The notes under the pieces: generated by a model
What the model saw: the letters and a program-made list of their open reading frames with translations, nothing else
Databases searched by the model: none
What the model was told of the DNA's origin: nothing
Source of the DNA: Planctomycetota bacterium
GTDB taxonomy: Bacteria > Planctomycetota > GCA-002687715 > CAIWVZ01
DNA length: 64,000 nucleotides
Direction of reading: 5' to 3'
NCBI GenBank assembly: GCA_044222185.1
Contig: JBGANV010000004.1
Coordinates: 96,001-160,000 of the forward strand
Shown here: positions 1-64,000 of the stretch, one piece after another
Layout: each line of letters begins with the position of its first letter
Position numbering within the stretch: position 1 is the stretch's first letter
Program-made: the position numbers and the translations under genes

Positions 1-471
1 GACGACCTCGGCGGGCTGGTGGGAACGCAGAACGAGTGCCGTGAGGGGAACAACGTGTTCGGCATCAACGGATGCGTGCCTGCCGTCGCTGCGAACTACG
101 GTGCGGGGTGGCCGGGGACGCTGGGCATCCCCACGCTCTCCGCGAACGTCGCACCCGCGCTCTGCCGGCAGATGGCGATCACGATCGGCAACTCGCGCGG
201 TGTCGCCACGCCCGCGGCGTTGCTCCTCGGGAGGCAGCCCGCGAGCGTCGCGTTCGGCATCGGCGGACTGGTCCTCGTCGACCCGTTCTCGCCGCTGACC
301 TCGATCCTCGAGTTCACGATGCCGGCGTCGGGCTCGGTCCTCTCGTTCCAGACTCCGGGGAACATCTTCCTCTGCGGTGAGACGTTCTACATGCAAGTGG
401 TGATGTTCGACCCGGGCGCGTCGCAGTCGTACGCGTTCACGCGCGGTCTGCAGTCGACGATCGGACTGTGA
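1..471 (+). CDS. 3' end of an exported protein, ending in the recurring YGxG...QxxxxDP...(S/T)xGL C-terminal domain (5' truncated by window edge)
   Basis: Frame open from base 1 to TGA at 469-471; YGAGWPG...FYMQVVMFDPGASQSYAFTRGLQSTIGL resembles the C-termini of 33809..36391 and 54373..57957. Confidence 0.8.
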   Translation, partial: DDLGGLVGTQNECREGNNVFGINGCVPAVAANYGAGWPGTLGIPTLSANVAPALCRQMAITIGNSRGVATPAALLLGRQPASVAFGIGGLVLVDPFSPLTSILEFTMPASGSVLSFQTPGNIFLCGETFYMQVVMFDPGASQSYAFTRGLQSTIGL

Positions 472-480
472 TCGTGTCCG

Positions 481-507
481 ACCGCCGGGCGCCTGCCGTC
501 CGGCGGT
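481..507. terminator. GC hairpin between convergent genes, possible bidirectional terminator
   Basis: ACCGCCGG (481-488) pairs with CCGGCGGT (500-507); no clear U-tract. Confidence 0.4.
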
Positions 508-512
508 GCGTT

Positions 513-1808
513 CTACCGTGACGCCTTGGGGCGGAGGTAGCCCGGCGTGTCGTCGCGAGCGGCACGCGGGTGTAAACACTCGGCGGGACGTGGCGTCGTG
601 ACGAGTTCGAACGCGATGCCGAGGGGATAGTCTCCCGCGCGCGGTGCAACGACGCCGTTCGCGTCGTACGGCAACCCGAACGCCGTCCCCACCGCCAGCA
701 TGTCGAAACGAGTGATCGCCATCTTCGCGCGATCCACCTCGATGAAGCCGAGGATCGCGGGGTCGTAGGACTCGGGTTTTCCTCCTGTCGTTTCGGCGAG
801 GTGCGCGACGCCTTCCAAGCGCATCGTGAGCCGGTCCGCGCGCGCATCTTCCACCGTGAGCCGCAGGCGGATGGCAGCGGGCTGAGCCGTGGTGAACGCC
901 GTGTGCTCGGAGAACCCGCGATTGGGGTCGAGGTGGAAGCGCGCGAGGCGGAGGAGGAACGATTCAGGCACGGGGTAGGACTGTCCTGCTAGCGGCATGG
1001 CAGGGATCAGCGAGCGCCACTCGTTCAGCGGCACCCACATGAAGTCGTTGTGAGCTTCCGCATAGCGGTCGGCCTGCATCTGCGTGGTCTTGGGAACGAA
1101 GTCGCGCAGGGATGCGTATCGCCACCCGCTCGGCTCGCGCGTGGCGAGCTGGCGATTGAACACGCGCAGGACCAGGGCGCCCGCGGGCACGGCGAGAGCC
1201 GTGCGTTTGACGTCCTGCCGGCCTGTCGCGGCGACCATCACCGATCCCGCCAACCGTTCGGTCGGCGGCAGTTGGGCCCACTCGTTCAATGCGGCTTTCA
1301 GCGTCCAGTGGAGATCGGGCGCTGGGAACCGGGGCCGATTGAGGCGGACGCCGCTCGCGGTGACGACGCAGAGCGACCCCGACGCCGTACCGGTCACGCA
1401 ATCCGTCGCGCGGATGAACTCCGAGTCCTCATCCAGGAAGTCGTGGCGCTCGCGGCGCGCGTCGACTGCGACGGCGATGAACTGATCCTTGATGAGTTGA
1501 ACGGCGCTCTCGGTCCAGATCGCCGGCGCACGGCCGGCGGAAGCTGCGGCTCAACACGCTCCGATCGGGGGTCCACCGGCTCCGCCCCAGACCAGGATGG
1601 GTTTGCCCTCGGCTGCTGCCTGGCGGCGCGCCTCGGTGATGCTCAACTTCCAGTCGATCTGCCAGAAGCGCTGCTCATTCGGCTGCGCCCGGATCATGCG
1701 ATGGAGTCGATGGAAGTGTCGCGGCGAGATCGGCTCGGGATCGGTCTCACGCACCGGGAACGACGACACATGAACCAGCACGGCGAACAGGGGCAGCAGT
1801 CGGAACAT
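513..1808 (-). CDS. Candidate exported selenoprotein, 431 aa, Cys85-Sec86, N-terminal thioredoxin-like (SelN-like) domain plus uncharacterised C-terminal domain
   Basis: ATG at 1808 with GAAGGA RBS and signal-like MFRLLPLFAVLVHVSS; ORFs 1551..2027 and 513..1397 are in the same frame with one TGA (1551-1553) between them; read-through gives EARRQAAAEGKPILVWGGAGGPPIGAC-U-AAASAGRAPAIWTESAVQLIKDQFIAVAVD; SECIS-like hairpin follows. Confidence 0.8.
1521..1539 (-). promoter_or_regulatory. Putative bacterial SECIS element
   Basis: mRNA: UGA + 11 nt + stem CGCCGGC, loop CGUGC, stem GCCGGCG; G then U at loop positions 2-3. Confidence 0.7.
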
Positions 1809-2051
1809 CGAACATCCTTCGGAAGGTCGGAAATGAGCGCGCCGAGTGTACTCGCGCCCGAAATCTTGGCCATTCCTCGTCGCGGGGGTTCGCCGCGAAC
1901 CTCGCGGGTCGCCCTGCGGCGGCGGTCGTCGACGCTCGACCGGGTCAGGGGTTCGGACCGGGCGGAAGGCAGGGCTGTCGCGCAGCTCCGCGACTGGGTC
2001 GCAACGCCGGCGACCCGCGCGCACCACTCCGCGTGCCGAGGACTCTCCCGT

Positions 2052-3038
2052 TCAACCGCCCGCAAGCGCGGTGCGGTACCACTGGACCGTCCGGTTCAGT
2101 GCGTCGTCGACGGAGAACGCGTGTCTCCATCCGAGGGTCGTGCGGGCCTTCGTGCAGTCCAGGTACTGCGCGGGGATCTCGCCGGCGGTCTGGCCGAGGA
2201 TCTGCGGCGCCAGGTCGAGCCGTCCGCACGCGCGTTGGATCATGGCGACGAGGTCGAGCACCGAGAGCGGCGTCCCCGTGCCGAAGTTGAACGCCTGCCC
2301 CTGCAGGCCCAGGTCGACCAGTTTCTCGGCGAGGCAGAGATACGCGAGCACGGCGTCCTCGACGTAGAAGTAGTCGCGAATGAGCTTGCCGTCGCTGCGC
2401 ACGACCGGTCGCTCGCCGGCGAGCAGTGATCGGATCGTCCCCGGAACGATCCGGCTGAAGTTGAGATCACCGCCGCCATAAAGATTGCCGCACCGCGTGA
2501 TGGCGATGGGCATCTTGTAGGTCGTCGCGAACGAGATCGCGATGAGGTCGGCGCAGGACTTGGACACGTCGTAGGGGAACCGGCCCTGGAGCGGCGCGTC
2601 CTCGCGGTAGGGAAGGACGTCGTGGGAGCCGTAGGCCTTGTCCGATGACGCGATCACGATCCGCTTGACGAGGGGACCGCACGCGCGGCACGCATCGAGG
2701 AGCGTCCACGTGCCCTTCACGTTGGACTCGAACGTCGAGAGCAGCGAGCGATGCGCGGTGCCCACGATCGTCTGCGCCGCGAGGTGGAAGACGGTGTCGA
2801 TCTCGTACTCGTTGACGGCGCGCAGGCACGTCTCGTAGTCCTCGACGGCGCCGCGCACGACGTTGACTCGCTCGATCGCGCCCGATGTGATCAGTCGCGA
2901 GTTGGCCACGTCATCGCGGATGAGGCAGGTGATCGCAGCGCCGCGCTGGAGAAGCGCATCCACGAGCCACGACCCGAGAAGCCCCGTCCCTCCGGTGACG
3001 AGAACCGGGCGGTTCTTCCACGAGAATGTCGAGCTCAC
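2052..3038 (-). CDS. rfbG: CDP-glucose 4,6-dehydratase-like SDR enzyme
   Basis: GGTGLLG, SSDKAYG and PYDVSK motifs; GTG start at 3038 overlaps the rfbF stop (GTGA); the longer 534-aa ORF is an upstream extension artefact. Confidence 0.8.
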   Translation of the reverse strand: MSSTFSWKNRPVLVTGGTGLLGSWLVDALLQRGAAITCLIRDDVANSRLITSGAIERVNVVRGAVEDYETCLRAVNEYEIDTVFHLAAQTIVGTAHRSLLSTFESNVKGTWTLLDACRACGPLVKRIVIASSDKAYGSHDVLPYREDAPLQGRFPYDVSKSCADLIAISFATTYKMPIAITRCGNLYGGGDLNFSRIVPGTIRSLLAGERPVVRSDGKLIRDYFYVEDAVLAYLCLAEKLVDLGLQGQAFNFGTGTPLSVLDLVAMIQRACGRLDLAPQILGQTAGEIPAQYLDCTKARTTLGWRHAFSVDDALNRTVQWYRTALAGG

Positions 3039-3853
3039 GTCCACACCTTCCAGGGCGCGTTGCCCCGCTCCCACAGCGCGTTCAACGCCTGGGCCTCTTT
3101 GAACGTGTCCATGCACTGCCAGAAGCCCTTGTGCTCGAACAGTGCCATCTGGCGATCGCGCGCCAGTTTCTGGAACGGCTCGAGCTCGAGCGTGCACTCG
3201 GCGTCGAGGTAGTCGAACACCTTGCGATTGAACACGAAGAAGCCGCCGGAGGTGAAGTCGCTCATGAGCGGCTTCTCCTGGAAGTAGTCGACGACGCCGC
3301 CCTGCCCGACCTTGACGAGGCCATACTTCGAATGCGGGTGGAATCCCGTGAGCGTGGCGAGCTTGCCGTGGCGGTCGTGATAGGCCACGAGATCGTCGAG
3401 GTTCACGTCGGACAGTCCGTCGCAGTAGTTCGCGAGGAACGTCTCGTCGTGGATGTGATGGCGGACGCCGAAGAGGCGGCCGCCGGTTTGCGTGTTCTGG
3501 CCCGTGTCGACGAAGGTGATCTCCCAGTCCTCGATCGACGGATCGTGTGCGACGATGCCGCTGCCCGGCACACCGAGCTTGAGTGTGAAGTCCTTCATCA
3601 TCCAGTGGTAGTTGATGAAGTACTCCTTGATCATGTTGCCGCGATAGCCGAGGCACAGGACGAACTTCCGGTACCCGTAGTGGTCGTAGTGGCGCATCAG
3701 GTGCCAGAGCACCGGACGACCGCCGACCTCGACGAGAGCCTTGGGGCGGAACTCCGTCTCCTCCCGCATGCGGGTGCCTTGGCCGCCGCAGAGGATCACG
3801 ACCTTCTCCTGGCGTGTCGGCCGCCGATGGCTGCCCGGGGTGATCTGGCTCAC
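3035..3853 (-). CDS. rfbF: Glucose-1-phosphate cytidylyltransferase
   Basis: VVILCGGQGTRMREETEFRPKALVEVGG, FWQCMDT, APWKVW. Confidence 0.93.
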   Translation of the reverse strand: MSQITPGSHRRPTRQEKVVILCGGQGTRMREETEFRPKALVEVGGRPVLWHLMRHYDHYGYRKFVLCLGYRGNMIKEYFINYHWMMKDFTLKLGVPGSGIVAHDPSIEDWEITFVDTGQNTQTGGRLFGVRHHIHDETFLANYCDGLSDVNLDDLVAYHDRHGKLATLTGFHPHSKYGLVKVGQGGVVDYFQEKPLMSDFTSGGFFVFNRKVFDYLDAECTLELEPFQKLARDRQMALFEHKGFWQCMDTFKEAQALNALWERGNAPWKVWT

Positions 3854-5076
3854 GTGAGGATCTTGGGTTCGGGAATGGGGATCAGGAAGCGTCCGCCGGA
3901 TCGACGATACTCCGCCTCCTGCTGAACGATTTCATCGGTCAGGTTCCAAGGCAGGATCAAGGTGAAGTCGGGTCGGTCCGCGGCGAGCGTCCCGCCGGGT
4001 CTCACGGGCAGGTGCATTCCCGGTGTGAGCTTCCCGGCCTTCAGCGGATTGCGATCGACGGTGTATTCCACGAGATCGGTGCCGATGCCGCAGTAGTTGA
4101 GGAGCGTGTTGCCTTTGGCTGGCGCACCGTAGGCCGCGATCCGCTTGCCCTGACTGCGAAGCGAACGGAGCAGGGCGAGCAGCTGCTCCTTGTTCTGCGC
4201 GACCCGCCGGGCGAAGGCGTGGTAGGTCTCGGCGCGATCGAGGCCGCGTGCCCGCTCATCCACGATCATGGACGTGACGACGGGCCCGTGACCCGACCCG
4301 GCCCGCGCGAGGACTCGCACCGTGCCACCGTGAACTGCCACGTGCTGAACGTCGAAGATGGCGAGCCCCGCCCGTTCGAAGGCGTGAGCGAGGGCCAGCA
4401 CGGAGAAGTAGCTCAGGTGCTCGTGGTAGATCGTGTCGTACTCGAGCTTGTCGAGCATGGGCACCAGATAGGGCACTTCGATGCTGACCACGCCGTTCGG
4501 TTCGACGAGCGTTCGACACCCGCGAAGGAATCCGCCCAGATCCGGCACGTGCGCGAGGACGTTGTTGGCGCAGACGGCGCTCGCAGGCCCGTGGCGGCGG
4601 CGGATGTCGACGGCGGCGTCGGCGCCGAAGAAGACGTTCTCCGTCGGCACCCCGCGATCGGTCGCGATGCGCGCCAGGTTCGTCGCGGGTTCGATGCCGA
4701 GGACACGGACCCCGCGCTTCTGGAACGTCGCCAGAAGACTTCCGTCGTTGCTCGCGATGTCGACGACGAGGCTCGTGGGGCCGAGGCCGAATCGCGCGAC
4801 GTGGTGGTCTGCGAGCGCTTCATGGTGACGGGCCATCGTCGACGACGTGCCGGTCATGTACACGTAGTCGTGGAACAGGATCTCGGGATCGACGCGCTCG
4901 GAAAGCTGAACGAGAAAGCAGGTCTTGCAGAACACCAACTCGAGCGGGAAGCGGGCCTCGGGTTCGCTCGCGGCCTCGGGCCGGACGAACGAATTGGCGA
5001 GGGGCGTGGTGCCAAGCGACAGCACCAACTCGGCCCCGGGGGTGCCGCACGAGAGACATTTGACCACTGGCCGCAT
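3850..5076 (-). CDS. NDP-4-keto-6-deoxyhexose C-methyltransferase (SAM- and Zn-dependent)
   Basis: CLSCG, CKTCFLVQL, DIASNDG, IYHEHLSYF, AYGAPAKGNTLLNYCG, FLIPIP. Confidence 0.9.
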   Translation of the reverse strand: MRPVVKCLSCGTPGAELVLSLGTTPLANSFVRPEAASEPEARFPLELVFCKTCFLVQLSERVDPEILFHDYVYMTGTSSTMARHHEALADHHVARFGLGPTSLVVDIASNDGSLLATFQKRGVRVLGIEPATNLARIATDRGVPTENVFFGADAAVDIRRRHGPASAVCANNVLAHVPDLGGFLRGCRTLVEPNGVVSIEVPYLVPMLDKLEYDTIYHEHLSYFSVLALAHAFERAGLAIFDVQHVAVHGGTVRVLARAGSGHGPVVTSMIVDERARGLDRAETYHAFARRVAQNKEQLLALLRSLRSQGKRIAAYGAPAKGNTLLNYCGIGTDLVEYTVDRNPLKAGKLTPGMHLPVRPGGTLAADRPDFTLILPWNLTDEIVQQEAEYRRSGGRFLIPIPEPKILT

Positions 5077-5088
5077 CCGGTCTGACCC

Positions 5089-6075
5089 TCAGGTCTGCCC
5101 GCGCGCATCACCGCTCGTCGCTCGCGCCCACGCGCGTGCGATCCCGTCACGAACGGAGCTCGGAGGCGCCCAGCCGATGGCCGCCCGCAGGCGATCGTTC
5201 GGCACGGGTGGATGAAACATCTCCTCCGCGAGTTGTTCCACGTCTCCGAACCCGAGACGGTCGTTCGCGATCCCCATTTCGGCGGCGGCGAGCTTAACAA
5301 ACGACATGACGCTGGTGAGTTCTCCGGACGCGAGGTTGATCGCCGGCGCGTCGAACGGATACGCGCCCGAGACGATCTCGTCGGCCGGAAGGAGTCCGAG
5401 CCTCAACAGTCCATCGGCCACATCCTCCACGTAGGTCCAGTCGCGGGTCTGGTTGCCGGTCGTGAGCGGGATCCGGTCAACGCCCTTCGCGGCGTCGATC
5501 AACGTGGGGTAGAGCCGGCCAGGGCGCTCTCCCAGACCGAACACGGTGAAAAGCCGCGGGCAGATGCCGGGGAATCGCCGCTCCCGTCGTGCGGCGGCGA
5601 CGAGGGATGTCGCGGCCAGCTTCGTCCGGCCGTACTCGGTCGTTGGGGTGAATGCGCAGGACTCGTCCAGGGATCGTGCGTTGCCGCACTCGAGCGCCGA
5701 CCCGGGCTGGACCAGTCGCACGCCGTTCCAGCGCGGCTTTGCCGCCTCCACGGCCGCCACGAGGTCGCGCACCAGCCCGACGTTCACACGTTCGAAGAGA
5801 TCGGGCTGGCGTTCGCTGCGCGTCACGCCGTAGCCCGCGAGGTTGAAGACGATCGCAGGCGTCGCGATCCCGATCGACTCGGCGACGGTACCCGGGTGAG
5901 TGAGGTCACGCTCGATGACGGTCGTTCGCCGCGCAACTCGCTCGACGAGCCTCGCCCGATCCCTGACCACGCAGAACACCCGCGCTCCGGCGTCGATCAG
6001 GGCCTCGGCCACCCACCTTCCGATGAAACCGGACGCGCCGGTGACGAGGACGGGAAGATCGCGGTAGCGGTTCAT
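5089..6075 (-). CDS. NAD-dependent epimerase/reductase (SDR), probable NDP-sugar 4-ketoreductase
   Basis: VLVTGASGFIG, EYGRTK (YxxxK), RDWTYVEDVA; first gene of the sugar cluster. Confidence 0.85.
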   Translation of the reverse strand: MNRYRDLPVLVTGASGFIGRWVAEALIDAGARVFCVVRDRARLVERVARRTTVIERDLTHPGTVAESIGIATPAIVFNLAGYGVTRSERQPDLFERVNVGLVRDLVAAVEAAKPRWNGVRLVQPGSALECGNARSLDESCAFTPTTEYGRTKLAATSLVAAARRERRFPGICPRLFTVFGLGERPGRLYPTLIDAAKGVDRIPLTTGNQTRDWTYVEDVADGLLRLGLLPADEIVSGAYPFDAPAINLASGELTSVMSFVKLAAAEMGIANDRLGFGDVEQLAEEMFHPPVPNDRLRAAIGWAPPSSVRDGIARAWARATSGDARGQT

Positions 6076-6204
6076 GGAACGTCCCTCGCACTGTACCCGC
6101 CCCGGGACGTCAGCGCCTCATCACCGAGGGACGGGGGCGCTCCCGACGTCGCGGGAGCGCCAACTCGTGGCGAGGTCGACCGTCGGCGATCGACCGTTCC
6201 GTGC

Positions 6205-7446
6205 TCACCCTTCGCGGATGGCGTTCGTCGGCACCAATCGGGCGGCGCGGATCGCGGGTACGGTGCCTCCGAGGATCCCGATGAAGGCGGCGAGCGACAG
6301 CGCGATGATGACCGTCGCCGGCGTGATCTCGAACTGGAACGTGGACTCGCTGAAGGTCGCGAAGCCGAACGTGCCCGTCGCCATCCCGTGAACGCTGGAG
6401 CCCAGGAGCGTACCGGCCGTGCCGCCGATGAGGCCCAGCACGAGCGACTCCACGAGGAACCCGAGGAACACGTCGCGGGGGCGGAAGCCGATTGCGAGCA
6501 GCGCACCGATCTCGCGCGTACGCCCGGTCACCGCCGCAAGCAGCGTGTTCGTACATCCGACGATGGCGCCGACGGCCATGACGATCGCGAGCAGCCCCGC
6601 GAACCCGGCCATCATCACGCCCATGAACCCGGATTGCTTTGCGAAGTACTCCTGTTCGCTCATGCCCTTGATCTTGAACTCCTCGGCCGCGAGGCGCGCG
6701 AGGAGTCCCGTGGCAGCGATCGTGCGGGCGTTCTTCAGATCCTCCTTGGATCCGAAGCCGTCACCCTCGACGCGCTCGGCGGTGCCGAGGCTCGCGACGT
6801 ACTGCGGTGCCACGCGGAAGACGACCGAGTTCCAGCCGACGCGGTCGAAGAGTTGCGCGATCTGCTGGTTGTCGCCCCAGATCTCCGAGTCGAACGACGA
6901 CCCGCCGCCGTCCAGGATGCCGACGACCGACCAGTCCTGGTTGTAGACGTTCACTACGCCGCCGAGACGGCAACCCTTGATGCGGTCGACCAGGCCCTTG
7001 CCCACGACGATCTCCCGCTTCCCAGGGGTGAAGAACGTGCCTTCCCGGATCTTCACTCTGTCGCGGATCTTCAGCGCCACGGGGGAGGTGCCCCGCACGG
7101 AGACGTTCGTGCCCCCGTGATTCACGCGGTCCAGGTAGAGGCCGGCGAAGATCTCGGGCACGGCGAGGACCGTTCCGTCCTTGTCGCGGTCGACTTCCGG
7201 CAGTCCCATGAGCTTCTGGGCGAGGGCGAGAGACACGCTGCTCTCGCCTTCGCTCGTCGACGCCTCGCGCAGGCAGATCACGTTGTCCGGCCGGCCGGTC
7301 CGCTCGGCGGCGCGCAGGAATCCCTGGTGGAGGGCGAGCACGATGACGAGCACGCAGACCGTCAATGCGATCGCGAGCAGCGTCAGGATCGTGGTCGTCT
7401 TTCGATAGAAGATGCTGCGCAGGTTGTATCGCAGGGGAATGGGCAT
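6205..7446 (-). CDS. ABC transporter permease (MacB/FtsX family)
   Basis: Start MPIPLRYNLRS at 7446, coupled to upstream stop; RTREIGALLAIGF, ESLVLGLIGG, PAIRAARL. Confidence 0.9.
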   Translation of the reverse strand: MPIPLRYNLRSIFYRKTTTILTLLAIALTVCVLVIVLALHQGFLRAAERTGRPDNVICLREASTSEGESSVSLALAQKLMGLPEVDRDKDGTVLAVPEIFAGLYLDRVNHGGTNVSVRGTSPVALKIRDRVKIREGTFFTPGKREIVVGKGLVDRIKGCRLGGVVNVYNQDWSVVGILDGGGSSFDSEIWGDNQQIAQLFDRVGWNSVVFRVAPQYVASLGTAERVEGDGFGSKEDLKNARTIAATGLLARLAAEEFKIKGMSEQEYFAKQSGFMGVMMAGFAGLLAIVMAVGAIVGCTNTLLAAVTGRTREIGALLAIGFRPRDVFLGFLVESLVLGLIGGTAGTLLGSSVHGMATGTFGFATFSESTFQFEITPATVIIALSLAAFIGILGGTVPAIRAARLVPTNAIREG

Positions 7447-8597
7447 CAGGCGCGCCTCCGCAGAGCGTCCACGATGGGGAGTTTGCCGGCGGTGATTGCC
7501 GGAACGATTCCTGCAGCGAGTCCCAGGAGGCCGGCGAGCGCCAGGCCCACCGAGGCGAGATGCGGCGGGACGTAGATCGGGAGCTGGAGGCCGGGGATCA
7601 CCTTGCCGTCCAGCGAAGGCATGATCCGGCACGCGAACGCGCCGCCGATCAGACAGATGAGGAGGCTCTCGGTGAGGCCGAGGAGGGTCACCGTCCCGTC
7701 CGTGAACCCCAGGGTCTTGAGCACGCCCACCTCCTTCACCCGCTCGCGCGTGTTGAGCACCATCGTGTTCAACGTCACGAGGAAGGTGGCGATCACCGCC
7801 ACGATCGAGATGAAGTTGAAGAACGTGGGAAGGCCGCCCCACATGGAGACGAACTGGGCCTGGAACGCGCGCTCCAACAGCGTTCGCGTCCGGTTCGACG
7901 AGTTGTCGAACAGGGAGTCGACGGTCGCTGCGATGTTCGACGCGTTCTCCGGAGTCTCGAGGAGCGTGGCGAAGACGGAGATCTTCTCCACGGGCCCGTC
8001 ATGCGCCTTGGACACCTCGTTCATGTAATCCCAGCGCATGTACAGCGTGCTCTGGTCGTACGACGGCGTCAGCGACTTGTAGAGGCCCACGACCTCGAGC
8101 TCGTAGTTGCCGGGAAAGAGGTTGCCCTGCAGCGCGATCTTCGACCCGATCGTCCAGTCGAAGCGCTCGGCGAGGTCGACGCCGATGATGCATCCCGTTC
8201 GCGTCGCCGCGAACTTCTGCCACTGTTCCTCGGGCATGTAGATGTCTGACTTGTACACGTCGCGAAGCGCCAGCGGGTCGGCCCCGAATCGCGCGAAGAA
8301 GAACTTCTCGCTGATGAAGACGCCACCGAACCAGGTCAGGTGCGTCGTCGTCTTCACGCCGGGGATCTGGGAGATCTGCTGGTCGAGCTTGCGGGGGAGC
8401 GTGACGAAGAGGCTCGCCGCGCTCTCGGTGATGAGTCGTGTCGAGCCCACGCCCGTCGCGGCAACTTCGATGCTGGCGACGACCGTCTGAAGGGCTTCGA
8501 ACGTGAGCACCGCGACGAACACGCTGCCGAGAGTCAGGAGACTCCGGAACCAGTTCCGTCGCAGGTGCGCGAAGATGAGGACGGTGGGGAATCTCAC
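7446..8597 (-). CDS. ABC transporter permease (MacB/FtsX family)
   Basis: LRRNWFRSLLT, RERVKEVGVLKTLGF, C-terminal PIVDALRR. Confidence 0.9.
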   Translation of the reverse strand: MRFPTVLIFAHLRRNWFRSLLTLGSVFVAVLTFEALQTVVASIEVAATGVGSTRLITESAASLFVTLPRKLDQQISQIPGVKTTTHLTWFGGVFISEKFFFARFGADPLALRDVYKSDIYMPEEQWQKFAATRTGCIIGVDLAERFDWTIGSKIALQGNLFPGNYELEVVGLYKSLTPSYDQSTLYMRWDYMNEVSKAHDGPVEKISVFATLLETPENASNIAATVDSLFDNSSNRTRTLLERAFQAQFVSMWGGLPTFFNFISIVAVIATFLVTLNTMVLNTRERVKEVGVLKTLGFTDGTVTLLGLTESLLICLIGGAFACRIMPSLDGKVIPGLQLPIYVPPHLASVGLALAGLLGLAAGIVPAITAGKLPIVDALRRRA

Positions 8598-9304
8598 TGG
8601 ACCGCGCTCCCGGCGGTCTCCGCCTTGATGGTGCCCTTGTCCAAGTGAAGGACGCGCTTGGCGCGGTGGGCAGCCGCCCGGTCGTGCGTGACCATGACGA
8701 TGGTCTTCTGGAACTGCTTGTTCAGCGCATCGAGGAGGTCGAGTACCGCCTCCGCGTTCACATGATCGAGGTCACCGGTCGGCTCGTCGGCGAGGATGAG
8801 CGTCGGATCCGTGACGATGGCGCGGGCGATCGCCACGCGTTGCTCCTGTCCACCCGACAGCTGGTTCGGGTAGTGGCCCGAGCGGTCCCCGAGGCCGACG
8901 ATCGAGAGGGCCCGCTGCACGTGCTCCTTGCGTTGCGACCTCGACAACGGCTGGAGGAGCAGCGGAAGTTCGACGTTCTGCGCCGCCGTGAGCACGGGGA
9001 TCAGGTTGTAGGCCTGGAAGATGAACCCCACGTGTCGTGAGCGCCACTGGGCCAGCTCGGAATTGGACAACTGTCCGATGTCCTCGCCATCGACGACGAC
9101 CGCCCCCTGCGTGGGGCGATCGAGTCCGCCGATGAGGTTCAAGAGCGTGCTCTTGCCGGAGCCTGACGGTCCCATGAGCGCGAAGTAATCGCCCGTGGCG
9201 ATCTTCAGCGACAAGTCCGAGAGGACGTGCACCGGCTCCGAACCGCGCGTGTACGTCATGCCGACCCGGTCCACGTGGACCAGGGTGTTTGAAGCGTCAG
9301 CCAT
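8594..9304 (-). CDS. ABC transporter ATP-binding protein (LolD/MacB type)
   Basis: [30 protein letters not shown]. Confidence 0.95.
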
Positions 9305-9307
9305 CGA

Positions 9308-10726
9308 TCACTCCCGTTTGATCTGGGTTCCGTCGTTGAGACCGGCCGGTGGCGAGACGACGACGAGTTCGCCGCCTGAAAGCCCCGACTCGATCACGAC
9401 GTTGGTTTTGCGTTCCTCGCCCGTCTTCACCGGCGTGAACCTCACGCTGTCACCCGTGACGACGAACACGCCGCGTCGGCCGTCGATCGTCATGAGCGCG
9501 TCGCTGGGTGCGAGGATTTGCGGCGCGGCAAGGCTTTCGGCCGCGTCGCGGAGAAAGACGACCCGCCCGCCCATCTCGGGCAGCACGCGATCGTCGAGAT
9601 TGTCGAACGTCACCTTCACGAGCACGGTTGCTTTTTGGCGGTCGGCGGTGGGCTCGACCTGGCGAACCTTGCCGGGCATGGGCGCGTCCGGATAGGCGTC
9701 AAGGTAGATGCGGGCGGGTGCTCCGTCCTTCACGAGATGGAGGTCGCGCTCGAACACGTCGACTTCGATCTCGAGCGTCGTGAAATCGGCGAGCGTCACC
9801 ACCGCTCCGCGCGTCGAGCCGCCCCCCATCAGCGCCGGCACGACCATCTCGCCGATGTCCGCTTCCTTGCGCAGGACGACGGCGTCGAACTCGGCATGGA
9901 GTTCGGTGTCGGCCAGATTCGACCGGGCTGTCGTCAGCTGGGCCTCGGCACGCTTCGTCGCCTGGGCGGCCACGGGGATCCGCGCCTTCTGGCCGAAGAC
10001 CTCGGCCTGCGCCTCCGCCAGGGCAGCCTCGGCGGATTGGATGCGCGTGCGGGCGCTGGCGATGTTGGCCTTCATGAGGTCGCGTTTGTACACGGCCTGG
10101 GCGACAGCCTCCGGCGTCCCGGCGCCGCGGGCCATCAAGTCCTGCTCGCGCTTGACGATACGCTCGGCCTCGGTCACCTCGACCGTCCACTGATCGACCG
10201 TCGCCTTCATCTCGTCGATGCCAAGGCGCTGCTTGGCAACCGTTCGCTCGGCGATGGTCACTCGAACGTTCGCCGCCGTCTCCTCAGCCTTCGACTCCTC
10301 GAGCTGGGCTGACGCGTGGTCGACGGCGGCGCGGTAGATCTCGTCATCCAGCTTGGCGATGAGGTCGCCCTTCTTCACGCGGCTACCCACGTCGACGCGC
10401 AGATCGATCAGTCGCCCCGACAGCTTGCTCGACACCGACGCCTTGCGGCGGGCGACCACATACCCCGTGGCGTTCGTCAGTTCGGACGAAGCGCCGGGGC
10501 GCGTCTTGATGATCGCCGCCGTCTTCACGGGGACGGCCCGCATCCCCGCAACCAGGGGCTGGATGCGTGGCCACGCGACGTAGGCCGCGCCGCCGAGGAG
10601 TGCCAGCGTGATCCCCAGGCCCCAAGGGAATCCACGACGGCGTCGTCCGGGCTTGCGGGACTCCCGCGAGCGGTCGATCCTGAGCAGTCCGATGTCACCC
10701 TGGATGGGAGTCGCGGTGTCGGGCAT
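9308..10726 (-). CDS. Efflux periplasmic adaptor subunit (MacA/HlyD family)
   Basis: Single TM, ATGYVV, VDVGSRVKKGDLIAKL lipoyl half-motif, long coiled coil; start chosen at MPDTAT (10726). Confidence 0.9.
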   Translation of the reverse strand: MPDTATPIQGDIGLLRIDRSRESRKPGRRRRGFPWGLGITLALLGGAAYVAWPRIQPLVAGMRAVPVKTAAIIKTRPGASSELTNATGYVVARRKASVSSKLSGRLIDLRVDVGSRVKKGDLIAKLDDEIYRAAVDHASAQLEESKAEETAANVRVTIAERTVAKQRLGIDEMKATVDQWTVEVTEAERIVKREQDLMARGAGTPEAVAQAVYKRDLMKANIASARTRIQSAEAALAEAQAEVFGQKARIPVAAQATKRAEAQLTTARSNLADTELHAEFDAVVLRKEADIGEMVVPALMGGGSTRGAVVTLADFTTLEIEVDVFERDLHLVKDGAPARIYLDAYPDAPMPGKVRQVEPTADRQKATVLVKVTFDNLDDRVLPEMGGRVVFLRDAAESLAAPQILAPSDALMTIDGRRGVFVVTGDSVRFTPVKTGEERKTNVVIESGLSGGELVVVSPPAGLNDGTQIKRE

Positions 10727-10818
10727 GGCCGGGGATCCTACGAGGGGGGAACGACACCAAGAAGACTGGGGACAGGCGGGTGAAACACGCGAGACCGGAT
10801 GCGACACTTTCACCGCAC

Positions 10819-12033
10819 ATGAAACCCCAGGACTTGCGCGCTCACTTCCCGGCGTTGGACCGCGGGCTCGTCTTCCTCGATTGGGCGGCGACGGGACTCG
10901 TCCCCAGCGGGACGCAGACGGCGATCCACCGCTACGTGGACGACCTCGCCACGTGTCCGACGGCGGCGTCGACCCACGTGCACGCGGCGCAGGCGGCCAC
11001 GCGCAACCGCGCGCGCGAACAGGTCGGCGGCATCTTGAATGCCAAGCCTGACGACGTCGCCCTCGTCGCGAACACGACCGAGGGATTGCAGATCGCCTCC
11101 GAGTGCATCCGGCTTCAGCCGGGCGACAACGTCCTCGTCGCCGAGCACGATTATCTCGCGGTTGCCCTCCCTTGGCTCCAGCGGCGCCGCAGCGACAAGA
11201 TCGAGGTCCGGCAGGTTCCTGGGCGACCGGGCGAGCTCATGCACGTCGACGACATGCTGAAGCTCATCGACGACCGCACGCGCGTCGTGGCGGTGTCGAC
11301 CGTGGGGTGGACCACCGGTGCGCTGCTGGACCTGCCCGCGATCGCCGGCGAAGTGCGCGCCCGGGGGCTCCTGCTCGTCGTCGACGGAGTGCAGACGTTC
11401 GGCGTCGTGCCCGTCGACATGAAGCAGACGGAGGTGTCTTATTACTCCGTCGGCGGTCACAAATGGTTGTGCTCCACGCTCGGTGCCGGCTTCCTCTACG
11501 TGAACCCCTTCGTCGCCGCGCGCTCTCGCCCAACCCGATTCGGGTTCCTCGCCGGGCTCCCCTCGACCCACCGCAACTGGTGGGAGTGGTTCACGAGCGG
11601 CACCGCGTCCCTCGACGAGGAGGTCGTGTTCCCGTCCGTGGGGCGGTCGTTCGAGTCCGGCGGAACGCCGAGCTACCCGGGTGCAATCGGCATCGCCGAG
11701 ATGACGGAGTTGATCGGCAAGGTGGGCGTTCCCGCGATCGCCGATCACGTGCGCGCGCTTGGGACCGATCTGATCCAGGGGTTGGACGCGCTCGGGCTGC
11801 GCGTGTTGACGCCGCGCGAACCGGAGCGGCGCGCGGGGATCGTCGTCTTCGTCACCCCTGGAGCACGAGAGGGTGACCTGGCCCTGGTCGAGAAGCTGAA
11901 GGATCGGCGGATCGCCGTGAGCGCGCGGTGGGCGAAGGGCGTCGGCGGCGTGCGGGTGTCGATGCACGCCATGAACCTGCCGGAGGACGTGGACCGCCTC
12001 CTGGTGGCGCTGAAGGAGATCCTGCGTTCGTGA
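10819..12033 (+). CDS. Aminotransferase class V PLP-dependent enzyme (desulfurase/lyase-like, no catalytic Cys)
   Basis: FLDWAATG, VDGVQ, GGHKW (PLP Lys), FESGGTP, VRVSMH. Confidence 0.85.
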   Translation: MKPQDLRAHFPALDRGLVFLDWAATGLVPSGTQTAIHRYVDDLATCPTAASTHVHAAQAATRNRAREQVGGILNAKPDDVALVANTTEGLQIASECIRLQPGDNVLVAEHDYLAVALPWLQRRRSDKIEVRQVPGRPGELMHVDDMLKLIDDRTRVVAVSTVGWTTGALLDLPAIAGEVRARGLLLVVDGVQTFGVVPVDMKQTEVSYYSVGGHKWLCSTLGAGFLYVNPFVAARSRPTRFGFLAGLPSTHRNWWEWFTSGTASLDEEVVFPSVGRSFESGGTPSYPGAIGIAEMTELIGKVGVPAIADHVRALGTDLIQGLDALGLRVLTPREPERRAGIVVFVTPGAREGDLALVEKLKDRRIAVSARWAKGVGGVRVSMHAMNLPEDVDRLLVALKEILRS

Positions 12034-12063
12034 CGGCTGGGAGCGTTCGCGGCCCGGGCAGCA

Positions 12064-12396
12064 TCAGGACCCGACGGGCGGCCGCTCGACCTCGCGCCGG
12101 AAGAGCACCGGGTCGACCTTCCCGAAGAACCTCTTGCGGCCGTTGACGAAAACGACGGGCACTTCGTTTCCGTAGAGGCTCAGTCGCTCGGCGTCGTCCG
12201 TGATGTCCACGAGTTCGAGCTCGAATGGCACGCGCTTGCGCACGGCGTTCACGACGTCGAGCGCGGTCACGCACAGGCAGCAGTTCCGCGTCTTGTAGAA
12301 GACGACTCTGGGCGCCGGTCCACGTCGGCGACGGAACAGCGACCAGAGGCTGAAAGCTTCCCGCTTCTTTTGGTGGTCGTTAGGATCGGCGGCCAT
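12064..12396 (-). CDS. Glutaredoxin-like protein (DUF836 type)
   Basis: FYKTRNCCLC, ELVDIT, YGNEVPVV. Confidence 0.8.
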   Translation of the reverse strand: MAADPNDHQKKREAFSLWSLFRRRRGPAPRVVFYKTRNCCLCVTALDVVNAVRKRVPFELELVDITDDAERLSLYGNEVPVVFVNGRKRFFGKVDPVLFRREVERPPVGS

Positions 12397-13138
12397 GTCG
12401 GGTCCCAGCGTTTCGATCGACGGAGCGCGGCTGTCGGGCCGCGAGCGCGAAGTCTACGTCGCGTCCATGTTCGACCGCATCGCGCGACCGTACGACCGCC
12501 TCAACACGCTCATCAGCCTGGGGCGGGACCGAAGCTGGCGCGCGCTCGGCGTGAAGATGGCGGGAATCGGCCCGGGGGCACGCGTCGCGGATCTCGGATG
12601 TGGCACGGGTGAGTTTCTCCTGGCTCTGAAGCACGCCGCCGGGCCCACCGGTGAGGTGGTCGGCGTGGACATCGCCGATCGCATGCTGGACGTCGCCCGC
12701 GAGAAGGTGCGACGGGCGGGGTTCGCGGGCGTGCGACTCGTGCACGGCAACGCGGCGGACACCGGATTGCCTGTCGACTTCGCGGATGCGGTCACCATGG
12801 GCTGGGTTCTGCGCAACGTGGGCGATCGGCCGGCGACCTATCGCGAAGTGCTCCGCGTGCTGAAGCCCGGTGGACGGTTCGTGTCGCTCGATTGCGCACG
12901 CATCGCGTCGCCGATCGTCCGCCTCGGACACCGGATCTATCTCCACGGGGTCATGCCCTTGCTCGTGCGCATGTCCGGAGGGGACCGCGAGTCCTACCGC
13001 TACCTGGCGAATTCGACGGATCGCTTCCTCACTCCGGCGGAACTCGACGGAGAACTCCTCGGGGCAGGCTTCCGCGACGTGAAGCACCGGCTCCTCATGT
13101 GCGGGTCCATCGCCATTCACGTGGGGACGAAGCCGTGA
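12395..13138 (+). CDS. ubiE: Ubiquinone/menaquinone biosynthesis C-methyltransferase UbiE/MenG
   Basis: MFDRIARPYDRLNTLISLG, DLGCGTG, RVLKPGG, YRYLANS. Confidence 0.88.
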   Translation: MSGPSVSIDGARLSGREREVYVASMFDRIARPYDRLNTLISLGRDRSWRALGVKMAGIGPGARVADLGCGTGEFLLALKHAAGPTGEVVGVDIADRMLDVAREKVRRAGFAGVRLVHGNAADTGLPVDFADAVTMGWVLRNVGDRPATYREVLRVLKPGGRFVSLDCARIASPIVRLGHRIYLHGVMPLLVRMSGGDRESYRYLANSTDRFLTPAELDGELLGAGFRDVKHRLLMCGSIAIHVGTKP

Positions 13139-13827
13139 GCACGACGAAGAAGCGCGGCGACGACGCGGCGGCTCGCCAGAACATCACGACGACCCTGCTG
13201 GTCCGCACCGCCAAGCTCGATCAGCGAGCCATGACGGACCTCATGTCCCGCATCCGTCCGCGCATCGTGAACATGGTGCGGGCCCTCGTGAAGGATCAGG
13301 GTGAGACCATCGACGACTACGTGGCCGAGTGCGTGTTGTCGGTCGTGCGCGGATTCGACGGGTTCTCCTTGCGGCCGGGCGCCAGCTTCAACGGATGGCT
13401 GTCGGTGATCGTGCGCAACAAGATCGTCGACTTGTTCCGCCGCCGCGGTCAGCAACCCGTTCCGCTCGGCGAGCCCGACTCGGAGAACCCGGTGATGGTG
13501 GTCTCCGCCAGCGATCCGTCGCCGAGCACGATCGCCATGCGGCGCGAGGGTGATCAGCTCGTGGCGCAACTCCTTCAGCCCGGCGCCGAGGCGTCATCTG
13601 CGAAGGGCGATGGTCCGCTCGAACAGCTCGTCGAGCAGGTGCAGCGGTTGCCGCCGCACCAGCGCGCCGTTCTCGTTCGCCGCGTGCTCCTCGACGCGTC
13701 GTTCAAGGAGATCGCGACGGAGCTCGGGATCTCGGAGGCCAACGCCCGCATGCGCTACATGTTCGCCCGCCGCACGCTGCTCGCGCGGCTTTCGGCGGGC
13801 GGCGACGCGCCGCGGGCGGGTGGGTGA
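13135..13827 (+). CDS. ECF-type RNA polymerase sigma factor
   Basis: GTG start overlaps ubiE stop; FNGWLSVIVRNKIVDLFRR (region 2), PSPS, LPPHQRAVL...SFKEIATELGISEANAR (region 4). Confidence 0.85.
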   Translation: MSTTKKRGDDAAARQNITTTLLVRTAKLDQRAMTDLMSRIRPRIVNMVRALVKDQGETIDDYVAECVLSVVRGFDGFSLRPGASFNGWLSVIVRNKIVDLFRRRGQQPVPLGEPDSENPVMVVSASDPSPSTIAMRREGDQLVAQLLQPGAEASSAKGDGPLEQLVEQVQRLPPHQRAVLVRRVLLDASFKEIATELGISEANARMRYMFARRTLLARLSAGGDAPRAGG

Positions 13828-13846
13828 CTCCTTCCCGCGGCGACGC

Positions 13847-16309
13847 CTACTTCGTCGGACGCGACTGGGTCCAGGCTTCCCATTCGGCCTTCTGCGACAG
13901 GTAGTCGCGGATCGACTTCAGGGCTTCGTTCGCAGCGCCTCTCATTTGCGGCTCCGGGTCCTTCAGCGCCTCGATGAGGTGAGGAACGGCCCTCATGGAG
14001 TAGGTCGAGAGCGCTGCCCTCACGGCGGCAAGTCGGACGCTGAGCTCGGCGTGCATGAGGAACGGAGTGACCTCCGGGAGAGCCGCCTCCGGGAGCGGGA
14101 CGGTGCACGTGAGTGCGCCGAACACGACTTCCTCCGCGGCCGGCGGACGGCGATCGCGCGCCAGTGCCAGGATCTCGCGTGCGACCGCTGCGCCGCTGCC
14201 GCCCAGCGACCGCAGGAAGCGTTCGACGTCGCTCGAGGTAAATGAACCGGCGACGATCCGTTCGACGAGCGCCGCTCGAACCGCATCGTTCGATGCCAGG
14301 TTGGGGGCTTCGAGGAGACGCGCGAGCGTCTCCGGCGGCGCCTCGCGCACGACGGTGGCGATCCTGTCGAAGTCCGCGTCCTTCGCGAACGGTGCCGACG
14401 CCACGACGGCCTCGACGCGGATGGCGGGGAGCTTGTGGGTGATGAGCGGCGTCAGGCGCGTCGCAGCGTTCTTTCCGGCGGTCTGGGCGATCATGTACAC
14501 CAGGCCGGTGGCCAACGCTTCGTGCGTCGTCGATTCAGCGAGTGCGACCGCGGCGTCGAGTTGATCTGCCGTGATCTTGCGTTTCGCCACGTTCATGAAG
14601 GCTTCGACGAACACGTCCTGAGCTCCATCGAGCGCCTTGAGGAGCGCGGGCACGTCGGATGGCGTCAACCACCGGGCGACGGAGGCAGGTAGGCGCTCGA
14701 GCACCAGCGCCCTCGTGGGGTCATTCAGACGCGCCGCGAGGAGCGCCTGCAGGCTGGGCAGGGTCGACGCGTCGTTCCACTTGGCGATGGCGTCGACGGC
14801 GAAGGCTCGAACGCTCTTTGGTCCGTCGATCGATGGGATCCGCTCGGTAATGAGCGCGCGGGTGAGCGGCCCGACGACCGACGAGTCGCCTTGCTCGATG
14901 AGTGTCCGCAGGACTTCCTGACCGTCCTCGTGCGCAAGGTAGTAGAGCAGGTCGCCAAGCAGCGGGATCAGGCGCTTCGGCGCGACGCGGCGCACGTAGT
15001 CGACTGCGGTGCGGCGATCTTCCGTCGTGCCGAACGACTTGCGTGCCAGCTGCTCGACGACGATGTCCTCGGCGCCCGAATCCTGGCACCGTCGCAGCAG
15101 GCTGAACGGACGTGCGTTGTGTCCGTCGGGGGTGAACTGAAGCAGGGAAGCGATTGCCGCCGCGGGCACATCTGCGCTCATTCCCTGCAGCGCGTTGAGG
15201 GCGTCGTTTCTCGTGCGCTCGCTGGCCAGGCCTTGGATCAGGATGCTTGGCCACTTGATGCGGAAGTCGATGGTCGCCGTGATGAACGCCGACTTCGATG
15301 GCTCGGGCAGTCTCGCGAAGAACGCCGACGCGACGGCATCCGTGATGCCGTCGTTGCGCGACATCCACGTTCGAACCGCGGTCGTCGCGATGTCGGCGTT
15401 GGGCGACGCGGCCCAGGCTTCCAGGAGCGGGCCGACCTCGTCGACGGCCGACATGGACTTCAACCCGAGGACCACGATCGCCGTGCGCGGTGCGAGCGTC
15501 TTTGGCGACTCGACGAGTTCGCGGATGGCGGCCACGACTCGCGGACGTTCGCTCGGGATCGTCGCGAGCGCCGTCAGTCCTGCGATCCGAAGGGCTTCGA
15601 TGGGACTCCCCGCGGCGCGATCGCCAAGTCGCTTGCGCGGTTCCGCCGGAAGGTATCGGATCGCGTCGGCGGCGAGCCGCGCGAGGTAACCTTGGTCGCC
15701 CGTCGTGCCGAGCAGGGATTCGATGAACCCCGGCAATTCGTCGTCCGGGCTCGACGTCAGCAGCTCGAGGATCGCGCGCGCACCTACGGGGCCGACCTTC
15801 GTGATGTGCTTGCGGAGCACCGGTGCCACGAGGACACCGAGCGAATTGAGTTCGTTCTTCGCGCGGTACGCCGCGTCGGACTCCGTCCCGCTGGCGGTGC
15901 CGTCCAGCTTGAGGATCAGGCGAAGGAGCGGATCGTCGCCAGCGACGGCCTGCTGCTGGAGGACGGAGGATAGTTGCGAGGCGCGCACCTTGGCCCAGGA
16001 GCCGTAGGGCTCGCGCGCGCTCGCCAGTTTCTTGGCCTCGTCGAGGGCCTTCGTTGGCTCGCCCGCCTCTTCGAGCAGCGCCACCAGTCGTGCTCGGAGT
16101 CGCAGCGGCGCGTCCGCCCCCGCCGCCGAGATCGACTGCTGGAGGGACGTCAGCGCCCCGACCGGATCACCGTGAATCTCTGCCGTGAGGAGGGCTCGGA
16201 CATCCTTGTCGATGGTTGCCGCGTCCCTCGCGTCGTCGTTCTGCGCCACGGCGATCCCGGCCACGAGCCCCACGATCATCACACGCATCATCAGGTCGAT
16301 TGTCTTCAT
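13847..16309 (-). CDS. Exported HEAT-repeat protein
   Basis: Signal peptide ending IAVA-Q; repeats such as AVPHLIEALKDPEPQMRGAANEAL; GGAGG RBS. Confidence 0.8.
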   Translation of the reverse strand: MKTIDLMMRVMIVGLVAGIAVAQNDDARDAATIDKDVRALLTAEIHGDPVGALTSLQQSISAAGADAPLRLRARLVALLEEAGEPTKALDEAKKLASAREPYGSWAKVRASQLSSVLQQQAVAGDDPLLRLILKLDGTASGTESDAAYRAKNELNSLGVLVAPVLRKHITKVGPVGARAILELLTSSPDDELPGFIESLLGTTGDQGYLARLAADAIRYLPAEPRKRLGDRAAGSPIEALRIAGLTALATIPSERPRVVAAIRELVESPKTLAPRTAIVVLGLKSMSAVDEVGPLLEAWAASPNADIATTAVRTWMSRNDGITDAVASAFFARLPEPSKSAFITATIDFRIKWPSILIQGLASERTRNDALNALQGMSADVPAAAIASLLQFTPDGHNARPFSLLRRCQDSGAEDIVVEQLARKSFGTTEDRRTAVDYVRRVAPKRLIPLLGDLLYYLAHEDGQEVLRTLIEQGDSSVVGPLTRALITERIPSIDGPKSVRAFAVDAIAKWNDASTLPSLQALLAARLNDPTRALVLERLPASVARWLTPSDVPALLKALDGAQDVFVEAFMNVAKRKITADQLDAAVALAESTTHEALATGLVYMIAQTAGKNAATRLTPLITHKLPAIRVEAVVASAPFAKDADFDRIATVVREAPPETLARLLEAPNLASNDAVRAALVERIVAGSFTSSDVERFLRSLGGSGAAVAREILALARDRRPPAAEEVVFGALTCTVPLPEAALPEVTPFLMHAELSVRLAAVRAALSTYSMRAVPHLIEALKDPEPQMRGAANEALKSIRDYLSQKAEWEAWTQSRPTK

Positions 16310-16707
16310 GACGTGCCTCCGACTGCTTTCGACGTGATGGTGCCCGGGAGTTTCCCGGCAGATGTCATGAGGAGGTCAAATCTGGTTGATGCAATGAGGC
16401 CAATACCCCCCGACATCGGCGGCCGAAATCCGTCGCCATCCTCGTCGCGTTCTCGATGGAGATCGCAGCTCGCGGCGCGAAGGATGGGGCATCGCCGGCC
16501 GCGTTCACTCGCCGGCGGTCTCTGGGCCGAGACCCCTGCCGCATCACGTGAGCGCTTCGCGTCGCCGGCGACATCGACGACGATGTGCTCGCGGACCTCG
16601 TGCGAGCCGTCGGCGCGATCCATTCATCGCGTGAATGATGATCATGCACGGCGTGAGTGAATTGCACGGACAGCGTTGCCGACGGGGCCGGTCGACGGGC
16701 CCGCCGG

Positions 16708-17931
16708 TCAGCGCCGCGCGTACTTGCGCGTCACGTAGTCCTCGACGAGGCGCGTGAAGTCGGCGGCGATCGTCGGGCCCTGCAGCGTGACGGCCTTCTC
16801 GCCGTCGATGTAGACCGGCGCCTTGGGATCCTCACCGGTTCCCGGGAGCGAGATGCCGATGTTGGCGGCGCGACTTTCGCCGGGGCCGTTCACGACGCAG
16901 CCCATGACGGCGACGAGCATCTCTTCCACGCCTTGGTGCTGCTTCTTCCAGTCAGGCATGCGCCGACCGAGGTAGGCCTCGATCTGCTGCGCGAGCTCCT
17001 GGAAGAACGTGCTCGTGGTGCGGCCACAGCCGGGGCACGCCGTGACCATGGGCATGAAGCTGCGGATGCCGAGCGTTTGAAGCACCTGCTGGCACACCTT
17101 CACCTCGAGCGTGCGGTCGCCGTTCGGTTCCGGAGTGAGGCTCGCGCGGATCGTCTCACCGATGCCCTTCGTGAGCAGCATGGTGAGCGCGGCCGTCGTG
17201 GCGACGATACCCTTGCTGCCCATGCCGGCTTCCGTGAGTCCCAGGTGAAGCGGGAACTGGCACCTCGCGGCCAGCGACTCGTAGGCCGCGACCATGTGAT
17301 GAATCTGACTCGCCTTCACCGAGAGGATGATGCGCTCCGCCGGCATGCCGAGCTTCACGGCGCCCTCGGCGGATCGGAGCGCGCTCTGCACCATGGCTTC
17401 ACGGAGCACGCTGTCCGCATCGTCCGGCGCCGGCTTCTTGGCGTTCTCGTCCATCAGCCGGTCGAGGAGTTCGGGGTCGAGCGAGCCCGCGTTGACGCCG
17501 ATCCGCACGGGCTTCCCGTAGTCGTTCGCCACCCTGATCATCGTGGCGAAGTTGTCGTCGTGGCTGTGCCCGCGGCCCACGTTGCCCGGGTTGATCCGGT
17601 ACTTGTCGAGGGCCTCGGCGCAGTCCTTGTACTCACGCAGCAACTGGTGGCCGTTGTAATGGAAGTCGCCGATGAGGGGCACGTGGACGCCCAGGTCGTG
17701 GATGCGGTTCTTGATCTCCGCCACGCGCTTCGCCGCCTCGCGCGTGTTGACCGTGATCCGCACCAGCTCGGAGCCCGCGCGCGCCAGCTCTGCGACCTGC
17801 TGTGCGGTTTTCTCCGCATCCTCCGTATCCGTGTTGGTCATGGACTGGACGACGACCGGATACTCGCCCCCGACGGGGACGCCGCCCACGCGGCAGACCA
17901 GGCTCTTCCGACGTTGAATCGTGTGCGACAT
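16708..17931 (-). CDS. ispG: (E)-4-hydroxy-3-methylbut-2-enyl diphosphate synthase
   Basis: [55 protein letters not shown]. Confidence 0.97.
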
Positions 17932-18047
17932 GGAGGCGGCATCCTAACGCGCACCGTCGGAGGTTCCGGCCCCTTGAAGCCGTCCGGACCGACCCCCAGA
18001 CTCTGCCGTCGCCGAGCGGCCCAACAGGAAGAGGAGACCTCATCACC

Positions 18048-19541
18048 ATGTCACGATCGCTCTTTGCCGTGCTGAACCAGCGCTTCGGACGTCCCGTGGA
18101 CACCGTCACCCGGCGCGAGATGCTGAAGACGACGCTCGCGACGGGTGCGGGGCTTCTCCTGAGCTCCCGGCTCGGATTCACCCAGGACGCCGAGAGCAAG
18201 CCCAAGGGCAAGCGGATCGTGGTCATCGGCGCCGGGTTCGCGGGCCTGGCCGCGGCGTTCGAACTCCTGACGGCCGGCTACGACGTGACGGTGGTCGAAG
18301 CCCGCAACCGCGTCGGCGGGCGCGTCCTGAGCTTCTCCGATTTCGTCGACGGCAAGAACGTGGAAGGCGGCGCCGAGCTCATCGGCTCGAACCATCCCAC
18401 CTGGGTCGCCTACGCGGACAAGTTCGGTCTCCAGTTCCTCGACGTGACGGAAGAGAAGGAACTCGAGGCGCCCATCATGCTTGGTGGCAAGAAGCTCACG
18501 GCCGAGGAATCGGAGAAGCTGTGGGCCGAGTTGGAGGAGGCCCACGGCCAGATGAATGCGGACGCGGAGAAGGTCGACGCCGCCGAGCCGTGGAAGTCGC
18601 CTGACGCTGCCGCCCTCGACCGCCGGACCACGGCCGATTGGGTCGCCGGTCTGAAGGTGTCGTCCAACTGCCAGCGGGCACTCACGTCCGAGCTGTCGGG
18701 CAACAACGGCGTGATGACGGCCTGGCAGAGCTACCTCGGCAACCTCGCCCAAGTGAAGGGTGGCGGCGTCGAGAAGTACTGGACCGAGAGCGAGGTCTAC
18801 CGCTGCAAGGGCGGAAACCAGCAGCTGGCGTTCAAACTCGCCGCAGCCGTGGGCGAGAAGCGCATCCAGCTCGGCACTCCCGTCAGCAGCGTGAGGCTCG
18901 GGGACAAGTCCGTGACGATCACGCTGGCGAGCGGCAAGGCCCTGGAGGCCGACGACGTCGTCGTCGCCGTGCCGCAGTCGACGTGGAACCGCATCGCATT
19001 CAACCCGCCGCTCCCGGCGGCGCTCTCGCTTCAAATGGGGACCGCGATCAAGTTCCTGATGGCGATGAAATCGCGGTTCTGGAAGGACGCGAAGCTCGCC
19101 GCGGATTCGCTGACGGACGGCCCCGTCTCCATGACGTGGGAGGGAACGGACGGGCAGCCCGGTGAAGTGGGCGCCGCGATGGTCGCGTTCTCCGGCGGCG
19201 GCGCGGCGGATCAATGCCGTGCGTGGCCGTCCGACCAAAGGACCGAGAACTACCTTCTGGAACTGGAGCGCCTGTACGGAGACGTCCGAAAGAGCTTCGT
19301 GAAGGCGCGCTTCATGGATTGGCCGTCCGAACCTCTGACGCGGGGCGGCTACTCGTTCCCGGCGCCGGGGCAGATCACCCTCGCTGGGCCTGCGCTGCGC
19401 GAAGGGATCGGCGGACGCGTTCACTTCGCGGGCGAACACACGAGCTTCGCGTTCGTGGGCTACATGGAGGGCGGCTTGAACTCCGGCGCGTCCGTCGCGC
19501 GCCGGCTGGCGCAGCGGGACGGAGTTGCCAAGGACAAATGA
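18048..19541 (+). CDS. Tat-exported flavin monoamine oxidase family protein
   Basis: TRREMLK Tat motif, VIGAGFAGLAAA, EARNRVGGR, FAGEHT, YMEGG; GAGGAG RBS. Confidence 0.9.
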   Translation: MSRSLFAVLNQRFGRPVDTVTRREMLKTTLATGAGLLLSSRLGFTQDAESKPKGKRIVVIGAGFAGLAAAFELLTAGYDVTVVEARNRVGGRVLSFSDFVDGKNVEGGAELIGSNHPTWVAYADKFGLQFLDVTEEKELEAPIMLGGKKLTAEESEKLWAELEEAHGQMNADAEKVDAAEPWKSPDAAALDRRTTADWVAGLKVSSNCQRALTSELSGNNGVMTAWQSYLGNLAQVKGGGVEKYWTESEVYRCKGGNQQLAFKLAAAVGEKRIQLGTPVSSVRLGDKSVTITLASGKALEADDVVVAVPQSTWNRIAFNPPLPAALSLQMGTAIKFLMAMKSRFWKDAKLAADSLTDGPVSMTWEGTDGQPGEVGAAMVAFSGGGAADQCRAWPSDQRTENYLLELERLYGDVRKSFVKARFMDWPSEPLTRGGYSFPAPGQITLAGPALREGIGGRVHFAGEHTSFAFVGYMEGGLNSGASVARRLAQRDGVAKDK

Positions 19542-19693
19542 GTCGCTCGAGGGGCCGCCGTCCCGCAGATTCGATGGACGCAACGTAATAGGATCTCACG
19601 TCCCGTGGCCGCGATTGACGCGCCGGGCGGTTGGTTTGGCTCCCGAGCTCACGAGCGCGCAGCGCGCAACGCCGGGACAGAAAGGGTGAAGAC

Positions 19694-20422
19694 GTGACTG
19701 GAAGCAAGCTGATCGGACTGGTCGTCGCCATCGTTGCCATCGCCTACTTCGCGTTCCCCGGCTTCAAGGCCAAGGTCGACGACGTGTACGACAAGCACGC
19801 CGGCTGGAACGAGGAAGCGCGCCGCAAGGATCCGGTCGGGTTCATGGATTACTCGATCAAGCGCCTCGGCGAGAACATCGACAAGTTCGAGTCGGCGAAG
19901 GCGTCATTGGGCTCCGCGAAGGCGAAACTCGACGAGCTCCAGCGGACGAACCAGGAGAAGCTTGCCTTCGCCGAGAAGCAGCTGAACGAGTTCAAGATGG
20001 CCTACAAGGCGGCGAAGGCCGACAACAAATGGCCACTCGAAGTTGCCGGCAAGAAGTACTCGGAAGCCGAGCTGAAGAGCCAGGTCGATCTCCTCTTGAG
20101 CCAGAAGGGTGGCTACGACGGCATCCTGAAGCAGGTCAGCACGGGGCTCGGCAGCGCCGAGAAGAAGCAGTTCGAGCTCGTCAACCGCATCAGCGAGAGC
20201 AAGTCCAAGCTCGGCCTCCTTCAGACTCAGAAGGAACTCGTGAAGGTCAATGCCCTCACGAAGGACACGGAGAAGATGCTCGCCGACGTGAACGAGGTGC
20301 TCGTCCAGAACGAGGCGATGGCGCAAGGATCCGCCGTTCGTACCGTCGAAGAGCTGATGCAGGAATCGAAGGCGGCGACCGACGCCGCTCACCCGAGCGC
20401 GGATGCGTTCCTGAACAGCTGA
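19694..20422 (+). CDS. Membrane-anchored coiled-coil protein (PspA/IM30-like architecture)
   Basis: N-terminal TM, then K/E/Q/L-rich helices; DPVGF and KWPLEVAGKKYS motifs shared with the next gene. Confidence 0.75.
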   Translation: MTGSKLIGLVVAIVAIAYFAFPGFKAKVDDVYDKHAGWNEEARRKDPVGFMDYSIKRLGENIDKFESAKASLGSAKAKLDELQRTNQEKLAFAEKQLNEFKMAYKAAKADNKWPLEVAGKKYSEAELKSQVDLLLSQKGGYDGILKQVSTGLGSAEKKQFELVNRISESKSKLGLLQTQKELVKVNALTKDTEKMLADVNEVLVQNEAMAQGSAVRTVEELMQESKAATDAAHPSADAFLNS

Positions 20423-20501
20423 TCGTTGGATCGCACCCACGGCGCGCCGACTGCCCACCGGGCCGCGGCGCGCCGACGTCATGGAGGAAAGGCGGCGGAA
20501 G

Positions 20502-21209
20502 ATGAAACGCAACGTTGCTCTGGGACTGTTGGGACTTGCGCTCGCAGCGGGGCTCTCATCCTGCGGCCGTGAATCGTCGCCGCCGCCGAAGCCGACGCCG
20601 CCCGCCGAGAAGGTGTGGACGCCGGACGACATGGCTGCCGATCCGGAAGGCTATTTCCGCTGGGCAGATCAGCAGCTCGCCAATCAGATCCAACAGCGAA
20701 CGCAGCGCCTCGACACGTCCGCCGCGAAGCGAAAAGAACTGGGCGACCGTCGGTCCAAGTTCGCCAACAACTACGACGACATGGTGAACCTGGAGCAGCG
20801 CCTCTCGACGGCCGTGCGCAAGGCCGACGAGGAGGATCACTGGCCGGTTTCCATCGCAGGCCGACAGCTCGACAAGGAGCATGCGAAGGCGACGCTCGAG
20901 GAAACACGGCGGAGGATCGCCGAGCGCAAACCACTCGTGCAGTCCTACGACGAGGCGCTCGCGAAGCTCGACAAGACGATCACGCGCCTGCGTGAGGAGA
21001 TCGACAAGCTCACGGGGCTGAAGGACCGCGTGTCGGTCGACCTGGAGCGCTACCGCATCGACAAGTCGAACCCGGTCACCGAGAAGATGAAGGAGACCGA
21101 GCAGCAGATCGCCACGTACACGAAGATCCTGGGCTCGCTCGGCGAGGACATCTCCGGCGCGCTTCCCATGGCCGTCGCGCCCATCGACATCCAGTCGTTG
21201 ATCAAATGA
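20502..21209 (+). CDS. Coiled-coil lipoprotein, paralog of the preceding gene
   Basis: Lipobox LSSC; DPEGY and HWPVSIAGRQLD motifs. Confidence 0.75.
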   Translation: MKRNVALGLLGLALAAGLSSCGRESSPPPKPTPPAEKVWTPDDMAADPEGYFRWADQQLANQIQQRTQRLDTSAAKRKELGDRRSKFANNYDDMVNLEQRLSTAVRKADEEDHWPVSIAGRQLDKEHAKATLEETRRRIAERKPLVQSYDEALAKLDKTITRLREEIDKLTGLKDRVSVDLERYRIDKSNPVTEKMKETEQQIATYTKILGSLGEDISGALPMAVAPIDIQSLIK

Positions 21210-21241
21210 ACGTCCGGCCCCTCGCCGGAGGAGAAGACAAG

Positions 21242-22864
21242 ATGAAGTCAGTCCACCTGTGCGTGCTTTCCGTTGCGCTTTGTGCGCTCATTGCACCGCG
21301 TGCGTGGTCGCAGAACGACCTGGGCGGCATGGCGGCCGACGCGGAGCTCGTCGAGACCCGCGCCGAAGTGCCCAAGCTCGCCGCCGCGGGCGCCTACGCG
21401 CCCAAGGACAACGTCGTCGAGATCGAGTTGAGCGAGTACGCGGGCTACGCGGGCCTCATCGCGGCGAACGGCGGACTCGAGCCGAACGACAACTCGGTCT
21501 TCACGAAGAAGTACGGGATCAAGGTCAAGCTCTCGTTGAGCGAGGAGGAGAGCTGGTCCGCGCTGAACAGCGGCAAGCTGGCCGCGTCGGCGACGACGGC
21601 GGACGTGCTCGCCGTCTATGGGCGTCAGTTCCAGGTCGTCGTCCCGACCCAGATCGGGTTCTCGCGCGGCGCCGACGGGCTGATCGTCCGCAGCGACATC
21701 AAGAAGGTGAACGCGCTGAAGGGGAAGGTTCTCGCGACGGCGCAGTTCACCGAGGCCGACTTCTTCATCCGTTACCTGGCGGGCGAGGCCGGCCTCGGCG
21801 TCACGATGCTGCCGGACCTGAAGGGCAAGCCGGATCCGGAGAAGGTGAACCTCGTCTACTGCGCGGACGCGTTCGGCGCGGGCGATTTGTTCCTGCGCGA
21901 CCTGAAGTCGGGGCGCAACCGACTGGCCGGCTGCGTGACGTGGGCGCCGAAGACGACGGAAGTCGTCGAGGGCAGCGGCGGCAAGGCGCACATGCTCGTC
22001 TCCAACCGCAACCTCTTGATCATCGGCGACATCCTCGTGGTGAACAAAGGCTTCGCCCAGCAGTTCCCCGAAATGGTGAAGGGACTCGTCGCAGGTCTGA
22101 TCGAAGGCAACGTGATGGTGCGGACGAACCCGGAGGCTCACTTCGACGTCATCGGCAAGGCGTTCAAGTGGGAGAAGGACAAGACCAAGTCCGAGCTCGC
22201 GAAGGTCCACCTGGCGAACGGCCCCGAGAGCCTGGCGTTCCTCACCGGCAACATCGACTCGGCAGGCAGCTTCGGCGGCATCTACTTCTCGGCGATGGAC
22301 GCCTACGGGCGCGAGTTCCTGAAGAACCCGCCCAGCGCCGACCGGTTCGTGGAGCTGAAGCATCTGCAGGCCCTCGAGCAGGCGGGCGCGTTCAAGGATC
22401 AGAAGGCGCTGATCTCGCCGTTGAAGACGGGCGCCGGGCCGTCAGTCGAAGGCGACCCGCTCTTGAGCAAGGACATCCGCTTCTTCTTCGAGACGAACTC
22501 GTCCAAGCTCGACATGCAGAAGCCCGAGAACACGGCGAACCTGGAGGCGATCAAGCGGTTGCTTCAGGTCAGCCCGGGCTCGACGGTCCTGCTGCGTGGT
22601 CATGTAGACAACTCCATGATCCCCGAGTTCCGCAAGAAGGGCGGGGAACAGCTGGTGAGGTCGCAAGGGTTGCGCGCCGTACAGCTCAGCGAGGATCGCG
22701 CGAAGGAGATTCGCCGCCTCCTCACGGAGAAGCACGGGGTCGCCGCCGACCGCATCGAGACCTTCGGCGCGGGTTGGAACGAGCCGGTCAATCCGAACGC
22801 CCTGGACGACGCGCAGCGCGAACAGAATCGTCGCGTCGAAGTGCAGTGGTTCACGCTCGAGTGA
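21242..22864 (+). CDS. Substrate-binding protein (NMT1/SsuA-like) fused to an OmpA-like peptidoglycan-binding domain
   Basis: Signal peptide; SRGADGLIV, CVTWAP, IIGDILVV; C-terminal LRGHVD, LSEDRA, NRRVE. Confidence 0.85.
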   Translation: MKSVHLCVLSVALCALIAPRAWSQNDLGGMAADAELVETRAEVPKLAAAGAYAPKDNVVEIELSEYAGYAGLIAANGGLEPNDNSVFTKKYGIKVKLSLSEEESWSALNSGKLAASATTADVLAVYGRQFQVVVPTQIGFSRGADGLIVRSDIKKVNALKGKVLATAQFTEADFFIRYLAGEAGLGVTMLPDLKGKPDPEKVNLVYCADAFGAGDLFLRDLKSGRNRLAGCVTWAPKTTEVVEGSGGKAHMLVSNRNLLIIGDILVVNKGFAQQFPEMVKGLVAGLIEGNVMVRTNPEAHFDVIGKAFKWEKDKTKSELAKVHLANGPESLAFLTGNIDSAGSFGGIYFSAMDAYGREFLKNPPSADRFVELKHLQALEQAGAFKDQKALISPLKTGAGPSVEGDPLLSKDIRFFFETNSSKLDMQKPENTANLEAIKRLLQVSPGSTVLLRGHVDNSMIPEFRKKGGEQLVRSQGLRAVQLSEDRAKEIRRLLTEKHGVAADRIETFGAGWNEPVNPNALDDAQREQNRRVEVQWFTLE

Positions 22865-22893
22865 TCGAAGTCGCCTGACTGGGGGAGAGTGGG

Positions 22894-24279
22894 ATGCTCC
22901 GAATCGGAATGGTGTGGTCGTGCCTCCTGGCCGTCACCGCCTTCGCCCAGGAGAGCGGCGCCGCCGTCGAGTCGACGACCAAGCAGCTTGCGACGCCGGG
23001 CGGCGGGAGCATCTCGTACACGATCTCGGCGACGCCGGCGATGGCGCGGAACCTCCGACCGATCGTGATCATCCTCAAGGCGGACGGCGCGCTCGGGAAC
23101 ATCGGCGCGTCGTCGCTGAGCCACGCGCTCGGGAAGGTCGGATGGGTCGCCATCACGATCGACGCCACGACGCAGCCGCTCGGAGCTCCGCACCCGCTCC
23201 ACGAGCTGTGCCGGCGGCTACGCGTCACCTACCGCATCGAAGGCGTGCGGTTCTACTGGGTCTCGATCGGAGACGTGGCGGTTCCGCCCTCGCTCACCCC
23301 CGAGTTCGTCGTCCCGAAACCGCTCCCGGTCGCGCACGACGAAACGCCGCCAGCTGTCGACGCGCTCCGCAAGCTGCGCGAGTCGACGCGACGCTCCGAT
23401 CCCGCCGAGCAGTCCGCCGCCGAGGCGCTCGACGATTTCTGCGACGCCGCCTCGCGCGGCGACGCCAAGCGGTACTTCGCGCTCTTCGCTCCGGACGGTG
23501 TCTTCTTTGGAACCGACGGCGCCGAGCGTTGGACCGTGGACGCGTTCCGCAAGTTCTGCGAGCCGTACTTCAAGCGCGAGTCCGCTTGGATCTTCATCCC
23601 CACGTCGCGCAACTTCGTCCTCTCCGAAGATGGCACGCACTGCTACTTCGACGAGGCGCTGTACAGCGCGAGTTACGGGCGCTGTCGCGGCACGGGCGCG
23701 CTGCGCCGCATCGACGGCAACTGGAAGATCGCCCAGTACAATCTGTCGATCCCGATCCCCAACGACCTCGCACCGGATTTCGTCGCGCGCATCCGTGCGA
23801 CCGAGCGCGGCGAATCCCGCCCGTCCGGTGCCACCACCCTCTACATCGTTCGTCACGCCGAGAAGTCCACGAAGGATTCGAAGGACCAGGACCCGCCGCT
23901 CTCGGACGTCGGAATCGCCCGTTCACTCTCGCTCTACCAGGCGCTGCGCAGCGTCGGCGTCTCGTTCGTGTTCACGTCGGACAAGAAGCGCACCCAGCAG
24001 ACGGCCGAGTACTTCCGCGTCGCAGGCGCGAAAGCCACCTCGTTGCCCGCCGCCGACGTGAAGGCCATCGTGACCGCGGCGACCGCTCATCCCGGCGAGG
24101 CGACCCTCATCGTCTCGCACTCGAACGTGATTCCCGGAATCCTGAAGGAGCTCGGCATCACCGAGAAGGTCGAGATCCCCGAGACCGCCTACGACGACCT
24201 GTTCGTCGTCACGATCGACGCCGCCGGCCAGTCGCGGATGCAGCACCTGCACTACGGGCAAATGTCGGTCGCGAAGTAG
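22894..24279 (+). CDS. Exported fusion protein: unknown N-domain + SnoaL/NTF2-like domain + histidine phosphatase domain
   Basis: FFGTDGAERW...WKIAQYNLSIPIPN (SnoaL-like); YIVRHAEK, RTQQTA, IVSHSN (SixA/PGM-like). Confidence 0.85.
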   Translation: MLRIGMVWSCLLAVTAFAQESGAAVESTTKQLATPGGGSISYTISATPAMARNLRPIVIILKADGALGNIGASSLSHALGKVGWVAITIDATTQPLGAPHPLHELCRRLRVTYRIEGVRFYWVSIGDVAVPPSLTPEFVVPKPLPVAHDETPPAVDALRKLRESTRRSDPAEQSAAEALDDFCDAASRGDAKRYFALFAPDGVFFGTDGAERWTVDAFRKFCEPYFKRESAWIFIPTSRNFVLSEDGTHCYFDEALYSASYGRCRGTGALRRIDGNWKIAQYNLSIPIPNDLAPDFVARIRATERGESRPSGATTLYIVRHAEKSTKDSKDQDPPLSDVGIARSLSLYQALRSVGVSFVFTSDKKRTQQTAEYFRVAGAKATSLPAADVKAIVTAATAHPGEATLIVSHSNVIPGILKELGITEKVEIPETAYDDLFVVTIDAAGQSRMQHLHYGQMSVAK

Positions 24280-24682
24280 GCTGACCGCGCGGCGTTCGCC
24301 CGCCGCGGCTGCGCCAATCCCAGCGTTCTCAGGCCGAAGTTCCGAACGCCGGGCGTCGCGTCCCGGTCCACGCCGCCAGAAATCGGAACGTCGGGTGTGG
24401 CGATTCCTGCCGCAGGAAATGTGTCCGAGCGGGCTTCGTGCGCTCAAGTGTCGCCAATCCCCGACCGTCGTACGCCGAGGCGGAAAGCGAGCCCAGCGGT
24501 TCACGTCGAATCGCCGTGTTTGCGTGAGATGGCTTGGCGTGGAGCGCAAGCGGTTTCGCGAGATCTGGCGTGAGGCACGTTGCCTCGCCGCGTGACGGAC
24601 GACCGGGGATGTGGGTCAGTCGAGCGAGCCTGCCGGTCCGGGTCCCGTGCAGAATCAACGCGACTGGGTTCGGAGCAATCCA

Positions 24683-26278
24683 ATGAGAACGGGCTACGTG
24701 AGAGCGGCGTCATTCGTTGTCTGCCTGGTCATGGCGTCGATGGCGGCGGCACAGAACGGAACCAATGGTGCTCCAGGGGATGCGTCTCACCCCGATGGGT
24801 ACCCGGGCACCGCCGGCGGCTCGGGTAGCCTCGGCGGAAACGGCGGCCGCGGCGGCGACGGCTGGGCCGGATCCAGCAATGCCAACGGCGGCGCAGGCGG
24901 GAGTGGGTCCGGCTACCAAGGCGGCGGAAACGGCGGCGCTGGTGGAAACGGCGTGGGGCTGGGCGCCGGTGGCCCCGGTGGACCGGGTGGAATCACGGGT
25001 GACGGCGGAACGGGCGGAGTCGGCGGATCCAACGGCGGGATCGGCGGGGCGGGTGGATCGGCGTCCTCAGGGAATGGCGGAACCGGAGGTCTCGGTGGTT
25101 CGGGGGGCGGCGCCGGTGGAGCCGGCGGGTTCTCCAGCGGCGGTAACGGGGGGACAGGCGGCCAGGGCGGATCTGGCGGCGGCCACGGAGGAGACGGCGG
25201 AAACACAACCGCGCCAGGCGCGACCGGCGGTACCGGCGGCCTGGGCGGTTCCTCCGGAGGAACTGGCGGAAATGGTGGGAACGCGTCGGGGTCCGGTGGC
25301 AACGGTGGAGCCGGCGGGCCCGGCAATTCCGGCGGCGGCAACGGTGGAAACGGCGGCACCTCGGCGTCCGGAGTCGGCGGCAGGGGTGGTGACGGTGGAA
25401 GCGGCGGCGGTAATGGTGGGAACGGCGGTAGTTCGTCGTTTGGAAATGGTGGCCCCGGCGGGAACGGTGGTCCTGGTGGTGGGACCGGCGGTAACGGCGG
25501 CAACACATCGTCCGGCACTGGCGGAGTCGGCGGGACCGGTGGCGCCGGGGGCCCCGGAGCAACCGCAGGTGCGGGCGGGCGCGGTGGCAACGGAACCGGA
25601 GCGAACTCCATCGGCGGCGTTGGCGGCGCCGGTGGGGCCGGCGCGAATTCGGGCCAGCAGGGCGGCAAGGGCGGCGATGGCGGGTCAGGTGCGGGAAGCG
25701 GAAGCGGGGGCGTCGGCGGTGCGGGCGGTAACGGTGGGCCGGGGAGCGCGCCGGGTGGCACCGGCGGCCAGGGCGGACCCGGTGGCGGCGGGAGCAACGG
25801 TGGTGTTGGCGGCAGCGGTGGCACGGGTGGCAAGGGCGGCACCGGTGGGCAGCCGAATGGCGCTGGCGGAACCGGTGGCCCGGGTGGTGACGGCGGTCCC
25901 GGTTCAACCGGCGGGGTTGGTGGCGCCGGTGGCGACCCGACCGGCACGGGTGCCGGCGGCGATGGCGGCCAGGGTGGCAGGGGCGGGAGCGGTATCGGGC
26001 CGAATGGCAACGGTCGCGACGGTGCTCCGGGCGGCGTGGGCGCTTGCGGGTGTCCCGGTGGAAAGGGGGGCAAGGGAGGGACCGGCGGAACGGGCGTCGG
26101 CACGGGGAAGGGAGGTAACGGCGGCACCGGTGGCGTCGGCGGCAAGGCCAAGACCGCGGGTTGCCAGGTTGGCGACGGCGGCCCCGGCGGCGATCCGGGC
26201 GCCGGCGGTCCCGGCGGGACCAGCGGCAAGCCGGGCGCGTTCGGCCCACGAGGGTCCGGCACATGTTCGCAGCAATAG
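24683..26278 (+). CDS. Exported glycine-rich protein built of GGx repeats (PGRS/polyglycine-II-like)
   Basis: Signal peptide MRTGYVRAASFVVCLVMASMAAA-Q, then about 500 aa of GGNGG/GGTGG/GGAGG repeats; Cys and Lys concentrated near the C-terminus. Confidence 0.85.
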   Translation: MRTGYVRAASFVVCLVMASMAAAQNGTNGAPGDASHPDGYPGTAGGSGSLGGNGGRGGDGWAGSSNANGGAGGSGSGYQGGGNGGAGGNGVGLGAGGPGGPGGITGDGGTGGVGGSNGGIGGAGGSASSGNGGTGGLGGSGGGAGGAGGFSSGGNGGTGGQGGSGGGHGGDGGNTTAPGATGGTGGLGGSSGGTGGNGGNASGSGGNGGAGGPGNSGGGNGGNGGTSASGVGGRGGDGGSGGGNGGNGGSSSFGNGGPGGNGGPGGGTGGNGGNTSSGTGGVGGTGGAGGPGATAGAGGRGGNGTGANSIGGVGGAGGAGANSGQQGGKGGDGGSGAGSGSGGVGGAGGNGGPGSAPGGTGGQGGPGGGGSNGGVGGSGGTGGKGGTGGQPNGAGGTGGPGGDGGPGSTGGVGGAGGDPTGTGAGGDGGQGGRGGSGIGPNGNGRDGAPGGVGACGCPGGKGGKGGTGGTGVGTGKGGNGGTGGVGGKAKTAGCQVGDGGPGGDPGAGGPGGTSGKPGAFGPRGSGTCSQQ

Positions 26279-26282
26279 TCGC

Positions 26283-26324
26283 TCAGCCGACTTCGCTCGG
26301 TCGCGGTCCGAGCGAGTGAGCTGA
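26283..26324 (+). terminator. Hairpin after the Gly-rich gene
   Basis: TCGCTCGG pairs with CCGAGCGA, flanked by TCAGC/GCTGA. Confidence 0.35.
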
Positions 26325-26479
26325 AACCCGACAGGTCGCCGCTCGTGTCGAAGCCTTGCGAGCGGCGACCTGACGGAACCTTGGAAGGCTCTGGAGTGAG
26401 CAGGTTCGCGTCATACCGGATCGACCGGAGACAGATGCACCTCGTGTTCTCGAAAACCAGCTGTTTGGAGTGGATTCCC

Positions 26480-27097
26480 GTGAGCAAAACACGTTTGAAT
26501 TTCCTGTCGATCTTGGGGCCGGCAATGGCACTGGCGCTCTTCGTTGCCGCAAAGGGTTTGGATGACGGCCACGGCGGTTTCGCGGAACCGAATCCTCAGG
26601 GCGCGTCCCGGGCTCCGTCGGACGGTGGCACTGCAACGTTGTTCAGCCAGGATGAGCTCATGTGCGCCTACAGCTTCAGGAGATCCGAATACGGTCTCGT
26701 CGTCCAGGACGGCCGGCCGGCGAACAAGTCGACGGACATCATGTTCGACCGCTATGGCCAAGGCGTTCTCGCCATCGCAGTCGAGAGCGGAAGCCTTGGC
26801 TCGATCGTCGACGTCGGTCCCGCGCTGATGAAGAACACGGACCAGTCCGTGTTCTGGTATCTCAAACGGGATGGGCAGAAGGTGACGTGCGACGGAGAGG
26901 CGACGCCTGCGTTCGAGACGGTCGACTTCTCGGCAGTGGAAGCGAAACCTACGGCCGCCGCACCAGCGCTCGTCGGCCACACCTACGTCATCAAGTGCAG
27001 CTATGCTGATCAGACCAAACCTTTCTACGCTGCGGTCCGGGTCATTGCGATGACGCCCCAGCAATCGCTGACGTTGCGCTGGCGCCTCTTGGAATGA
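26480..27097 (+). CDS. Hypothetical exported protein
   Basis: GTG with GGAG RBS, hydrophobic N-terminus, globular beta-rich body (GHTYVIK...LTLRWRLL). Confidence 0.7.
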   Translation: MSKTRLNFLSILGPAMALALFVAAKGLDDGHGGFAEPNPQGASRAPSDGGTATLFSQDELMCAYSFRRSEYGLVVQDGRPANKSTDIMFDRYGQGVLAIAVESGSLGSIVDVGPALMKNTDQSVFWYLKRDGQKVTCDGEATPAFETVDFSAVEAKPTAAAPALVGHTYVIKCSYADQTKPFYAAVRVIAMTPQQSLTLRWRLLE

Positions 27098-27139
27098 GTG
27101 CGGTGTCAACCGATCGATGAATACGACAGGGAGCCGACG

Positions 27140-28738
27140 ATGCGACGCGCGGTGCTGACGACCCTATTGATTGCGGTTGGCGCGTTCGTCGTCGTTCGCT
27201 CCTGTTCGGACGACGGTCCGCGCGGCGCGCCACCTCCGGCGCGTCTCGAGTCGACGCTGGAACTCACGCCGTCCTCGCGGCCTATCACGAAGGCGCGTGT
27301 GCCATCCGAGGAACCGGCCACATCGGCGCCGGGGAAACCGGAGTCGATCTCCTGGACGATCTTCGTGTTCGATGACGCGACATCGCTTCCGATTGCCGTA
27401 CCAGTCGACGTCATCTCCGTGTCCTCGACGGATGCGTCCTTCAATGTGTCGCGGTTCACCGATAACACCGGCGCGCTCGCCGTCGAATCAGTCCCGGGCC
27501 ACTACGGGGTCACGGTCAATCGGAACCCAGGTCGGCGGATTGCGGTGTATGAGGACGCGAGCATCGACGTCGACGCCCGAGATCCGGATCAAGCCGTGGA
27601 AGTCCGGCTCAAACGTTCCGATGCGACGTGTTCGGTCGAGGTGCGTGATTCGCTGGGGAAACCGATCAGCGGCATAGACGTTCGCGCCGTTCCTCAGCAG
27701 ATGCTCCGCACGACCGACTCGGAAGGAAAAGTCTCGTTCGAAGGCCTTCCGCGCCGCGAGGTGAGGATTCAGGTCGAGTCCGGCCGCGAGCGTTCGGACG
27801 TCTGCATTCCCGCCTCACTGCATCAACTGGTCGACCTGTCCGCCAAGAACAGCGACTCGATCACGTTTGCCCTCCCGAGGTGCGAGCGTGTCGTGTTCAC
27901 GGTGACGATCGGTGCGAATGCCTCGAACCTGCCTGACGTCCTCGGGCGCGTGGTCCTTGCTCCAATAACGGCCGTCTGCAACACGCACGCCTCCGGGACG
28001 CTGCTTCGCGGGCAACCCCTCAGTCTGAACGTGCCCGTCGGTACGTATCGGATTCAGTGTGAAGCCGCTGACGGCGTTCCCCTGGCGATCCGGGCGGACC
28101 GCGACGAACTCCGCGTACGTGGTGGCGGTGACGAGGCCGTTTCGATCAACCTCGAGGCCGGCAAAGGCGTACTCGTCGGGACCGTGCTCGGACTCGCCGA
28201 GAAGCCCGTTGCGGGTCTGCGGCTGCGCGTGAACTCGGCGAAGGCCGACGGAACTTGGGATCAGTTGGGGGGTGGACATCGCGCCGTCACGGATGACGCG
28301 GGGCGCTTCGTCGTGTCCGGCTTGCCGGAGCGCGCGATCCAGGTGTGGCTGTTCGTCGACCAATCCGAGGCTGGTAACGACCTCGCGTTCCCGGGGACGG
28401 CGGACGAGCCATACGTCGTGTTCCCAAGACCGGCCTCCGATGCCGTGATTCGATTGGAGCGTGGCTACGTGATTCGCGGCCGGCTGAAAGTCCGGGACCG
28501 TCTCGTGACGGAGGGGCAGGTGTCGATCGACATCGAGCGCATCCGTGGGGGTGCGGAACGATCCCTTGGCCCCGGTAACGGCGGCGAATTCAGCTTTGCT
28601 CACCTGCGACGCGGTGTCTACCGGCTCCGATATCGCGACGCGAATGGTGCCGCGGTCGGGGTCTCCGAGCCGGTCGATGTGAGCTCCGAAGCCGACGAGC
28701 GCGGTGTCGTCGAGCGGGCGTTCATCATGCGCGACTGA
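27140..28738 (+). CDS. Membrane-anchored protein with carboxypeptidase-regulatory-like beta-sandwich repeats
   Basis: N-terminal TM; repeated TDxxG-x-F and GxY motifs (TTDSEGKVSFEGLP, VTDDAGRFVVSGLP). Confidence 0.8.
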   Translation: MRRAVLTTLLIAVGAFVVVRSCSDDGPRGAPPPARLESTLELTPSSRPITKARVPSEEPATSAPGKPESISWTIFVFDDATSLPIAVPVDVISVSSTDASFNVSRFTDNTGALAVESVPGHYGVTVNRNPGRRIAVYEDASIDVDARDPDQAVEVRLKRSDATCSVEVRDSLGKPISGIDVRAVPQQMLRTTDSEGKVSFEGLPRREVRIQVESGRERSDVCIPASLHQLVDLSAKNSDSITFALPRCERVVFTVTIGANASNLPDVLGRVVLAPITAVCNTHASGTLLRGQPLSLNVPVGTYRIQCEAADGVPLAIRADRDELRVRGGGDEAVSINLEAGKGVLVGTVLGLAEKPVAGLRLRVNSAKADGTWDQLGGGHRAVTDDAGRFVVSGLPERAIQVWLFVDQSEAGNDLAFPGTADEPYVVFPRPASDAVIRLERGYVIRGRLKVRDRLVTEGQVSIDIERIRGGAERSLGPGNGGEFSFAHLRRGVYRLRYRDANGAAVGVSEPVDVSSEADERGVVERAFIMRD

Positions 28739-29446
28739 GAATGGGCGGTGGGTCGAACTCGTCGACGGACGGTTCCCTCTGAACCGCAGTGCCACTCCAG
28801 GGGGATGCTCGCGCGTGGGAGCGATGGGCTCAGTGGAACGTTCGTCGCGCGCGATGGCCATCCACCTGCTGGGCCGATTCCAGGTTCGCGATCATGACGA
28901 CGAGAAGGCCCCTGCAAGGTCGGCTGGAGGCGTCGTCCGCCATCGGAAGTGACTGGGTGGGCGCGATGGGATTCGTTCGATCAGGGGTGAACGCGCGCCG
29001 CTCGAAGCCCTGTCGGTCTCGACTCGCGGCTCACGGCGCGCTTCACGCGGTGAATTCCGGCTCTCATCGATCGCTCGGGAGTTGCGGGGGATTTCGTTTC
29101 GCCCTCCGCCGCTCGTCAGCTCGCAGCGGGTCACGGGGGAGTCTGCGGCGAGTTCGGCGAACGTTGGCCTTGCGTTGGCCGAGGGCTGACGCAGTTGCCG
29201 GAGCTTGATTGATCGACGGCGATGTCGAGCCTCTCGATCGTACACGCCGACCGGAGCCGTGGCTGACGGTTGGATCGGTATCGGCGGCGATGCGCGCGCT
29301 TGACGCCACCGGCCGCACCTTCCGTTGCTCCGCGGCTCTGCCTGTCCGCGACGACGCTGCGCACGCTCCTTGATCCGGCGGGTCGGCGGCGACGCGCGCC
29401 CGCGGTCGGACGCGATCCCCTCGAACGGGTCGCGAGGAGACCGTTC

Positions 29447-30657
29447 ATGCAAGTCGACGTGCTGGTGGGTGGCAGCGAACCACGCGGCGCATGGTTCAGG
29501 CACGTGTCTCTCGGCGTCGCGGCGATGATGTTGCTGGGCGCCGGAAACTCCCTGGCGCAGCAGGACCGCGTTGGCCGCACCCGCAACCTGGCGTGTCACG
29601 TTCTCCACTTCGCGCCGGGCGACGACCGCGCGGCCTCGTTCATCCGGTCAGGCGCCGTCACCCGCGTCACCGACTACGGGGCCTTCGTCCGCGTCGTCGT
29701 CGAGTCCGCACGAATGGGCCGCGCCTGGGATCCAGCCGCCGTCGCCGACGCGCTGTGGGACGACGAGCTCGGGGTCGACTTCAATGGGTCTACGGTGCCG
29801 ACCGATGACCCGTCATCCCGCGCTCGCAGGACGCCGTCTCCGCGGCGTGGCGCGAGATCGAAACCAGCAGCCGGGCGTTGGTCGTCGTCCGACTCGAAGG
29901 GCCCGTCACGGCCGCGGGGCGTGCGCGCCTCGATTCCGTCGCGCGCGTGATCATGCCGCTGTCGCGGAATGCCTACGTCGTCTCCGTCGATCCGACGTCC
30001 GCGCCGGCGTTCGCGGCATTCGTCGTGAGCGACGAGATTCGCGCGTCGTTCCCGTTGCACGCGTGGTTCAAGTTCTCTTCCGAGCTCCGGCTTGCGGACG
30101 CAGGCGCCGCGTCGCACGGGAGCGCAGGGCGTGACGTCGTCGGGCGGTTTGACGCCATCGCCGTGGCGCGCGCGGCGCGGGATCCGTCCGCCGTCTCGAT
30201 CACGCCGTGGGCGAATCCCGTCCCACTCGACGAGATCGCGGGACAGATCCTCGCGGAGAACCTGGATGCGAGCTTGGACCAACCGACCGTGCCGGGGTAC
30301 TCCGCGTGGCTCGCCTCGAAGGGATTCCAGGCGTCCGGGCAACTCGACTTCGTCGTCGACGTGACGGATTCGGGCTTCGATCGCGGGTCCGTCACGGACG
30401 TCCGCAACGAGTTCCGGGTGGGCGGCCTCGCGACCGGCGCGAACCGGCTCGTGTATTCGTGGAACCGCTCGATCGAACCGTCCGCCCAGGACTTCGAGCT
30501 CCCCACCTTCGACGCCCAAGGTGTCTTCCAGTCCGTTCCGTTCACGCTCCCGCTGCCCGCGCTCGGCGCGAACGTCGCCCTGCAAGCCGTCTACGTCGAC
30601 GCGACCGGCCCCCTCGGCACCCGCCTGACCTGGGCGCCGAATCCGTTCACGCTTTGA
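29447..30657 (+). pseudogene. Degraded S8 (subtilase-like) exported peptidase: frameshift plus large internal deletion
   Basis: Signal peptide and prodomain in one frame, shift at about 29807-29812, then VDVTDSGFD (catalytic Asp motif) with no His or Ser motif before the tail ALQAVYVDATG. Confidence 0.65.
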
Positions 30658-30682
30658 GGGGGCCCTTGCGGTTGGCGATGCC

Positions 30683-31780
30683 GTGGACGACGATCGGAGA
30701 CGTCAGATGCGTACCCTCCTCGGACTCCTCGTGCTCACCCGCGTTGCGGTCGCGACGACGTCTCTGGCGATGGGTCCCTGTTCGTTGCGAGCGGTTGGTC
30801 CACAAGAGTCCCGCGCGACGTCACGTCCAGAGATCGACGAGGCCACGTTGGTGTCGACGACGCACCGTGGACAGCGGCTGCTCGCGGACGACGCAGTTGC
30901 GACCGCGAGGCGACTCGGAGAGATCACCGCAGCCCGGGCTGCGCGACTCCAAACCGCGGTGCAGAAGGCTCACGCTGAGTGGGCGGAGGCGTCGAACAGC
31001 ACGATCCGCAGGGTTGCGACGGTCGTGGCGCAGAGCCCCGCGCCTGACCGGATCCAAGACCCAGCGATCCGAGCGAGGATCGAGCAGATGGGACTGCCAT
31101 GGAGAATCAAGCTGACGCGGTCCATGGTGACGATGGTCCTCATCCCACCAGGGAGTGGATATGTCGGCGCCGGTGGTTGGGAGCGTGACCGACAGGCTGA
31201 TGAAGGGCCGATCCGTCGGATCCGTGTCTCGACGCCCTTCTACATGGCTGAGCAGGAGGTGACGCAGTCAGAGTGGACTCGGATGGGGGGTGTCGTCCCG
31301 CCTGGAAACACGCCCGGTGACGATCTCCCGGTTTGTGATCTGACGTGGGCGGACGCTTCGGCGTGCTGCGAACGAAACGGCGTCCGGCTGCCTTACGAAT
31401 ACGAGTGGGAATACACCTGCCGGAGCGGCGAAAAGGACGGCCAGTACGGTGCGCCGGCGCGGATCGCGCAGTGCATGGCAAACCGCGACGGTCGGAGATA
31501 TCCGTTCCCTGGCGGGCGCCTCCCGTGCAACTCGTTCGGGGTCTTCGATATGCTCGGAAACGTCTCGGAGTGGTGTCGCGACGAGTTCAGCGTGAACTGG
31601 CTCGATGCGATGAAAGACGACGCGGTGGATCCAGCAAATCCGGGCGCGGGTCCCGGCCGGGTGCTCAAGGGCGGGGACTTGTACTCGGGGACGACGATGT
31701 TGGCTGCGTGGAAGCGAACCTGCGGACAGCAGGACGCGCAGCTCATGCTGGCAGGCGTTCGCATCCTGATGCCGCTTTGA
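30683..31780 (+). CDS. Formylglycine-generating enzyme (SUMF1/FGE-sulfatase) domain protein
   Basis: EVTQSEW, RLPYEYEWEYTCR, NSFGVFDMLGNVSEWC, RVLKGG. Confidence 0.85.
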   Translation: MDDDRRRQMRTLLGLLVLTRVAVATTSLAMGPCSLRAVGPQESRATSRPEIDEATLVSTTHRGQRLLADDAVATARRLGEITAARAARLQTAVQKAHAEWAEASNSTIRRVATVVAQSPAPDRIQDPAIRARIEQMGLPWRIKLTRSMVTMVLIPPGSGYVGAGGWERDRQADEGPIRRIRVSTPFYMAEQEVTQSEWTRMGGVVPPGNTPGDDLPVCDLTWADASACCERNGVRLPYEYEWEYTCRSGEKDGQYGAPARIAQCMANRDGRRYPFPGGRLPCNSFGVFDMLGNVSEWCRDEFSVNWLDAMKDDAVDPANPGAGPGRVLKGGDLYSGTTMLAAWKRTCGQQDAQLMLAGVRILMPL

Positions 31781-32403
31781 CGGTCGGGCGTACGCGAGGT
31801 CGTTTGCGGTCCGAATCGACCGGCCGAGCGTCCATCGGGTCAGTGGGGGACATGCCTTTGCGTTGCGGCGCACACGGTGCAGTCGGCGCGGGACGTCGTG
31901 ACCGAGAAGCAGGCGAGCGGCTTCGATGCGAACGTAGCCGTCATTCGCGCCTCGCGCGCCAGCCCCGTACGACGACGCGATGATGAGTTCCGCACGAGGC
32001 CCACAGCCCGCTCACTGGACGAACATCAGCCGCCCATCCGATCCCGCAGAGGCTATCGGCGACGCCGATTGCGGCCGATAACGCGAATGCGACGCCGGAC
32101 GGTGCGGTCCTACTGATGGGCGCCAAGATCGGGTTACCTCCCCGGCCCGCGCGCCGCCTCCCCAGCTGGATTCGACTTGGTCTTCAGCAGCGTCGGTTGT
32201 CGCCGTCGTGGTTACGCCACAATGGCTCGTCGTTCAGAACAGCTCGAGGGCGACGAGGAGCGACGCGGTTTCCCCGCTCTTCGGTCCGCTGATCGCCGCG
32301 GTGAACCGCATGAAGCCGGAGCCAAGGACTCGGCCGCGGAACCCGGCGCCGATCGGGCGAAAGTAGTGCCCGTTCCCCTTCGGCAGTAGCGGCATCGCCG
32401 ACC

Positions 32404-32982
32404 TCAGTTCCCGGCTTCGCCAGGAAGCAGCCACCAGCCGGCGACCGTGAATTCGCCGTTTGGGGACGCTGGAGGTGCCAGCTGCCCCCAACCCGTGTTT
32501 CCGCTGCCCTCGATGCGGCCAGGAAGGATGTCGATTGTGAGTGCCTGACCGGGCTTGACGATCACCGGTGGGTTGAACTCATACCGGTCCGAACCGACGG
32601 AATTCAGATTCGGGATGCTGAATATCCGCCTCCTCACGCCGTCGACAAGTACGATCACGCGCACCGCGAGAGTCGTGCCACCTATTTGTTGATTGGGGAT
32701 CCCGGAGATCTCCGTAATCGCAGCGCCTGTGTCCGTCGGAAACTGTGTCGTGCATGAACACTCATTTCCGAAGAACTGCGTCGTAGACGAAGACCATGGG
32801 ATGGGCGCTGGCAGCGGAACGGCGTAGTTGAAGGCGCGGTCCAACGTGAGGTCCGACAGACGGACTGGGAGCGTACGCACCGAATTGGCGACGCTGCCGA
32901 GGGTTCGGCGGGGCGCCCCAGGCGAGTCGATCCAAGAGAGCGACACGAGCGTGAGCAGGGCGCCGACCGTAATCTTCATCAT
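32404..32982 (-). CDS. Hypothetical exported protein
   Basis: Signal-like MMKITVGALLTLVSLS; beta-rich body; locally lower GC. Confidence 0.65.
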   Translation of the reverse strand: MMKITVGALLTLVSLSWIDSPGAPRRTLGSVANSVRTLPVRLSDLTLDRAFNYAVPLPAPIPWSSSTTQFFGNECSCTTQFPTDTGAAITEISGIPNQQIGGTTLAVRVIVLVDGVRRRIFSIPNLNSVGSDRYEFNPPVIVKPGQALTIDILPGRIEGSGNTGWGQLAPPASPNGEFTVAGWWLLPGEAGN

Positions 32983-33009
32983 CTTGCTATCTCTTGACCG
33001 TACAATTAT

Positions 33010-33511
33010 TCACGAATTGAGTGTGTTGGCTGTGACCGCGATTGTGGCGGAGGAGCCCGCAGTGGCCTCCACTCGAACTCGCACGAACGCTGCGCCTTTG
33101 CGCTCGGGGTCGATCAGGTTGCTCTTGATGACACTCGGAGTCGATGTTGCGACGTCGATGGCCATCAACCCGCAGCGCCAGCCGAAGCCACCGACCACCG
33201 GCGGCAACGTTGAACGGCGAGGGACTGCTGGGCGAAATGGAACCCTGTTTCGACTCGACACCGGTGAAATCGAGCAGGCGCGTCATCGGCGAAGGGGCGC
33301 CCGCCAGCCAGTTCCAGGCATCGAGCGTCGAGCTCCATTGGACGTACAGCCCAACGGACGGCGAGCCACTTGTCACGGACATCGCCAGCACCGTCGCGCT
33401 CACGTGGACGCCTGAGAGCCCACCCGCTGGGAAGCCCTGCGTGTAGAAGAACTCCGGCGTTGCCGCGCTGCCCGCGACGATGAACTCACGTGCGACCTGG
33501 ATGGTCGGCAT
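33010..33511 (-). pseudogene. Small beta-sandwich-like protein gene with apparent frame disruption
   Basis: MPTIQVAREF...GRWLRLALRVD reads as protein, then degenerates; a second frame continues MAIDVATSTPSVIKSNLIDPERKGAAFVRVRVEATAGSSATIAVTANTLNS to TGA at 33010. Confidence 0.45.
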
Positions 33512-33808
33512 GGCCTGTTCACGCCCGTTGCGTGCCCGATTGCCTGTGTCGGCCGCGACGCCACGCACGCGCGTGAACTCCATCGCGGAGGCGGCAGTCT
33601 AGTCCCGCCGCCTAGTTTGGTGCAAGAGCGCACCGACTTCTCTTCGCCGGATGCAGGCGGTCTGATTCGAAACCGCGAAAGCCTCCGGCGCCACCGAGTT
33701 TGGCGTTTCGCGGCGGGGCACGATCGACGCCAACGCCTTCGCCGCGGGCAAGTGACGGCGATCGGGAGGTTTCGGCGCACCGCGCGCGCCGATCGCCGCG
33801 CGACATCG

Positions 33809-36391
33809 CTACTGCACGAACATCAGCAGGCCGTTCGAGCCGGCGAATGCGATCGGCGATGCCGAGTCGGCGACGGCGATCTGCATAGCGAACACGAGAC
33901 CCGGCGGCGTGGCGGCGCCGAGGGGAATCGAGAGCGTGTGATGGCCCTGGCCTGCAACCGGAAGCCCAAAGGTCGTGATGGGGAAGAGCGCGAGGCCGTT
34001 CGGGTCGACGTAGAGGCGGCAGCCGGAACCGAGCGAGATCGAGGTCGATCCCGTCCCTGCGACGAGCCAGGCGGGTGCGCCGCCGAGGACGCCCTCGACG
34101 TGGAGGACCATCGTCCCTCCTGGGGTCGCGCAGCCGTCGGCCCACAGCGTGGGAACGAATCCACCGCTCCCCGGACAGCCGACACCGTAGGGGACGGCGT
34201 GGCCTGAGCAGCCCGTTCGATTGCGGTAGATGACGACGGCATCCGACGCACCATCGAGCGTCACCGCATCGAGCTGCATGTCGCGATCGGCATCCACGAG
34301 CCGGATGCGCAATCCATTGGCACTGACGAACGGGCCGTCGAACGTGAACGTGCCGGCGCCGTCGTTGAGGATCACCGCGCCCGTCGCGACGACCACGTCG
34401 ACGTCGCCATCACCGTCGATGTCCCCTACGCTAGCGACCCCACCGAGCCCGGTGACGAGGTTCGAGGGCGCGAACTGCGCCGCCGGGCCGAACGTGCCGT
34501 CGCCATTTCCGTGGCGGACCCACAGCCCCAAGAGGCACTCGATCACGTCGAGGCTGCCGTCACCGTCCACGTCGGCGAGATGCGGCTGCGAGACGGCCGA
34601 ATCGGGAACGGACGGCATCACGGTGAACGTTCCATTGCCGTTGCCGCGGGCGAAGGTGATGGAACCCGCCCCATAGGCCGGCGGCGTCGTGAAGACGAGA
34701 TCGAGGATCCCGTCACGATCCACGTCGGCCACGGCCGGCACCGACGGCGGCGCGATCGGCGGGCAGTTCCCCGTGCAGATCGGCGCGACGATCGGCGCAC
34801 CGAAGCCGGCGATACCGTTCCCGAGCAGCACCGAGACGGCGGCGTCGCGAACCACGAGATCAAGATTGCCATCGCCGTTGACGTCGGCGACGGTCAACGC
34901 CGAAGGCGCGCCATTCGTGGGCACGAAGCTCGGCGCCAGGAACCCGCCCTGGCCGTCACCCGCGCGAACCGAGATGCCGTTGAACGTCCCGACGGCCGCG
35001 AGCAGGTCGAGCGCGCCATCGTGATTCACGTCGGCGAGCTTCACGTCGAAGATGGGAACGGGCGCTTGGATCACGGTCGTGATCGGAGCATCGCGCAGCG
35101 ACCGCACGATCGTGTACGTCCCCGCGGTGCCGGAACGCGTGGAGATCACTGCGTCGAGTCGCCCGTCGCCGTCGAGGTCGCCGAGGTCGAATGCCGACGT
35201 CGGGTCGATCGTGCCTACGGGGATGACCTCCGGCGCAACCAATCCCGCGGCGCCGCGGCTCGGATAGAGCCTGGCCTCGGTGGCGCTGAACCAGACGACG
35301 TCGCGGAGCCCATCGCCCGTGAAGTCGCAGGTCCCAACCCCCCAGAACGTGGAGCTCTCGCGTTGATCGATCAGTTGCGGGGCATTGAATGTGCCCGAGC
35401 CGTCGTTCACGCAGCACACGAGGACGGCGCCGGGCGCGCCACTGCCGTCGGGGTCGAACAGGAGGACGTCTGGTCTCCCATCGCCACTGACGTCGGCGAG
35501 GATCGGCCCGCTCGAACATGCGCGGGGAACGAGGAGCACGGACCCGACGGGAACGAATCCGCCTGCTGGCTGACGCGTGAGCGTTTGCACGCCCGTCATG
35601 GCGGAGTTCGCCACCGTGCCGGAGAGCACGTAGTCGTCGAGCCCGTCGCCGTTCATGTCGCTCACGGCCAGGGCATAGGCATTGGACCATCCGGTGGCGA
35701 CGACGAGCGGCGCGCCGAACGTGCCGTCGCCAGCATTGCGCCGCACGGTGACGATCCCGTTGGAGACTTCGTGGAGATCGTCATCGCCGTCGTGGTCGTC
35801 GTCGGAGAGGACGGCATAGCTCGAGGTGACGGGCCACTCGATTGGGGCCGAGAACGAGCCGGTGCCCGTTCCGAACACGATGGACGAGCTGAGGCCGTCA
35901 CCGAGGACGAGGTCGCCAATGCCGTCGCCGTTCAAGTGCCCGAGCGACGCGCGGGTGTAATTCGCCGGAACCGGGATGACGATCGACGCCGTGAAATCGA
36001 GTGCGCCATCGTTGAAGTGGATGCGGATGTGCGGACCGAGGGCGCCGTCGCCGTGGCAGACGAGGACGACGTCTTCGTCGCCGTCACCGTCGACGTCGTC
36101 GAGGAACGCGTGCGTCGGATACTGGGACGAGGGGAACGCGACCCCGGGGCTTTGGAACGACCCGCCCGTGGCACGGCAGAGGATGAGGGCGCTGCCGCCC
36201 CAACTCGGGCCGATGCAATCCGCCGCGCCGTCATGGTCGAGGTCGACCAGAAGGCCGCGGCTCATGCTCACGACGGATCCGCCGGGCAAGACCCCGCGGA
36301 GGGGAACGGTGGAACCGGGAAACACCGACGCCTGGGCACTCAGCACGCCACTGAGCGCAAACACTGCCAGAAGGGAGCGACGTGTCGTCAT
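33809..36391 (-). CDS. Exported FG-GAP/VCBS repeat protein with the recurring C-terminal domain
   Basis: Many DxDGDGxxD repeats with GxGxF; GGAGG RBS before MTTRRSLL; tail YGVGCPGSGG...FAMQIAVAD...GSNGLLMFVQ. Confidence 0.9.
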   Translation of the reverse strand: MTTRRSLLAVFALSGVLSAQASVFPGSTVPLRGVLPGGSVVSMSRGLLVDLDHDGAADCIGPSWGGSALILCRATGGSFQSPGVAFPSSQYPTHAFLDDVDGDGDEDVVLVCHGDGALGPHIRIHFNDGALDFTASIVIPVPANYTRASLGHLNGDGIGDLVLGDGLSSSIVFGTGTGSFSAPIEWPVTSSYAVLSDDDHDGDDDLHEVSNGIVTVRRNAGDGTFGAPLVVATGWSNAYALAVSDMNGDGLDDYVLSGTVANSAMTGVQTLTRQPAGGFVPVGSVLLVPRACSSGPILADVSGDGRPDVLLFDPDGSGAPGAVLVCCVNDGSGTFNAPQLIDQRESSTFWGVGTCDFTGDGLRDVVWFSATEARLYPSRGAAGLVAPEVIPVGTIDPTSAFDLGDLDGDGRLDAVISTRSGTAGTYTIVRSLRDAPITTVIQAPVPIFDVKLADVNHDGALDLLAAVGTFNGISVRAGDGQGGFLAPSFVPTNGAPSALTVADVNGDGNLDLVVRDAAVSVLLGNGIAGFGAPIVAPICTGNCPPIAPPSVPAVADVDRDGILDLVFTTPPAYGAGSITFARGNGNGTFTVMPSVPDSAVSQPHLADVDGDGSLDVIECLLGLWVRHGNGDGTFGPAAQFAPSNLVTGLGGVASVGDIDGDGDVDVVVATGAVILNDGAGTFTFDGPFVSANGLRIRLVDADRDMQLDAVTLDGASDAVVIYRNRTGCSGHAVPYGVGCPGSGGFVPTLWADGCATPGGTMVLHVEGVLGGAPAWLVAGTGSTSISLGSGCRLYVDPNGLALFPITTFGLPVAGQGHHTLSIPLGAATPPGLVFAMQIAVADSASPIAFAGSNGLLMFVQ

Positions 36392-36528
36392 GACGGAATC
36401 CTCCAACGAGTGCACGGGATCGTCCGGGCACCGGCGCATGATTGCCGCAGGATACCGCCGCGTTGCGGATTCGGGGGAACTGGCCGGGGATCGTGTCGCC
36501 ATCGGCGTCCGAACCCCGGCCGCGCCCT

Positions 36529-37155
36529 TCAGTTCAACAGTTCGTCATGCATGGACGAAACCAGGAACAGCACGCAGCCGGTGTCCGTCGACTGAACCAC
36601 GTGCTCGGAGCGGTGTTCCGCCCGCTGGTAGTCGCCGGCGCGCATGAGCAGGCTGCCCACGCGGAGCTGGCCGGAGATCACGTAGCACTCCTCCACACCC
36701 CCGTGACGGTGGCTCGGGTAGGCCGTTCCGGGCGCCATGCGGACGAGCATCGTCACGCGCTCGGCGACGGGGTCCACGAACAGGCGGCGGGCTTCGATGC
36801 CCTCGATCGCCGTGCGCTCCCACCCCGTCTCGTCGGAGGCGACGAACGTCATGTCCATGGGCGTGCCCGTGTCCTTCCAACCCTTCCAGGGCTGGATCGA
36901 CTTGGGCTCGGCGTCCGCGTCGCCGCGGATGCGATCGAAGATCCGCCGCTCGAGCTCCGCCGGCGGCTCGGCCTCCGGCGCGAGGAACGCGAGTTGGGCT
37001 GCGGCCGCGAGCTGGGCGTCCGCCTCGGCGCGGCAGGCATCGCAGCGATCGAGGTGCCCCTCGTATGCCGACGCTTCCGCCTGACCCATGCCTCCGAGCG
37101 CGTAGAGCACGGCCTGGTCACGGAGCGCGTCGTCGATCTTCACATGCGGGGTCAT
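36529..37155 (-). CDS. ChrR-like anti-sigma factor (zinc-binding ASD + cupin)
   Basis: HLDRCDAC (HxxxCxxC), YPSHRHGGVEECYVISG cupin; ATG overlaps the sigma stop (ATGA). Confidence 0.88.
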   Translation of the reverse strand: MTPHVKIDDALRDQAVLYALGGMGQAEASAYEGHLDRCDACRAEADAQLAAAAQLAFLAPEAEPPAELERRIFDRIRGDADAEPKSIQPWKGWKDTGTPMDMTFVASDETGWERTAIEGIEARRLFVDPVAERVTMLVRMAPGTAYPSHRHGGVEECYVISGQLRVGSLLMRAGDYQRAEHRSEHVVQSTDTGCVLFLVSSMHDELLN

Positions 37156-37769
37156 TGCGGCCCCTCCTCTTCCTCGGTGCCAAGCGCTCGGCGAAGTTCG
37201 CAGAGCGCCGCTCGGATACGCGTCTTGACGGTTCCCACGGGCACGCCGAGAGCGGCGGCCGTTTCCGAATAGCTGAGTCCGCCGAAATAGGCGGTCTGGA
37301 TCGCTTCGCGTTGGACGCTCGGGAGTCGGCCCACGGCTTCCCGGACCTGGCGCGCGGACTCGGCGCCGAGGCACGTGGATTCTGGGGTGGTCGACCCGCA
37401 GGCCTTGTCGGCGCAGGTGTCGAGCGATTGGCGCCGCGCGGCGTGGCGCGCCCGCGATCGCAAGAGATCCAGGCACCGCGAGCGCGCGATCGAGAGGATC
37501 CAGGTCCAAGCGTCGCCGCGCGCGGGGTCGAAGGTCTCGGCCGTGCGCCAGATCTGCGTGAAGGTTTCGAGCGTGGCGTCATCCGCCGAATTGGCGTCGC
37601 GGCAGATGGCGAGGGCCAATCCGTAGACGCGGCGCTTCGTCAAGTCATAGAGCCGGGAGAACGCCGACTCATCCCGCCCGGCGGCTGACGCGAGGAGCCG
37701 TGCGAGGAGCTTTTGCTCGTCGACGGGTCGCGGGGATTCGTCGGGTGATGGTCGCGCGGTTCGGGTCAT
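37152..37769 (-). CDS. ECF sigma factor (SigK/RpoE-like)
   Basis: AFSRLYD, IWRTAETFDPARG, IARSRCLDLLR, YFGGLSYSETAAALGVPVGTVKTRIR. Confidence 0.92.
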   Translation of the reverse strand: MTRTARPSPDESPRPVDEQKLLARLLASAAGRDESAFSRLYDLTKRRVYGLALAICRDANSADDATLETFTQIWRTAETFDPARGDAWTWILSIARSRCLDLLRSRARHAARRQSLDTCADKACGSTTPESTCLGAESARQVREAVGRLPSVQREAIQTAYFGGLSYSETAAALGVPVGTVKTRIRAALCELRRALGTEEEEGPQ

Positions 37770-37851
37770 TCGGTCGGGTGTACGTCGCGGGTTGCGGATC
37801 GGATTTCCGGGCGGCGCAAATCCTAACGGCGGGCGGTTCGAGGCGAGGATC

Positions 37852-37877
37852 CAATCCGCGGACCCGCGTCGCGCGTA
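37852..37877 (+). promoter_or_regulatory. Putative ECF-dependent promoter for the DUF4331 operon
   Basis: CAATCC-N16-CGTA about 50 nt upstream of the start codon; resembles ATCC/CGTA promoters of RpoE-ChrR and SigK-type ECFs. Confidence 0.55.
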
Positions 37878-37929
37878 ATGGCCCCGGCCGGATCGCCTTT
37901 CCCCGGCGACCGCCAGGAAAACCACCCTC

Positions 37930-39426
37930 ATGAAGATGAAGATTCCCTCCACGCGCATCCTTCCGCTGCTTGGGGTTGCGTCAGTCGTCGCGTTGCTGAT
38001 CGCCGCCGGAATGGCGCCTTCCAGCCACCGCGAAGCCCCGTTCGTGACCCTCCATCCCAAGATCGACGGCACGGACTTCTACATGTTCCGCAGCTACGAG
38101 CCGGGCCGGTCGGACTTCGTCACGATCGTGGCGAACTACCAGCCGCTCCAGGCTCCTTACGGCGGGCCCAACTACTTCTCGTTGGACCCGAACGCCCTGT
38201 ACGAGATCCACATCGACAACACGGGGGACTGCAAGGAGGACCTCACCTTCCAGTTCAAGTTCCAGAACAACGTCCAGGACCTGGCGCTGCAGATCGGTCC
38301 GCCCGGCCAGGAGAAGACGGTGTCCGTGCCGCTCATCAACACGGGTCCGATCGCGGCGGGGAGCACGAGCTCGCTCAACGTCATCGAGACGTACGAGGTG
38401 ACGCTCGTGCGCGGCGACCGCCGCACGGGCCAGCGGTTCCCGATCACGAACGCGTCGACCGCCGCCACGACGTTCACCAAACCCGTCGACAACATCGGGA
38501 ACAAGTCGATCCCCAATTACGACGCCTACGCGGCGACGCACGTCTACGACATCAGCATCCCCGGATCGCCCGTGCCGGGCCGCATGTTCGTGGGCCAGCG
38601 CAAGGATCCGTTCGTCGTGAATCTGGGCGAGGTGTTCGACCTGGTGAACCTGGATCCCGTCGGCGCGCCCAACGCGAAGCCTGATCTCCTCGCCGACGCC
38701 AACGTCACGTCGCTCATCCTCGAGCTTCCCATTTCGTTCCTCGCGTCGGGAACGAGCGGGAGCGTGATCGGCGGCTGGACGACGGCGAGCATGCGGCAGG
38801 CGCGGGTCTTGAACCCCGCACCGAACACCGCGCGCGGTCCGTCGCTCGAGGGCGGGGCCTTCGTCCAGCAATCGCGGCTCGCGAACCCGTTGTTCAACGA
38901 GGTCATCGTTGGACTGAAGGACAAGGACAAGTTCAACGCCAGCGAACCGAAGGACGACGCGCAGTTCATCGACTACGTCACGCATCCGACCGTGCCGGCG
39001 ATCCTCCAGGCGTTGTTCGGCGTGACGGCGCCGACGCTCTTCCCGCGGGCCGACCTCATTCAGGTGTTCTACACGGGCGTGCCCGGCCTGAACGCGACGA
39101 CGGGATGCCAGGGCGAGATGATGCGCCTCAACACGGCGACGTTGCCGACGCCGGCGGGATCGCAGAATCGCCTCGGTGTGATCGGCGGTGACATGGCGGG
39201 CTATCCCAATGGTCGTCGCCCGGGCGACGACGTGGTGGACATCTCCCTCCGCGCCGTGATGGGCGTGCTGCTTCCGCTGGCCGACGCGCCGTCGGGTCAG
39301 CTGCCGTACACGGACGGAGCGTTCGTGGACGACACGGCGTTCGATTCCGTGTTCCCGTACTTGAAGACGCCGCTGCGCGGTTCGCCGAACCCCGTGGGAC
39401 CGGGCAACACCCTGCAGGGAAAGTGA
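37930..39426 (+). CDS. DUF4331 domain exported protein
   Basis: SSHREAP, DGTDFYMFRSYE, GQRKDPF, RLANPLFNE, GYPNGRRPGDDVVD, FPYL. Confidence 0.92.
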   Translation: MKMKIPSTRILPLLGVASVVALLIAAGMAPSSHREAPFVTLHPKIDGTDFYMFRSYEPGRSDFVTIVANYQPLQAPYGGPNYFSLDPNALYEIHIDNTGDCKEDLTFQFKFQNNVQDLALQIGPPGQEKTVSVPLINTGPIAAGSTSSLNVIETYEVTLVRGDRRTGQRFPITNASTAATTFTKPVDNIGNKSIPNYDAYAATHVYDISIPGSPVPGRMFVGQRKDPFVVNLGEVFDLVNLDPVGAPNAKPDLLADANVTSLILELPISFLASGTSGSVIGGWTTASMRQARVLNPAPNTARGPSLEGGAFVQQSRLANPLFNEVIVGLKDKDKFNASEPKDDAQFIDYVTHPTVPAILQALFGVTAPTLFPRADLIQVFYTGVPGLNATTGCQGEMMRLNTATLPTPAGSQNRLGVIGGDMAGYPNGRRPGDDVVDISLRAVMGVLLPLADAPSGQLPYTDGAFVDDTAFDSVFPYLKTPLRGSPNPVGPGNTLQGK

Positions 39427-39433
39427 GGCGCAG

Positions 39434-39688
39434 ATGAAGATTCCACGCCGTACTACCGAGCGCTGGGCCTTCGGACTCGCGTTGTCGTCGCTGCTCGCTC
39501 TCTCGAGCTGCGGCGGCGGCGGACGTGACGAAGTGACCAACGCGGTGGACTACGCCTCGTTCGTACGCAACCAGGTGACGCAGCCCTCCGACACGGCGCC
39601 ACCGGTGGACGTGAACGAGATCGTCTTCCTGAACCAGGACAGCGAAGACCCGCACCTGTTCGACTCGCTGTTCGATGCGGGCAACTGA
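39434..39688 (+). CDS. Small acidic lipoprotein
   Basis: Lipobox LSSC then GGGG; D/E-rich tail; 7 nt after the DUF4331 stop. Confidence 0.75.
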   Translation: MKIPRRTTERWAFGLALSSLLALSSCGGGGRDEVTNAVDYASFVRNQVTQPSDTAPPVDVNEIVFLNQDSEDPHLFDSLFDAGN

Positions 39689-39716
39689 CGACGGAACGGA
39701 TTCCTTGGAGACTTGC

Positions 39717-40565
39717 ATGAAGATTCCGGGCAGGGGCGCAGCGTCGCTGATCGTGCTTGCAGTGGGCACGGCCGCGTTCGCGCACGACTTCTGGATCGAG
39801 CCTCTGGACTTCCGTCCCGCGGCGAACGCGATCGTGAAACTCCGGCTCCTCGTCGGCGACTTTTTCATCGGGGAGGGCGTCGCTCGCGACGCGAAGCGGA
39901 TCCGCGAGTTCGTGCTGATCGATCCTGCGGGAAAGAAGAAAGAGATCGTGGGCGTCGAGGGGGCGGACCCCGCTGGCATGGTCCGGCTGGGCGACGCCGG
40001 GCTCTACATCGCGAGCTACCGCAGTCAGAATGCGCGCGTCGAACTTTCCGGACCCAAGTTCGAGTCGTACTTGCGCGAGGAGGGGCTCGAGTTCGTCTCC
40101 GAACTCCGCAAGTCCCAAGGCAAGTCTGATGCCGGCGCGAAGGAGACGTACTCGCGCTGCGCGAAGACGCTTCTTCGCGTGGGATCGGGCGGGGGCGGCG
40201 ATCCGGCGCGGCGGCTGGGCCTGCCGCTCGAGATCGTCGCCGAGGCGGATCCGTACGCTCGCACCGCCGGCGACGCGCTGGCGTTCCGCGTGTTCTTCCA
40301 GGACGCCCCGCTGAAGAACGTGAAGGTCACGGCGCTCAACCGGACTGCGCCGGATCATTCGCTGTCGACGACCGAGGCGCGGACGGACGCCGAGGGGCGT
40401 GCGTCGCTGGTGCTGTCGCGACCGGGGACCTGGCTCGTGACGGCCGTCCACATGATCGAGGCCGCCCCGGAGAAGGACGCCGACTGGGAGAGCTTCTGGG
40501 CGTCGCTCACGTTCGACCTCGCGCCGGCCGTCGAGTCACGCCCCGCTTCGCGGCCCGCGCGCTGA
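39717..40565 (+). CDS. DUF4198 domain exported protein
   Basis: AHDFWIEP, YSRCAKTLL, LGLPLEIV, WESFWASLTF. Confidence 0.88.
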   Translation: MKIPGRGAASLIVLAVGTAAFAHDFWIEPLDFRPAANAIVKLRLLVGDFFIGEGVARDAKRIREFVLIDPAGKKKEIVGVEGADPAGMVRLGDAGLYIASYRSQNARVELSGPKFESYLREEGLEFVSELRKSQGKSDAGAKETYSRCAKTLLRVGSGGGGDPARRLGLPLEIVAEADPYARTAGDALAFRVFFQDAPLKNVKVTALNRTAPDHSLSTTEARTDAEGRASLVLSRPGTWLVTAVHMIEAAPEKDADWESFWASLTFDLAPAVESRPASRPAR

Positions 40566-40605
40566 GCGAGCGCGCGAGCCGCATTCGTCTCGAGCGCGGC
40601 GCGTC

Positions 40606-41676
40606 TCACTTCATGTAGCCGGCGAGACGGGCCGCGACGAGATCACAGCACTTCGCGATGGAGTCCGGCTTGATCCGCGCGAAGTCGTCGTGGTGGTCGT
40701 TTTGGAAATCCACGATCACCCACTCGCCGTCGGGCGCGACGAGGTACGTGTGGACGGCGCCGGTGGTGCCATTGGGCGTCATCATGAAGTCCGTGAACAG
40801 GGCATAGTTCGTCGATCCCTTCTGCGTCTTCATCGCGCTGCGAACCGCCTGCGCGCCGCTCCACAGCACGCGCTGCTCGTTCGCGCTCGCCTCGACGCTG
40901 AACGGGAGCGGTTGCTCGGCGGCCGTCGCGCGCATCGAACCCTGCGCTTCGAGCAACATCGCGAGACGCGACGCCGCCTCGCCGGACCACCCCGTTCCCA
41001 GACGCGATGGGTAGACCGTGACCGATGGCTTGGGATTGGCTGCGCGGAGTTTGGCGAGCCGGCCTTGCATGGCGTCCACCTCGGCCCTGGGGGGAAGACC
41101 CGACTTCTGCTCCATTCGCGCCGCCAGCTTGCCGGTCGGCGCATCGGGACGCATGGGATCGGCCATCTTCAACGGCGATCGGAGGCGCTTCACGAGCAGG
41201 ACACAGCAGTCCATGGGGCAGGTCGGCGGGTTCTCGTCGAAAGCGGCGTCACCCTTGCGATGGCTCTCACGCCAGGTGATCGCGCCCGTTCGATCGACCA
41301 TGACGCCGCGGACCTCGTCAACGCCGTCTCCGGGCGTTCCGAGGAATTCCGCGTAAAGGGCGCCGTCGGTTGCGATGCCGCTCTTGGCGACGTGGGCGCC
41401 GAACGCAGCCGTGCGCTCGGCAAAGTTCATCGCCGGATCGGCGACGAACGGCACGCTGGCCGTTTGCACGTCCTCGACGCCGCCGCGCTCGAGGAACATC
41501 CCGACGACGGTGGCCACGTCCTCGCTCGTCTTCGAGGCGAGGAGAACCGGGTAGACGGTCACCGATCGCGTGGCGACGGCGGAGGCGGTCGGCGCTGGCG
41601 AGGTCTCACGACAGCCGCCGAGCAGGGTGAGCAATGTCAACGTGGTGATGGGGGCGTGGACCAGGGATCGGCGCAT
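40606..41676 (-). CDS. Lipoprotein with two internally repeated domains, each ending in a Cys-Cys pair
   Basis: Lipobox LGGC; SVTVYP twice; PPTCPMDCC and IAKCC; GGAG RBS. Confidence 0.8.
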   Translation of the reverse strand: MRRSLVHAPITTLTLLTLLGGCRETSPAPTASAVATRSVTVYPVLLASKTSEDVATVVGMFLERGGVEDVQTASVPFVADPAMNFAERTAAFGAHVAKSGIATDGALYAEFLGTPGDGVDEVRGVMVDRTGAITWRESHRKGDAAFDENPPTCPMDCCVLLVKRLRSPLKMADPMRPDAPTGKLAARMEQKSGLPPRAEVDAMQGRLAKLRAANPKPSVTVYPSRLGTGWSGEAASRLAMLLEAQGSMRATAAEQPLPFSVEASANEQRVLWSGAQAVRSAMKTQKGSTNYALFTDFMMTPNGTTGAVHTYLVAPDGEWVIVDFQNDHHDDFARIKPDSIAKCCDLVAARLAGYMK

Positions 41677-41766
41677 GAGGATGTCTCCGGATTTGTTGTG
41701 TTAGTGAACGCTAACGCAACGGGGGAGACGTTCGGAAGCCCGACTATTTCTGAGGAGGGTGGCGGA

Positions 41767-42387
41767 TCAGGGCTGACGCTTGCCGAGGAGCTGCGGTGCG
41801 ACTTGTTCCCAAAGACGGCGGCGCTGCGCGGGAGTGAGGAGGCCCAGCTCGCGACCGACGCTGCCGATGGTGCCCATGCCGATGAGGGCCCAGGCGGCCA
41901 TTTCCGCGTCGGTGCCCCGCGCGGTGCCCCGGTGTTCCACCAGCCGCCGGACGATGAACTCGTGGTATCGCAAGTACATGCGGCCGAGCGCTTCACGGAC
42001 CTGGGAGTCGTCCGTCTCGCTCAGCCCCGCGAAAACGATGCGGTAGAGGCCGTGTTCTCCGTGGTGGCGGGACTCGAACGCAACCAACCGCTCGGCGGTC
42101 GAGCGCTTGTCGCCGGGCGCCATGAGGTCTTCCCATGCCATCGTGGATGCGTCGTAGACGTGGTCGATCACGGCGATGAACATGGCCTTCTTGTCGGGCC
42201 AGAGCCGGTAGAGAGTGACTTCCTGAACCTCGCAGCGCTGGGCGAGCTCGGCCGTCGTCGTTCGGCGGTAGCCGAGTTCGGCGAAGGTCCTTGCCAAGCG
42301 GGGGAGCAGTTCCTTGCGGCGTTCGACCGATCGGTTGGGGCGTGGAATGGTGCACCTCGAGGGCGTTTTGTGGGTGAACACTGACAT
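41767..42387 (-). CDS. TetR/AcrR family transcriptional regulator
   Basis: FAELGYRRTTTAELAQRCEVQEVTLYRLWPDKKAMF HTH; exact start uncertain. Confidence 0.88.
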   Translation of the reverse strand: MSVFTHKTPSRCTIPRPNRSVERRKELLPRLARTFAELGYRRTTTAELAQRCEVQEVTLYRLWPDKKAMFIAVIDHVYDASTMAWEDLMAPGDKRSTAERLVAFESRHHGEHGLYRIVFAGLSETDDSQVREALGRMYLRYHEFIVRRLVEHRGTARGTDAEMAAWALIGMGTIGSVGRELGLLTPAQRRRLWEQVAPQLLGKRQP

Positions 42388-42434
42388 TCGGGTGCGGTTG
42401 CCGTCAAGCCGTGGCTCCGGACTTTCCGCAGACG

Positions 42435-42824
42435 ATGTATCCTTCCGCCATGCAACGCCGCACGGATCCGCCGACCGAGGACGAGGTGAAGGGCTACTAC
42501 GAGACCCTGCAACAGATCACCTGTGATGACCTGAAGCGGTGGCTGGCGGAGGGGCGGCCGTGCTCGATCCTGGACGTCCGGACCGAAGGCGAATGGCTCG
42601 CGCACCGCATTCCCGGGGCGACGCTCGTTCCCATCCAGGTCCTCGACGAGCGCCTCGAAGACGTGCTTGCGATCCCCGGGCCTCTCGTCGTTCACTGCGA
42701 GCATGGCGTTCGCTCGATGGACGCCTCGCTCTACCTGCTCTGGCAAGGACGCCGGGACGTCGTGAACGTGATCGAAGGCCTGTGCGCGTGGACTGGCCCG
42801 TCCGAGCACGGCCCGAAAACGTAG
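42435..42824 (+). CDS. Rhodanese-like sulfurtransferase
   Basis: ILDVRTEGEW, RIPGA, HCEHGVRS active-site loop, EGLCAW. Confidence 0.88.
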   Translation: MYPSAMQRRTDPPTEDEVKGYYETLQQITCDDLKRWLAEGRPCSILDVRTEGEWLAHRIPGATLVPIQVLDERLEDVLAIPGPLVVHCEHGVRSMDASLYLLWQGRRDVVNVIEGLCAWTGPSEHGPKT

Positions 42825-42923
42825 CCGCGCGTCGAAGGGAACCGCGCAAGAGCGCCGGTTTCTCGACCGCCCGAGGGGCGAGAACCGGAGCGCCCGAGCG
42901 ACGAGCAGGCGAGCGACGAGCGA

Positions 42924-43155
42924 CGGAGCGCCAGTTCACCGCCGTCTCGGCGGGAACTGGCCGGATCGCCGCGCGTCCCGCGCGGTCCAACGGGCGTGGA
43001 TTGGGGTTCAGTGCGAGATCACTGACATCGGCATGATCCTCGAATGCAAACCCCCGATGTCGCATCGGCCGGACCGGACTCCTCGGCTGCGCCTCGGTAG
43101 TCCGGCGATCCTGCCGGTCGCGTCGTCGCTGGCGCGACGAGTCGGCCGGCGCTCC
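42924..43155. repeat. 232-bp structured element, copy 1
   Basis: Direct repeat of 43253..43484 with 8 substitutions; ends GGAGCGCC/GGCGCTCC are complementary; multiple internal hairpins. Confidence 0.9.
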
Positions 43156-43252
43156 TCGCGGCGGCTCTTCGATTGCGGGGTGATTGGAGGCTTTCCGACG
43201 GACTCCCGCGTTCCTTTGCCGACGGCCCGCCTGCGCGCGCGGAGGTTCGCGT

Positions 43253-43484
43253 CGGAGCGCCAGGTCACCGCCGCCTCGGCGGGAACTGGCCGGATCGCCG
43301 CGCGTCCCGCGCGGTCCAACGGGCGTGGATTGGGGTTCAGTGCGAGATCACTGACGCCGGCATGATCCTCGAATGCAAACCCCCAATCTCGCATCGGCCG
43401 GACCGGACTCCTCGGCTTCGCCTCGGTAGTCCGGCGATCCTGCCGGTCGCGTCGTCGCTGACGCGACGAGTCGGCCGGCGCTCC
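43253..43484. repeat. 232-bp structured element, copy 2
   Basis: Offset 329 bp from copy 1; bounded by TCGGAGCGCC (43252-43261) and GGCGCTCCGA (43477-43486). Confidence 0.9.
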
Positions 43485-43486
43485 GA

Positions 43487-45778
43487 TCATTTCACTCGTT
43501 CCCAGCCGGCGGGCCAGACGATGTCCTTCGCACGTTCAGGCGGCGACACGTCGAGGCGGACGATCCGGCCCCCGGCGGCCTCGCAGGTGACCGTCGTGTT
43601 CGCCGCAGCGTGAAGCGTGAACGACACGTCCCACTCCTTCGGCCACGCGGGAAGCAGCGCAATCCGCCCACCGGCCTCGATCGACTCGCCCTGGAGCAGC
43701 ATGAGCTGCGTCGTGTTCAGCAAATTCCCGCCGTGGTTCTGATCAGGCAGCCAGTCGTAATTGGGCCCCCACGTCGCCGGCCACCGATACGCCTTGTGCG
43801 AATTGGCGCACTTCACCTTCAGGATGCGCGCCGCTTCGTTCGCCATGCCGAGAGTCGCCGCTACGTTCCCGTCATAGCCCCAGCCGGAATCGAGATGGTT
43901 CTTGCGCGTGTCGTAAGCCGTCATCGCCTCCGGCATCCATTTCGGATCGAGCGTCGACACCAGCCGGAACGGCCACACGGCATACAACTGCCCATTCTCG
44001 CAGTTGCTCTCCGTCTTGTCGTATCGCGAAGCCGGCGCGAGAGCGCGCTTCGTCCCTGCGGGAACCGCGACGTCCTGGATCGGCAGTTCCGGGCACGCAT
44101 CCCGCATGTGTCGGAAGAACGCCCGCTGCTCGACGGTCGTTTCCGACTCCGGCAACGCGACGAGCCGCCGGGTCACGGCGATCAACCCCGCGACCGACGG
44201 CATGTCGTCGACGACTCCCGACCAATACGTCTCCACCACCTGCGTGGGATCGAGGACGATCCGCCCTCGATCGTCCTTCCTGAACCGCGTGTCGAACCAA
44301 GTGAGCACGTCCTGCGCCATGGGCAGTGCCCGTCGCCGCAGGAACCCCGTGTCTCGCGTGAAGTCCCATCGGTCGAGCATCAACGCCACGAGCTCAGGCC
44401 CCTGGTTCCAGGCGTCGTCCCACCACGGGCACTGAACGTCCTTCGGCTTCAACCCCTCGCGCTTCCATCCGTAGTCACCGCCCGAGTACGTGCCGAACAG
44501 CGTCATGGTCTCGGGGAAGTATGCGCCTGCGCATCCGTGATAGATCGCGGACCGATTGTTCGCGAGCGCCCGCGACGCCTCATACAGCCGAAATAGCGGA
44601 TTCATCATCTCCACGTCGCCCGACGTGAGCATGGGGTGATACATGTGCCGCACGTTCTGCCACCAATGGCAATCGCCCCAGTTGCGGTAATCCGGATCGA
44701 AGTTCTGTCCCAGCGCGACCGGCTCGACCGTGTAGAACCCACCGTTGAACTTGATCGGCCACGCGCCGCGCCCCTGGCAGGCCTGCACGAAGCGCTGAAG
44801 CATGTAGCCCCGCGTGATCGACGCGCCCACCTCCGGCGTCGCCGGACTGGAGACGAACACGCTCGCGCGCCGCCAGAATGCGTCCCACCAGGCTCGCGTG
44901 CGCGCGACGGCCGCCCGCGAATCCCGTGACCGCGCCGCCTCGCGCTCGAGGCCGCGCTTCCAAGCGTCGACCGACTCCGTCACGTCCGTGTGCGTGGCGA
45001 CCCGGAGCTCGAACGTCGTCATGGGATCGCGACTGTGGATAGTCCGCGCATCCGATCTCACGAATCCCTCTCCCTCGAGGCACCCGCCGAACGTCCGCCG
45101 GTAGATCGGATCGAACGTGCCGACGACGCCCGTCAGCGATTGCAGTTCGAGGAGACGCGGTACGACGGTCGTCTCGTTGCGGTGGTACCAGGTGATCGCG
45201 TTGCCCGTTTCTTCGAACACGTCCGCCGATTCCACGAGGTCGAAGGGCGCATCGTGGACGGCCCAAGCCGATCGCTGCTCCGCTCCCGTGATCTTTCGCG
45301 GCGCATTGCGCCAGCATTCGACGGAGGCCGTGATCGATCGCGCCACGGGCGACTCTCCGGCGACGTGAACGACGCCCGCGTCACTGTCGACGAAGATCGC
45401 GAGGCGCGTGCTGCGCCCCGAGATCGTGATCATTCCCGTCCGGAGGTGGACCTCCTGGACGAAATCTCCTGCGTTCCTGAACGGCGCCCGCTCGATCGTC
45501 AGCCGGATCCGTCCGAGTTTCAGGACGCGGCTGATCTCCGAAACCGAGTCCGTTCGCGCGACGAGGATCAGCACGTCGCCGGTCGCCGCTTCGACCCAGA
45601 CGTTGAGCACGACCTCGCCGTTGCCGAGCGGCATGGAGCCGGCGGCGTCCTTGGACGGCGATTCCCAGCGCACGTTCTGCCCGTCGAGGCGCGACTCCCA
45701 GCTCGGTCTCGAGTCTTGTGAGGCGCTCATTCGCGCGGCGGCGAGAAGCACCATGGCGATGAGGACTGGCGATCTCAT
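43487..45778 (-). CDS. Exported DUF5703 / GH95-like glycoside hydrolase
   Basis: SMPLGNGE, PIKFNGG, DYRNWG...WWQNVRHMY, LYAVWPF, WPATWGPNYDWLPDQNHGG, LLPAWPKEWDV; start at MRSPVL. Confidence 0.85.
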   Translation of the reverse strand: MRSPVLIAMVLLAAARMSASQDSRPSWESRLDGQNVRWESPSKDAAGSMPLGNGEVVLNVWVEAATGDVLILVARTDSVSEISRVLKLGRIRLTIERAPFRNAGDFVQEVHLRTGMITISGRSTRLAIFVDSDAGVVHVAGESPVARSITASVECWRNAPRKITGAEQRSAWAVHDAPFDLVESADVFEETGNAITWYHRNETTVVPRLLELQSLTGVVGTFDPIYRRTFGGCLEGEGFVRSDARTIHSRDPMTTFELRVATHTDVTESVDAWKRGLEREAARSRDSRAAVARTRAWWDAFWRRASVFVSSPATPEVGASITRGYMLQRFVQACQGRGAWPIKFNGGFYTVEPVALGQNFDPDYRNWGDCHWWQNVRHMYHPMLTSGDVEMMNPLFRLYEASRALANNRSAIYHGCAGAYFPETMTLFGTYSGGDYGWKREGLKPKDVQCPWWDDAWNQGPELVALMLDRWDFTRDTGFLRRRALPMAQDVLTWFDTRFRKDDRGRIVLDPTQVVETYWSGVVDDMPSVAGLIAVTRRLVALPESETTVEQRAFFRHMRDACPELPIQDVAVPAGTKRALAPASRYDKTESNCENGQLYAVWPFRLVSTLDPKWMPEAMTAYDTRKNHLDSGWGYDGNVAATLGMANEAARILKVKCANSHKAYRWPATWGPNYDWLPDQNHGGNLLNTTQLMLLQGESIEAGGRIALLPAWPKEWDVSFTLHAAANTTVTCEAAGGRIVRLDVSPPERAKDIVWPAGWERVK

Positions 45779-45868
45779 GACGATCTCCGTCGGCGGCGGC
45801 GGTGCCGCAGGTGCATCGTACAGGCGTCGGGTCGGGACGGCCGCGAGACGGTGCTGTAGACTTCGAGC

Positions 45869-46618
45869 ATGGCTCTCGCGGACGACTACGAGCGGCAGTT
45901 CGGGTGGCGCAGCTGGGATGTCGCGATGGACGCGCTTCCACCGACGCATGGCGCGCTGATCCTCGATCTGGGTTGCGGCATCGGAGACCAGGCCGCCATG
46001 CTGGCCGCGCGCGGAGCGCGGGTCATCGGCATCGACGGGAACGAGGAGTTGCTGGCGGCGGCGCGCAAGCCCGCGCGGCCCGGCGTCGAGTTCCGGCTCC
46101 ATGACCTCCGCGCGATCCCCGAGTCCGCCGTGCTCGCGGACGGGATCTGGGCGAGCTTCAGCGCGGCGTACTTCGTGGACCTCGTGCCCGTGCTTCGGTC
46201 GTGGACGACCCTCCTTCGACCGGGCGGCTGGGTGGCGCTGACCGAGATCGACGACCTCTTCGGGCACGAACCTCTGAGTGCGGAGGCCAAGGCCGCCTTC
46301 GAAGCCTATTCCGCCGATGCGCTGCTGCACGCGCGATACGACTTTCACATGGGACGGAAGCTCCGCCGCAACCTCGAGGCGGCCGGGCTCCGCGTCGAGA
46401 AGGAACTGGTGCTTCCCGATCGCGAGCTCGCGTTCGACGGCCCCGCGGCCTCCGACGTCCTCGCTGCATGGAGCGCGCGCCTCGACCGGATGAAGCTGCT
46501 TCACGACCATTGCGGCGCGCGCTTTCCGGCGATTCGCGACGAGTTCCTCGCGTGCCTCGGACGCGGCGATCACCGATCGACGTCCGCAGTGCGTTTCTGC
46601 CTCGCCACGCGCACGTGA
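45869..46618 (+). CDS. Class I SAM-dependent methyltransferase
   Basis: ILDLGCGIG, VIGID, LLRPGGW. Confidence 0.85.
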   Translation: MALADDYERQFGWRSWDVAMDALPPTHGALILDLGCGIGDQAAMLAARGARVIGIDGNEELLAAARKPARPGVEFRLHDLRAIPESAVLADGIWASFSAAYFVDLVPVLRSWTTLLRPGGWVALTEIDDLFGHEPLSAEAKAAFEAYSADALLHARYDFHMGRKLRRNLEAAGLRVEKELVLPDRELAFDGPAASDVLAAWSARLDRMKLLHDHCGARFPAIRDEFLACLGRGDHRSTSAVRFCLATRT

Positions 46619-46630
46619 CGCGCCGTCCGT

Positions 46631-47476
46631 TCACATCCGCGCGAGGAACAGCAGAACGCCCGCGCCGACGAGCAAGCGGTAAAGCGCGAACGGGATGAAT
46701 CCGCTGCGTCGCACCCACTTCGTGAACCACTTCACCACGAACACGGCGACGAGGAACGACACGAGAAATCCGATTGCGAGCGCAGTTTTCTGGTGGAACG
46801 TCATGGCCGGGTGCGGCGCCTCGCCGGCCGACGGCTTCAGATCCTTCACGAACGCGAACACCGTGGCGACGAGCATGGTCGGAAGCGAGACGAAGAACGA
46901 GAACTCGAGCGCTACCGATCGCGAGAGGCCGAGCATCTGGCCGGCGGCGATCGTGCACATGGACCGGCTCGTCCCGGGGAACACCGCCGACAGCGTCTGC
47001 ACGAGGCCGATGATCAGCGCCTGTCGGATCGTCATGTCCTCGAGTCGCTCGACGCGTGGCGCGCGGAACTGCACGTCAACGAGCCACATGATGACACCGC
47101 CGACGACGAGGGCGATGCCGATGACGGTCAGGCTTTCGAGGTTCGTGTCGATGAGCTTGCGGAGGGCGAACGCGGGGACTGCCGTCCCGAGGAAGGCCAG
47201 CATCACGAGGCCGACCGGATGGGCCAGTGCGCTATCAGCGCGAAATGGTCGCGGAAACGTCTTCGCGAACCCGGCGATCCGTTCCCAGAAGCAAAAAGGC
47301 AGCGCGAGGACGGCGCCGAGCTGGATGACGATCGAGAACATCTTCCAGTACGGCGAGTCCAGTTCGAGACTGAACAGCTTTTCGAAGATCCGCAGGTGCG
47401 CCGTCGAGCTGACGGGGAGGAACTCGGTGAGGCCTTCGACGATCCCGAGGATCCCGGCCAGGAAGTTGATGTTCAC
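46631..47476 (-). CDS. uppP: Undecaprenyl-diphosphate phosphatase
   Basis: GIVEGLTEFLPVSSTAHL, IQLGA, PGTSRS, EFSFF. Confidence 0.95.
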   Translation of the reverse strand: MNINFLAGILGIVEGLTEFLPVSSTAHLRIFEKLFSLELDSPYWKMFSIVIQLGAVLALPFCFWERIAGFAKTFPRPFRADSALAHPVGLVMLAFLGTAVPAFALRKLIDTNLESLTVIGIALVVGGVIMWLVDVQFRAPRVERLEDMTIRQALIIGLVQTLSAVFPGTSRSMCTIAAGQMLGLSRSVALEFSFFVSLPTMLVATVFAFVKDLKPSAGEAPHPAMTFHQKTALAIGFLVSFLVAVFVVKWFTKWVRRSGFIPFALYRLLVGAGVLLFLARM

Positions 47477-47587
47477 GGGCGCTCCGCGCCGCCGACGCGG
47501 CGGCGGCGCCACGGTATCGGCGGCGGGCCGTCAGGCAATGGCACTTTGAGCTGGAGATGAGTGCGCGCGTGACGCGACGATGTCGCG

Positions 47588-49273
47588 TCAGAGATTGATC
47601 GTCGCGAGCGTGGAGTAGTCGTTGCCGAAGACGTCTTTTCGAATGAAGACGAATTGCGTCGGGCCGTTGGAGAGGAACGGCGTGCACAGCGTGAACGATT
47701 GAGTGGCCCCGGGGAGGAGCGGGAGGCTCTCCTGGCCGGTCGTGTAACCGTTGGATTGCGAGAGCTGCACTTCGAGCGAGCCGTCGAGTGCCGCGTTCAC
47801 GAGGCTTCCGCCGGTGAACGACGCGGCGCACGTCGCGAAGGGGCTTCCGGCGTTCGACAGCGTCACAGTCGCACCGGGAGCGAAATATCCTGGGCACGCG
47901 GCCAGCACCTGCGATGGGTTCGTCGCCACGTCGACGGCGCCGCGGAGCGGGATGTTCGTCAGCGTCAGCGGCGTGCTCGCGTCGTTCCAGTTGATCGTGA
48001 TGGTGTATTGATCGACGGGCAGCGCGCCCGACTCGATCCGCGGCAGCCGGGAAGTGCCTGACGCGGCCAGTTCCACGTTGAGGTTCCAGTATCCGCCGTA
48101 GGAGGTGAGCGATTGGGTGCCGGAACTGGCCGACGTCGACTGGTTCGTGCCGTTCACCGTGAGGAGTTGCGGCCCCGTGCATGTCACCGAGCTGATGCCG
48201 GCATGCAGATTCCTCTCGTCGAAGATGTCCACGTTGAGAAACGCGCTGACGCCTTGGTTCGCTGCCGTGGTCGTTGCTGCCGGCCCGAGCTGCAACCGCA
48301 CTTCGACGTCGACGGGGAGCTGGTCACCGTCGAATCGCCACACGCCACCCTGCTCGATCGCGCGGAGGTTGAAGAGCCGGCTGCGCGAACTGAGCGGCGG
48401 CAGCGGCGAGCACGATGGCGTGAGGTGTTCACGAAGTTCCATGTAGGCCGTCACTGCCTGGCCGGCAGTGGGTGCGCCGCTCGGCAGCGACCCCGAGGAT
48501 GCCGTGTTCGGACCGAGTCCAAGGAAGTCGGCCGGGCCGGGCACTCCATCCGACGAGGGGAGATTCTCCTGGATCGACGACGCGAGGAACTGGCCCCCGT
48601 TGCTCCCCGCGATCATGAAGCCGGGCGTGAGCAGGCTCATCAGATAGAGCGGGTTCGTCGGGGACGTCGAATACGCATCGACGGTGTTGCGGAAGAGCAC
48701 GTCGAGCGTGGGGTCGGTCTGGACGCGCACGGTGCCGGTCAGGCGGACTCCCGATGCCACGGTCGGGTCGAAGACCGCGGCCTGGAGATTCAGCGCGGGC
48801 GTGCCGGCGGGCAGTCCCGACGCCGCCACGAACGTCCACGCGCCCGACGAGCCCGTGTTTGCACCGAGGCTCAAGAAGTTCGGCGGAATGGGTGAGTATC
48901 CGTCGGCGATCAACTGGGATTGGAGGAGGTCCAATTCGATGCGCTGCGTTCCCACGATCGTCGGACTGGCTGCGATGGGTCCCAGCAGCAGCACGACCGG
49001 TCGTCCCGTATTGCCCTGCACGCGGAATTCGAGCGAGGTCAGCGGTGCCGTTCGATGTGTGTAGGCCGGCGCCACCGTCGATGGCGTTCCTGCCGTCTGT
49101 GAGTTCGTTGCGATGAGCGCACCGACCGGGTTCACGCGGCCCGTGCCGTTGATCGACAGCGCGCCCTGTGCCGAGTTCAATTGCGCCTGGCCCGAAGCGA
49201 TGGTGGTGCACACGCACAACGTGATCACCGATGACACGAACGCAGCACACTGGCGGTTGGAGCTTCTGACCAT
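47588..49273 (-). CDS. Hypothetical exported protein carrying the recurring domain near its N-terminus
   Basis: Signal peptide ending ASG-Q; VQGNTGRPVVLLLG...LNLQAAVFDPTVASGVRLT; S/T/G-rich. Confidence 0.75.
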   Translation of the reverse strand: MVRSSNRQCAAFVSSVITLCVCTTIASGQAQLNSAQGALSINGTGRVNPVGALIATNSQTAGTPSTVAPAYTHRTAPLTSLEFRVQGNTGRPVVLLLGPIAASPTIVGTQRIELDLLQSQLIADGYSPIPPNFLSLGANTGSSGAWTFVAASGLPAGTPALNLQAAVFDPTVASGVRLTGTVRVQTDPTLDVLFRNTVDAYSTSPTNPLYLMSLLTPGFMIAGSNGGQFLASSIQENLPSSDGVPGPADFLGLGPNTASSGSLPSGAPTAGQAVTAYMELREHLTPSCSPLPPLSSRSRLFNLRAIEQGGVWRFDGDQLPVDVEVRLQLGPAATTTAANQGVSAFLNVDIFDERNLHAGISSVTCTGPQLLTVNGTNQSTSASSGTQSLTSYGGYWNLNVELAASGTSRLPRIESGALPVDQYTITINWNDASTPLTLTNIPLRGAVDVATNPSQVLAACPGYFAPGATVTLSNAGSPFATCAASFTGGSLVNAALDGSLEVQLSQSNGYTTGQESLPLLPGATQSFTLCTPFLSNGPTQFVFIRKDVFGNDYSTLATINL

Positions 49274-49514
49274 GGCACGACCTCGCGGACGGAGCCTGCG
49301 ACCTGGAACTTCGAATGGGAGATCATAGGGCGAGACTCGCGCGTCTCGCAACGGCGAGCTCGCCGCTCGTGAGGCCATTTGCCGTGATTTCGCAACTCGA
49401 CGTCAACGCGCGCCTTCTTGGCGGTGGTCGACGACGGGAACGGTCGGGTGGCTTCACTGTCTTCGGCCGAAACCCCGTGATCTGAGTGGCAGGCGAGGGT
49501 GTAGGATCTGCCGC

Positions 49515-50414
49515 ATGCCCGTCGTGCGATGGCTTCCGTGGTTCGCCGGTTTGCGAGTCGCACCGCTCATGGCGATGTGTTGCCTGGCGATCGCCATGGG
49601 ACTCGGAGCCTGCTCGAAGCCGCCCCCGGACGCCACGCCAAAGGACGATGCGGCGCCCCTGCCGATCCGCGTGCCAGTCGTCGACTTCGGTGAGGACGAG
49701 CCGACAGCGCAACCGGGGATCCAGATTCGCGTCGAGGTCTTCCACCTGCCGCGGCTCCGCGTTCGGTGTGATGCGTGTGATGCGGGTCGGTGCTGTCTCG
49801 AGGAGTCGCATCATCGGACTCTCGTCAATGGTGTTGAGAGGACCTTCGCTGACCTCCGTGATGGCGTTGAGGCGACCTTCGCGGACCTCCGTGCGCGCGT
49901 GGCGGCGCGCGCCAACCCGCATGCCGAGGTGGGGCGGCTTGAATGGCTGCCCCGCACGGTGATCGTGCGCATGGACGAAGGATGTGCGTTTGAATGGTTC
50001 GAGCGAATCGCCGAAGCGGCAGCGTCGGTGATCCGGGATTGCCCCTGCATCGCAGTCGAAGCGGTAGCGCGAGACAGTCGGAAGCCTGTCCTGGTCTGGC
50101 TTCGCACGCCCCCAGACTGCATGGGCATCGGTCGCCTGCATATGATCGCCGGCATGACCGGGCCGGGACCCGACGCGCACGTCTGGCGGTACTTCGGCAG
50201 TGAGACGATCCCGGACGGCGAAGTCAGTGACTCGCAGCTACGGGCTTCCCTCCAGCGGGAATTGGCCGACCCCGACGTTCGCGAGCCGCGGCTCGTCCTC
50301 GATATTTCGCCACGCGTCGCCATGAAGGAGGTCGTTCACCTCATCGACATCGCTCGATCCGCTGGGTTCAAAGGCGAAATCAGTTTCGTGTGGCCGTCGC
50401 GCCCAATCCGGTAG
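49515..50414 (+). CDS. Lipoprotein with ExbD/TolR-like domains
   Basis: Lipobox LGAC; VIVRMDEGCAFEW and LVLDISPRVAMKEVVHLIDIARSAGFKGEISF resemble ExbD periplasmic domains. Confidence 0.6.
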   Translation: MPVVRWLPWFAGLRVAPLMAMCCLAIAMGLGACSKPPPDATPKDDAAPLPIRVPVVDFGEDEPTAQPGIQIRVEVFHLPRLRVRCDACDAGRCCLEESHHRTLVNGVERTFADLRDGVEATFADLRARVAARANPHAEVGRLEWLPRTVIVRMDEGCAFEWFERIAEAAASVIRDCPCIAVEAVARDSRKPVLVWLRTPPDCMGIGRLHMIAGMTGPGPDAHVWRYFGSETIPDGEVSDSQLRASLQRELADPDVREPRLVLDISPRVAMKEVVHLIDIARSAGFKGEISFVWPSRPIR

Positions 50415-50484
50415 ACGTGCGCCGCAAGCCGTCGAAGCCCGGGTCGATTGAAATCAGTCAGCTACTCGAACGTCGTGTCGAACG

Positions 50485-51594
50485 ATGAGTGACGAGCGAT
50501 CGGTGAGCATGGCTTCACTGCGCGCTGCGGCGGTGCAACCTCGCGCTCCGCGGCGGGCCACCGCACTCGCTCGCCTCGCCGTGTTCGTCGCGGCGACAGC
50601 GACGTTCGGTCTGTGGAGCTCGGTTCTCATCCACGAAGCCGTCGGTCACGGCCTGACGGCCTGGGCCGTCGGAGGCACGTTCGATGGATTCTCGGCGGGG
50701 TGGGGAGGCGACGGGGTCGCCTTCGCGTTCGCTCCGCCGGGAGCACCACCTTGGAAGGACCTCGCCGTTCGCGCCGGCGGTGTCGTCGTGGTGCTGCTCG
50801 GCGGAATCGCGTGTTTCATTGGCGCCCGCCGTGCGCGCCCGGGGTCGGTGCGCGGGCTCGCGCTCGTGATCACGGGCGCCGTCTGGTCGATGTCGACGAT
50901 CGAATCGGTGTTTTGGTGTGCTTGGACGAACGATCTGCCGAGCGACACCATGCAGGTCCTCTCGATCGTCGCCGGGGACGACCCGGCTGTCGTGGAGTCG
51001 GCACGAATCGCGGTTTCCGTCGTCGCCGGGGCGATCGGCGTGGTCGTCCAGTGGGCGTGCTTGAGATCCTTCATCCGACGCGTCGAGGCGTCGTTTGGGG
51101 GCGATCCCGGCCTCTCGGCGCCGCGCGCAGCCGTCGTCCTCCTCACGATGTACGGGCTCCCCGCGGTCGCCGGGGCGTACGTCGCGGACTTCGTCCACGG
51201 CGGTGGCGTCGGCATCAGTGCAGCGGGCCACGCGGCCGCACTGATTTCAGTAGGCATCGGTCTCATGACCTGGTGGCGGCGCGCGGTCCCGCATCCGGTC
51301 CCCGTGAACCTGCGATGGCGCGACGTGATCTTTGCAGCCGTCGCCGTCGTCGCGGTTGCGATCGCGATCCATGCGTGGTTTCGCGACGGCGTGCGTTGGT
51401 CACGGTCGTCTGCCGCCGCGTCAGCAACTGAGGCTTCCGCTCCGTCGTTCGATGAGCTGCTGGCGGAAGCGCGCGAGGTCAAGAAGTCGGGCGTTCCCGG
51501 CCTCGCAGCGCGCCTCCGCCGTCTCGGCGATTCACCGACCGATGACGCACGGTTCCTTTGCCTCCTCAGCGTGCTCGGGCCGGACGACGCGTAG
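50485..51594 (+). CDS. Membrane protein with HExxH motif (M50-like peptidase)
   Basis: LIHEAVGHGLTA, VRAGG, multiple TM segments. Confidence 0.7.
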   Translation: MSDERSVSMASLRAAAVQPRAPRRATALARLAVFVAATATFGLWSSVLIHEAVGHGLTAWAVGGTFDGFSAGWGGDGVAFAFAPPGAPPWKDLAVRAGGVVVVLLGGIACFIGARRARPGSVRGLALVITGAVWSMSTIESVFWCAWTNDLPSDTMQVLSIVAGDDPAVVESARIAVSVVAGAIGVVVQWACLRSFIRRVEASFGGDPGLSAPRAAVVLLTMYGLPAVAGAYVADFVHGGGVGISAAGHAAALISVGIGLMTWWRRAVPHPVPVNLRWRDVIFAAVAVVAVAIAIHAWFRDGVRWSRSSAAASATEASAPSFDELLAEAREVKKSGVPGLAARLRRLGDSPTDDARFLCLLSVLGPDDA

Positions 51595-51832
51595 CTTGCG
51601 CCGACCTTCGTCGAACGCCTCTCCTCGCCGCGCGCGACCGTCCGACGCTACGCTGCACTCGCGTTGGGAATGATCGGACCTGATGTGGCCGACGTGGCTT
51701 CGGCGCCCTTGCGAACGACCGCCGACTCGGATCCAGACGGCGAGGTGCGGACGGTGGCTCTCGTCGCGTGGCGCCGGGTCGCGAAGCCTCCGGCAGGAAC
51801 CGATACCGCGGCGACGGAATCGAGGTGACCAC

Positions 51833-52507
51833 ATGACCGACACGAAGCTCGGCACCACGGAAGCGCCGGCCGATACGGCGCCAGGAGGCGCGGGCGTCCC
51901 ATCGCGAGGACGGACGAGGCGCTGGGCCTGGCTGTTCGCGGGTGTTGCGATCGGAGCGATCGCCATGTGGACGTACTGTGTCTTCGTTCGACCTTGCTCC
52001 ACGACTGCGTGGAGCGTCGACGACTGCGTCGCGCGGATCGAACGGAGCGGGGCGAACGCAGATTCCGGCCGCGATGCAGAACGCCGCGGCAGCGACGCGC
52101 TCGACGCCGCGATCGGGTCGCATGCCTGTCGCGCGTGCCTCGCGGAGATCTACCGCCGTCGTGATTCCCGGGTGCGCTCGCTCGACCGGGAGGATGCGGC
52201 TGCGACGCGCGGCAGCGGGGCAGGACGAACCGCCGGCTCCCATAGTGCGCTCTGGGGCGCATGTGACGCGATCCTCGAGCGTGTGTGTTGTCTTCGTTCG
52301 AGCGAGCGCATCCACTTCGCGATCTCGTTGATCACGGACCCGAGCGTGGGCGTCGACGGTTGGGTCGCCGAGTTGCTGCTCGAGTGGCTCGAAGCCGCGC
52401 CGGACGAGGCTATCGCCGCCCTCCGCGCCCGCGCGGCGGAGTTTCCGAGTGAAAGCCGCCCAAGGCGAATCGAGACGTTCCTGACGGCACTCTCAGCGCG
52501 TCGGTGA
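51833..52507 (+). CDS. Hypothetical membrane-anchored helical protein
   Basis: GAGGTG RBS, one TM (WAWLFAGVAIGAIAMW), Cys-containing helical body. Confidence 0.55.
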   Translation: MTDTKLGTTEAPADTAPGGAGVPSRGRTRRWAWLFAGVAIGAIAMWTYCVFVRPCSTTAWSVDDCVARIERSGANADSGRDAERRGSDALDAAIGSHACRACLAEIYRRRDSRVRSLDREDAAATRGSGAGRTAGSHSALWGACDAILERVCCLRSSERIHFAISLITDPSVGVDGWVAELLLEWLEAAPDEAIAALRARAAEFPSESRPRRIETFLTALSARR

Positions 52508-52575
52508 CGAATGGCGGAAGGTTCCGCGACGCCGAGAATCTGCTCGCCAAATCGGCACTGCGGTATCCTCAGCGC

Positions 52576-52878
52576 ATGCCACTGCTGTCTCCCACACCTC
52601 CGGAGCATCTGGTCGATTGCCAGGGTCGTCCCTACTTCCTCTGGGATCAGGACATGACTCTCGACCAGTTCAAAGCCGCGATCCGGGCCGGTGATCGCGT
52701 CATCCGGGCATGGTTGGTCGGGAAGATGATGCGCGAGGCGAAGCCTGACGACGTGTACACGTTCGTCACCTTGCGTGAGATTGCCGACCTCTGGCCAGAC
52801 CTCCAGCCTCACCTCGGCCGGTCGAAGCCGTTCTGGACCTGGATCCTCGGCGAGTGGGGAGTGATTCCTCGTGGATAA
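52576..52878 (+). CDS. Small putative antitoxin partner of an AbiEii-type nucleotidyltransferase
   Basis: PYFLWD...WLVGKMMREA...FWTWIL; 3' end overlaps the toxin GTG start. Confidence 0.7.
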   Translation: MPLLSPTPPEHLVDCQGRPYFLWDQDMTLDQFKAAIRAGDRVIRAWLVGKMMREAKPDDVYTFVTLREIADLWPDLQPHLGRSKPFWTWILGEWGVIPRG

Positions 52879-53536
52879 TGGACGTCTTTCAACGCTCCAA
52901 GTTCGCGTGCTGGAAATCCTCGCCGGCGTCACACCCCGGTGGACGTTGTCGGGTGGCGCCGCGCTCGCGGGCTTCCATTTGCGACATCGCGCCACGCGCG
53001 ACCTATAACTGTTCTGGCACGGCGCCCGGGAGATCGAGACCGTTCGAGCGGCGGTTGAGCTCAGACTGGCGGATGCCGGCCTTTCGGTTCGCGTCGTGCG
53101 TGCTTCACGAGGCTTCTGTCGCCTCGCTGTCGGCGACGGATCCGACGGCGTCGTGCTGGACCTCGTGGCCGAGCCGGTGCCGTTCGTCGATGCACCACAG
53201 GAACTCACGATCGGGTCGGTGAACATTCAAGTCGATTCGCCTCACGAGGTGCTCGTGAACAAGCTCTGCACCCTGCTCTCCCGGCAGGAGATCAGGGACT
53301 TGCAGGACGTGCGTCACCTCGTCGATGCCGGCGGAGACCTGTGGCGTGCCGTGGCCCAAGCGGATCGCAAGGACTCCGGGTTCTCGCCGCAGATGCTCGC
53401 CTGGCTCTTGCGCGGTTTTCCAGTGAGGGCGCTCGCGGGAGCTGAGTCGATCCCCGACGACGAGGTCGGCGAACTCGAGGCCTTTCGCGACCAGTTCGTG
53501 TCGGAGCTGCTCCGCCGCGGCAACCCTGGCGGCTGA
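52871..53536 (+). pseudogene. AbiEii/AbiGii-family nucleotidyltransferase toxin with premature TAA
   Basis: LSGGAALAGFHLRHRATRDL*LF with TAA at 53006-53008 (codon 46), in frame with ORF 53096..53536 (NKLCTLLSRQEIRDLQD). Confidence 0.85.
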
Positions 53537-53681
53537 TGGCGCGCAGCTCCGTTGCGTGCTCTCCGCGGCGCCGGCCCGGCCGGACACGAGGTCGGCGAAT
53601 CAGCGCGGGCGTGCGCAACTTCAAACCAGCTTCGCAGGGAGATCACCCGAGGTGCGTCGCATCCGATAGGATTCGAGCGCG

Positions 53682-54365
53682 ATGGACTTGCCCGCGTCTT
53701 CACCCTCCACGGGAGAGAACCCATTGCGGAGCGGTTCGCCGCACGCGTGGGATCGGCTGATCGAGGCCGTCGGTCCACCAGGAATCATGGTGGTCATCCA
53801 GTCGCGGATGGGGAGCGACTTGCGCGCGCGGGTCGAGCCCCAGGACGTCTGGCAGGAGGCCCTCCTTCACGCGTGGCGCGACCGCGAAGCGTTCGAATGG
53901 CGTGGGATCGCAAGCTTTCGACGGTGGCTCATCAAGCTCGCCGAAAACCGGATCCGTGATCTCAGCGACGGCTTCGGCGCTGCGAAGCGGGGGAGCGGCG
54001 TCACGGTGGCCGCGTTCGACCGTGATGGCGACCTCGTCGACGGAACCTACGCCGGGCCGGTTGCATCGACGACGCCGAGTCGGGCGGCAATGGATCGAGA
54101 ACGGGCAGAGATCATGAACTCTGCCCTGGGAGCCTTGCCCGAAGAGCTGAGAGACGTCGTCCGGCTGCGATTGTTCGAGGAGCTCACGATGGAGGAGGTT
54201 GCGAGCGCACTCGGGATCACCTTTGCCGCTGTCCGGCATCGGTTTCGCAAGGGTGTCGAGCTCTACCATCGCCGATTGAAGGCGCAGCTGTCGGTTCCGC
54301 CATTTCCTGATCCACCGCAGCAAACGAAGCCGCGGAATCCTCTCGAACGAGGGGACGCCCAGTGA
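53682..54365 (+). CDS. ECF sigma factor of the kinase-associated Planctomycete type
   Basis: LRARVEPQDVWQE, FRRWLIKLAENRIRD, STTPSRAA, LPEELRDVVRLRLFEELTMEEVA. Confidence 0.9.
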   Translation: MDLPASSPSTGENPLRSGSPHAWDRLIEAVGPPGIMVVIQSRMGSDLRARVEPQDVWQEALLHAWRDREAFEWRGIASFRRWLIKLAENRIRDLSDGFGAAKRGSGVTVAAFDRDGDLVDGTYAGPVASTTPSRAAMDRERAEIMNSALGALPEELRDVVRLRLFEELTMEEVASALGITFAAVRHRFRKGVELYHRRLKAQLSVPPFPDPPQQTKPRNPLERGDAQ

Positions 54366-54372
54366 GCGGACC

Positions 54373-57300
54373 GTGACCGCGTCAGCCGGAACCAAGCGTG
54401 AGATCGGACGAACACACGTGACGGAGGCGGCTCTGTTCCAAGACGACGAGGCGTTCCTCGACGGCATCCTCGACGAGGCGTTGGAGCGCCTCGCAGCGGG
54501 GTCCGACGTCTCCGTCGATGACCTGATCGCCGGCCGATTCCACCTCCGCGGCCACGTTGCCCAAGTGCTCGCGATGGCGCAGGCCGTTGCCGTGCGCCAC
54601 GCACCGACGACGGCGACCGTCACCGGGTACGACGTCATCCGAGTCGTTGGCGAGGGCGCCATGGGCATCGTCTACGAGGCGCGGCATCTCGCCCTCGATC
54701 GACACGTTGCCCTCAAGGTCCTACCTCCCGCCGCAGCTCGATCGCGGTCGGCGCGGGAGCGTTTTCTTGCCGAGGCACGAGCCCTCGCGAGCCTGCGCCA
54801 CCCGAGCGTCGTGCAGATCTACGACGTGATCGATGAGGGGGCCGTGTGCGCTTACGCCATGGAGCTGGTCGATGGCTGGTCGCTCGCCGAGATTCTCAGA
54901 GCGGCCGAGGACTCCGTCCCGCTCGAAGACGTCTGGCGAGGTCTCGCCGCGGAGCCGCCACCGGGGCGGGGCGGTGACTCGATCATCACGTTCGTTTGCC
55001 GCGTCGGTGTCGCCGTGGCACGCGCGCTCGGCGAGGTTCATCGTGCGGGGCTCCTTCATCGCGACGTCAAGCCGTCGAACGTCTTGATCCGGCGCGACGG
55101 AACGGCGCTTCTCTCGGATTTCGGTCTGGTGCGCGACGTCGACGCGGCGTCGCGTACCGAGAGCGGGCAGTTCCTCGGAACGATCGCCTACGCCGCGCCC
55201 GAGCAGCTTCGCGGCAATGCGGCGGAGATCGGCCCTGCGACGGACGTGTACGCGCTCGGCGTCACCCTCTACCACGCGCTGACGCAGCGATTGCCGTTCC
55301 GCAGTGATTCTCCCATGAGCCAGCTCCGGGCGATCGAGTCTGGCGCGTTGACTCCAGCTCGCCGCGTCAACCCGAGGTTGCCGCGCGACCTCGAGACGGT
55401 CGTTGCGAAGGCGATGGAGCCCGACCCAGCGGCGCGCTACCGGTCGGGCGACGATCTCGCCGACGAGCTCGAGCGCGTCCTGCAGCTTCAACCCATTCGC
55501 GCTCGCCCTCCGGGGCTTGCTGCGCGGGCCCTGAAATTCTCCCGCCGGAACCGGCTGGTGCTCCTCGCCGCGGCCCTCGGGGGCATCGTCGTGATGGTCG
55601 TGGCGATGGCCTTGTGGTTGCGCGCCGAGGAGTTGCGCGCACGGCCTGCTCGGCTCGGCCAGCAGTTGGCGCTCGCCCGCACGGCGCTGCTCGACCCCAG
55701 GTTCGGGGAGCGCACGTTCGTCGCGGAACACGGTGGCGCTGACCCCGGCACGCTTCTCCTTCCCGTCGCGGCGGCCGATGAGGCGCTCCGCCACTACGAG
55801 GCCGCACTCGAGCTCGATCCGACGCAAATCGATGTGCGCCGCGAGCGGGACGTCGTCGCGTTCGCGCGTGCGAGGTTGGGGGCGGCGACTCCTCTGGCCG
55901 AGCGTGAGATCTCCGATGCCACGGGCGGCGATCGCCGGGCCGCCGGACTCCTCGCGTTTCTCGTCGGACGTGCCGATACGTGCACGCGCTTCTGGGACGG
56001 CTTGGACCTTGCTCCGAGTCCTGGCGACCCGCTCGTCGACCTCGCGCTGGGCGAGCTCTACCTGATCCGCGATCGTGGGCCGGCGGCCTATCTCCGGCTC
56101 TTCCGAGCCCATGAGGCGTTTCCCAAGGCGGGTTTCATCGCCGTGGATCTGGCCGACGCCGCACGGATGAGCGGGGACCTCTCGACGGCAGAGCGCCTGC
56201 TGGGCCGAGCGCGTCAGCTGATGCTTCAGGATCCCTACGACACGATCGTTCGCGTCGAGGCCGACTTGCGCGCGGCGCAGGGACGTCGTGCAGAGGCCCG
56301 GGAGCGATACGAGTCCATGGCCAAGAACCACCGGGCACCGACTTCGCGCTATCGGTACGCCCAGTTCCTCGAGCAGCAAGCGAACCCCGTCGACACCGAG
56401 CGTGCCATCGAGATCTACCGCCGGTTGGTCGAAGCTCATCCCGCCATCGCGACGTATCGCGCGGCACTCCGGCGTTCGGCAACGACGTGGTGGAATGGAC
56501 TGAGCTTCGACGGACGAAGCGACGTGGTCGCCCGTGGCTTGCTCGGGAGGTGCGAGGTGAGTCTCCCGGCCCTCGTGGCCAGCCTCTCGGCGGTCGACGA
56601 CGTCCACGCCAACGATTCTGCAGCAGTCCCGGTCGGCGAATCCTCTCTCGACTCCAGACACGTCGTTCCCATGGACATTTCATTCACGCTGGAGGTCTCG
56701 AGCATGACTCGTTCACACCTGGCAGGGCTCACGAAGCCCATGGCGCATGCGCTCGGCCGACTCGCCCTCTTGGCCGACTCCGTGCCAGCTGCGCCCATCA
56801 TCGAGCGCCTGATTCCTTTGGGGCGGCGGGGGCTGGCGTTTTGTGTCGTGTGCCTCGTCTCCGGGTTGATGGCGCCGCGCGCCATGCCACAGAACCAGGC
56901 GTGGTGCTACGAGTTCGAGGCCTGCCAGGGCGCGTCACTGCCGAATGCGCTCGATCCCACAAACATCGGACTGCTCAACAACACGGGTAGCTCGGCAGGC
57001 TCGCTCTACTCCGTTTCGAATGGGGCGCTGCATCAGACGACCATCGGTGCCAGCGCCGGCTGGGCCGAGTTCTATGGTGGGGACATCAGCTATTGGGTGC
57101 CCGCGATCAACCCACCCGCGACGTCCGTGAGTCTGAACTTTGCACAAGACTTCATCATGGAGGCGCGGATACGGGTTGCGACCCCGCCGGCCCCACCAAG
57201 CGGGACGCCGTACGGCGGTGTCTTCATGGAGTTCCTGGATGGTCAACGCCAGTACGCGCTGGGGATCGGGGCGTCCGGAATCACGGTGACGACGAGTGCC

Positions 57301-57957
57301 TACACGCTCTTCTCGCAGACGGTGCTCGGGAGCGGATGGAATCCGGCGACGTTCCATACCTACCGCTTGAGCAAGGTCGGTGGCCAAAGTGTCTACTCAG
57401 TGGCTATCGACGGAGTCGTCGTGCAGTCGTCCATCCCGGGCGCCGTGGTCGCGGCCAATCGATACTTCGGTTGGGGGAAGGGCGCACAGAGCACCAACCA
57501 GAACGCGCAGGCGGATTGGGATTTCGTCCGAGTCTTCAACGGACCCGGCATCATCGCGCTTTCGGCGCCTCCGTCCGTGGTCGTCAGTGGCCCCGGTTGC
57601 GGCGGCATCGGCTCTTGGCCCATGCTTGGTGCCAGCGCTCCCGTGCTCGGTGCTCCGATCGAGTTCGCGCAGAGCGGGGCGCCTCCGGGATCCGTGAGTT
57701 CCCTCGTAGCGAGCTTGACGCCAGCCGGCCCACTCAGCTTGCCCGGAGGCTGCGCCGTCTACGTCGACGTTGCGACGATGACCTCCCTCGGCAGCCCGTC
57801 GTCGAACGCCGCCGGAGCCTGGTCGATGTGCACGAGCCTCCCGTTTCTTCCCGGTCTCGCCGGGGGCGCTGTCGTCGTTCAGGCCGTGACGATCGACCCG
57901 TCGACGCCCGTGGGCTTTCAGTTGTCCAACGGCCTCAGCGTGACCCTCGGGTTCTGA
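54373..57957 (+). CDS. Hanks-type Ser/Thr kinase + TM + TPR-like region + fused exported beta domain + recurring C-terminal domain
   Basis: GEGAMGIVY, VALK, HRDVKPSN, DFG, GTIAYAAPE, TDVYALG; tail SGPGCGG...VQAVTIDP...LSNGLSVTLGF. Confidence 0.92.
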   Translation: MTASAGTKREIGRTHVTEAALFQDDEAFLDGILDEALERLAAGSDVSVDDLIAGRFHLRGHVAQVLAMAQAVAVRHAPTTATVTGYDVIRVVGEGAMGIVYEARHLALDRHVALKVLPPAAARSRSARERFLAEARALASLRHPSVVQIYDVIDEGAVCAYAMELVDGWSLAEILRAAEDSVPLEDVWRGLAAEPPPGRGGDSIITFVCRVGVAVARALGEVHRAGLLHRDVKPSNVLIRRDGTALLSDFGLVRDVDAASRTESGQFLGTIAYAAPEQLRGNAAEIGPATDVYALGVTLYHALTQRLPFRSDSPMSQLRAIESGALTPARRVNPRLPRDLETVVAKAMEPDPAARYRSGDDLADELERVLQLQPIRARPPGLAARALKFSRRNRLVLLAAALGGIVVMVVAMALWLRAEELRARPARLGQQLALARTALLDPRFGERTFVAEHGGADPGTLLLPVAAADEALRHYEAALELDPTQIDVRRERDVVAFARARLGAATPLAEREISDATGGDRRAAGLLAFLVGRADTCTRFWDGLDLAPSPGDPLVDLALGELYLIRDRGPAAYLRLFRAHEAFPKAGFIAVDLADAARMSGDLSTAERLLGRARQLMLQDPYDTIVRVEADLRAAQGRRAEARERYESMAKNHRAPTSRYRYAQFLEQQANPVDTERAIEIYRRLVEAHPAIATYRAALRRSATTWWNGLSFDGRSDVVARGLLGRCEVSLPALVASLSAVDDVHANDSAAVPVGESSLDSRHVVPMDISFTLEVSSMTRSHLAGLTKPMAHALGRLALLADSVPAAPIIERLIPLGRRGLAFCVVCLVSGLMAPRAMPQNQAWCYEFEACQGASLPNALDPTNIGLLNNTGSSAGSLYSVSNGALHQTTIGASAGWAEFYGGDISYWVPAINPPATSVSLNFAQDFIMEARIRVATPPAPPSGTPYGGVFMEFLDGQRQYALGIGASGITVTTSAYTLFSQTVLGSGWNPATFHTYRLSKVGGQSVYSVAIDGVVVQSSIPGAVVAANRYFGWGKGAQSTNQNAQADWDFVRVFNGPGIIALSAPPSVVVSGPGCGGIGSWPMLGASAPVLGAPIEFAQSGAPPGSVSSLVASLTPAGPLSLPGGCAVYVDVATMTSLGSPSSNAAGAWSMCTSLPFLPGLAGGAVVVQAVTIDPSTPVGFQLSNGLSVTLGF

Positions 57958-58824
57958 ATTCGTCGCGTCCCGCGCCGCGGCCTGGATTGCCACAGGCACG
58001 AGGGTCGACTCGGTCTGCGATCTCGTCAACACATCGAGTCCGTACCCTGCGTCGATCCCGATTCTGGCGGCCCATCCGTCTCGCAACGAACCCGATCGGG
58101 TTCGATGAGGCTTCGCGCGGGCGCCCGCGGCGCGTGACGCGCGCACCGCATGGCCCGAACTCGTGAGGCACTTCGGAGCGGCTCCTGACGACGCCGGATT
58201 GGCGGCCCCGTCGGGGAATCCACGCTCCGGTCACTGGAGGACGATCCTGACATCGGGGCCGAGGCCCAGCGGATCATGCGGCGGCGCCGCCAGCGTGCCG
58301 ACAAGCGGGCGCACTGACCCTCGTACGCCGCGGCGTACGGGATGTGTCGTGGGGCTCCGCGGCCGACGTTTCGGCAACCAGTCCTCGAGATCGCGACCGC
58401 GCGTCCGGCTGCGTCATGCCGTCCACGATCCGTCGACGGCGGGCCTGTGGCCGTCCGTGCGCGTCGACGGGCGTCGATCCCGGTGTAGATTGCTCGAGAT
58501 GGCCAAGCCTGCGGGGTTTCTCGAGTCGTTCGTGATCGTCGTCGTGCATGGGCTTTCCGTTCACGCCCAGGAGTCGCGTGGCGTGCCGCCGGGCGAAGGC
58601 CCTGCGCAGTCGCGACCCCGAGTCGACGTGCTCGAGGTCGACGTCCGATTTGCGCGGGCAGAGTCACGGCACTCGGCCGTGCAATCCGCAGAGGCGCCGC
58701 GCACATCCTTCCGGGTCGCGACGACGCCGCGCGTCGCGCGGCCGGTCGAGCACGCCGGGGGCAGACGTCCCGCGGAGCCGAACGCGATCGTGATGCGATC
58801 GTTCGGCAGATTTGGGGGTGGTCG

Positions 58825-59376
58825 ATGGCGCTGACGTTTGCTGGCTACTTTCCGAAGCGAATCGCGCTTCGAGAGGATTGGCTCAAGGCCCCTGGCGTTC
58901 GGGAGATCTGGTCGGTCAGCGACTGCATCTCCAAGGGTCCATCCGACTGGATCGACAAGCGGCGCCACAACGACGTCGGCTTCTTCGACACGTACGAGCT
59001 CGCCGTCTCCGTGCTGCCTTCTGAAGATGCCGCGCTCTTCGCCGTAGTCGGCTATCGCATCTGGGATCGCATGTTCGATGAGGGACGCGATATTGAGCTG
59101 CCGGTCACTGTTCCGCTCGTGCCCGAGCCCGGCGGCGAGTTCGTCAGCATGGGGTTCGATGCCGTCGCGCGCTCGGACGATTTCTTCGAATGCTCGCCCC
59201 TGTCCTGCAACGGTGGTGCGTCTACGTTCGCCACGAACGACGCGTGCCTGTTTCGCACCCTCGATGAGGCACTTGCCGGCGCGAAGGCGTTCTCCACTGG
59301 CAACTGGGAACCCGGACCGTACTGGGTCCTGGAAGTCCTTTCGAAGCGGCGGGGCACTGCCGAACCACGGGTGTAG
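58825..59376 (+). CDS. Hypothetical protein with a CSPLSCN motif
   Basis: Protein-like composition; SVSDCIS, FECSPLSCN, EPGPYWVLEV. Confidence 0.75.
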   Translation: MALTFAGYFPKRIALREDWLKAPGVREIWSVSDCISKGPSDWIDKRRHNDVGFFDTYELAVSVLPSEDAALFAVVGYRIWDRMFDEGRDIELPVTVPLVPEPGGEFVSMGFDAVARSDDFFECSPLSCNGGASTFATNDACLFRTLDEALAGAKAFSTGNWEPGPYWVLEVLSKRRGTAEPRV

Positions 59377-60355
59377 CGGGCCAGGCTGCGCCTGGCCGCT
59401 GAACGCGATACCGTTCGACGAGGTCGGGCGCGACGGCGCGTGGCCCGACGGACGTCGCAGCGAGGGCGTAGTCGGCGATGGGGTCGATTGCTGGTTCGTC
59501 ATCGACCGCGGATGGAGACGCGCGGCACCAGACGAAGTTGACTCCGGCTGTGAAGGTCGCGACCACGACGAGGCCCTCGACGAAGTGATGGCGGCGGATG
59601 ATCAGGGGCGTGAGGAGCGGCGATGGCCCGCGGACGACGACGCCGACCGCGACTATCACGGCTGCGAGGGCGACGCTGATGGTCGCCGGGCCCATGTGAT
59701 GGAGCGGGTCATACCCTCGAACGCGATACCACGCGCTGAAGACCACGGGAGCGACATACAACGCGGCGAGAGCAGCCAGATGACGCACCCGTGACGCGTC
59801 GCCGTTGTCGCCCAGCGCCGGCCCAATTCGCGAAAGCAGCTGGCGGACACAGTGCCGGTGTGTCGCGATCCCGGCTGCGCCTGCGATGGCGACCACGATC
59901 CACCGCGGCCACGCGACCGTTCGATCGTCGAAGACGTCGCCGAGCGTGTGCATGACGGTCACGGCATCAATTCGCGCATCATCGCTCCAGGCGCTGAAGT
60001 ACACGTAGAGAATGGACTCGTGCAGCGCAACGGCACCGAGGACGAGCGCGACGAACGCTGCGACCGAGTTGGCCCGCCGCCGACGCGACCAGCGAAGCAG
60101 CCCGATGCCGACGAGAACGTCGATTCCCACCCCGGCGCCGTAGACCATGCGGTCAGCAAGCGGCGGGCTCTCGGGCGAGGTTACGAATGCCGTGCCGGTG
60201 CCCGTCCACGACATCTCGAATCCTTCGAACGAGCCACCCACGACGATCGCCATCAGGCCGTGTCCGATGACCTCGTGCAGAATCGTGCCCAGCACGACAC
60301 CGAAGTAAGCGACGAGAGCTCCAAAGAACCAGGTGCGTAGAAGCGATTTCACCAT
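59222..60355 (-). CDS. Membrane protein with HExxH motif (M50-like), paralog of 50485..51594; 3' end uncertain
   Basis: ILHEVIGHGLMA, multiple TMs; the tail overlaps the convergent gene by 155 nt and looks non-coding. Confidence 0.65.
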   Translation of the reverse strand: MVKSLLRTWFFGALVAYFGVVLGTILHEVIGHGLMAIVVGGSFEGFEMSWTGTGTAFVTSPESPPLADRMVYGAGVGIDVLVGIGLLRWSRRRRANSVAAFVALVLGAVALHESILYVYFSAWSDDARIDAVTVMHTLGDVFDDRTVAWPRWIVVAIAGAAGIATHRHCVRQLLSRIGPALGDNGDASRVRHLAALAALYVAPVVFSAWYRVRGYDPLHHMGPATISVALAAVIVAVGVVVRGPSPLLTPLIIRRHHFVEGLVVVATFTAGVNFVWCRASPSAVDDEPAIDPIADYALAATSVGPRAVAPDLVERYRVQRPGAAWPATPVVRQCPAASKGLPGPSTVRVPSCQWRTPSRRQVPHRGCETGTRRSWRT

Positions 60356-60408
60356 GCCGACGGCGTTCCGGTCCGAATGGTGCCAAGGCGACGCCATCCA
60401 ATCCGGTG

Positions 60409-61017
60409 TCACTTCCTCAACGCGGCCACCTCCCGCTGAATCCCGTCCAGCCGCCGCAGAGCCTCGTCCAGGCGTGAATCGGCCGGCAGGGAGCGCTTGC
60501 CGTGGAGGTAGACGTTTCCGTCGGGAGACATCACGGCGCGATCCACTTCGTCGAGGGAATCGAAGCCACGCTCGTGCGCTTTCAGCAGGATCTCCGTGTG
60601 ATTCATGCGCAGGCGGCTCAGGAGCGCGTCGTTCACGCGACCTTCGCTGATCAGCACGACGTCACCGCCCGCCTCGGCGGCGAGCGCGCGCCGTGGACCG
60701 CGATAGGAGAGGCGGAGGGCGATGGCATTGGTCGCAAAGAGCGTGGCGACGCCGATCATGCCGCCGACGAGCGAGGTGTCATTGCCGATGATCGCGTTCT
60801 GGACCGTGTTCGAGAGCATCAACAGGATCACGAGGTCGAACGGATTCAGTTGGGCCAGGACGCGTCGGCCGAACGCGCGCAGGCCGATCAGGAGCACGGA
60901 ATAGACGACGACGGCGCGAATGACCTTCTCTGTGACCGTCACCGGCGAGACGGTCGAATCCACCGTGCCCAGGTGCACGAGGTTTTGCCAGAGGTTCGTC
61001 CAGAACGCGTGATCCAT
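60409..61017 (-). CDS. DUF421/YetF family membrane protein
   Basis: LRAFGRRVLAQLNPFDLVILLMLSNTVQNAI, VLISEG, AVMSPDG. Confidence 0.88.
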   Translation of the reverse strand: MDHAFWTNLWQNLVHLGTVDSTVSPVTVTEKVIRAVVVYSVLLIGLRAFGRRVLAQLNPFDLVILLMLSNTVQNAIIGNDTSLVGGMIGVATLFATNAIALRLSYRGPRRALAAEAGGDVVLISEGRVNDALLSRLRMNHTEILLKAHERGFDSLDEVDRAVMSPDGNVYLHGKRSLPADSRLDEALRRLDGIQREVAALRK

Positions 61018-61249
61018 GGTCGTCGCTCCTCGATCGAGCGTCGGCCGCCGGCGTCCGGTGGAAGCCGGCCGGCCAGTTGCCCGACGCGTCGTGTGACTCC
61101 GGTTCTACCTGCCAAGCCTCGGGTGCACGGGCCCACGGCGGGTCGTTCCGCGTCCGCCCGTGGTTACCGTCACGGCGCGGATCCGGTTGGCGGGTCCGGC
61201 GATCGCCCATCGATGCCTGACGCGAGCCCTTCGGCCGGAGCCCCTACGC

Positions 61250-61855
61250 ATGAGCTTCTGGGACACCCGATACAGCGCCTCCGAGTTCGTGTACGGCAAG
61301 GAGCCGAACGACTTCCTGCGACAAAGCGCCCCGCAGATCCCAAAGGGACCCGTGCTCGCGCTCGCCGACGGCGACGGCCGCAACGGCGTATTCCTCGCGA
61401 AATGCGGCCATGACGTCCACGCGGTCGACCTCTCCGCCGTCGGACTGAAGAAGGCCAGCGCCTACGCCCTCGCCGAGGGAGTCCGCATCACGACCCAAGT
61501 CGCCGATCTCGCCGACTACGCCATCGAGCCCGCAGCCTGGAGCGGCATCGTCTCCATCTCGGCGCACCTCCCGGCCCCGGTTCGTCGCGCCTTGCATCGC
61601 CGGGTCGTGAGCGGCCTCCGTCCCGGCGGCCTCTTCATCCTGGAAGCGTTCACCCCGCGACAACTCGAGATCGGTGGCGTCGGCGGCCCCGGACCGGCGC
61701 ACCCTGACTTCTACATGTCCCTGGCGGATCTCCGCGTCGAACTCGCCGGCCTGGAGTTCATTCACGAGGAGGAGCTGGACCGAGACGTGAACGAGGGAGC
61801 CTTCCATCGAGGCCGGGCTGCCGTCGTGCAAGTGATCGCGCGGCGACCTGCCTGA
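61250..61855 (+). CDS. Class I SAM-dependent methyltransferase (TehB-like)
   Basis: FWDTRYS, YGKEPNDFL, LADGDGRNGVFLA, LRPGG. Confidence 0.88.
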   Translation: MSFWDTRYSASEFVYGKEPNDFLRQSAPQIPKGPVLALADGDGRNGVFLAKCGHDVHAVDLSAVGLKKASAYALAEGVRITTQVADLADYAIEPAAWSGIVSISAHLPAPVRRALHRRVVSGLRPGGLFILEAFTPRQLEIGGVGGPGPAHPDFYMSLADLRVELAGLEFIHEEELDRDVNEGAFHRGRAAVVQVIARRPA

Positions 61856-62074
61856 CGTCCGATCCTTCGTGTCGCCTCGAATGCCGTTCGGACCCGCGGC
61901 TTACTTCCACCGCCGGCGAGCGTCTCCAGTGCCGGCGTTCCCGCCGCCGCCGTCCCGGGGGAATTGGCTTGCCAGCTTCGCCGTCATGCCCTTAAGCTCT
62001 TGGCTCAAAGGACTGAGCGAAGATCGCCGACGACGGATATGCGATTCGGTCGAACGATCGGAACGGACAACGAC

Positions 62075-63301
62075 ATGAGATCAATCCAATCGGCCTTGCG
62101 GATCGGGCTCTGGCTCACCGCGGCCGCCGGAGCGAGCTGGGCCCTGGGGTGTCCTCAGGGTGACGGCGCGACGAGCGGCAGCGCAACCTTCGAGCCACAC
62201 GCGGTCAGAACCTGGGACATCGTTCTCCCGGAGGAGCGCTTCCCCGATCTCGGTGCCGGCGTGGTGCTGCCTCACGACGGCGGCGATCGCTTCGCGGCGG
62301 TCGACGACGGCGGGCTCCTCAAGGTCGACATCAACGGCGACGGCACGCCGGAGGCGCGCGTCGAGGGGACGGCAGGCCACGTCACCTTCAGCGCCAAGAC
62401 GAAGGAAGGCGCGCCGTTGTCGTACTCGGTCCGCCTGACGCGCATGTCGGATGGTCCGTGGAAGTACGGCGTCGGCGGCGTCATGTCGGGCATGGTCGAC
62501 GGCGTCCAGGTGCGCCTCATCGACCAGAACCTGAATGGATCGTTCAACGACGTGGGCGAGGACGCCATCGTCGTCGGCCGCGAGAACGTGGCGAGCTATC
62601 TGTCGTCGGCGATCAACGTCAACGGCAAGCTGTACGCGATCGAGGTGGCTCGTGACGGTGCCAAGCTTTCGTGGAAGCCGTTCGAGGGCGCGACCGCCAA
62701 GGTCGACTTCACCGGAAGCTTCACGTGCAAGGCCCTGCTGCGCGCGGCGATCGTGAAGAGCGCTGACGGCAAGTTCTCCTTCAACGTCTCCAAGTCCGCC
62801 GGCGGAATGCTCGTTCCGGCCGGCGACTACACCCTGACGTCAGGGCAGCTCGCGCTTCACGACAGCGTCGCCACGTTGAAGCGCGGTCGCTCGAAGCCAT
62901 TCGCGGTGAAGGCCGGCGAGACGTTCACGCCCAAGTGGGGCGGGCCTGTGACGGCGGAGTTCGGCTTCTCCCGCATGGGGGACAAGCTCGTCTTCACGCC
63001 GTGGGACATCTGGTACTACGGCGAACTCGGCGAGGAGTACTCGAACTTCCTGCCGCTTGGCACGTCGCCCGAGTTCACGATCAAGAAGAAGGAGGGCGGC
63101 GAGACGATCGCCGTCGCCAAGTTCCCCGGGAACTGTTGAGGCTTCGGATTCACGCGGGTCGCCGTGAGCGTCCCCACCAACACCGAAGTCACGATCACGA
63201 TGAAGGCCGACAACTGGGCGTTCGGAACCGTCGAAGGGTCGCCGCGTGGCGCTGGATCCACCTCGGATCGCCCGCTCGGGACGGAGAAGCCTTCGCGCTG
63301 A
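62075..63301 (+). CDS. Candidate exported selenoprotein, 408 aa, Cys354-Sec355, with Dx[DN]xDG Ca-binding-like loops
   Basis: ORF stops at FPGNC-TGA (63137-63139), but the frame stays open for 53 protein-like codons (GFGFTRVAVSVPTNTEVTITMKADNWAFGTVEG...) to TGA 63299-63301; SECIS-like hairpin follows; signal peptide; DINGDG, DQNLNGSFND. Confidence 0.75.
63149..63168 (+). promoter_or_regulatory. Putative bacterial SECIS element
   Basis: UGA + about 10 nt + UCAC-GCG, loop GGU, CGC-(C)-GUGA. Confidence 0.65.
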
Positions 63302-63451
63302 TCGGACCGCCCGTTCGAGAATCGCTCCGCGGCGGAGTCGCTCCGCCGCGCCGACGTACGGAACCGCGCACTCTTCAGTCCCATGCTCGCCGCTGACCGA
63401 CGTGCCGTCGGTCGTCCATCCGTGTCACCAACCTCACTCAACGTGCCCGCG

Positions 63452-64000
63452 ATGCGCGCGCTTCGCTCCGGGCCAGGGATCGCCTCGTCGCTCGCCGCGG
63501 CGTTCCTCCTGGCCATCGTGTTCGGGCTGCTCGCATGGTCCGCTCGCGCCCAGGAAGAGGACCCTCCTCCTCCGCCGGCGGATCAGTCGACCGAGGACGT
63601 CAACACGTCCAAGACGGGGATCGCGAAGATCCCCGTGCGGGTCGTCAACGGCCGCCTCGTCGTCAACTGCCAGCTCGCCGCGCGTCGCCGCGTCCCGGTG
63701 AATCTGTTCATCGACCTGGAGGCGCCCGTGGGGCTGCTCCTCCACAACCGGGCCGCATCCGGCATCGTCGCCGAAGAGGACGACGGCACGCCGAACGTGA
63801 TCACGATCAACCTGCCGGACTTGAACATGAAGGTCCCGCAGCGTGAGGTCGGCGAAGAAGAACCCTTCGAGCGATTCACCAAGTGGTACTCGAAGGAGCT
63901 CGGGGAGCAGGCGGTCGTCGGAACGCTCGGCGCGAAGGTGCTGTCCCAGTACCACGTCGTCCTCGACCTCCGTCACGGGATGATGGAGCTGTCAGCGCCC
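63452..64000 (+). CDS. Exported protein with a retropepsin-like fold, catalytic motif degenerate (3' truncated by window edge; absent from the ORF track)
   Basis: Open frame from ATG 63383 or 63452 to the window end; signal ...WSARA-Q; IPVRVVNGRLVV, LFIDLEAP, VGTLGAKVLSQYHVVLDL. Confidence 0.7.
   Translation, partial: MRALRSGPGIASSLAAAFLLAIVFGLLAWSARAQEEDPPPPPADQSTEDVNTSKTGIAKIPVRVVNGRLVVNCQLAARRRVPVNLFIDLEAPVGLLLHNRAASGIVAEEDDGTPNVITINLPDLNMKVPQREVGEEEPFERFTKWYSKELGEQAVVGTLGAKVLSQYHVVLDLRHGMMELSAP

Follow-up and report, generated by a model that had tools for sequence, protein, structure and literature searches.

One gene on the minus strand of the window, by which we mean the whole 64,000-nucleotide stretch of Planctomycetota DNA that was analysed, encodes a predicted thioredoxin-fold protein in which a single in-frame TGA would be read as selenocysteine (Sec), directly after a cysteine. 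We put the probability that positions 1808 to 513 form one Sec-decoded gene at roughly 0.95. The protein apparently founds, or belongs to, a large and undescribed Planctomycetota family of thioredoxin-fold Cys-Sec proteins, and this family brings with it a new partner domain and relatives of the sensor-domain type. The fuller statement, which adds probable export and an oxidoreductase mechanism to the Sec-decoded gene, can be made with good confidence at most. The features on which the argument draws are the following.

513..1808, minus strand: whole selenoprotein coding sequence, 431 codons plus TAG (515-513), with a single in-frame TGA read as Sec
1749..1808, minus strand: N-terminus resembling a signal peptide (about residues 1-20), in which M-F-R leads into a hydrophobic run
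1260..1727, minus strand: divergent thioredoxin-fold domain of the Thioredoxin_7/DsbH type, about residues 28-183
1554..1556, minus strand: TGT codon of Cys85, the likely resolving partner of Sec, invariant in 21/21 orthologs
1551..1553, minus strand: TGA codon of Sec86, with TGA at this column in 20/20 orthologs from other genomes
1521..1539, minus strand: bSECIS-type hairpin, 7-bp stem (6 bp conserved), loop CGUGC, 11 nt past the UGA
516..1196, minus strand: C-terminal β-rich domain, about residues 205-431, with no assigned family

The reading frame and the conservation of its TGA

The frame opens with an ATG (1808-1806) and, with TGA translated as U, runs for 431 residues with no further stop, 345 codons following the TGA up to the TAG. 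Gene calling with translation table 11 gives two ORFs, 1551..2027 and 513..1397, both on the minus strand. The initial annotation had described two same-frame ORFs split by a TGA directly after a Cys codon, with 51 stop-free codons between that TGA and the downstream GTG (1397-1395), and translation of the frame agrees with it on both points. It had further supposed that gene callers cut a hidden Cys-Sec selenoprotein in two, and the databases bear this out. Indeed, a protein search over 5.8 billion clustered proteins returned 57 relatives, all of them 265 to 360 aa long and covering 60 to 76% of the query; none of the 57 extends upstream of the TGA, and the 20 that were aligned all start past residue 100 of the window protein. 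Since the database relatives all start past the TGA, gene callers everywhere break the gene at the same point. The family appears to be misannotated throughout, as a short N-terminal fragment and a "hypothetical protein" of about 320 aa.

An error in the TGA, for which inspection of raw reads had been suggested, finds no support in independent DNA: contigs of the runs X2, X3 and X4, from three independent metagenome studies, cover the codon and carry the same TGA with zero differences. The only variant close by, 1542 A>T in X3, turns a GCT codon into GCA, a silent change as read by eye. A metatranscriptome contig (X12) spans only 1569-1820, short of the TGA, may stem from DNA carry-over and is not taken as a sign of expression.

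The Cys-TGA pair is conserved in the orthologs. When 41 related genomes were searched in six frames, residue 86 was covered by 18 matches, 17 of them with exactly one TGA. One match with 2 TGAs (in G017) is apparently a spurious alignment and was excluded from the paralog work. A scan of one genome per species then supplied 22 loci, mostly from metagenome-assembled genomes that carry the label Gemmataceae, Planctomycetia or Planctomycetota, and a few from bins under other labels. Loci L058-L061 are C-terminal pieces only and stand outside the TGA count, and all 18 loci that cover the N-terminal part have Cys-TGA at the aligned column; together with two orthologs from the 41-genome search this makes 20/20, a count of genes that share the TGA by descent and therefore not one of independent events. 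Twenty-one full-length translations can be aligned end to end, at 33 to 54% identity to the window protein. Cys85, Sec86, Gly92, Arg93 and Trp98 are invariant across the 21, and the residues around the site read [AV]-C-U-[AT]-A.

The wider family was delineated by a profile search run exhaustively over 1.84 billion representatives (50% identity clusters), which gave 2298 matches at E<=1e-3, forms without Sec included, and 536 at E<=1e-10. Among the best 150 of the 2298, 85 are short proteins that break off immediately ahead of the Sec column, 72 of them at that very point, and most terminate in G-C-T or G-x-C. The Sec column is occupied by Cys in 19 of these 150 (P0060 and P0076, for example) and by neither Sec nor Cys in 45 (Ser in 15, Arg in 6, Asp in 6, Gly in 5 and other residues in 13), and one representative starts past the column. 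Homologs aligning across the TGA, with Cys or TGA at that position, had been expected from the start, and both kinds exist, TGA in the close orthologs and Cys in the wider set.

Decoding of the TGA

The hairpin that had been noticed just 3' of the UGA is of the bSECIS type. Its 5' arm (CGCCGGC, 1539-1533), loop (CGUGC, 1532-1528) and 3' arm (GCCGGCG, 1527-1521) follow a spacer of 11 nt (1550-1540), so that the stem spans +12 to +30, and a G is present in the apical loop. Since the sequence is rich in G+C, the hairpin by itself is uninformative: the single-sequence fold of the 71 nt past the UGA has a z of -0.74 and is equalled or bettered by 42 of 200 shuffles. The 3' flank of the TGA can be aligned across 21 orthologous genes (20 distinct), and in these the positions of the stem are paired in 85% of cases, against 33 to 47% when the partner columns are slid by 1 to 3. 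The covariation score of 0.292, against 0.132 for shuffles, was reached by none of 500 shuffles. Compensatory changes are found at pair 24-36, where CG occurs 8 times, GU 4, AU 3, GC 3 and UG once. In 12 of 20 sequences the outermost pair does not form, and the conserved stem is therefore one of 6 bp. It is thus the comparison across orthologs, not the hairpin's own sequence, that raises this predicted element above chance. In the paralogs, four of 13 loci (L028, L033, L034 and L035) have a different 7-bp stem with the same 11-nt spacing and a loop of CGUGC or CGGGC, and the best hairpins of the other loci differ in position or loop.

The genes for Sec insertion, whose presence had been named as a check, were all found in the source genome: selA (487 bits), selB (330 bits) and selD (371 bits) score above their cut-offs, as does a tRNA-Sec (74.7 bits) that adjoins selA. 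The selD gene of this genome itself has one in-frame TGA. Across the phylum, a search of 151 genomes with a domain profile gave 66 best matches with exactly one TGA each and a 67th without TGA, the latter in a genome for which no selA turned up. The best match reaches E<=1e-20 in 41 of the 151 genomes, and selA is present in 41/41 of these against 112/151 overall; as the genomes are akin to one another, such counts describe a pattern and do not amount to a statistical test. No TGA-bearing match fell in a genome without selA among the matches listed, beyond which lie 103 weaker ones. Genomes hold up to 12 matches, and the source genome has one only.

Comparative evidence of this kind shows that Sec would be inserted at UGA-86 in a SelB-dependent, hairpin-directed manner: with the UGA and the bacterial SECIS hairpin in the mRNA, SelB carrying Sec-tRNA would insert Sec and no termination would follow. 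A decoding of the TGA that yields Trp, Cys or Gly, whether under a reassigned code or by near-cognate read-through, could appeal to the Trp found at the column in one representative (P0067), but it is very improbable given that each gene has exactly one TGA, always in the same column, that a conserved hairpin lies at SECIS distance, and that TGA-bearing members occur, among the matches listed, in selA genomes only. Furthermore, the neighbouring ORF at 1..471 terminates with TGA. Even less credence is due to a true stop, be it between two genes, in a pseudogene or by assembly error. The two ORFs of table-11 calling and the occurrence of halves alone in the databases are what such a stop would produce; yet the 51 codons from the TGA to the next start are conserved as protein, Cys-TGA is kept throughout the orthologs despite their divergence, full-length Cys forms exist, the contigs of three independent studies concur, and the structural model folds both halves as one thioredoxin domain. 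Because ortholog DNA, hairpin, distribution and independent contigs all agree, the sequencing-error, pseudogene and two-gene readings may, on these comparative grounds, be taken as excluded for practical purposes.

Domains of the protein and their known relatives

The initial annotation had portrayed an exported protein in which C-U falls between strand 1 and the following helix of a thioredoxin-fold domain and which has an extra domain, a portrait with which the alignments and models accord. All 20 orthologs open with one or more basic residues and a hydrophobic segment, several of which end in A-x-A. Judged by eye, this is probably a Sec-pathway signal peptide and the protein is probably exported; the model has pLDDT below 50 at residues 10-20. 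An AlphaFold2 model of the whole protein, built on the 21-sequence alignment, has a pLDDT of 84.3 and a pTM of 0.85, the latter of which suggests that the thioredoxin and C-terminal domains pack together. In the model the two TGA-flanking halves join in one thioredoxin domain, and helix 86-91, which Sec86 opens, follows strand 71-76 and a Gly/Pro-rich loop.

The predicted fold of this domain resembles members of the Thioredoxin_7/DsbH clan. Foldseek matched the whole model to thioredoxin folds at probabilities of 0.99 to 1.00 (E about 0.03), with no PDB match reaching E<=1e-3 from this model or from that of the C-terminal domain; sequence searches of the PDB with protein and profile returned chance matches only (Timeless, at E 0.2 to 0.3). 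Pfam Thioredoxin_7 stays below its cut-off of 27 bits, with 13.4 bits for the whole protein and 17.8 bits for the domain. Sub-threshold matches recur in the family, to Thioredoxin_7 in 20 of 31 members (best E 1.8e-5) and to Thioredox_DsbH in 18 of 31. An hhalign alignment with a Thioredoxin_7 repeat protein, at a probability of only 55%, pairs Sec with the leading Cys of W-C-G-P-C and Cys85 with its Trp. The position of the second Cys of CxxC is Ala or Asn in the family, so that the CxxC motif is absent. A natural Cys homolog searched in the ESM Atlas matched only Thioredoxin_7/DsbH clusters, with scores of 0.76 to 0.79 that serve as leads only.

The window protein nevertheless differs from the clan of Thioredoxin_7 (PF13899) and Thioredox_DsbH (PF03190), which takes in DsbD-gamma-like, DsbH, AGR and UAS domains, and it lies under the cut-offs of both Pfam families. 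Where the clan has CxxC, the family has C-U, or C-x-U in paralogs, with the partner Cys before the nucleophile; a 9-residue Gly/Pro-rich loop precedes the site; and the thioredoxin domain is always fused to the β-rich domain, which is absent from the clan. This extra domain is about 230 aa long and, modelled alone, has a pLDDT of 85.5. Its most conserved stretches, R-[FY]-H-L-D-P-x-R-G and a tail P-R-G-A-R-D..Y-L, both recur in paralogs. Pfam returned no family for the C-terminal domain in 28 members, and the C-terminal table-11 ORF matched only unnamed planctomycete clusters in the ESM Atlas.

Bacterial thioredoxin-fold selenoproteins are also found in the VPGUxxT family (NF041383/NF041382) and the Trx7/PDZ selenoprotein (NF041199), whose motifs are given as VPGUxxT and CxxU in the accessible part of Table 1 of PMC13188914. 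Five of 31 members of the window family weakly match these models (best E 5.9e-4 and 0.014). However, those families are without the present C-terminal domain, and the window family has no PDZ domain and a C-U or C-x-U motif. No model of NCBIfam release 20 matches the whole protein (E<=1) or its domain (E<=0.1). In the same table of the 2026 review, as far as it was accessible, none of the 119 prokaryotic selenoprotein families combines such a motif with this architecture. Searches of the accessible full-text literature, PMC4807772 and deep-Sep included, likewise yielded no description of the family, which supplementary tables may list as a hypothetical candidate.

Animal selenoprotein N (SelN, SELENON) has an adjacent Cys-Sec pair, in the motif SCUG, within a thioredoxin-like domain. 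The initial annotation had gone further and read a spaced sequence pattern of the window protein as a specific likeness to SelN, a claim that finds no support in that form: an ordinary repeat protein of the Thioredoxin_7 type can be aligned with the pattern too (A..A..e.K, strand, redox motif, helix, F-I/V strand), and the pattern therefore marks the Thioredoxin_7/DsbH clan, not SelN. The adjacent pair would be the only special resemblance, with flanks here of [AV]-C-U-[AT]-A as against SCUG. A place outside the cytosol, stated for SelN in the available portion of PMC7474598, would be common to SelN and the probably exported window protein. That the thioredoxin domain is a bacterial relative of SelN, nearer to it than to other thioredoxin folds and with an ancestral Cys-Sec pair, is improbable. 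SelN carries an EF-hand and an N-terminal membrane anchor, of type II (accessible portions of PMC7474598 and PMC10650576), whereas the window protein has neither, with no EF-hand in Pfam at E<=1 and with a signal-peptide-like N-terminus. The domain order differs as well, the thioredoxin domain being N-terminal here and followed by the β-rich domain; relatives of 560 to 700 aa that have the domain at about residues 300-430 are fusions to FecR or sigma factors and do not resemble SelN. The SelN SECIS lies in the 3' UTR, unlike the bacterial SECIS inside the coding sequence of the window gene, and the Cys spacing varies inside the window family, where paralogs use C-x-U. SelN is absent from the PDB matches by sequence and fold, a result to be read with the statement, in the same available portion of PMC7474598, that no SEPN1 structure has been solved. 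Should a link with SelN ever be shown, the family would open a disease protein of unknown chemistry to study in a tractable bacterial model.

Possible function and sensor-domain relatives

Placed at the N-terminus of the active-site helix, Sec86 would take the place of the attacking Cys of CxxC. Its selenolate may attack an oxidised or electrophilic periplasmic substrate, such as a disulfide, a sulfenate or a peroxide, and Cys85 (or the Cys at -2 in paralogs) would then resolve the adduct to give a vicinal selenenylsulfide, with a periplasmic reductant recycling the enzyme. The tightly packed β-rich domain may hold the substrate. Mammalian thioredoxin reductase has a C-terminal GCUG redox centre, in which vicinal Cys and Sec can form an eight-membered selenenylsulfide ring; this is the chemistry that we propose for the window protein. 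The similarity does not reflect common descent: GCUG sits on the flexible C-terminal tail of a flavoenzyme, whereas the present site lies inside a thioredoxin fold.

The whole architecture recurs in the paralogs, from the signal peptide through the Sec-bearing thioredoxin-like domain to the β-rich domain. In a more distant group the Cys stands two residues before the TGA (C-x-U), and at two loci a tandem copy lies directly downstream with Arg in place of Sec (C-R). The best 150 representatives include long proteins that carry the module at their C-terminal side. Of 20 long matches scanned, 5 have a Pkinase domain, 4 have Sigma70 regions 2 and 4 and 11 have FecR; the kinase domain or sigma-70 regions form the start of those fusion proteins, and most of the long fusion proteins that were read have neither Cys nor Sec at the site. 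On the evidence of these architectures, the two-domain module, usually lacking Sec and Cys, also serves Ser/Thr kinases and sigma or FecR-type anti-sigma proteins as a predicted extracytoplasmic sensor. In this outer position it would recognise some extracytoplasmic ligand, and, since 45 of the best 150 relatives lack both Sec and Cys, the module can act without redox chemistry. A binding rather than a catalytic role is possible for the Sec forms too.

The main functional rival to the oxidoreductase is indeed one of binding, in which the Cys-Sec pair is a high-affinity site for a soft metal or metalloid (Hg, Cu, As or Se itself, for example) and the protein a periplasmic chaperone or sensor. 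We consider this rather unlikely. The sensor versions are mostly without Cys and Sec, and ligand recognition is therefore independent of the pair; Sec occupies the classic nucleophile position of the thioredoxin fold; and no metal-resistance genes adjoin the 15 loci examined. We thus retain the oxidoreductase reading. It can be extended, tentatively and with the odds against it, to a phylum-wide, multi-copy superfamily in which free extracytoplasmic Cys-Sec enzymes would destroy an oxidant or electrophile or convert it. Catalytically dead copies of the module, those fused to Ser/Thr kinases and FecR-type anti-sigma factors, would act as sensors for this very compound, the whole making up a selenium-dependent system of envelope defence and signalling. 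If true, this would be a superfamily peculiar to Planctomycetota and their neighbours, built on a new β-rich domain.

Bacterial selenoproteomes are compiled from known families, and an unrecognised family therefore goes uncounted. Once the present one is recognised, its annotation can be put right, the selenium demand known for the Planctomycetota of sludge, soil and water goes up, and an unusual design of active site, in which Cys precedes Sec at the thioredoxin nucleophile position, joins those already described. For the kinases and anti-sigma factors of planctomycetes, the family indicates a sensor module of a new kind.

Genomic neighbourhoods revealed no conserved operon among the 15 ortholog loci. 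A PSCyt2/PSD1 gene lies directly downstream at 3 of the 15, and DUF1501, DUF1552 and FecR+PA14 genes occur once each; as all of these are very common in the phylum, we draw no functional link to them. The upstream neighbours of the window gene are sugar-nucleotide genes.

Arginine near and at the selenocysteine position

The loop of the hairpin (within window 1521-1539) is formed by the CGN that encodes Arg93, an invariant residue in alignment A5 located seven residues after the selenocysteine. Since CGN forms the loop and the arginine is retained even in relatives without the TGA, this codon seems to be doubly constrained, at the RNA level and at the protein level. Arginine also occupies the Sec column itself in 6 of the best 150 representatives (among 2298 profile hits). 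At two ortholog loci, the Sec-containing ortholog is followed directly downstream by a paralog of an architecture identical in kind, with Cys-Arg at the position of Cys-Sec:

L052:4116-5603, tandem paralog of the Sec-containing ortholog
L050:4326-4794, tandem paralog of the Sec-containing ortholog

A single base separates CGA, an Arg codon, from TGA.

Selenocysteine machinery of the genome

The genome (G000) encodes the following components on contigs C14, which is the window's contig, and C1:

G000:C14:427704-428624, selD (locus L010), beyond the window limits
G000:C1:1631186-1632718, selA and tRNA-Sec (loci L009 and L012), both on the same strand

Because selD carries one in-frame TGA, the selenophosphate synthetase is likewise predicted to be a selenoprotein. 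The tRNA-Sec (74.7 bits) lies approximately 80 nt downstream of selA, and selB is located apart from this pair, at position 529551 of C1.

Genomic neighbors and metagenome occurrence

Upstream of the selenoprotein gene, the window holds a sugar-nucleotide run encoding an NAD-dependent epimerase/dehydratase, a nucleotidyl transferase, and a C-methyltransferase, whose ORFs, as called, overlap by a few to about 115 bases:

window 2055-5076, minus strand, sugar-nucleotide genes

In 3 of 15 loci, a PSCyt2/PSD1 (DUF1549/DUF1553) gene follows the selenoprotein gene after 40 to 50 nt:

L043:4261-5865, same strand, PSCyt2/PSD1 gene
L045:4267-6027, same strand, PSCyt2/PSD1 gene
L049:4302-6689, same strand, PSCyt2/PSD1 gene

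At ortholog locus L054, the neighbors are FecR+PA14 upstream and DUF1501 downstream.

DNA near-identical to window 1300-1850 is present in 12 studies of activated-sludge, wastewater, and bioreactor metagenomes. Over this interval, the four mismatches of sequencing run X2 fall at 1359, 1371, 1377, and 1389, and the single mismatch of run X3 at 1542.

Fusions to signaling proteins

The complete two-domain module (thioredoxin-like plus beta-rich) also forms the C-terminal part of longer signaling proteins, in which the redox residues are mostly absent:

P0061, P0062, P0073, P0095, P0151: Ser/Thr kinases
P0065, P0082, P0131, P0184: sigma-70-type factors
P0077 and ten others: FecR-type anti-sigma proteins

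Follow-up and report, generated by a model that had tools for sequence, protein, structure and literature searches.

Here, we describe a plus-strand gene at 62075..63301 of the window (the whole 64,000-nucleotide stretch of planctomycete DNA analyzed), and we conclude with high confidence that it is one gene for a selenoprotein of 408 residues, predicted to be exported, in which a SECIS element directs the insertion of selenocysteine at position 355 (Sec355) and a Cys-Sec pair would act as a redox centre with a role in the operon. The gene comprises 408 codons with one in-frame UGA and has its true stop at TGA 63299-63301; the earlier TGA, at 63137-63139, almost certainly encodes selenocysteine and not the gene end. 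The comparative evidence is decisive on this point, since it brings together a conserved extension, rare Cys homologs and Sec machinery. Moreover, the protein founds a widespread, hitherto unannotated family of exported planctomycete selenoproteins for which redox chemistry is probable.

The apparent open reading frame (62075..63139) ends in ...AKFPGNC, with TGT at 63134-63136 followed by TGA at 63137-63139, and past this TGA another 53 open codons (GFGFTRVAVSVP...VTITMKAD...) lead to the TGA at 63299-63301, just as the first-pass annotation had described. The start codon is likely ATG 62075, another ATG being present 12 codons upstream at 62039. The codons of Cys354-Sec355 (TGT TGA, 63134..63139, plus strand) belong to the motif F-P-G-N-C-U-G-F-G-F, while the C-terminal 53 codons (63140..63298, plus strand), translated only upon UGA decoding, specify the final three strands of beta-sandwich domain 3 together with a tail. 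That this extension is stop-free and GC3-rich had been offered as an argument for read-through; both properties are indeed seen, but they do not exceed chance in the window, where at least 53 open codons follow 521 of the 1545 TGA triplets (34%) and GC3, at 0.83 in the extension and 0.85 after the second stop in the same frame, is non-diagnostic. Arguments from the single sequence (open frame, GC3, MFE) were set aside as uninformative.

Homologs provide the evidence that the single sequence does not. Matches to the read-through protein are found in 127 of 401 genomes of the phylum, and 52 of the 54 best matches listed (E<=3.7e-53) carry an in-frame TGA that is read through at the equivalent place, with alignment to query residues ~388-407; the two that do not are G262 and G363. 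In relatives, 40-50 residues past the TGA are conserved (consensus G-x-G-[FM]-x-P-V-[AT]-V-[SR]-V-P...NWAFG) and the read-through alignment holds to residue about 390-407, so that the downstream frame, as had been anticipated, is conserved at the DNA level and does not end at the Cys. Among 30 fetched loci, the aligned position is TGA with the conserved extension in 28 and Cys in two (L022, C-C; L031, S-C), and the Sec355 column of alignment A3 holds U in 28 rows, C in four (P0003, P0005, L022 and L031) and nothing else. A second scan, over 71 assessable loci from an overlapping genome collection (15 rows called by eye), gave U in 69 and C in two; the residue before Sec355 was C in 62 of these loci, S in three, T in two, U in two and A in one, the remaining locus, L087, being C-C. 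These relatives are kin, so the homolog counts are not independent events. C-C homologs, which had been expected, exist (P0003, P0005, L022 and L052), and two genomes have tandem TGA-TGA at the site (U-U). Motif variants include FGGCUGGGF and FTGCUGEGF, with an exact G-C-U-G in many members, and a paralog is encoded on contig 13 of the same genome. Among the best 150 library representatives, 17 reach beyond the Sec355 position, and all six of those with a readable motif have Cys there; in the ESM Atlas, the clusters retrieved with the natural C-C homolog P0003 (344-353 aa) are all unnamed 'hypothetical protein' entries from Planctomycetota.

The genome is equipped for such decoding, another point on which the first-pass annotation had asked for a check: selB (330 bits, cut-off 242), selA (487 bits), selD (371 bits) and, adjoining selA, a tRNA-Sec (74.7 bits) all score above curated cut-offs. 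The selD gene itself carries an in-frame TGA, and its element (stem GGCGCAG/CUGCGCC, loop GUC) is comparable to the stem-loop described below. selB was present in all five other TGA-form genomes tested. The idea that Cys-form genomes are those devoid of Sec machinery was rejected, selB being present in G262, G363 and G345.

Decoding of UGA 63137-63139 by SelB, tRNA-Sec, SelA and SelD under the direction of a stem-loop within the coding sequence is well supported. The conserved SECIS-like element (63156..63175, plus strand; GGGUCGC [CGUGA] GCG-U-CCCC), defined on the 28-sequence alignment A2, has its stem beginning 16 nt and its loop 23 nt past the UGA. Its stem is paired in 87.5% of cells, as against at most 53% in slid controls, and RNAalifold gives the same helix on the alignment. 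Covariation is seen at several pairs: 25:33 is GC in 19 sequences, AU in nine and broken in none, 23:36 is UA in 12, UG in 10 and CG in four, and 20:39 is CG in 23 and GC in one, this lone GC being the sequence of the window. The A-U pair has at least two origins, one in L017 and one in the FGGCUGGGF clade, the bulge becomes a pair in the contig-13 paralog and in L145, and the loop reads CGUGA, or CGUGC where Ser is replaced by Arg. Synonymous change is suppressed, third-codon identity being 0.81 in the stem-loop and 0.46-0.48 alongside, and both the contig-13 paralog and the thioredoxin-fused forms have a stem-loop at the equivalent place. Most relatives have a stronger hairpin than the window's own genome, where 3+3 base pairs flank a mismatch at the fourth pair, and local RNA folding at the UGA in this genome was no better than in shuffles (z 0.64). 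A possible outer helix, pairing GGCUUCGG (63140-63147) with CCGAAGUC (63183-63190) on the plus strand and enclosing the conserved hairpin, occurs in RNAfold MFE structures of the own genome only and is absent from the alignment prediction; it is at best a weak candidate.

A different hairpin had originally been proposed, UCAC-GCG-[GGU]-CGC-C-GUGA (63150..63167). The sequence itself permits this structure, but relatives do not preserve it: pairing is seen in 55% of cells, the two inner pairs, 18:26 and 20:24, form in one of 28 sequences, and compensatory change was not found; we therefore rejected it as the SECIS. The SECIS of E. coli fdhF is a stem-loop located a short way past the UGA within the coding sequence; its apical loop contains both G and U, and a U is bulged out. 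The element at 63156..63175 shares all these features, but its loop is CGUGA and begins 23 nt after the UGA, so that of the fdhF likeness claimed earlier the generic part (a GU-containing apical loop after the UGA) stands, while the GGU loop is not conserved.

The AlphaFold model of the read-through protein is all-beta and comprises three domains (mean pLDDT 86.6, pTM 0.81). The extension forms strands 362-365, 372-380 and 384-393 (block pLDDT 84-92), in agreement with the beta-strand pattern first noticed in its sequence, and the block of the C-U loop has a pLDDT of 63. In this model, two strands of the third sandwich, possibly one of FN3/Ig-like type, flank a flexible loop rich in glycine (F-P-G-x-C-U-G-x-G-F), and Cys354-Sec355 is placed within this loop. 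Since the loop lies inside this domain, termination at the TGA would remove three strands; the location of the C-U motif near the C-terminus, as initially reported, is true of the sequence, but in the model it is a loop within a domain. Fold comparisons were generic. VIA-align returned tandem beta-sandwich matches (Z 5.3-7.0) and, for residues about 291-395, many FN3 domains (Z 5.3-6.3), all in the range below 8 in which the tool deems that a match may reflect only a common arrangement; Foldseek likewise gave generic beta-sandwich matches with TM-scores of at most 0.20. A profile search of PDB sequences matched antibody light chains at chance level only (E 0.004 or worse). Pfam and NCBIfam scans found no family at E<=1 and no thioredoxin-fold signature, the latter as previously stated. 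The Ca-binding-like loops first noticed correspond to motifs, DxDGDG and DQNLNG...D, that the protein shares with its relatives. Export is suggested by a putative N-terminal signal of ~26 residues (MRSIQSALRIGLWLTAAAGASWALGC, 62075..62152, plus strand), recognized from the sequence and the N-termini in A3; residues 1-29 have pLDDT <50. The ALGC within this signal could be a lipobox; it is unconserved, and relatives mostly have AxA-Q type ends.

Natural fusions offer a clue to the chemistry. In G128 and in all four Verrucomicrobiales-labelled MAGs, the frame has one TGA, beyond which it goes on to encode a domain of thioredoxin fold (Pfam AhpC-TSA 4.3e-24, NCBIfam ResA 2.7e-32) with the motif WCGPC, or WCRPC in one. 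The ResA/TlpA-like fusions in these five genomes point to an extracytoplasmic selenenylsulfide redox centre, and such ResA/TlpA/DsbE-type domains, being fused C-terminally to the Sec module, connect the family with the reducing pathway of the periplasm. Unlike these thiol:disulfide oxidoreductases, the window's protein has neither a thioredoxin fold nor WCxxC, and is presumably their client or partner and not a member. Large (mammalian-type) thioredoxin reductases carry a C-terminal Gly-Cys-Sec-Gly redox centre, whose selenenylsulfide is reduced by a dithiol centre. The protein described here resembles them in its Gly-flanked vicinal Cys-Sec on a flexible segment and in the expected chemistry, reduction of a selenenylsulfide by a dithiol centre. 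It differs in having no FAD/NADPH oxidoreductase domain (no Pfam match), in placing the C-U in a beta-sandwich loop, 53 residues short of the C-terminus, and not in penultimate position, and in being predicted to be exported, a ResA/TlpA-type thioredoxin being its likely reductant. We propose that outside the cytoplasm the Sec selenolate would act as the reactive centre; upon oxidation it would close onto the neighbouring Cys to a selenenylsulfide, much as the GCUG terminus does in large thioredoxin reductases, and an extracytoplasmic ResA/TlpA-type thioredoxin, in some lineages fused to the same polypeptide, may re-reduce it. The vicinal Cys varies in T-U, S-U and A-U forms, and therefore a selenenylsulfide with this neighbour cannot be obligatory.

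That variability, and the doubled Sec of the U-U forms, would also suit a soft-metal or metalloid ligand. The same selenoprotein might use its Cys-Sec pair to hold Cu(I), Hg, Zn, or selenium or tellurium species, and would then work outside the cytoplasm in metal binding or sensing; this has to be taken as a live rival because SaoL, HgcA and MbdU combine their CU motifs with the binding of metals or organometals, several CU-motif families in PMC13188914 (these three and CopZ-like proteins) being metal or organometal proteins. A TehB-like methyltransferase is encoded just upstream in the window's genome (Pfam TehB 1.4e-4), but it stands beside the gene in none of 29 other loci, and we rejected it as a selenium link as well. 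Furthermore, the protein has no NCBIfam match to those CU families, and the domain found in natural fusions is a disulfide reductase of the ResA/TlpA type and not a metal-handling one. Taken together, we consider a metal-ligand role rather unlikely and favour the redox pair.

As a redox pair, the motif would belong to a protein that is probably the redox-active or oxidant-sensing part of an envelope system specified by its operon. The gene is the first of a conserved cluster that includes two proteins of no known family (c1 and c2), MoxR (PF07726) and DUF58 (PF01882), with a BatA-N/VWA gene farther downstream in relatives; in 15 long loci, c1 was found in ten, c2 in eight, BatA/VWA in seven, and MoxR and DUF58 in six each. 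The downstream partner (63383..64000, plus strand, running off the window) encodes 817 aa without any Pfam family, and 19 of 29 other short loci (tblastn) and ten of the 15 long ones have it next downstream on the same strand. In the own genome, MoxR was confirmed by Pfam, whereas DUF58 was identified because it clusters with an ortholog that had been tested against Pfam; a BatA/VWA gene was not found within the 18 kb examined. A search for conserved Cys or CxxC revealed one invariant Cys in c1 and none in c2, and the window's own operon encodes no redox partner. An identification of c1 as 'Omp28-related selenoprotein' was discarded (NCBIfam, 13 bits, E 0.048, far under the cut-off). In the FGGCUGGGF subfamily, the neighbour is a tricorn-like S41 peptidase rather than the MoxR-DUF58-BatA/VWA cluster. 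Operons of the MoxR-DUF58-BatA/VWA type bear the name 'Bat' and have been linked to aerotolerance. The present gene heads the same kind of same-strand cluster with MoxR, DUF58 and, in relatives, BatA-N/VWA, but two conserved proteins of no known family intervene, and our literature search retrieved no selenoprotein described as a member of such operons. We tentatively raise the possibility of a non-thioredoxin-fold extracytoplasmic selenoprotein superfamily with Sec in an Ig/FN3-like loop and a clade-variable partner (C-U, U-U as a possible diselenide, T-U or C-x-x-U), which would sense redox state or scavenge oxidants at the head of MoxR-DUF58-VWA ('Bat') envelope systems. If this reading were true, the function of these widespread operons would for the first time become accessible to biochemistry. 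Selenium becomes tied to poorly understood MoxR-DUF58-VWA operons by a link open to direct experiment.

The decoding itself could be disputed by taking the TGA as a true stop, with the downstream frame as a separate small gene or as the product of rare near-cognate read-through (Trp or Cys). Gene callers end 18 of 20 database relatives (the window's own ORF excluded) exactly at the Cys, GTG 63164 could open a 45-codon ORF, and the own-genome hairpin is modest. However, the codon that directly follows the TGA is already part of the conserved stretch, ahead of any start codon; Cys-containing homologs, such as the two full-length database proteins among the 20 (P0003 and P0005, C-C with the extension), are continuous proteins; in the AlphaFold model, a domain becomes whole with the three strands encoded downstream; and in five genomes a whole thioredoxin domain follows in frame. 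The complete Sec machinery, with selB in each of the five other TGA-form genomes tested, and the covariation, a sign of an RNA element where the SECIS lies, also speak against this reading, which we regard as very improbable. A pseudogene or assembly error would need one base change (TGT/TGC to TGA) in a Cys codon of a MAG-like assembly in 16 contigs, but since 52 of the 54 best matches listed and 69 of 71 loci share the TGA at this position, and two genomes have two consecutive TGA there, its probability is negligible.

With the TGA read as Sec, the family appears to be new, as had been surmised. A recent compilation (PMC13188914, 2026) tabulates 119 prokaryotic selenoprotein families, 114 of them tagged with a Pfam, TIGR or NF model and the other five with cd (four) or PTHR (one) entries; the protein matches no Pfam or NCBIfam model (E<=1) of the 114, and the five, which are Trx-like, CopZ-like, BtuF and Fe-S proteins, are set apart by their described folds. 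It shares with the CU families of that table (SaoL, SaoC, HgcA, MbdU, KCU-star and Csac_0668-type) a bacterial origin, Sec right after Cys, discovery by comparative genomics and a mostly unproven function, but it has no sequence relation to them (no Pfam or NCBIfam match, E<=1), has another fold and genomic context, and belongs to a family that is almost entirely in the Sec form. Identity with GOS_A was rejected (reported with 2 Sec against 155 Cys sequences, unlike the nearly all-Sec family here), as was identity with GOS_B or GOS_C, both of which have NCBIfam models, unmatched by the protein. Our literature search found no description of the family; one 'hypothetical' selenoprotein candidate in a planctomycete, listed without sequence in PMC4807772 (Table S9), could be a member.

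Since public records cut 18 of 20 database relatives at the Cys, the family is mis-annotated and lacks its last three strands, which affects a whole Planctomycetota family and a few Verrucomicrobiota-labelled MAGs. One of the database relatives bears the NCBI name 'hypothetical protein', and the labels of member-carrying MAGs include Rubripirellula, Fuerstiella and Aureliella. Because the family is almost wholly in the Sec form, it may escape methods that depend on an abundance of Cys homologs; the deep-Sep text states that cases without many Cys homologs can be missed. Prokaryotic selenoproteins are mostly thioredoxin-like, according to PMC13188914, and the range of folds is widened here by a predicted exported all-beta selenoprotein whose C-U loop is TrxR-like and which occurs naturally in U-U variants and in TlpA-type fusions. 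The first-pass annotation had also inferred a large exported selenoproteome from this protein and an unrelated one at 513..1808 (minus strand). The two are indeed unrelated (BLASTP E 1.5), and for the wider claim, which is tentative, the analysis covered the contig-13 paralog and the second candidate, whose homologs contain TGA in all seven non-self matches.

The open reading frame that starts at ATG 62075 on the forward strand closes at ...AKFPGNC, where the Cys codon TGT (63134-63136) is followed by TGA (63137-63139), beyond which the frame stays open for 53 codons (GFGFTRVAVSVPTNTEVTITMKADNWAFGTVEG...) up to a second TGA at 63299-63301. The first-pass annotation had read this open frame as the hidden end of a Cys-Sec selenoprotein. 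The open frame is real, but by itself it does not exceed chance: at least 53 open codons lie behind 521 of the 1545 TGA triplets in the window (34%; G+C content 67%), GC3 of the extension is 0.83 versus 0.85 for the same frame past the second stop, and the local RNA fold around TGA 63137 is no better than that of shuffles (z 0.64). Hence, the case for Sec rests on comparison with relatives. The Sec machinery on which such a reading depends is complete, comprising selA (487 bits), selB (330 bits versus a cut-off of 242), selD (371 bits, with one in-frame TGA of its own) and a tRNA-Sec directly after selA (74.7 bits), and the genome thus has the capacity to make selenoproteins.

When the read-through product served as a protein query, 20 relatives were found in addition to the ORF of the window itself; 18 finish exactly at the Cys, and the other two, P0003 (407 aa) and P0005 (397 aa), show C-C followed by the conserved extension. 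A six-frame search covering 401 genomes from this phylum gave matches in 127. Of the 54 matches listed at E≤3.7e-53, all but the two from genomes G262 and G363, which have no stop, include an in-frame TGA, and the alignment of these 52 extends to query residues ~388-407. Translation across the stop in 30 fetched loci revealed TGA at the aligned position in 28, the exceptions being L022 (C-C) and L031 (S-C). From Sec on, the 28 loci share the motif U-G-x-G-[FM]-x-P-V-[AT]-V-[SR]-V-P...I-x-[IV]-x-M...NWAFG-x-[IV]-x-G, and the residue preceding U is C in 24, T in two and U in two, so that two genomes have two consecutive TGA codons. Conservation past the TGA, in these loci and in the two C-C proteins, had been predicted in the first-pass annotation, as had C-C homologs (P0003, P0005 and L022). 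Named species-representative genomes, a set that overlaps the first, were scanned as well and yielded 75 loci, 71 of which cover the Sec region, with U in 69 and C in two (15 rows scored by eye). Planctomycetota-labelled MAGs (among them Rubripirellula, Fuerstiella, Aureliella, Pirellulaceae and Isosphaeraceae) make up nearly all of the records, alongside four that bear the label Verrucomicrobiales or Verrucomicrobiia and one labelled 'Proteobacteria'. Moreover, when 1.84 billion cluster representatives were searched with the family profile, 1375 proteins matched at E≤1e-3 (196 at E≤1e-30), and among the best 150 of the 1375 only 17 reach past the Sec position, while at least 64 halt exactly before it. 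The counts of TGA-bearing loci and of proteins ending at the Cys indicate that the family is overwhelmingly in the Sec form and is systematically truncated by public gene calls.

Independent proof of read-through is provided by fusions, which place a recognised domain in frame behind the TGA with no separate start. The read-through frame of genome G128 (528 aa, one TGA) runs on past the extension and encodes a WCGPC-bearing domain of thioredoxin fold, matching AhpC-TSA (4.3e-24) and Redoxin (4.1e-21) in Pfam and ResA (2.7e-32), TlpA, DsbE and StoA in NCBIfam. The full-length fusion is present in each of the four Verrucomicrobiales-labelled genomes tested, with exactly one in-frame TGA apiece and WCGPC or WCRPC. 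These fusions of the Sec module to a ResA/TlpA-like domain, in G128 and the four Verrucomicrobiales-labelled MAGs, stand at L065:7502-9085 (-) and in L144-L147, in frame after a single TGA, and they link the C-U loop to the extracytoplasmic pathway of disulfide reduction.

To the 28 TGA-bearing loci also belongs a nucleotide alignment (A2) of 62 nt starting at the TGA. The hairpin originally proposed as the SECIS, UCAC-GCG-[GGU]-CGC-C-GUGA (63150..63167), was rejected on this alignment, as 55% of its cells pair with no compensatory changes and inner column pairs 18:26 and 20:24 form in one of the 28 sequences. A different, overlapping stem-loop is conserved at 63156..63175 (+), reading GGGUCGC [CGUGA] GCG-U-CCCC in the window, with the consensus 5'-(C)CGGUCGC [CGUGA] GCG-U-RCCG(G). 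In this element 87.5% of cells are paired, versus 18-53% with the partner slid by 1-3 columns; none of 500 shuffles, which ignore the kinship of the sequences, matches its pairing or covariation score, and RNAalifold arrives at this helix unprompted. Pair 25:33 is G-C in 19 sequences, A-U in nine and broken in none. Both the FGGCUGGGF clade and, apart from it, L017 have A-U, hence this state arose at least twice; in the protein, the switch changes Ala to Thr and is coupled with a synonymous or conservative change of AGC/CGC to AGT/CGT. Pair 23:36 is U-A in 12, U-G in 10 and C-G in four, and pair 20:39 is C-G in 23 and G-C in one (this window). Third-codon-position identity is 0.81 inside the hairpin versus 0.46-0.48 on its flanks, which fits an RNA constraint over a coding constraint. 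The thioredoxin-fused forms have a stem-loop at the equivalent position, and a paralog with 35% identity on contig 13 of the same genome (G000:C13:52767-53894 (-), equal to L067:7879-9087 plus downstream; ...RFGGC-U-GGGFKEYTGRVP...) has a perfect 6-bp hairpin, GUACAC [CGGGC] GUGUAC, at the homologous place. The bulged U is paired in this paralog and in L145, and an element of comparable kind (stem GGCGCAG/CUGCGCC, loop GUC) is present in the genome's selD. The resemblance to the E. coli fdhF SECIS is only generic, and the GGU-loop hairpin that had been likened to it is not conserved. Taken together, the comparative evidence shows that UGA 63137 almost certainly encodes Sec and that a conserved stem-loop within the coding region serves it.

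The AlphaFold model built from a 32-row protein alignment (mean pLDDT 86.6, pTM 0.81) shows the predicted product as a 408-residue, three-domain, all-beta protein with parts at ~30-205, 205-285 and 288-395. The C-U pair is placed in a lower-confidence loop (block pLDDT 63) of the third sandwich, between strands 344-349 and 362-365, and the extension contributes three strands of this domain; termination at the Cys would leave the domain incomplete. Foldseek (TM≤0.20) and VIA-align (Z 5.3-7.0, values that the tool itself rates uninformative) returned only generic FN3/Ig-like sandwiches, and the protein had no match in Pfam or NCBIfam and no relative among PDB sequences. The N-termini of the protein and its relatives resemble export signals.

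Consecutive TGA pairs occur at the Sec position in two different subfamilies, as FPGS-U-U-GSGM (L026/L098) and FGAS-U-U-GSL (L037/L093), and could encode a vicinal diselenide. A C-x-x-U variant is found in a distant clade: the ORF L051:2461-3648 (-) of G362:C21 reads ...GTMCLS-TGA, then 39 codons (GGNPDDYSGG...SDWQ), with its own 7-bp hairpin CUACUCC GGC GGAGUAG 17 nt past the TGA, and several library proteins finish in GTMCLS or GTMCLG. Sec-free distant three-domain relatives (L047-L050) form the C-terminal parts of 700-900 aa proteins with a loop lacking C-U; by eye, a Cys-rich N-terminal segment (CxxC...CxC) can be made out in L049 and L050, together with a hydrophobic stretch and a long region of charged residues. 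The other candidate of the first-pass annotation, on the minus strand of 513..1808 (431 aa, ...GGAGGPPIGAC-U-AAASAGR..., U86), had no match in NCBIfam; a search of 200 genomes of the phylum gave it seven non-self matches at E≤1e-20, every one with an in-frame TGA. Comparison of the two proteins agrees that they are unrelated. As regards the large exported selenoproteome conjectured in the first-pass annotation, the contig-13 paralog brings the unannotated Sec genes of this genome to a minimum of three, from two families.

Table 1 (section 7) of a 2026 review (PMC13188914) gives 119 prokaryotic selenoprotein families or subfamilies. It tags 114 with Pfam, TIGRFAM or NCBIfam models, libraries in which our protein matches none; the remaining four cd-tagged and one PTHR-tagged families are Trx-like, CopZ-like, BtuF and Fe-S proteins. 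Table S9 of PMC4807772 contains one unnamed 'hypothetical' planctomycete candidate, not matchable to the family described here, and the literature searched yielded no description of our family. We rate it as a new family within bacterial selenoproteins, a known kind; what sets it apart is its non-thioredoxin fold, its almost exclusive use of Sec, U-U variants, a distant C-x-x-U clade and TlpA fusions.

The 817-aa gene starting at 63383 (cluster c1) recurs next downstream, on the same strand, in 19 of the 29 other short loci. Across 15 longer loci (16-18 kb), genes follow the order Sec protein, c1 (10 loci), c2 (8), MoxR AAA+ (6), DUF58 (6), BatA-N/VWA (7) and c6 (5); neither c1 (~800 aa) nor c2 (~500 aa) has a family, and neither was seen in the neighbourhood of the contig-13 paralog. 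In the FGGCUGGGF subfamily, the gene instead precedes one for a tricorn-like S41 peptidase. Large thioredoxin reductases perform selenenylsulfide chemistry at their G-C-U-G end. By analogy, the Sec selenolate is probably the reactive group after export, cycling via a selenenylsulfide with Cys354 that a ResA/TlpA-type thioredoxin would return to the reduced state, and the protein probably serves the MoxR-DUF58-VWA envelope system, perhaps scavenging or sensing oxidants. T-U, S-U and A-U forms occur among relatives, Sec alone being invariant, and count against a strict C-U mechanism. The main rival, in which the C-U pair would be a metal ligand, seems to us improbable. Directly upstream of the Sec gene, at 61160..61855 (+), lies a SAM-methyltransferase with a marginal Pfam match to TehB (tellurite resistance; 21.8 bits versus a cut-off of 20.4); none of the 29 other loci showed this neighbour. 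About 4 kb upstream, a 1194-aa Ser/Thr protein kinase (54373..57957 (+); Pkinase 8e-40) with a weak TPR match is encoded.
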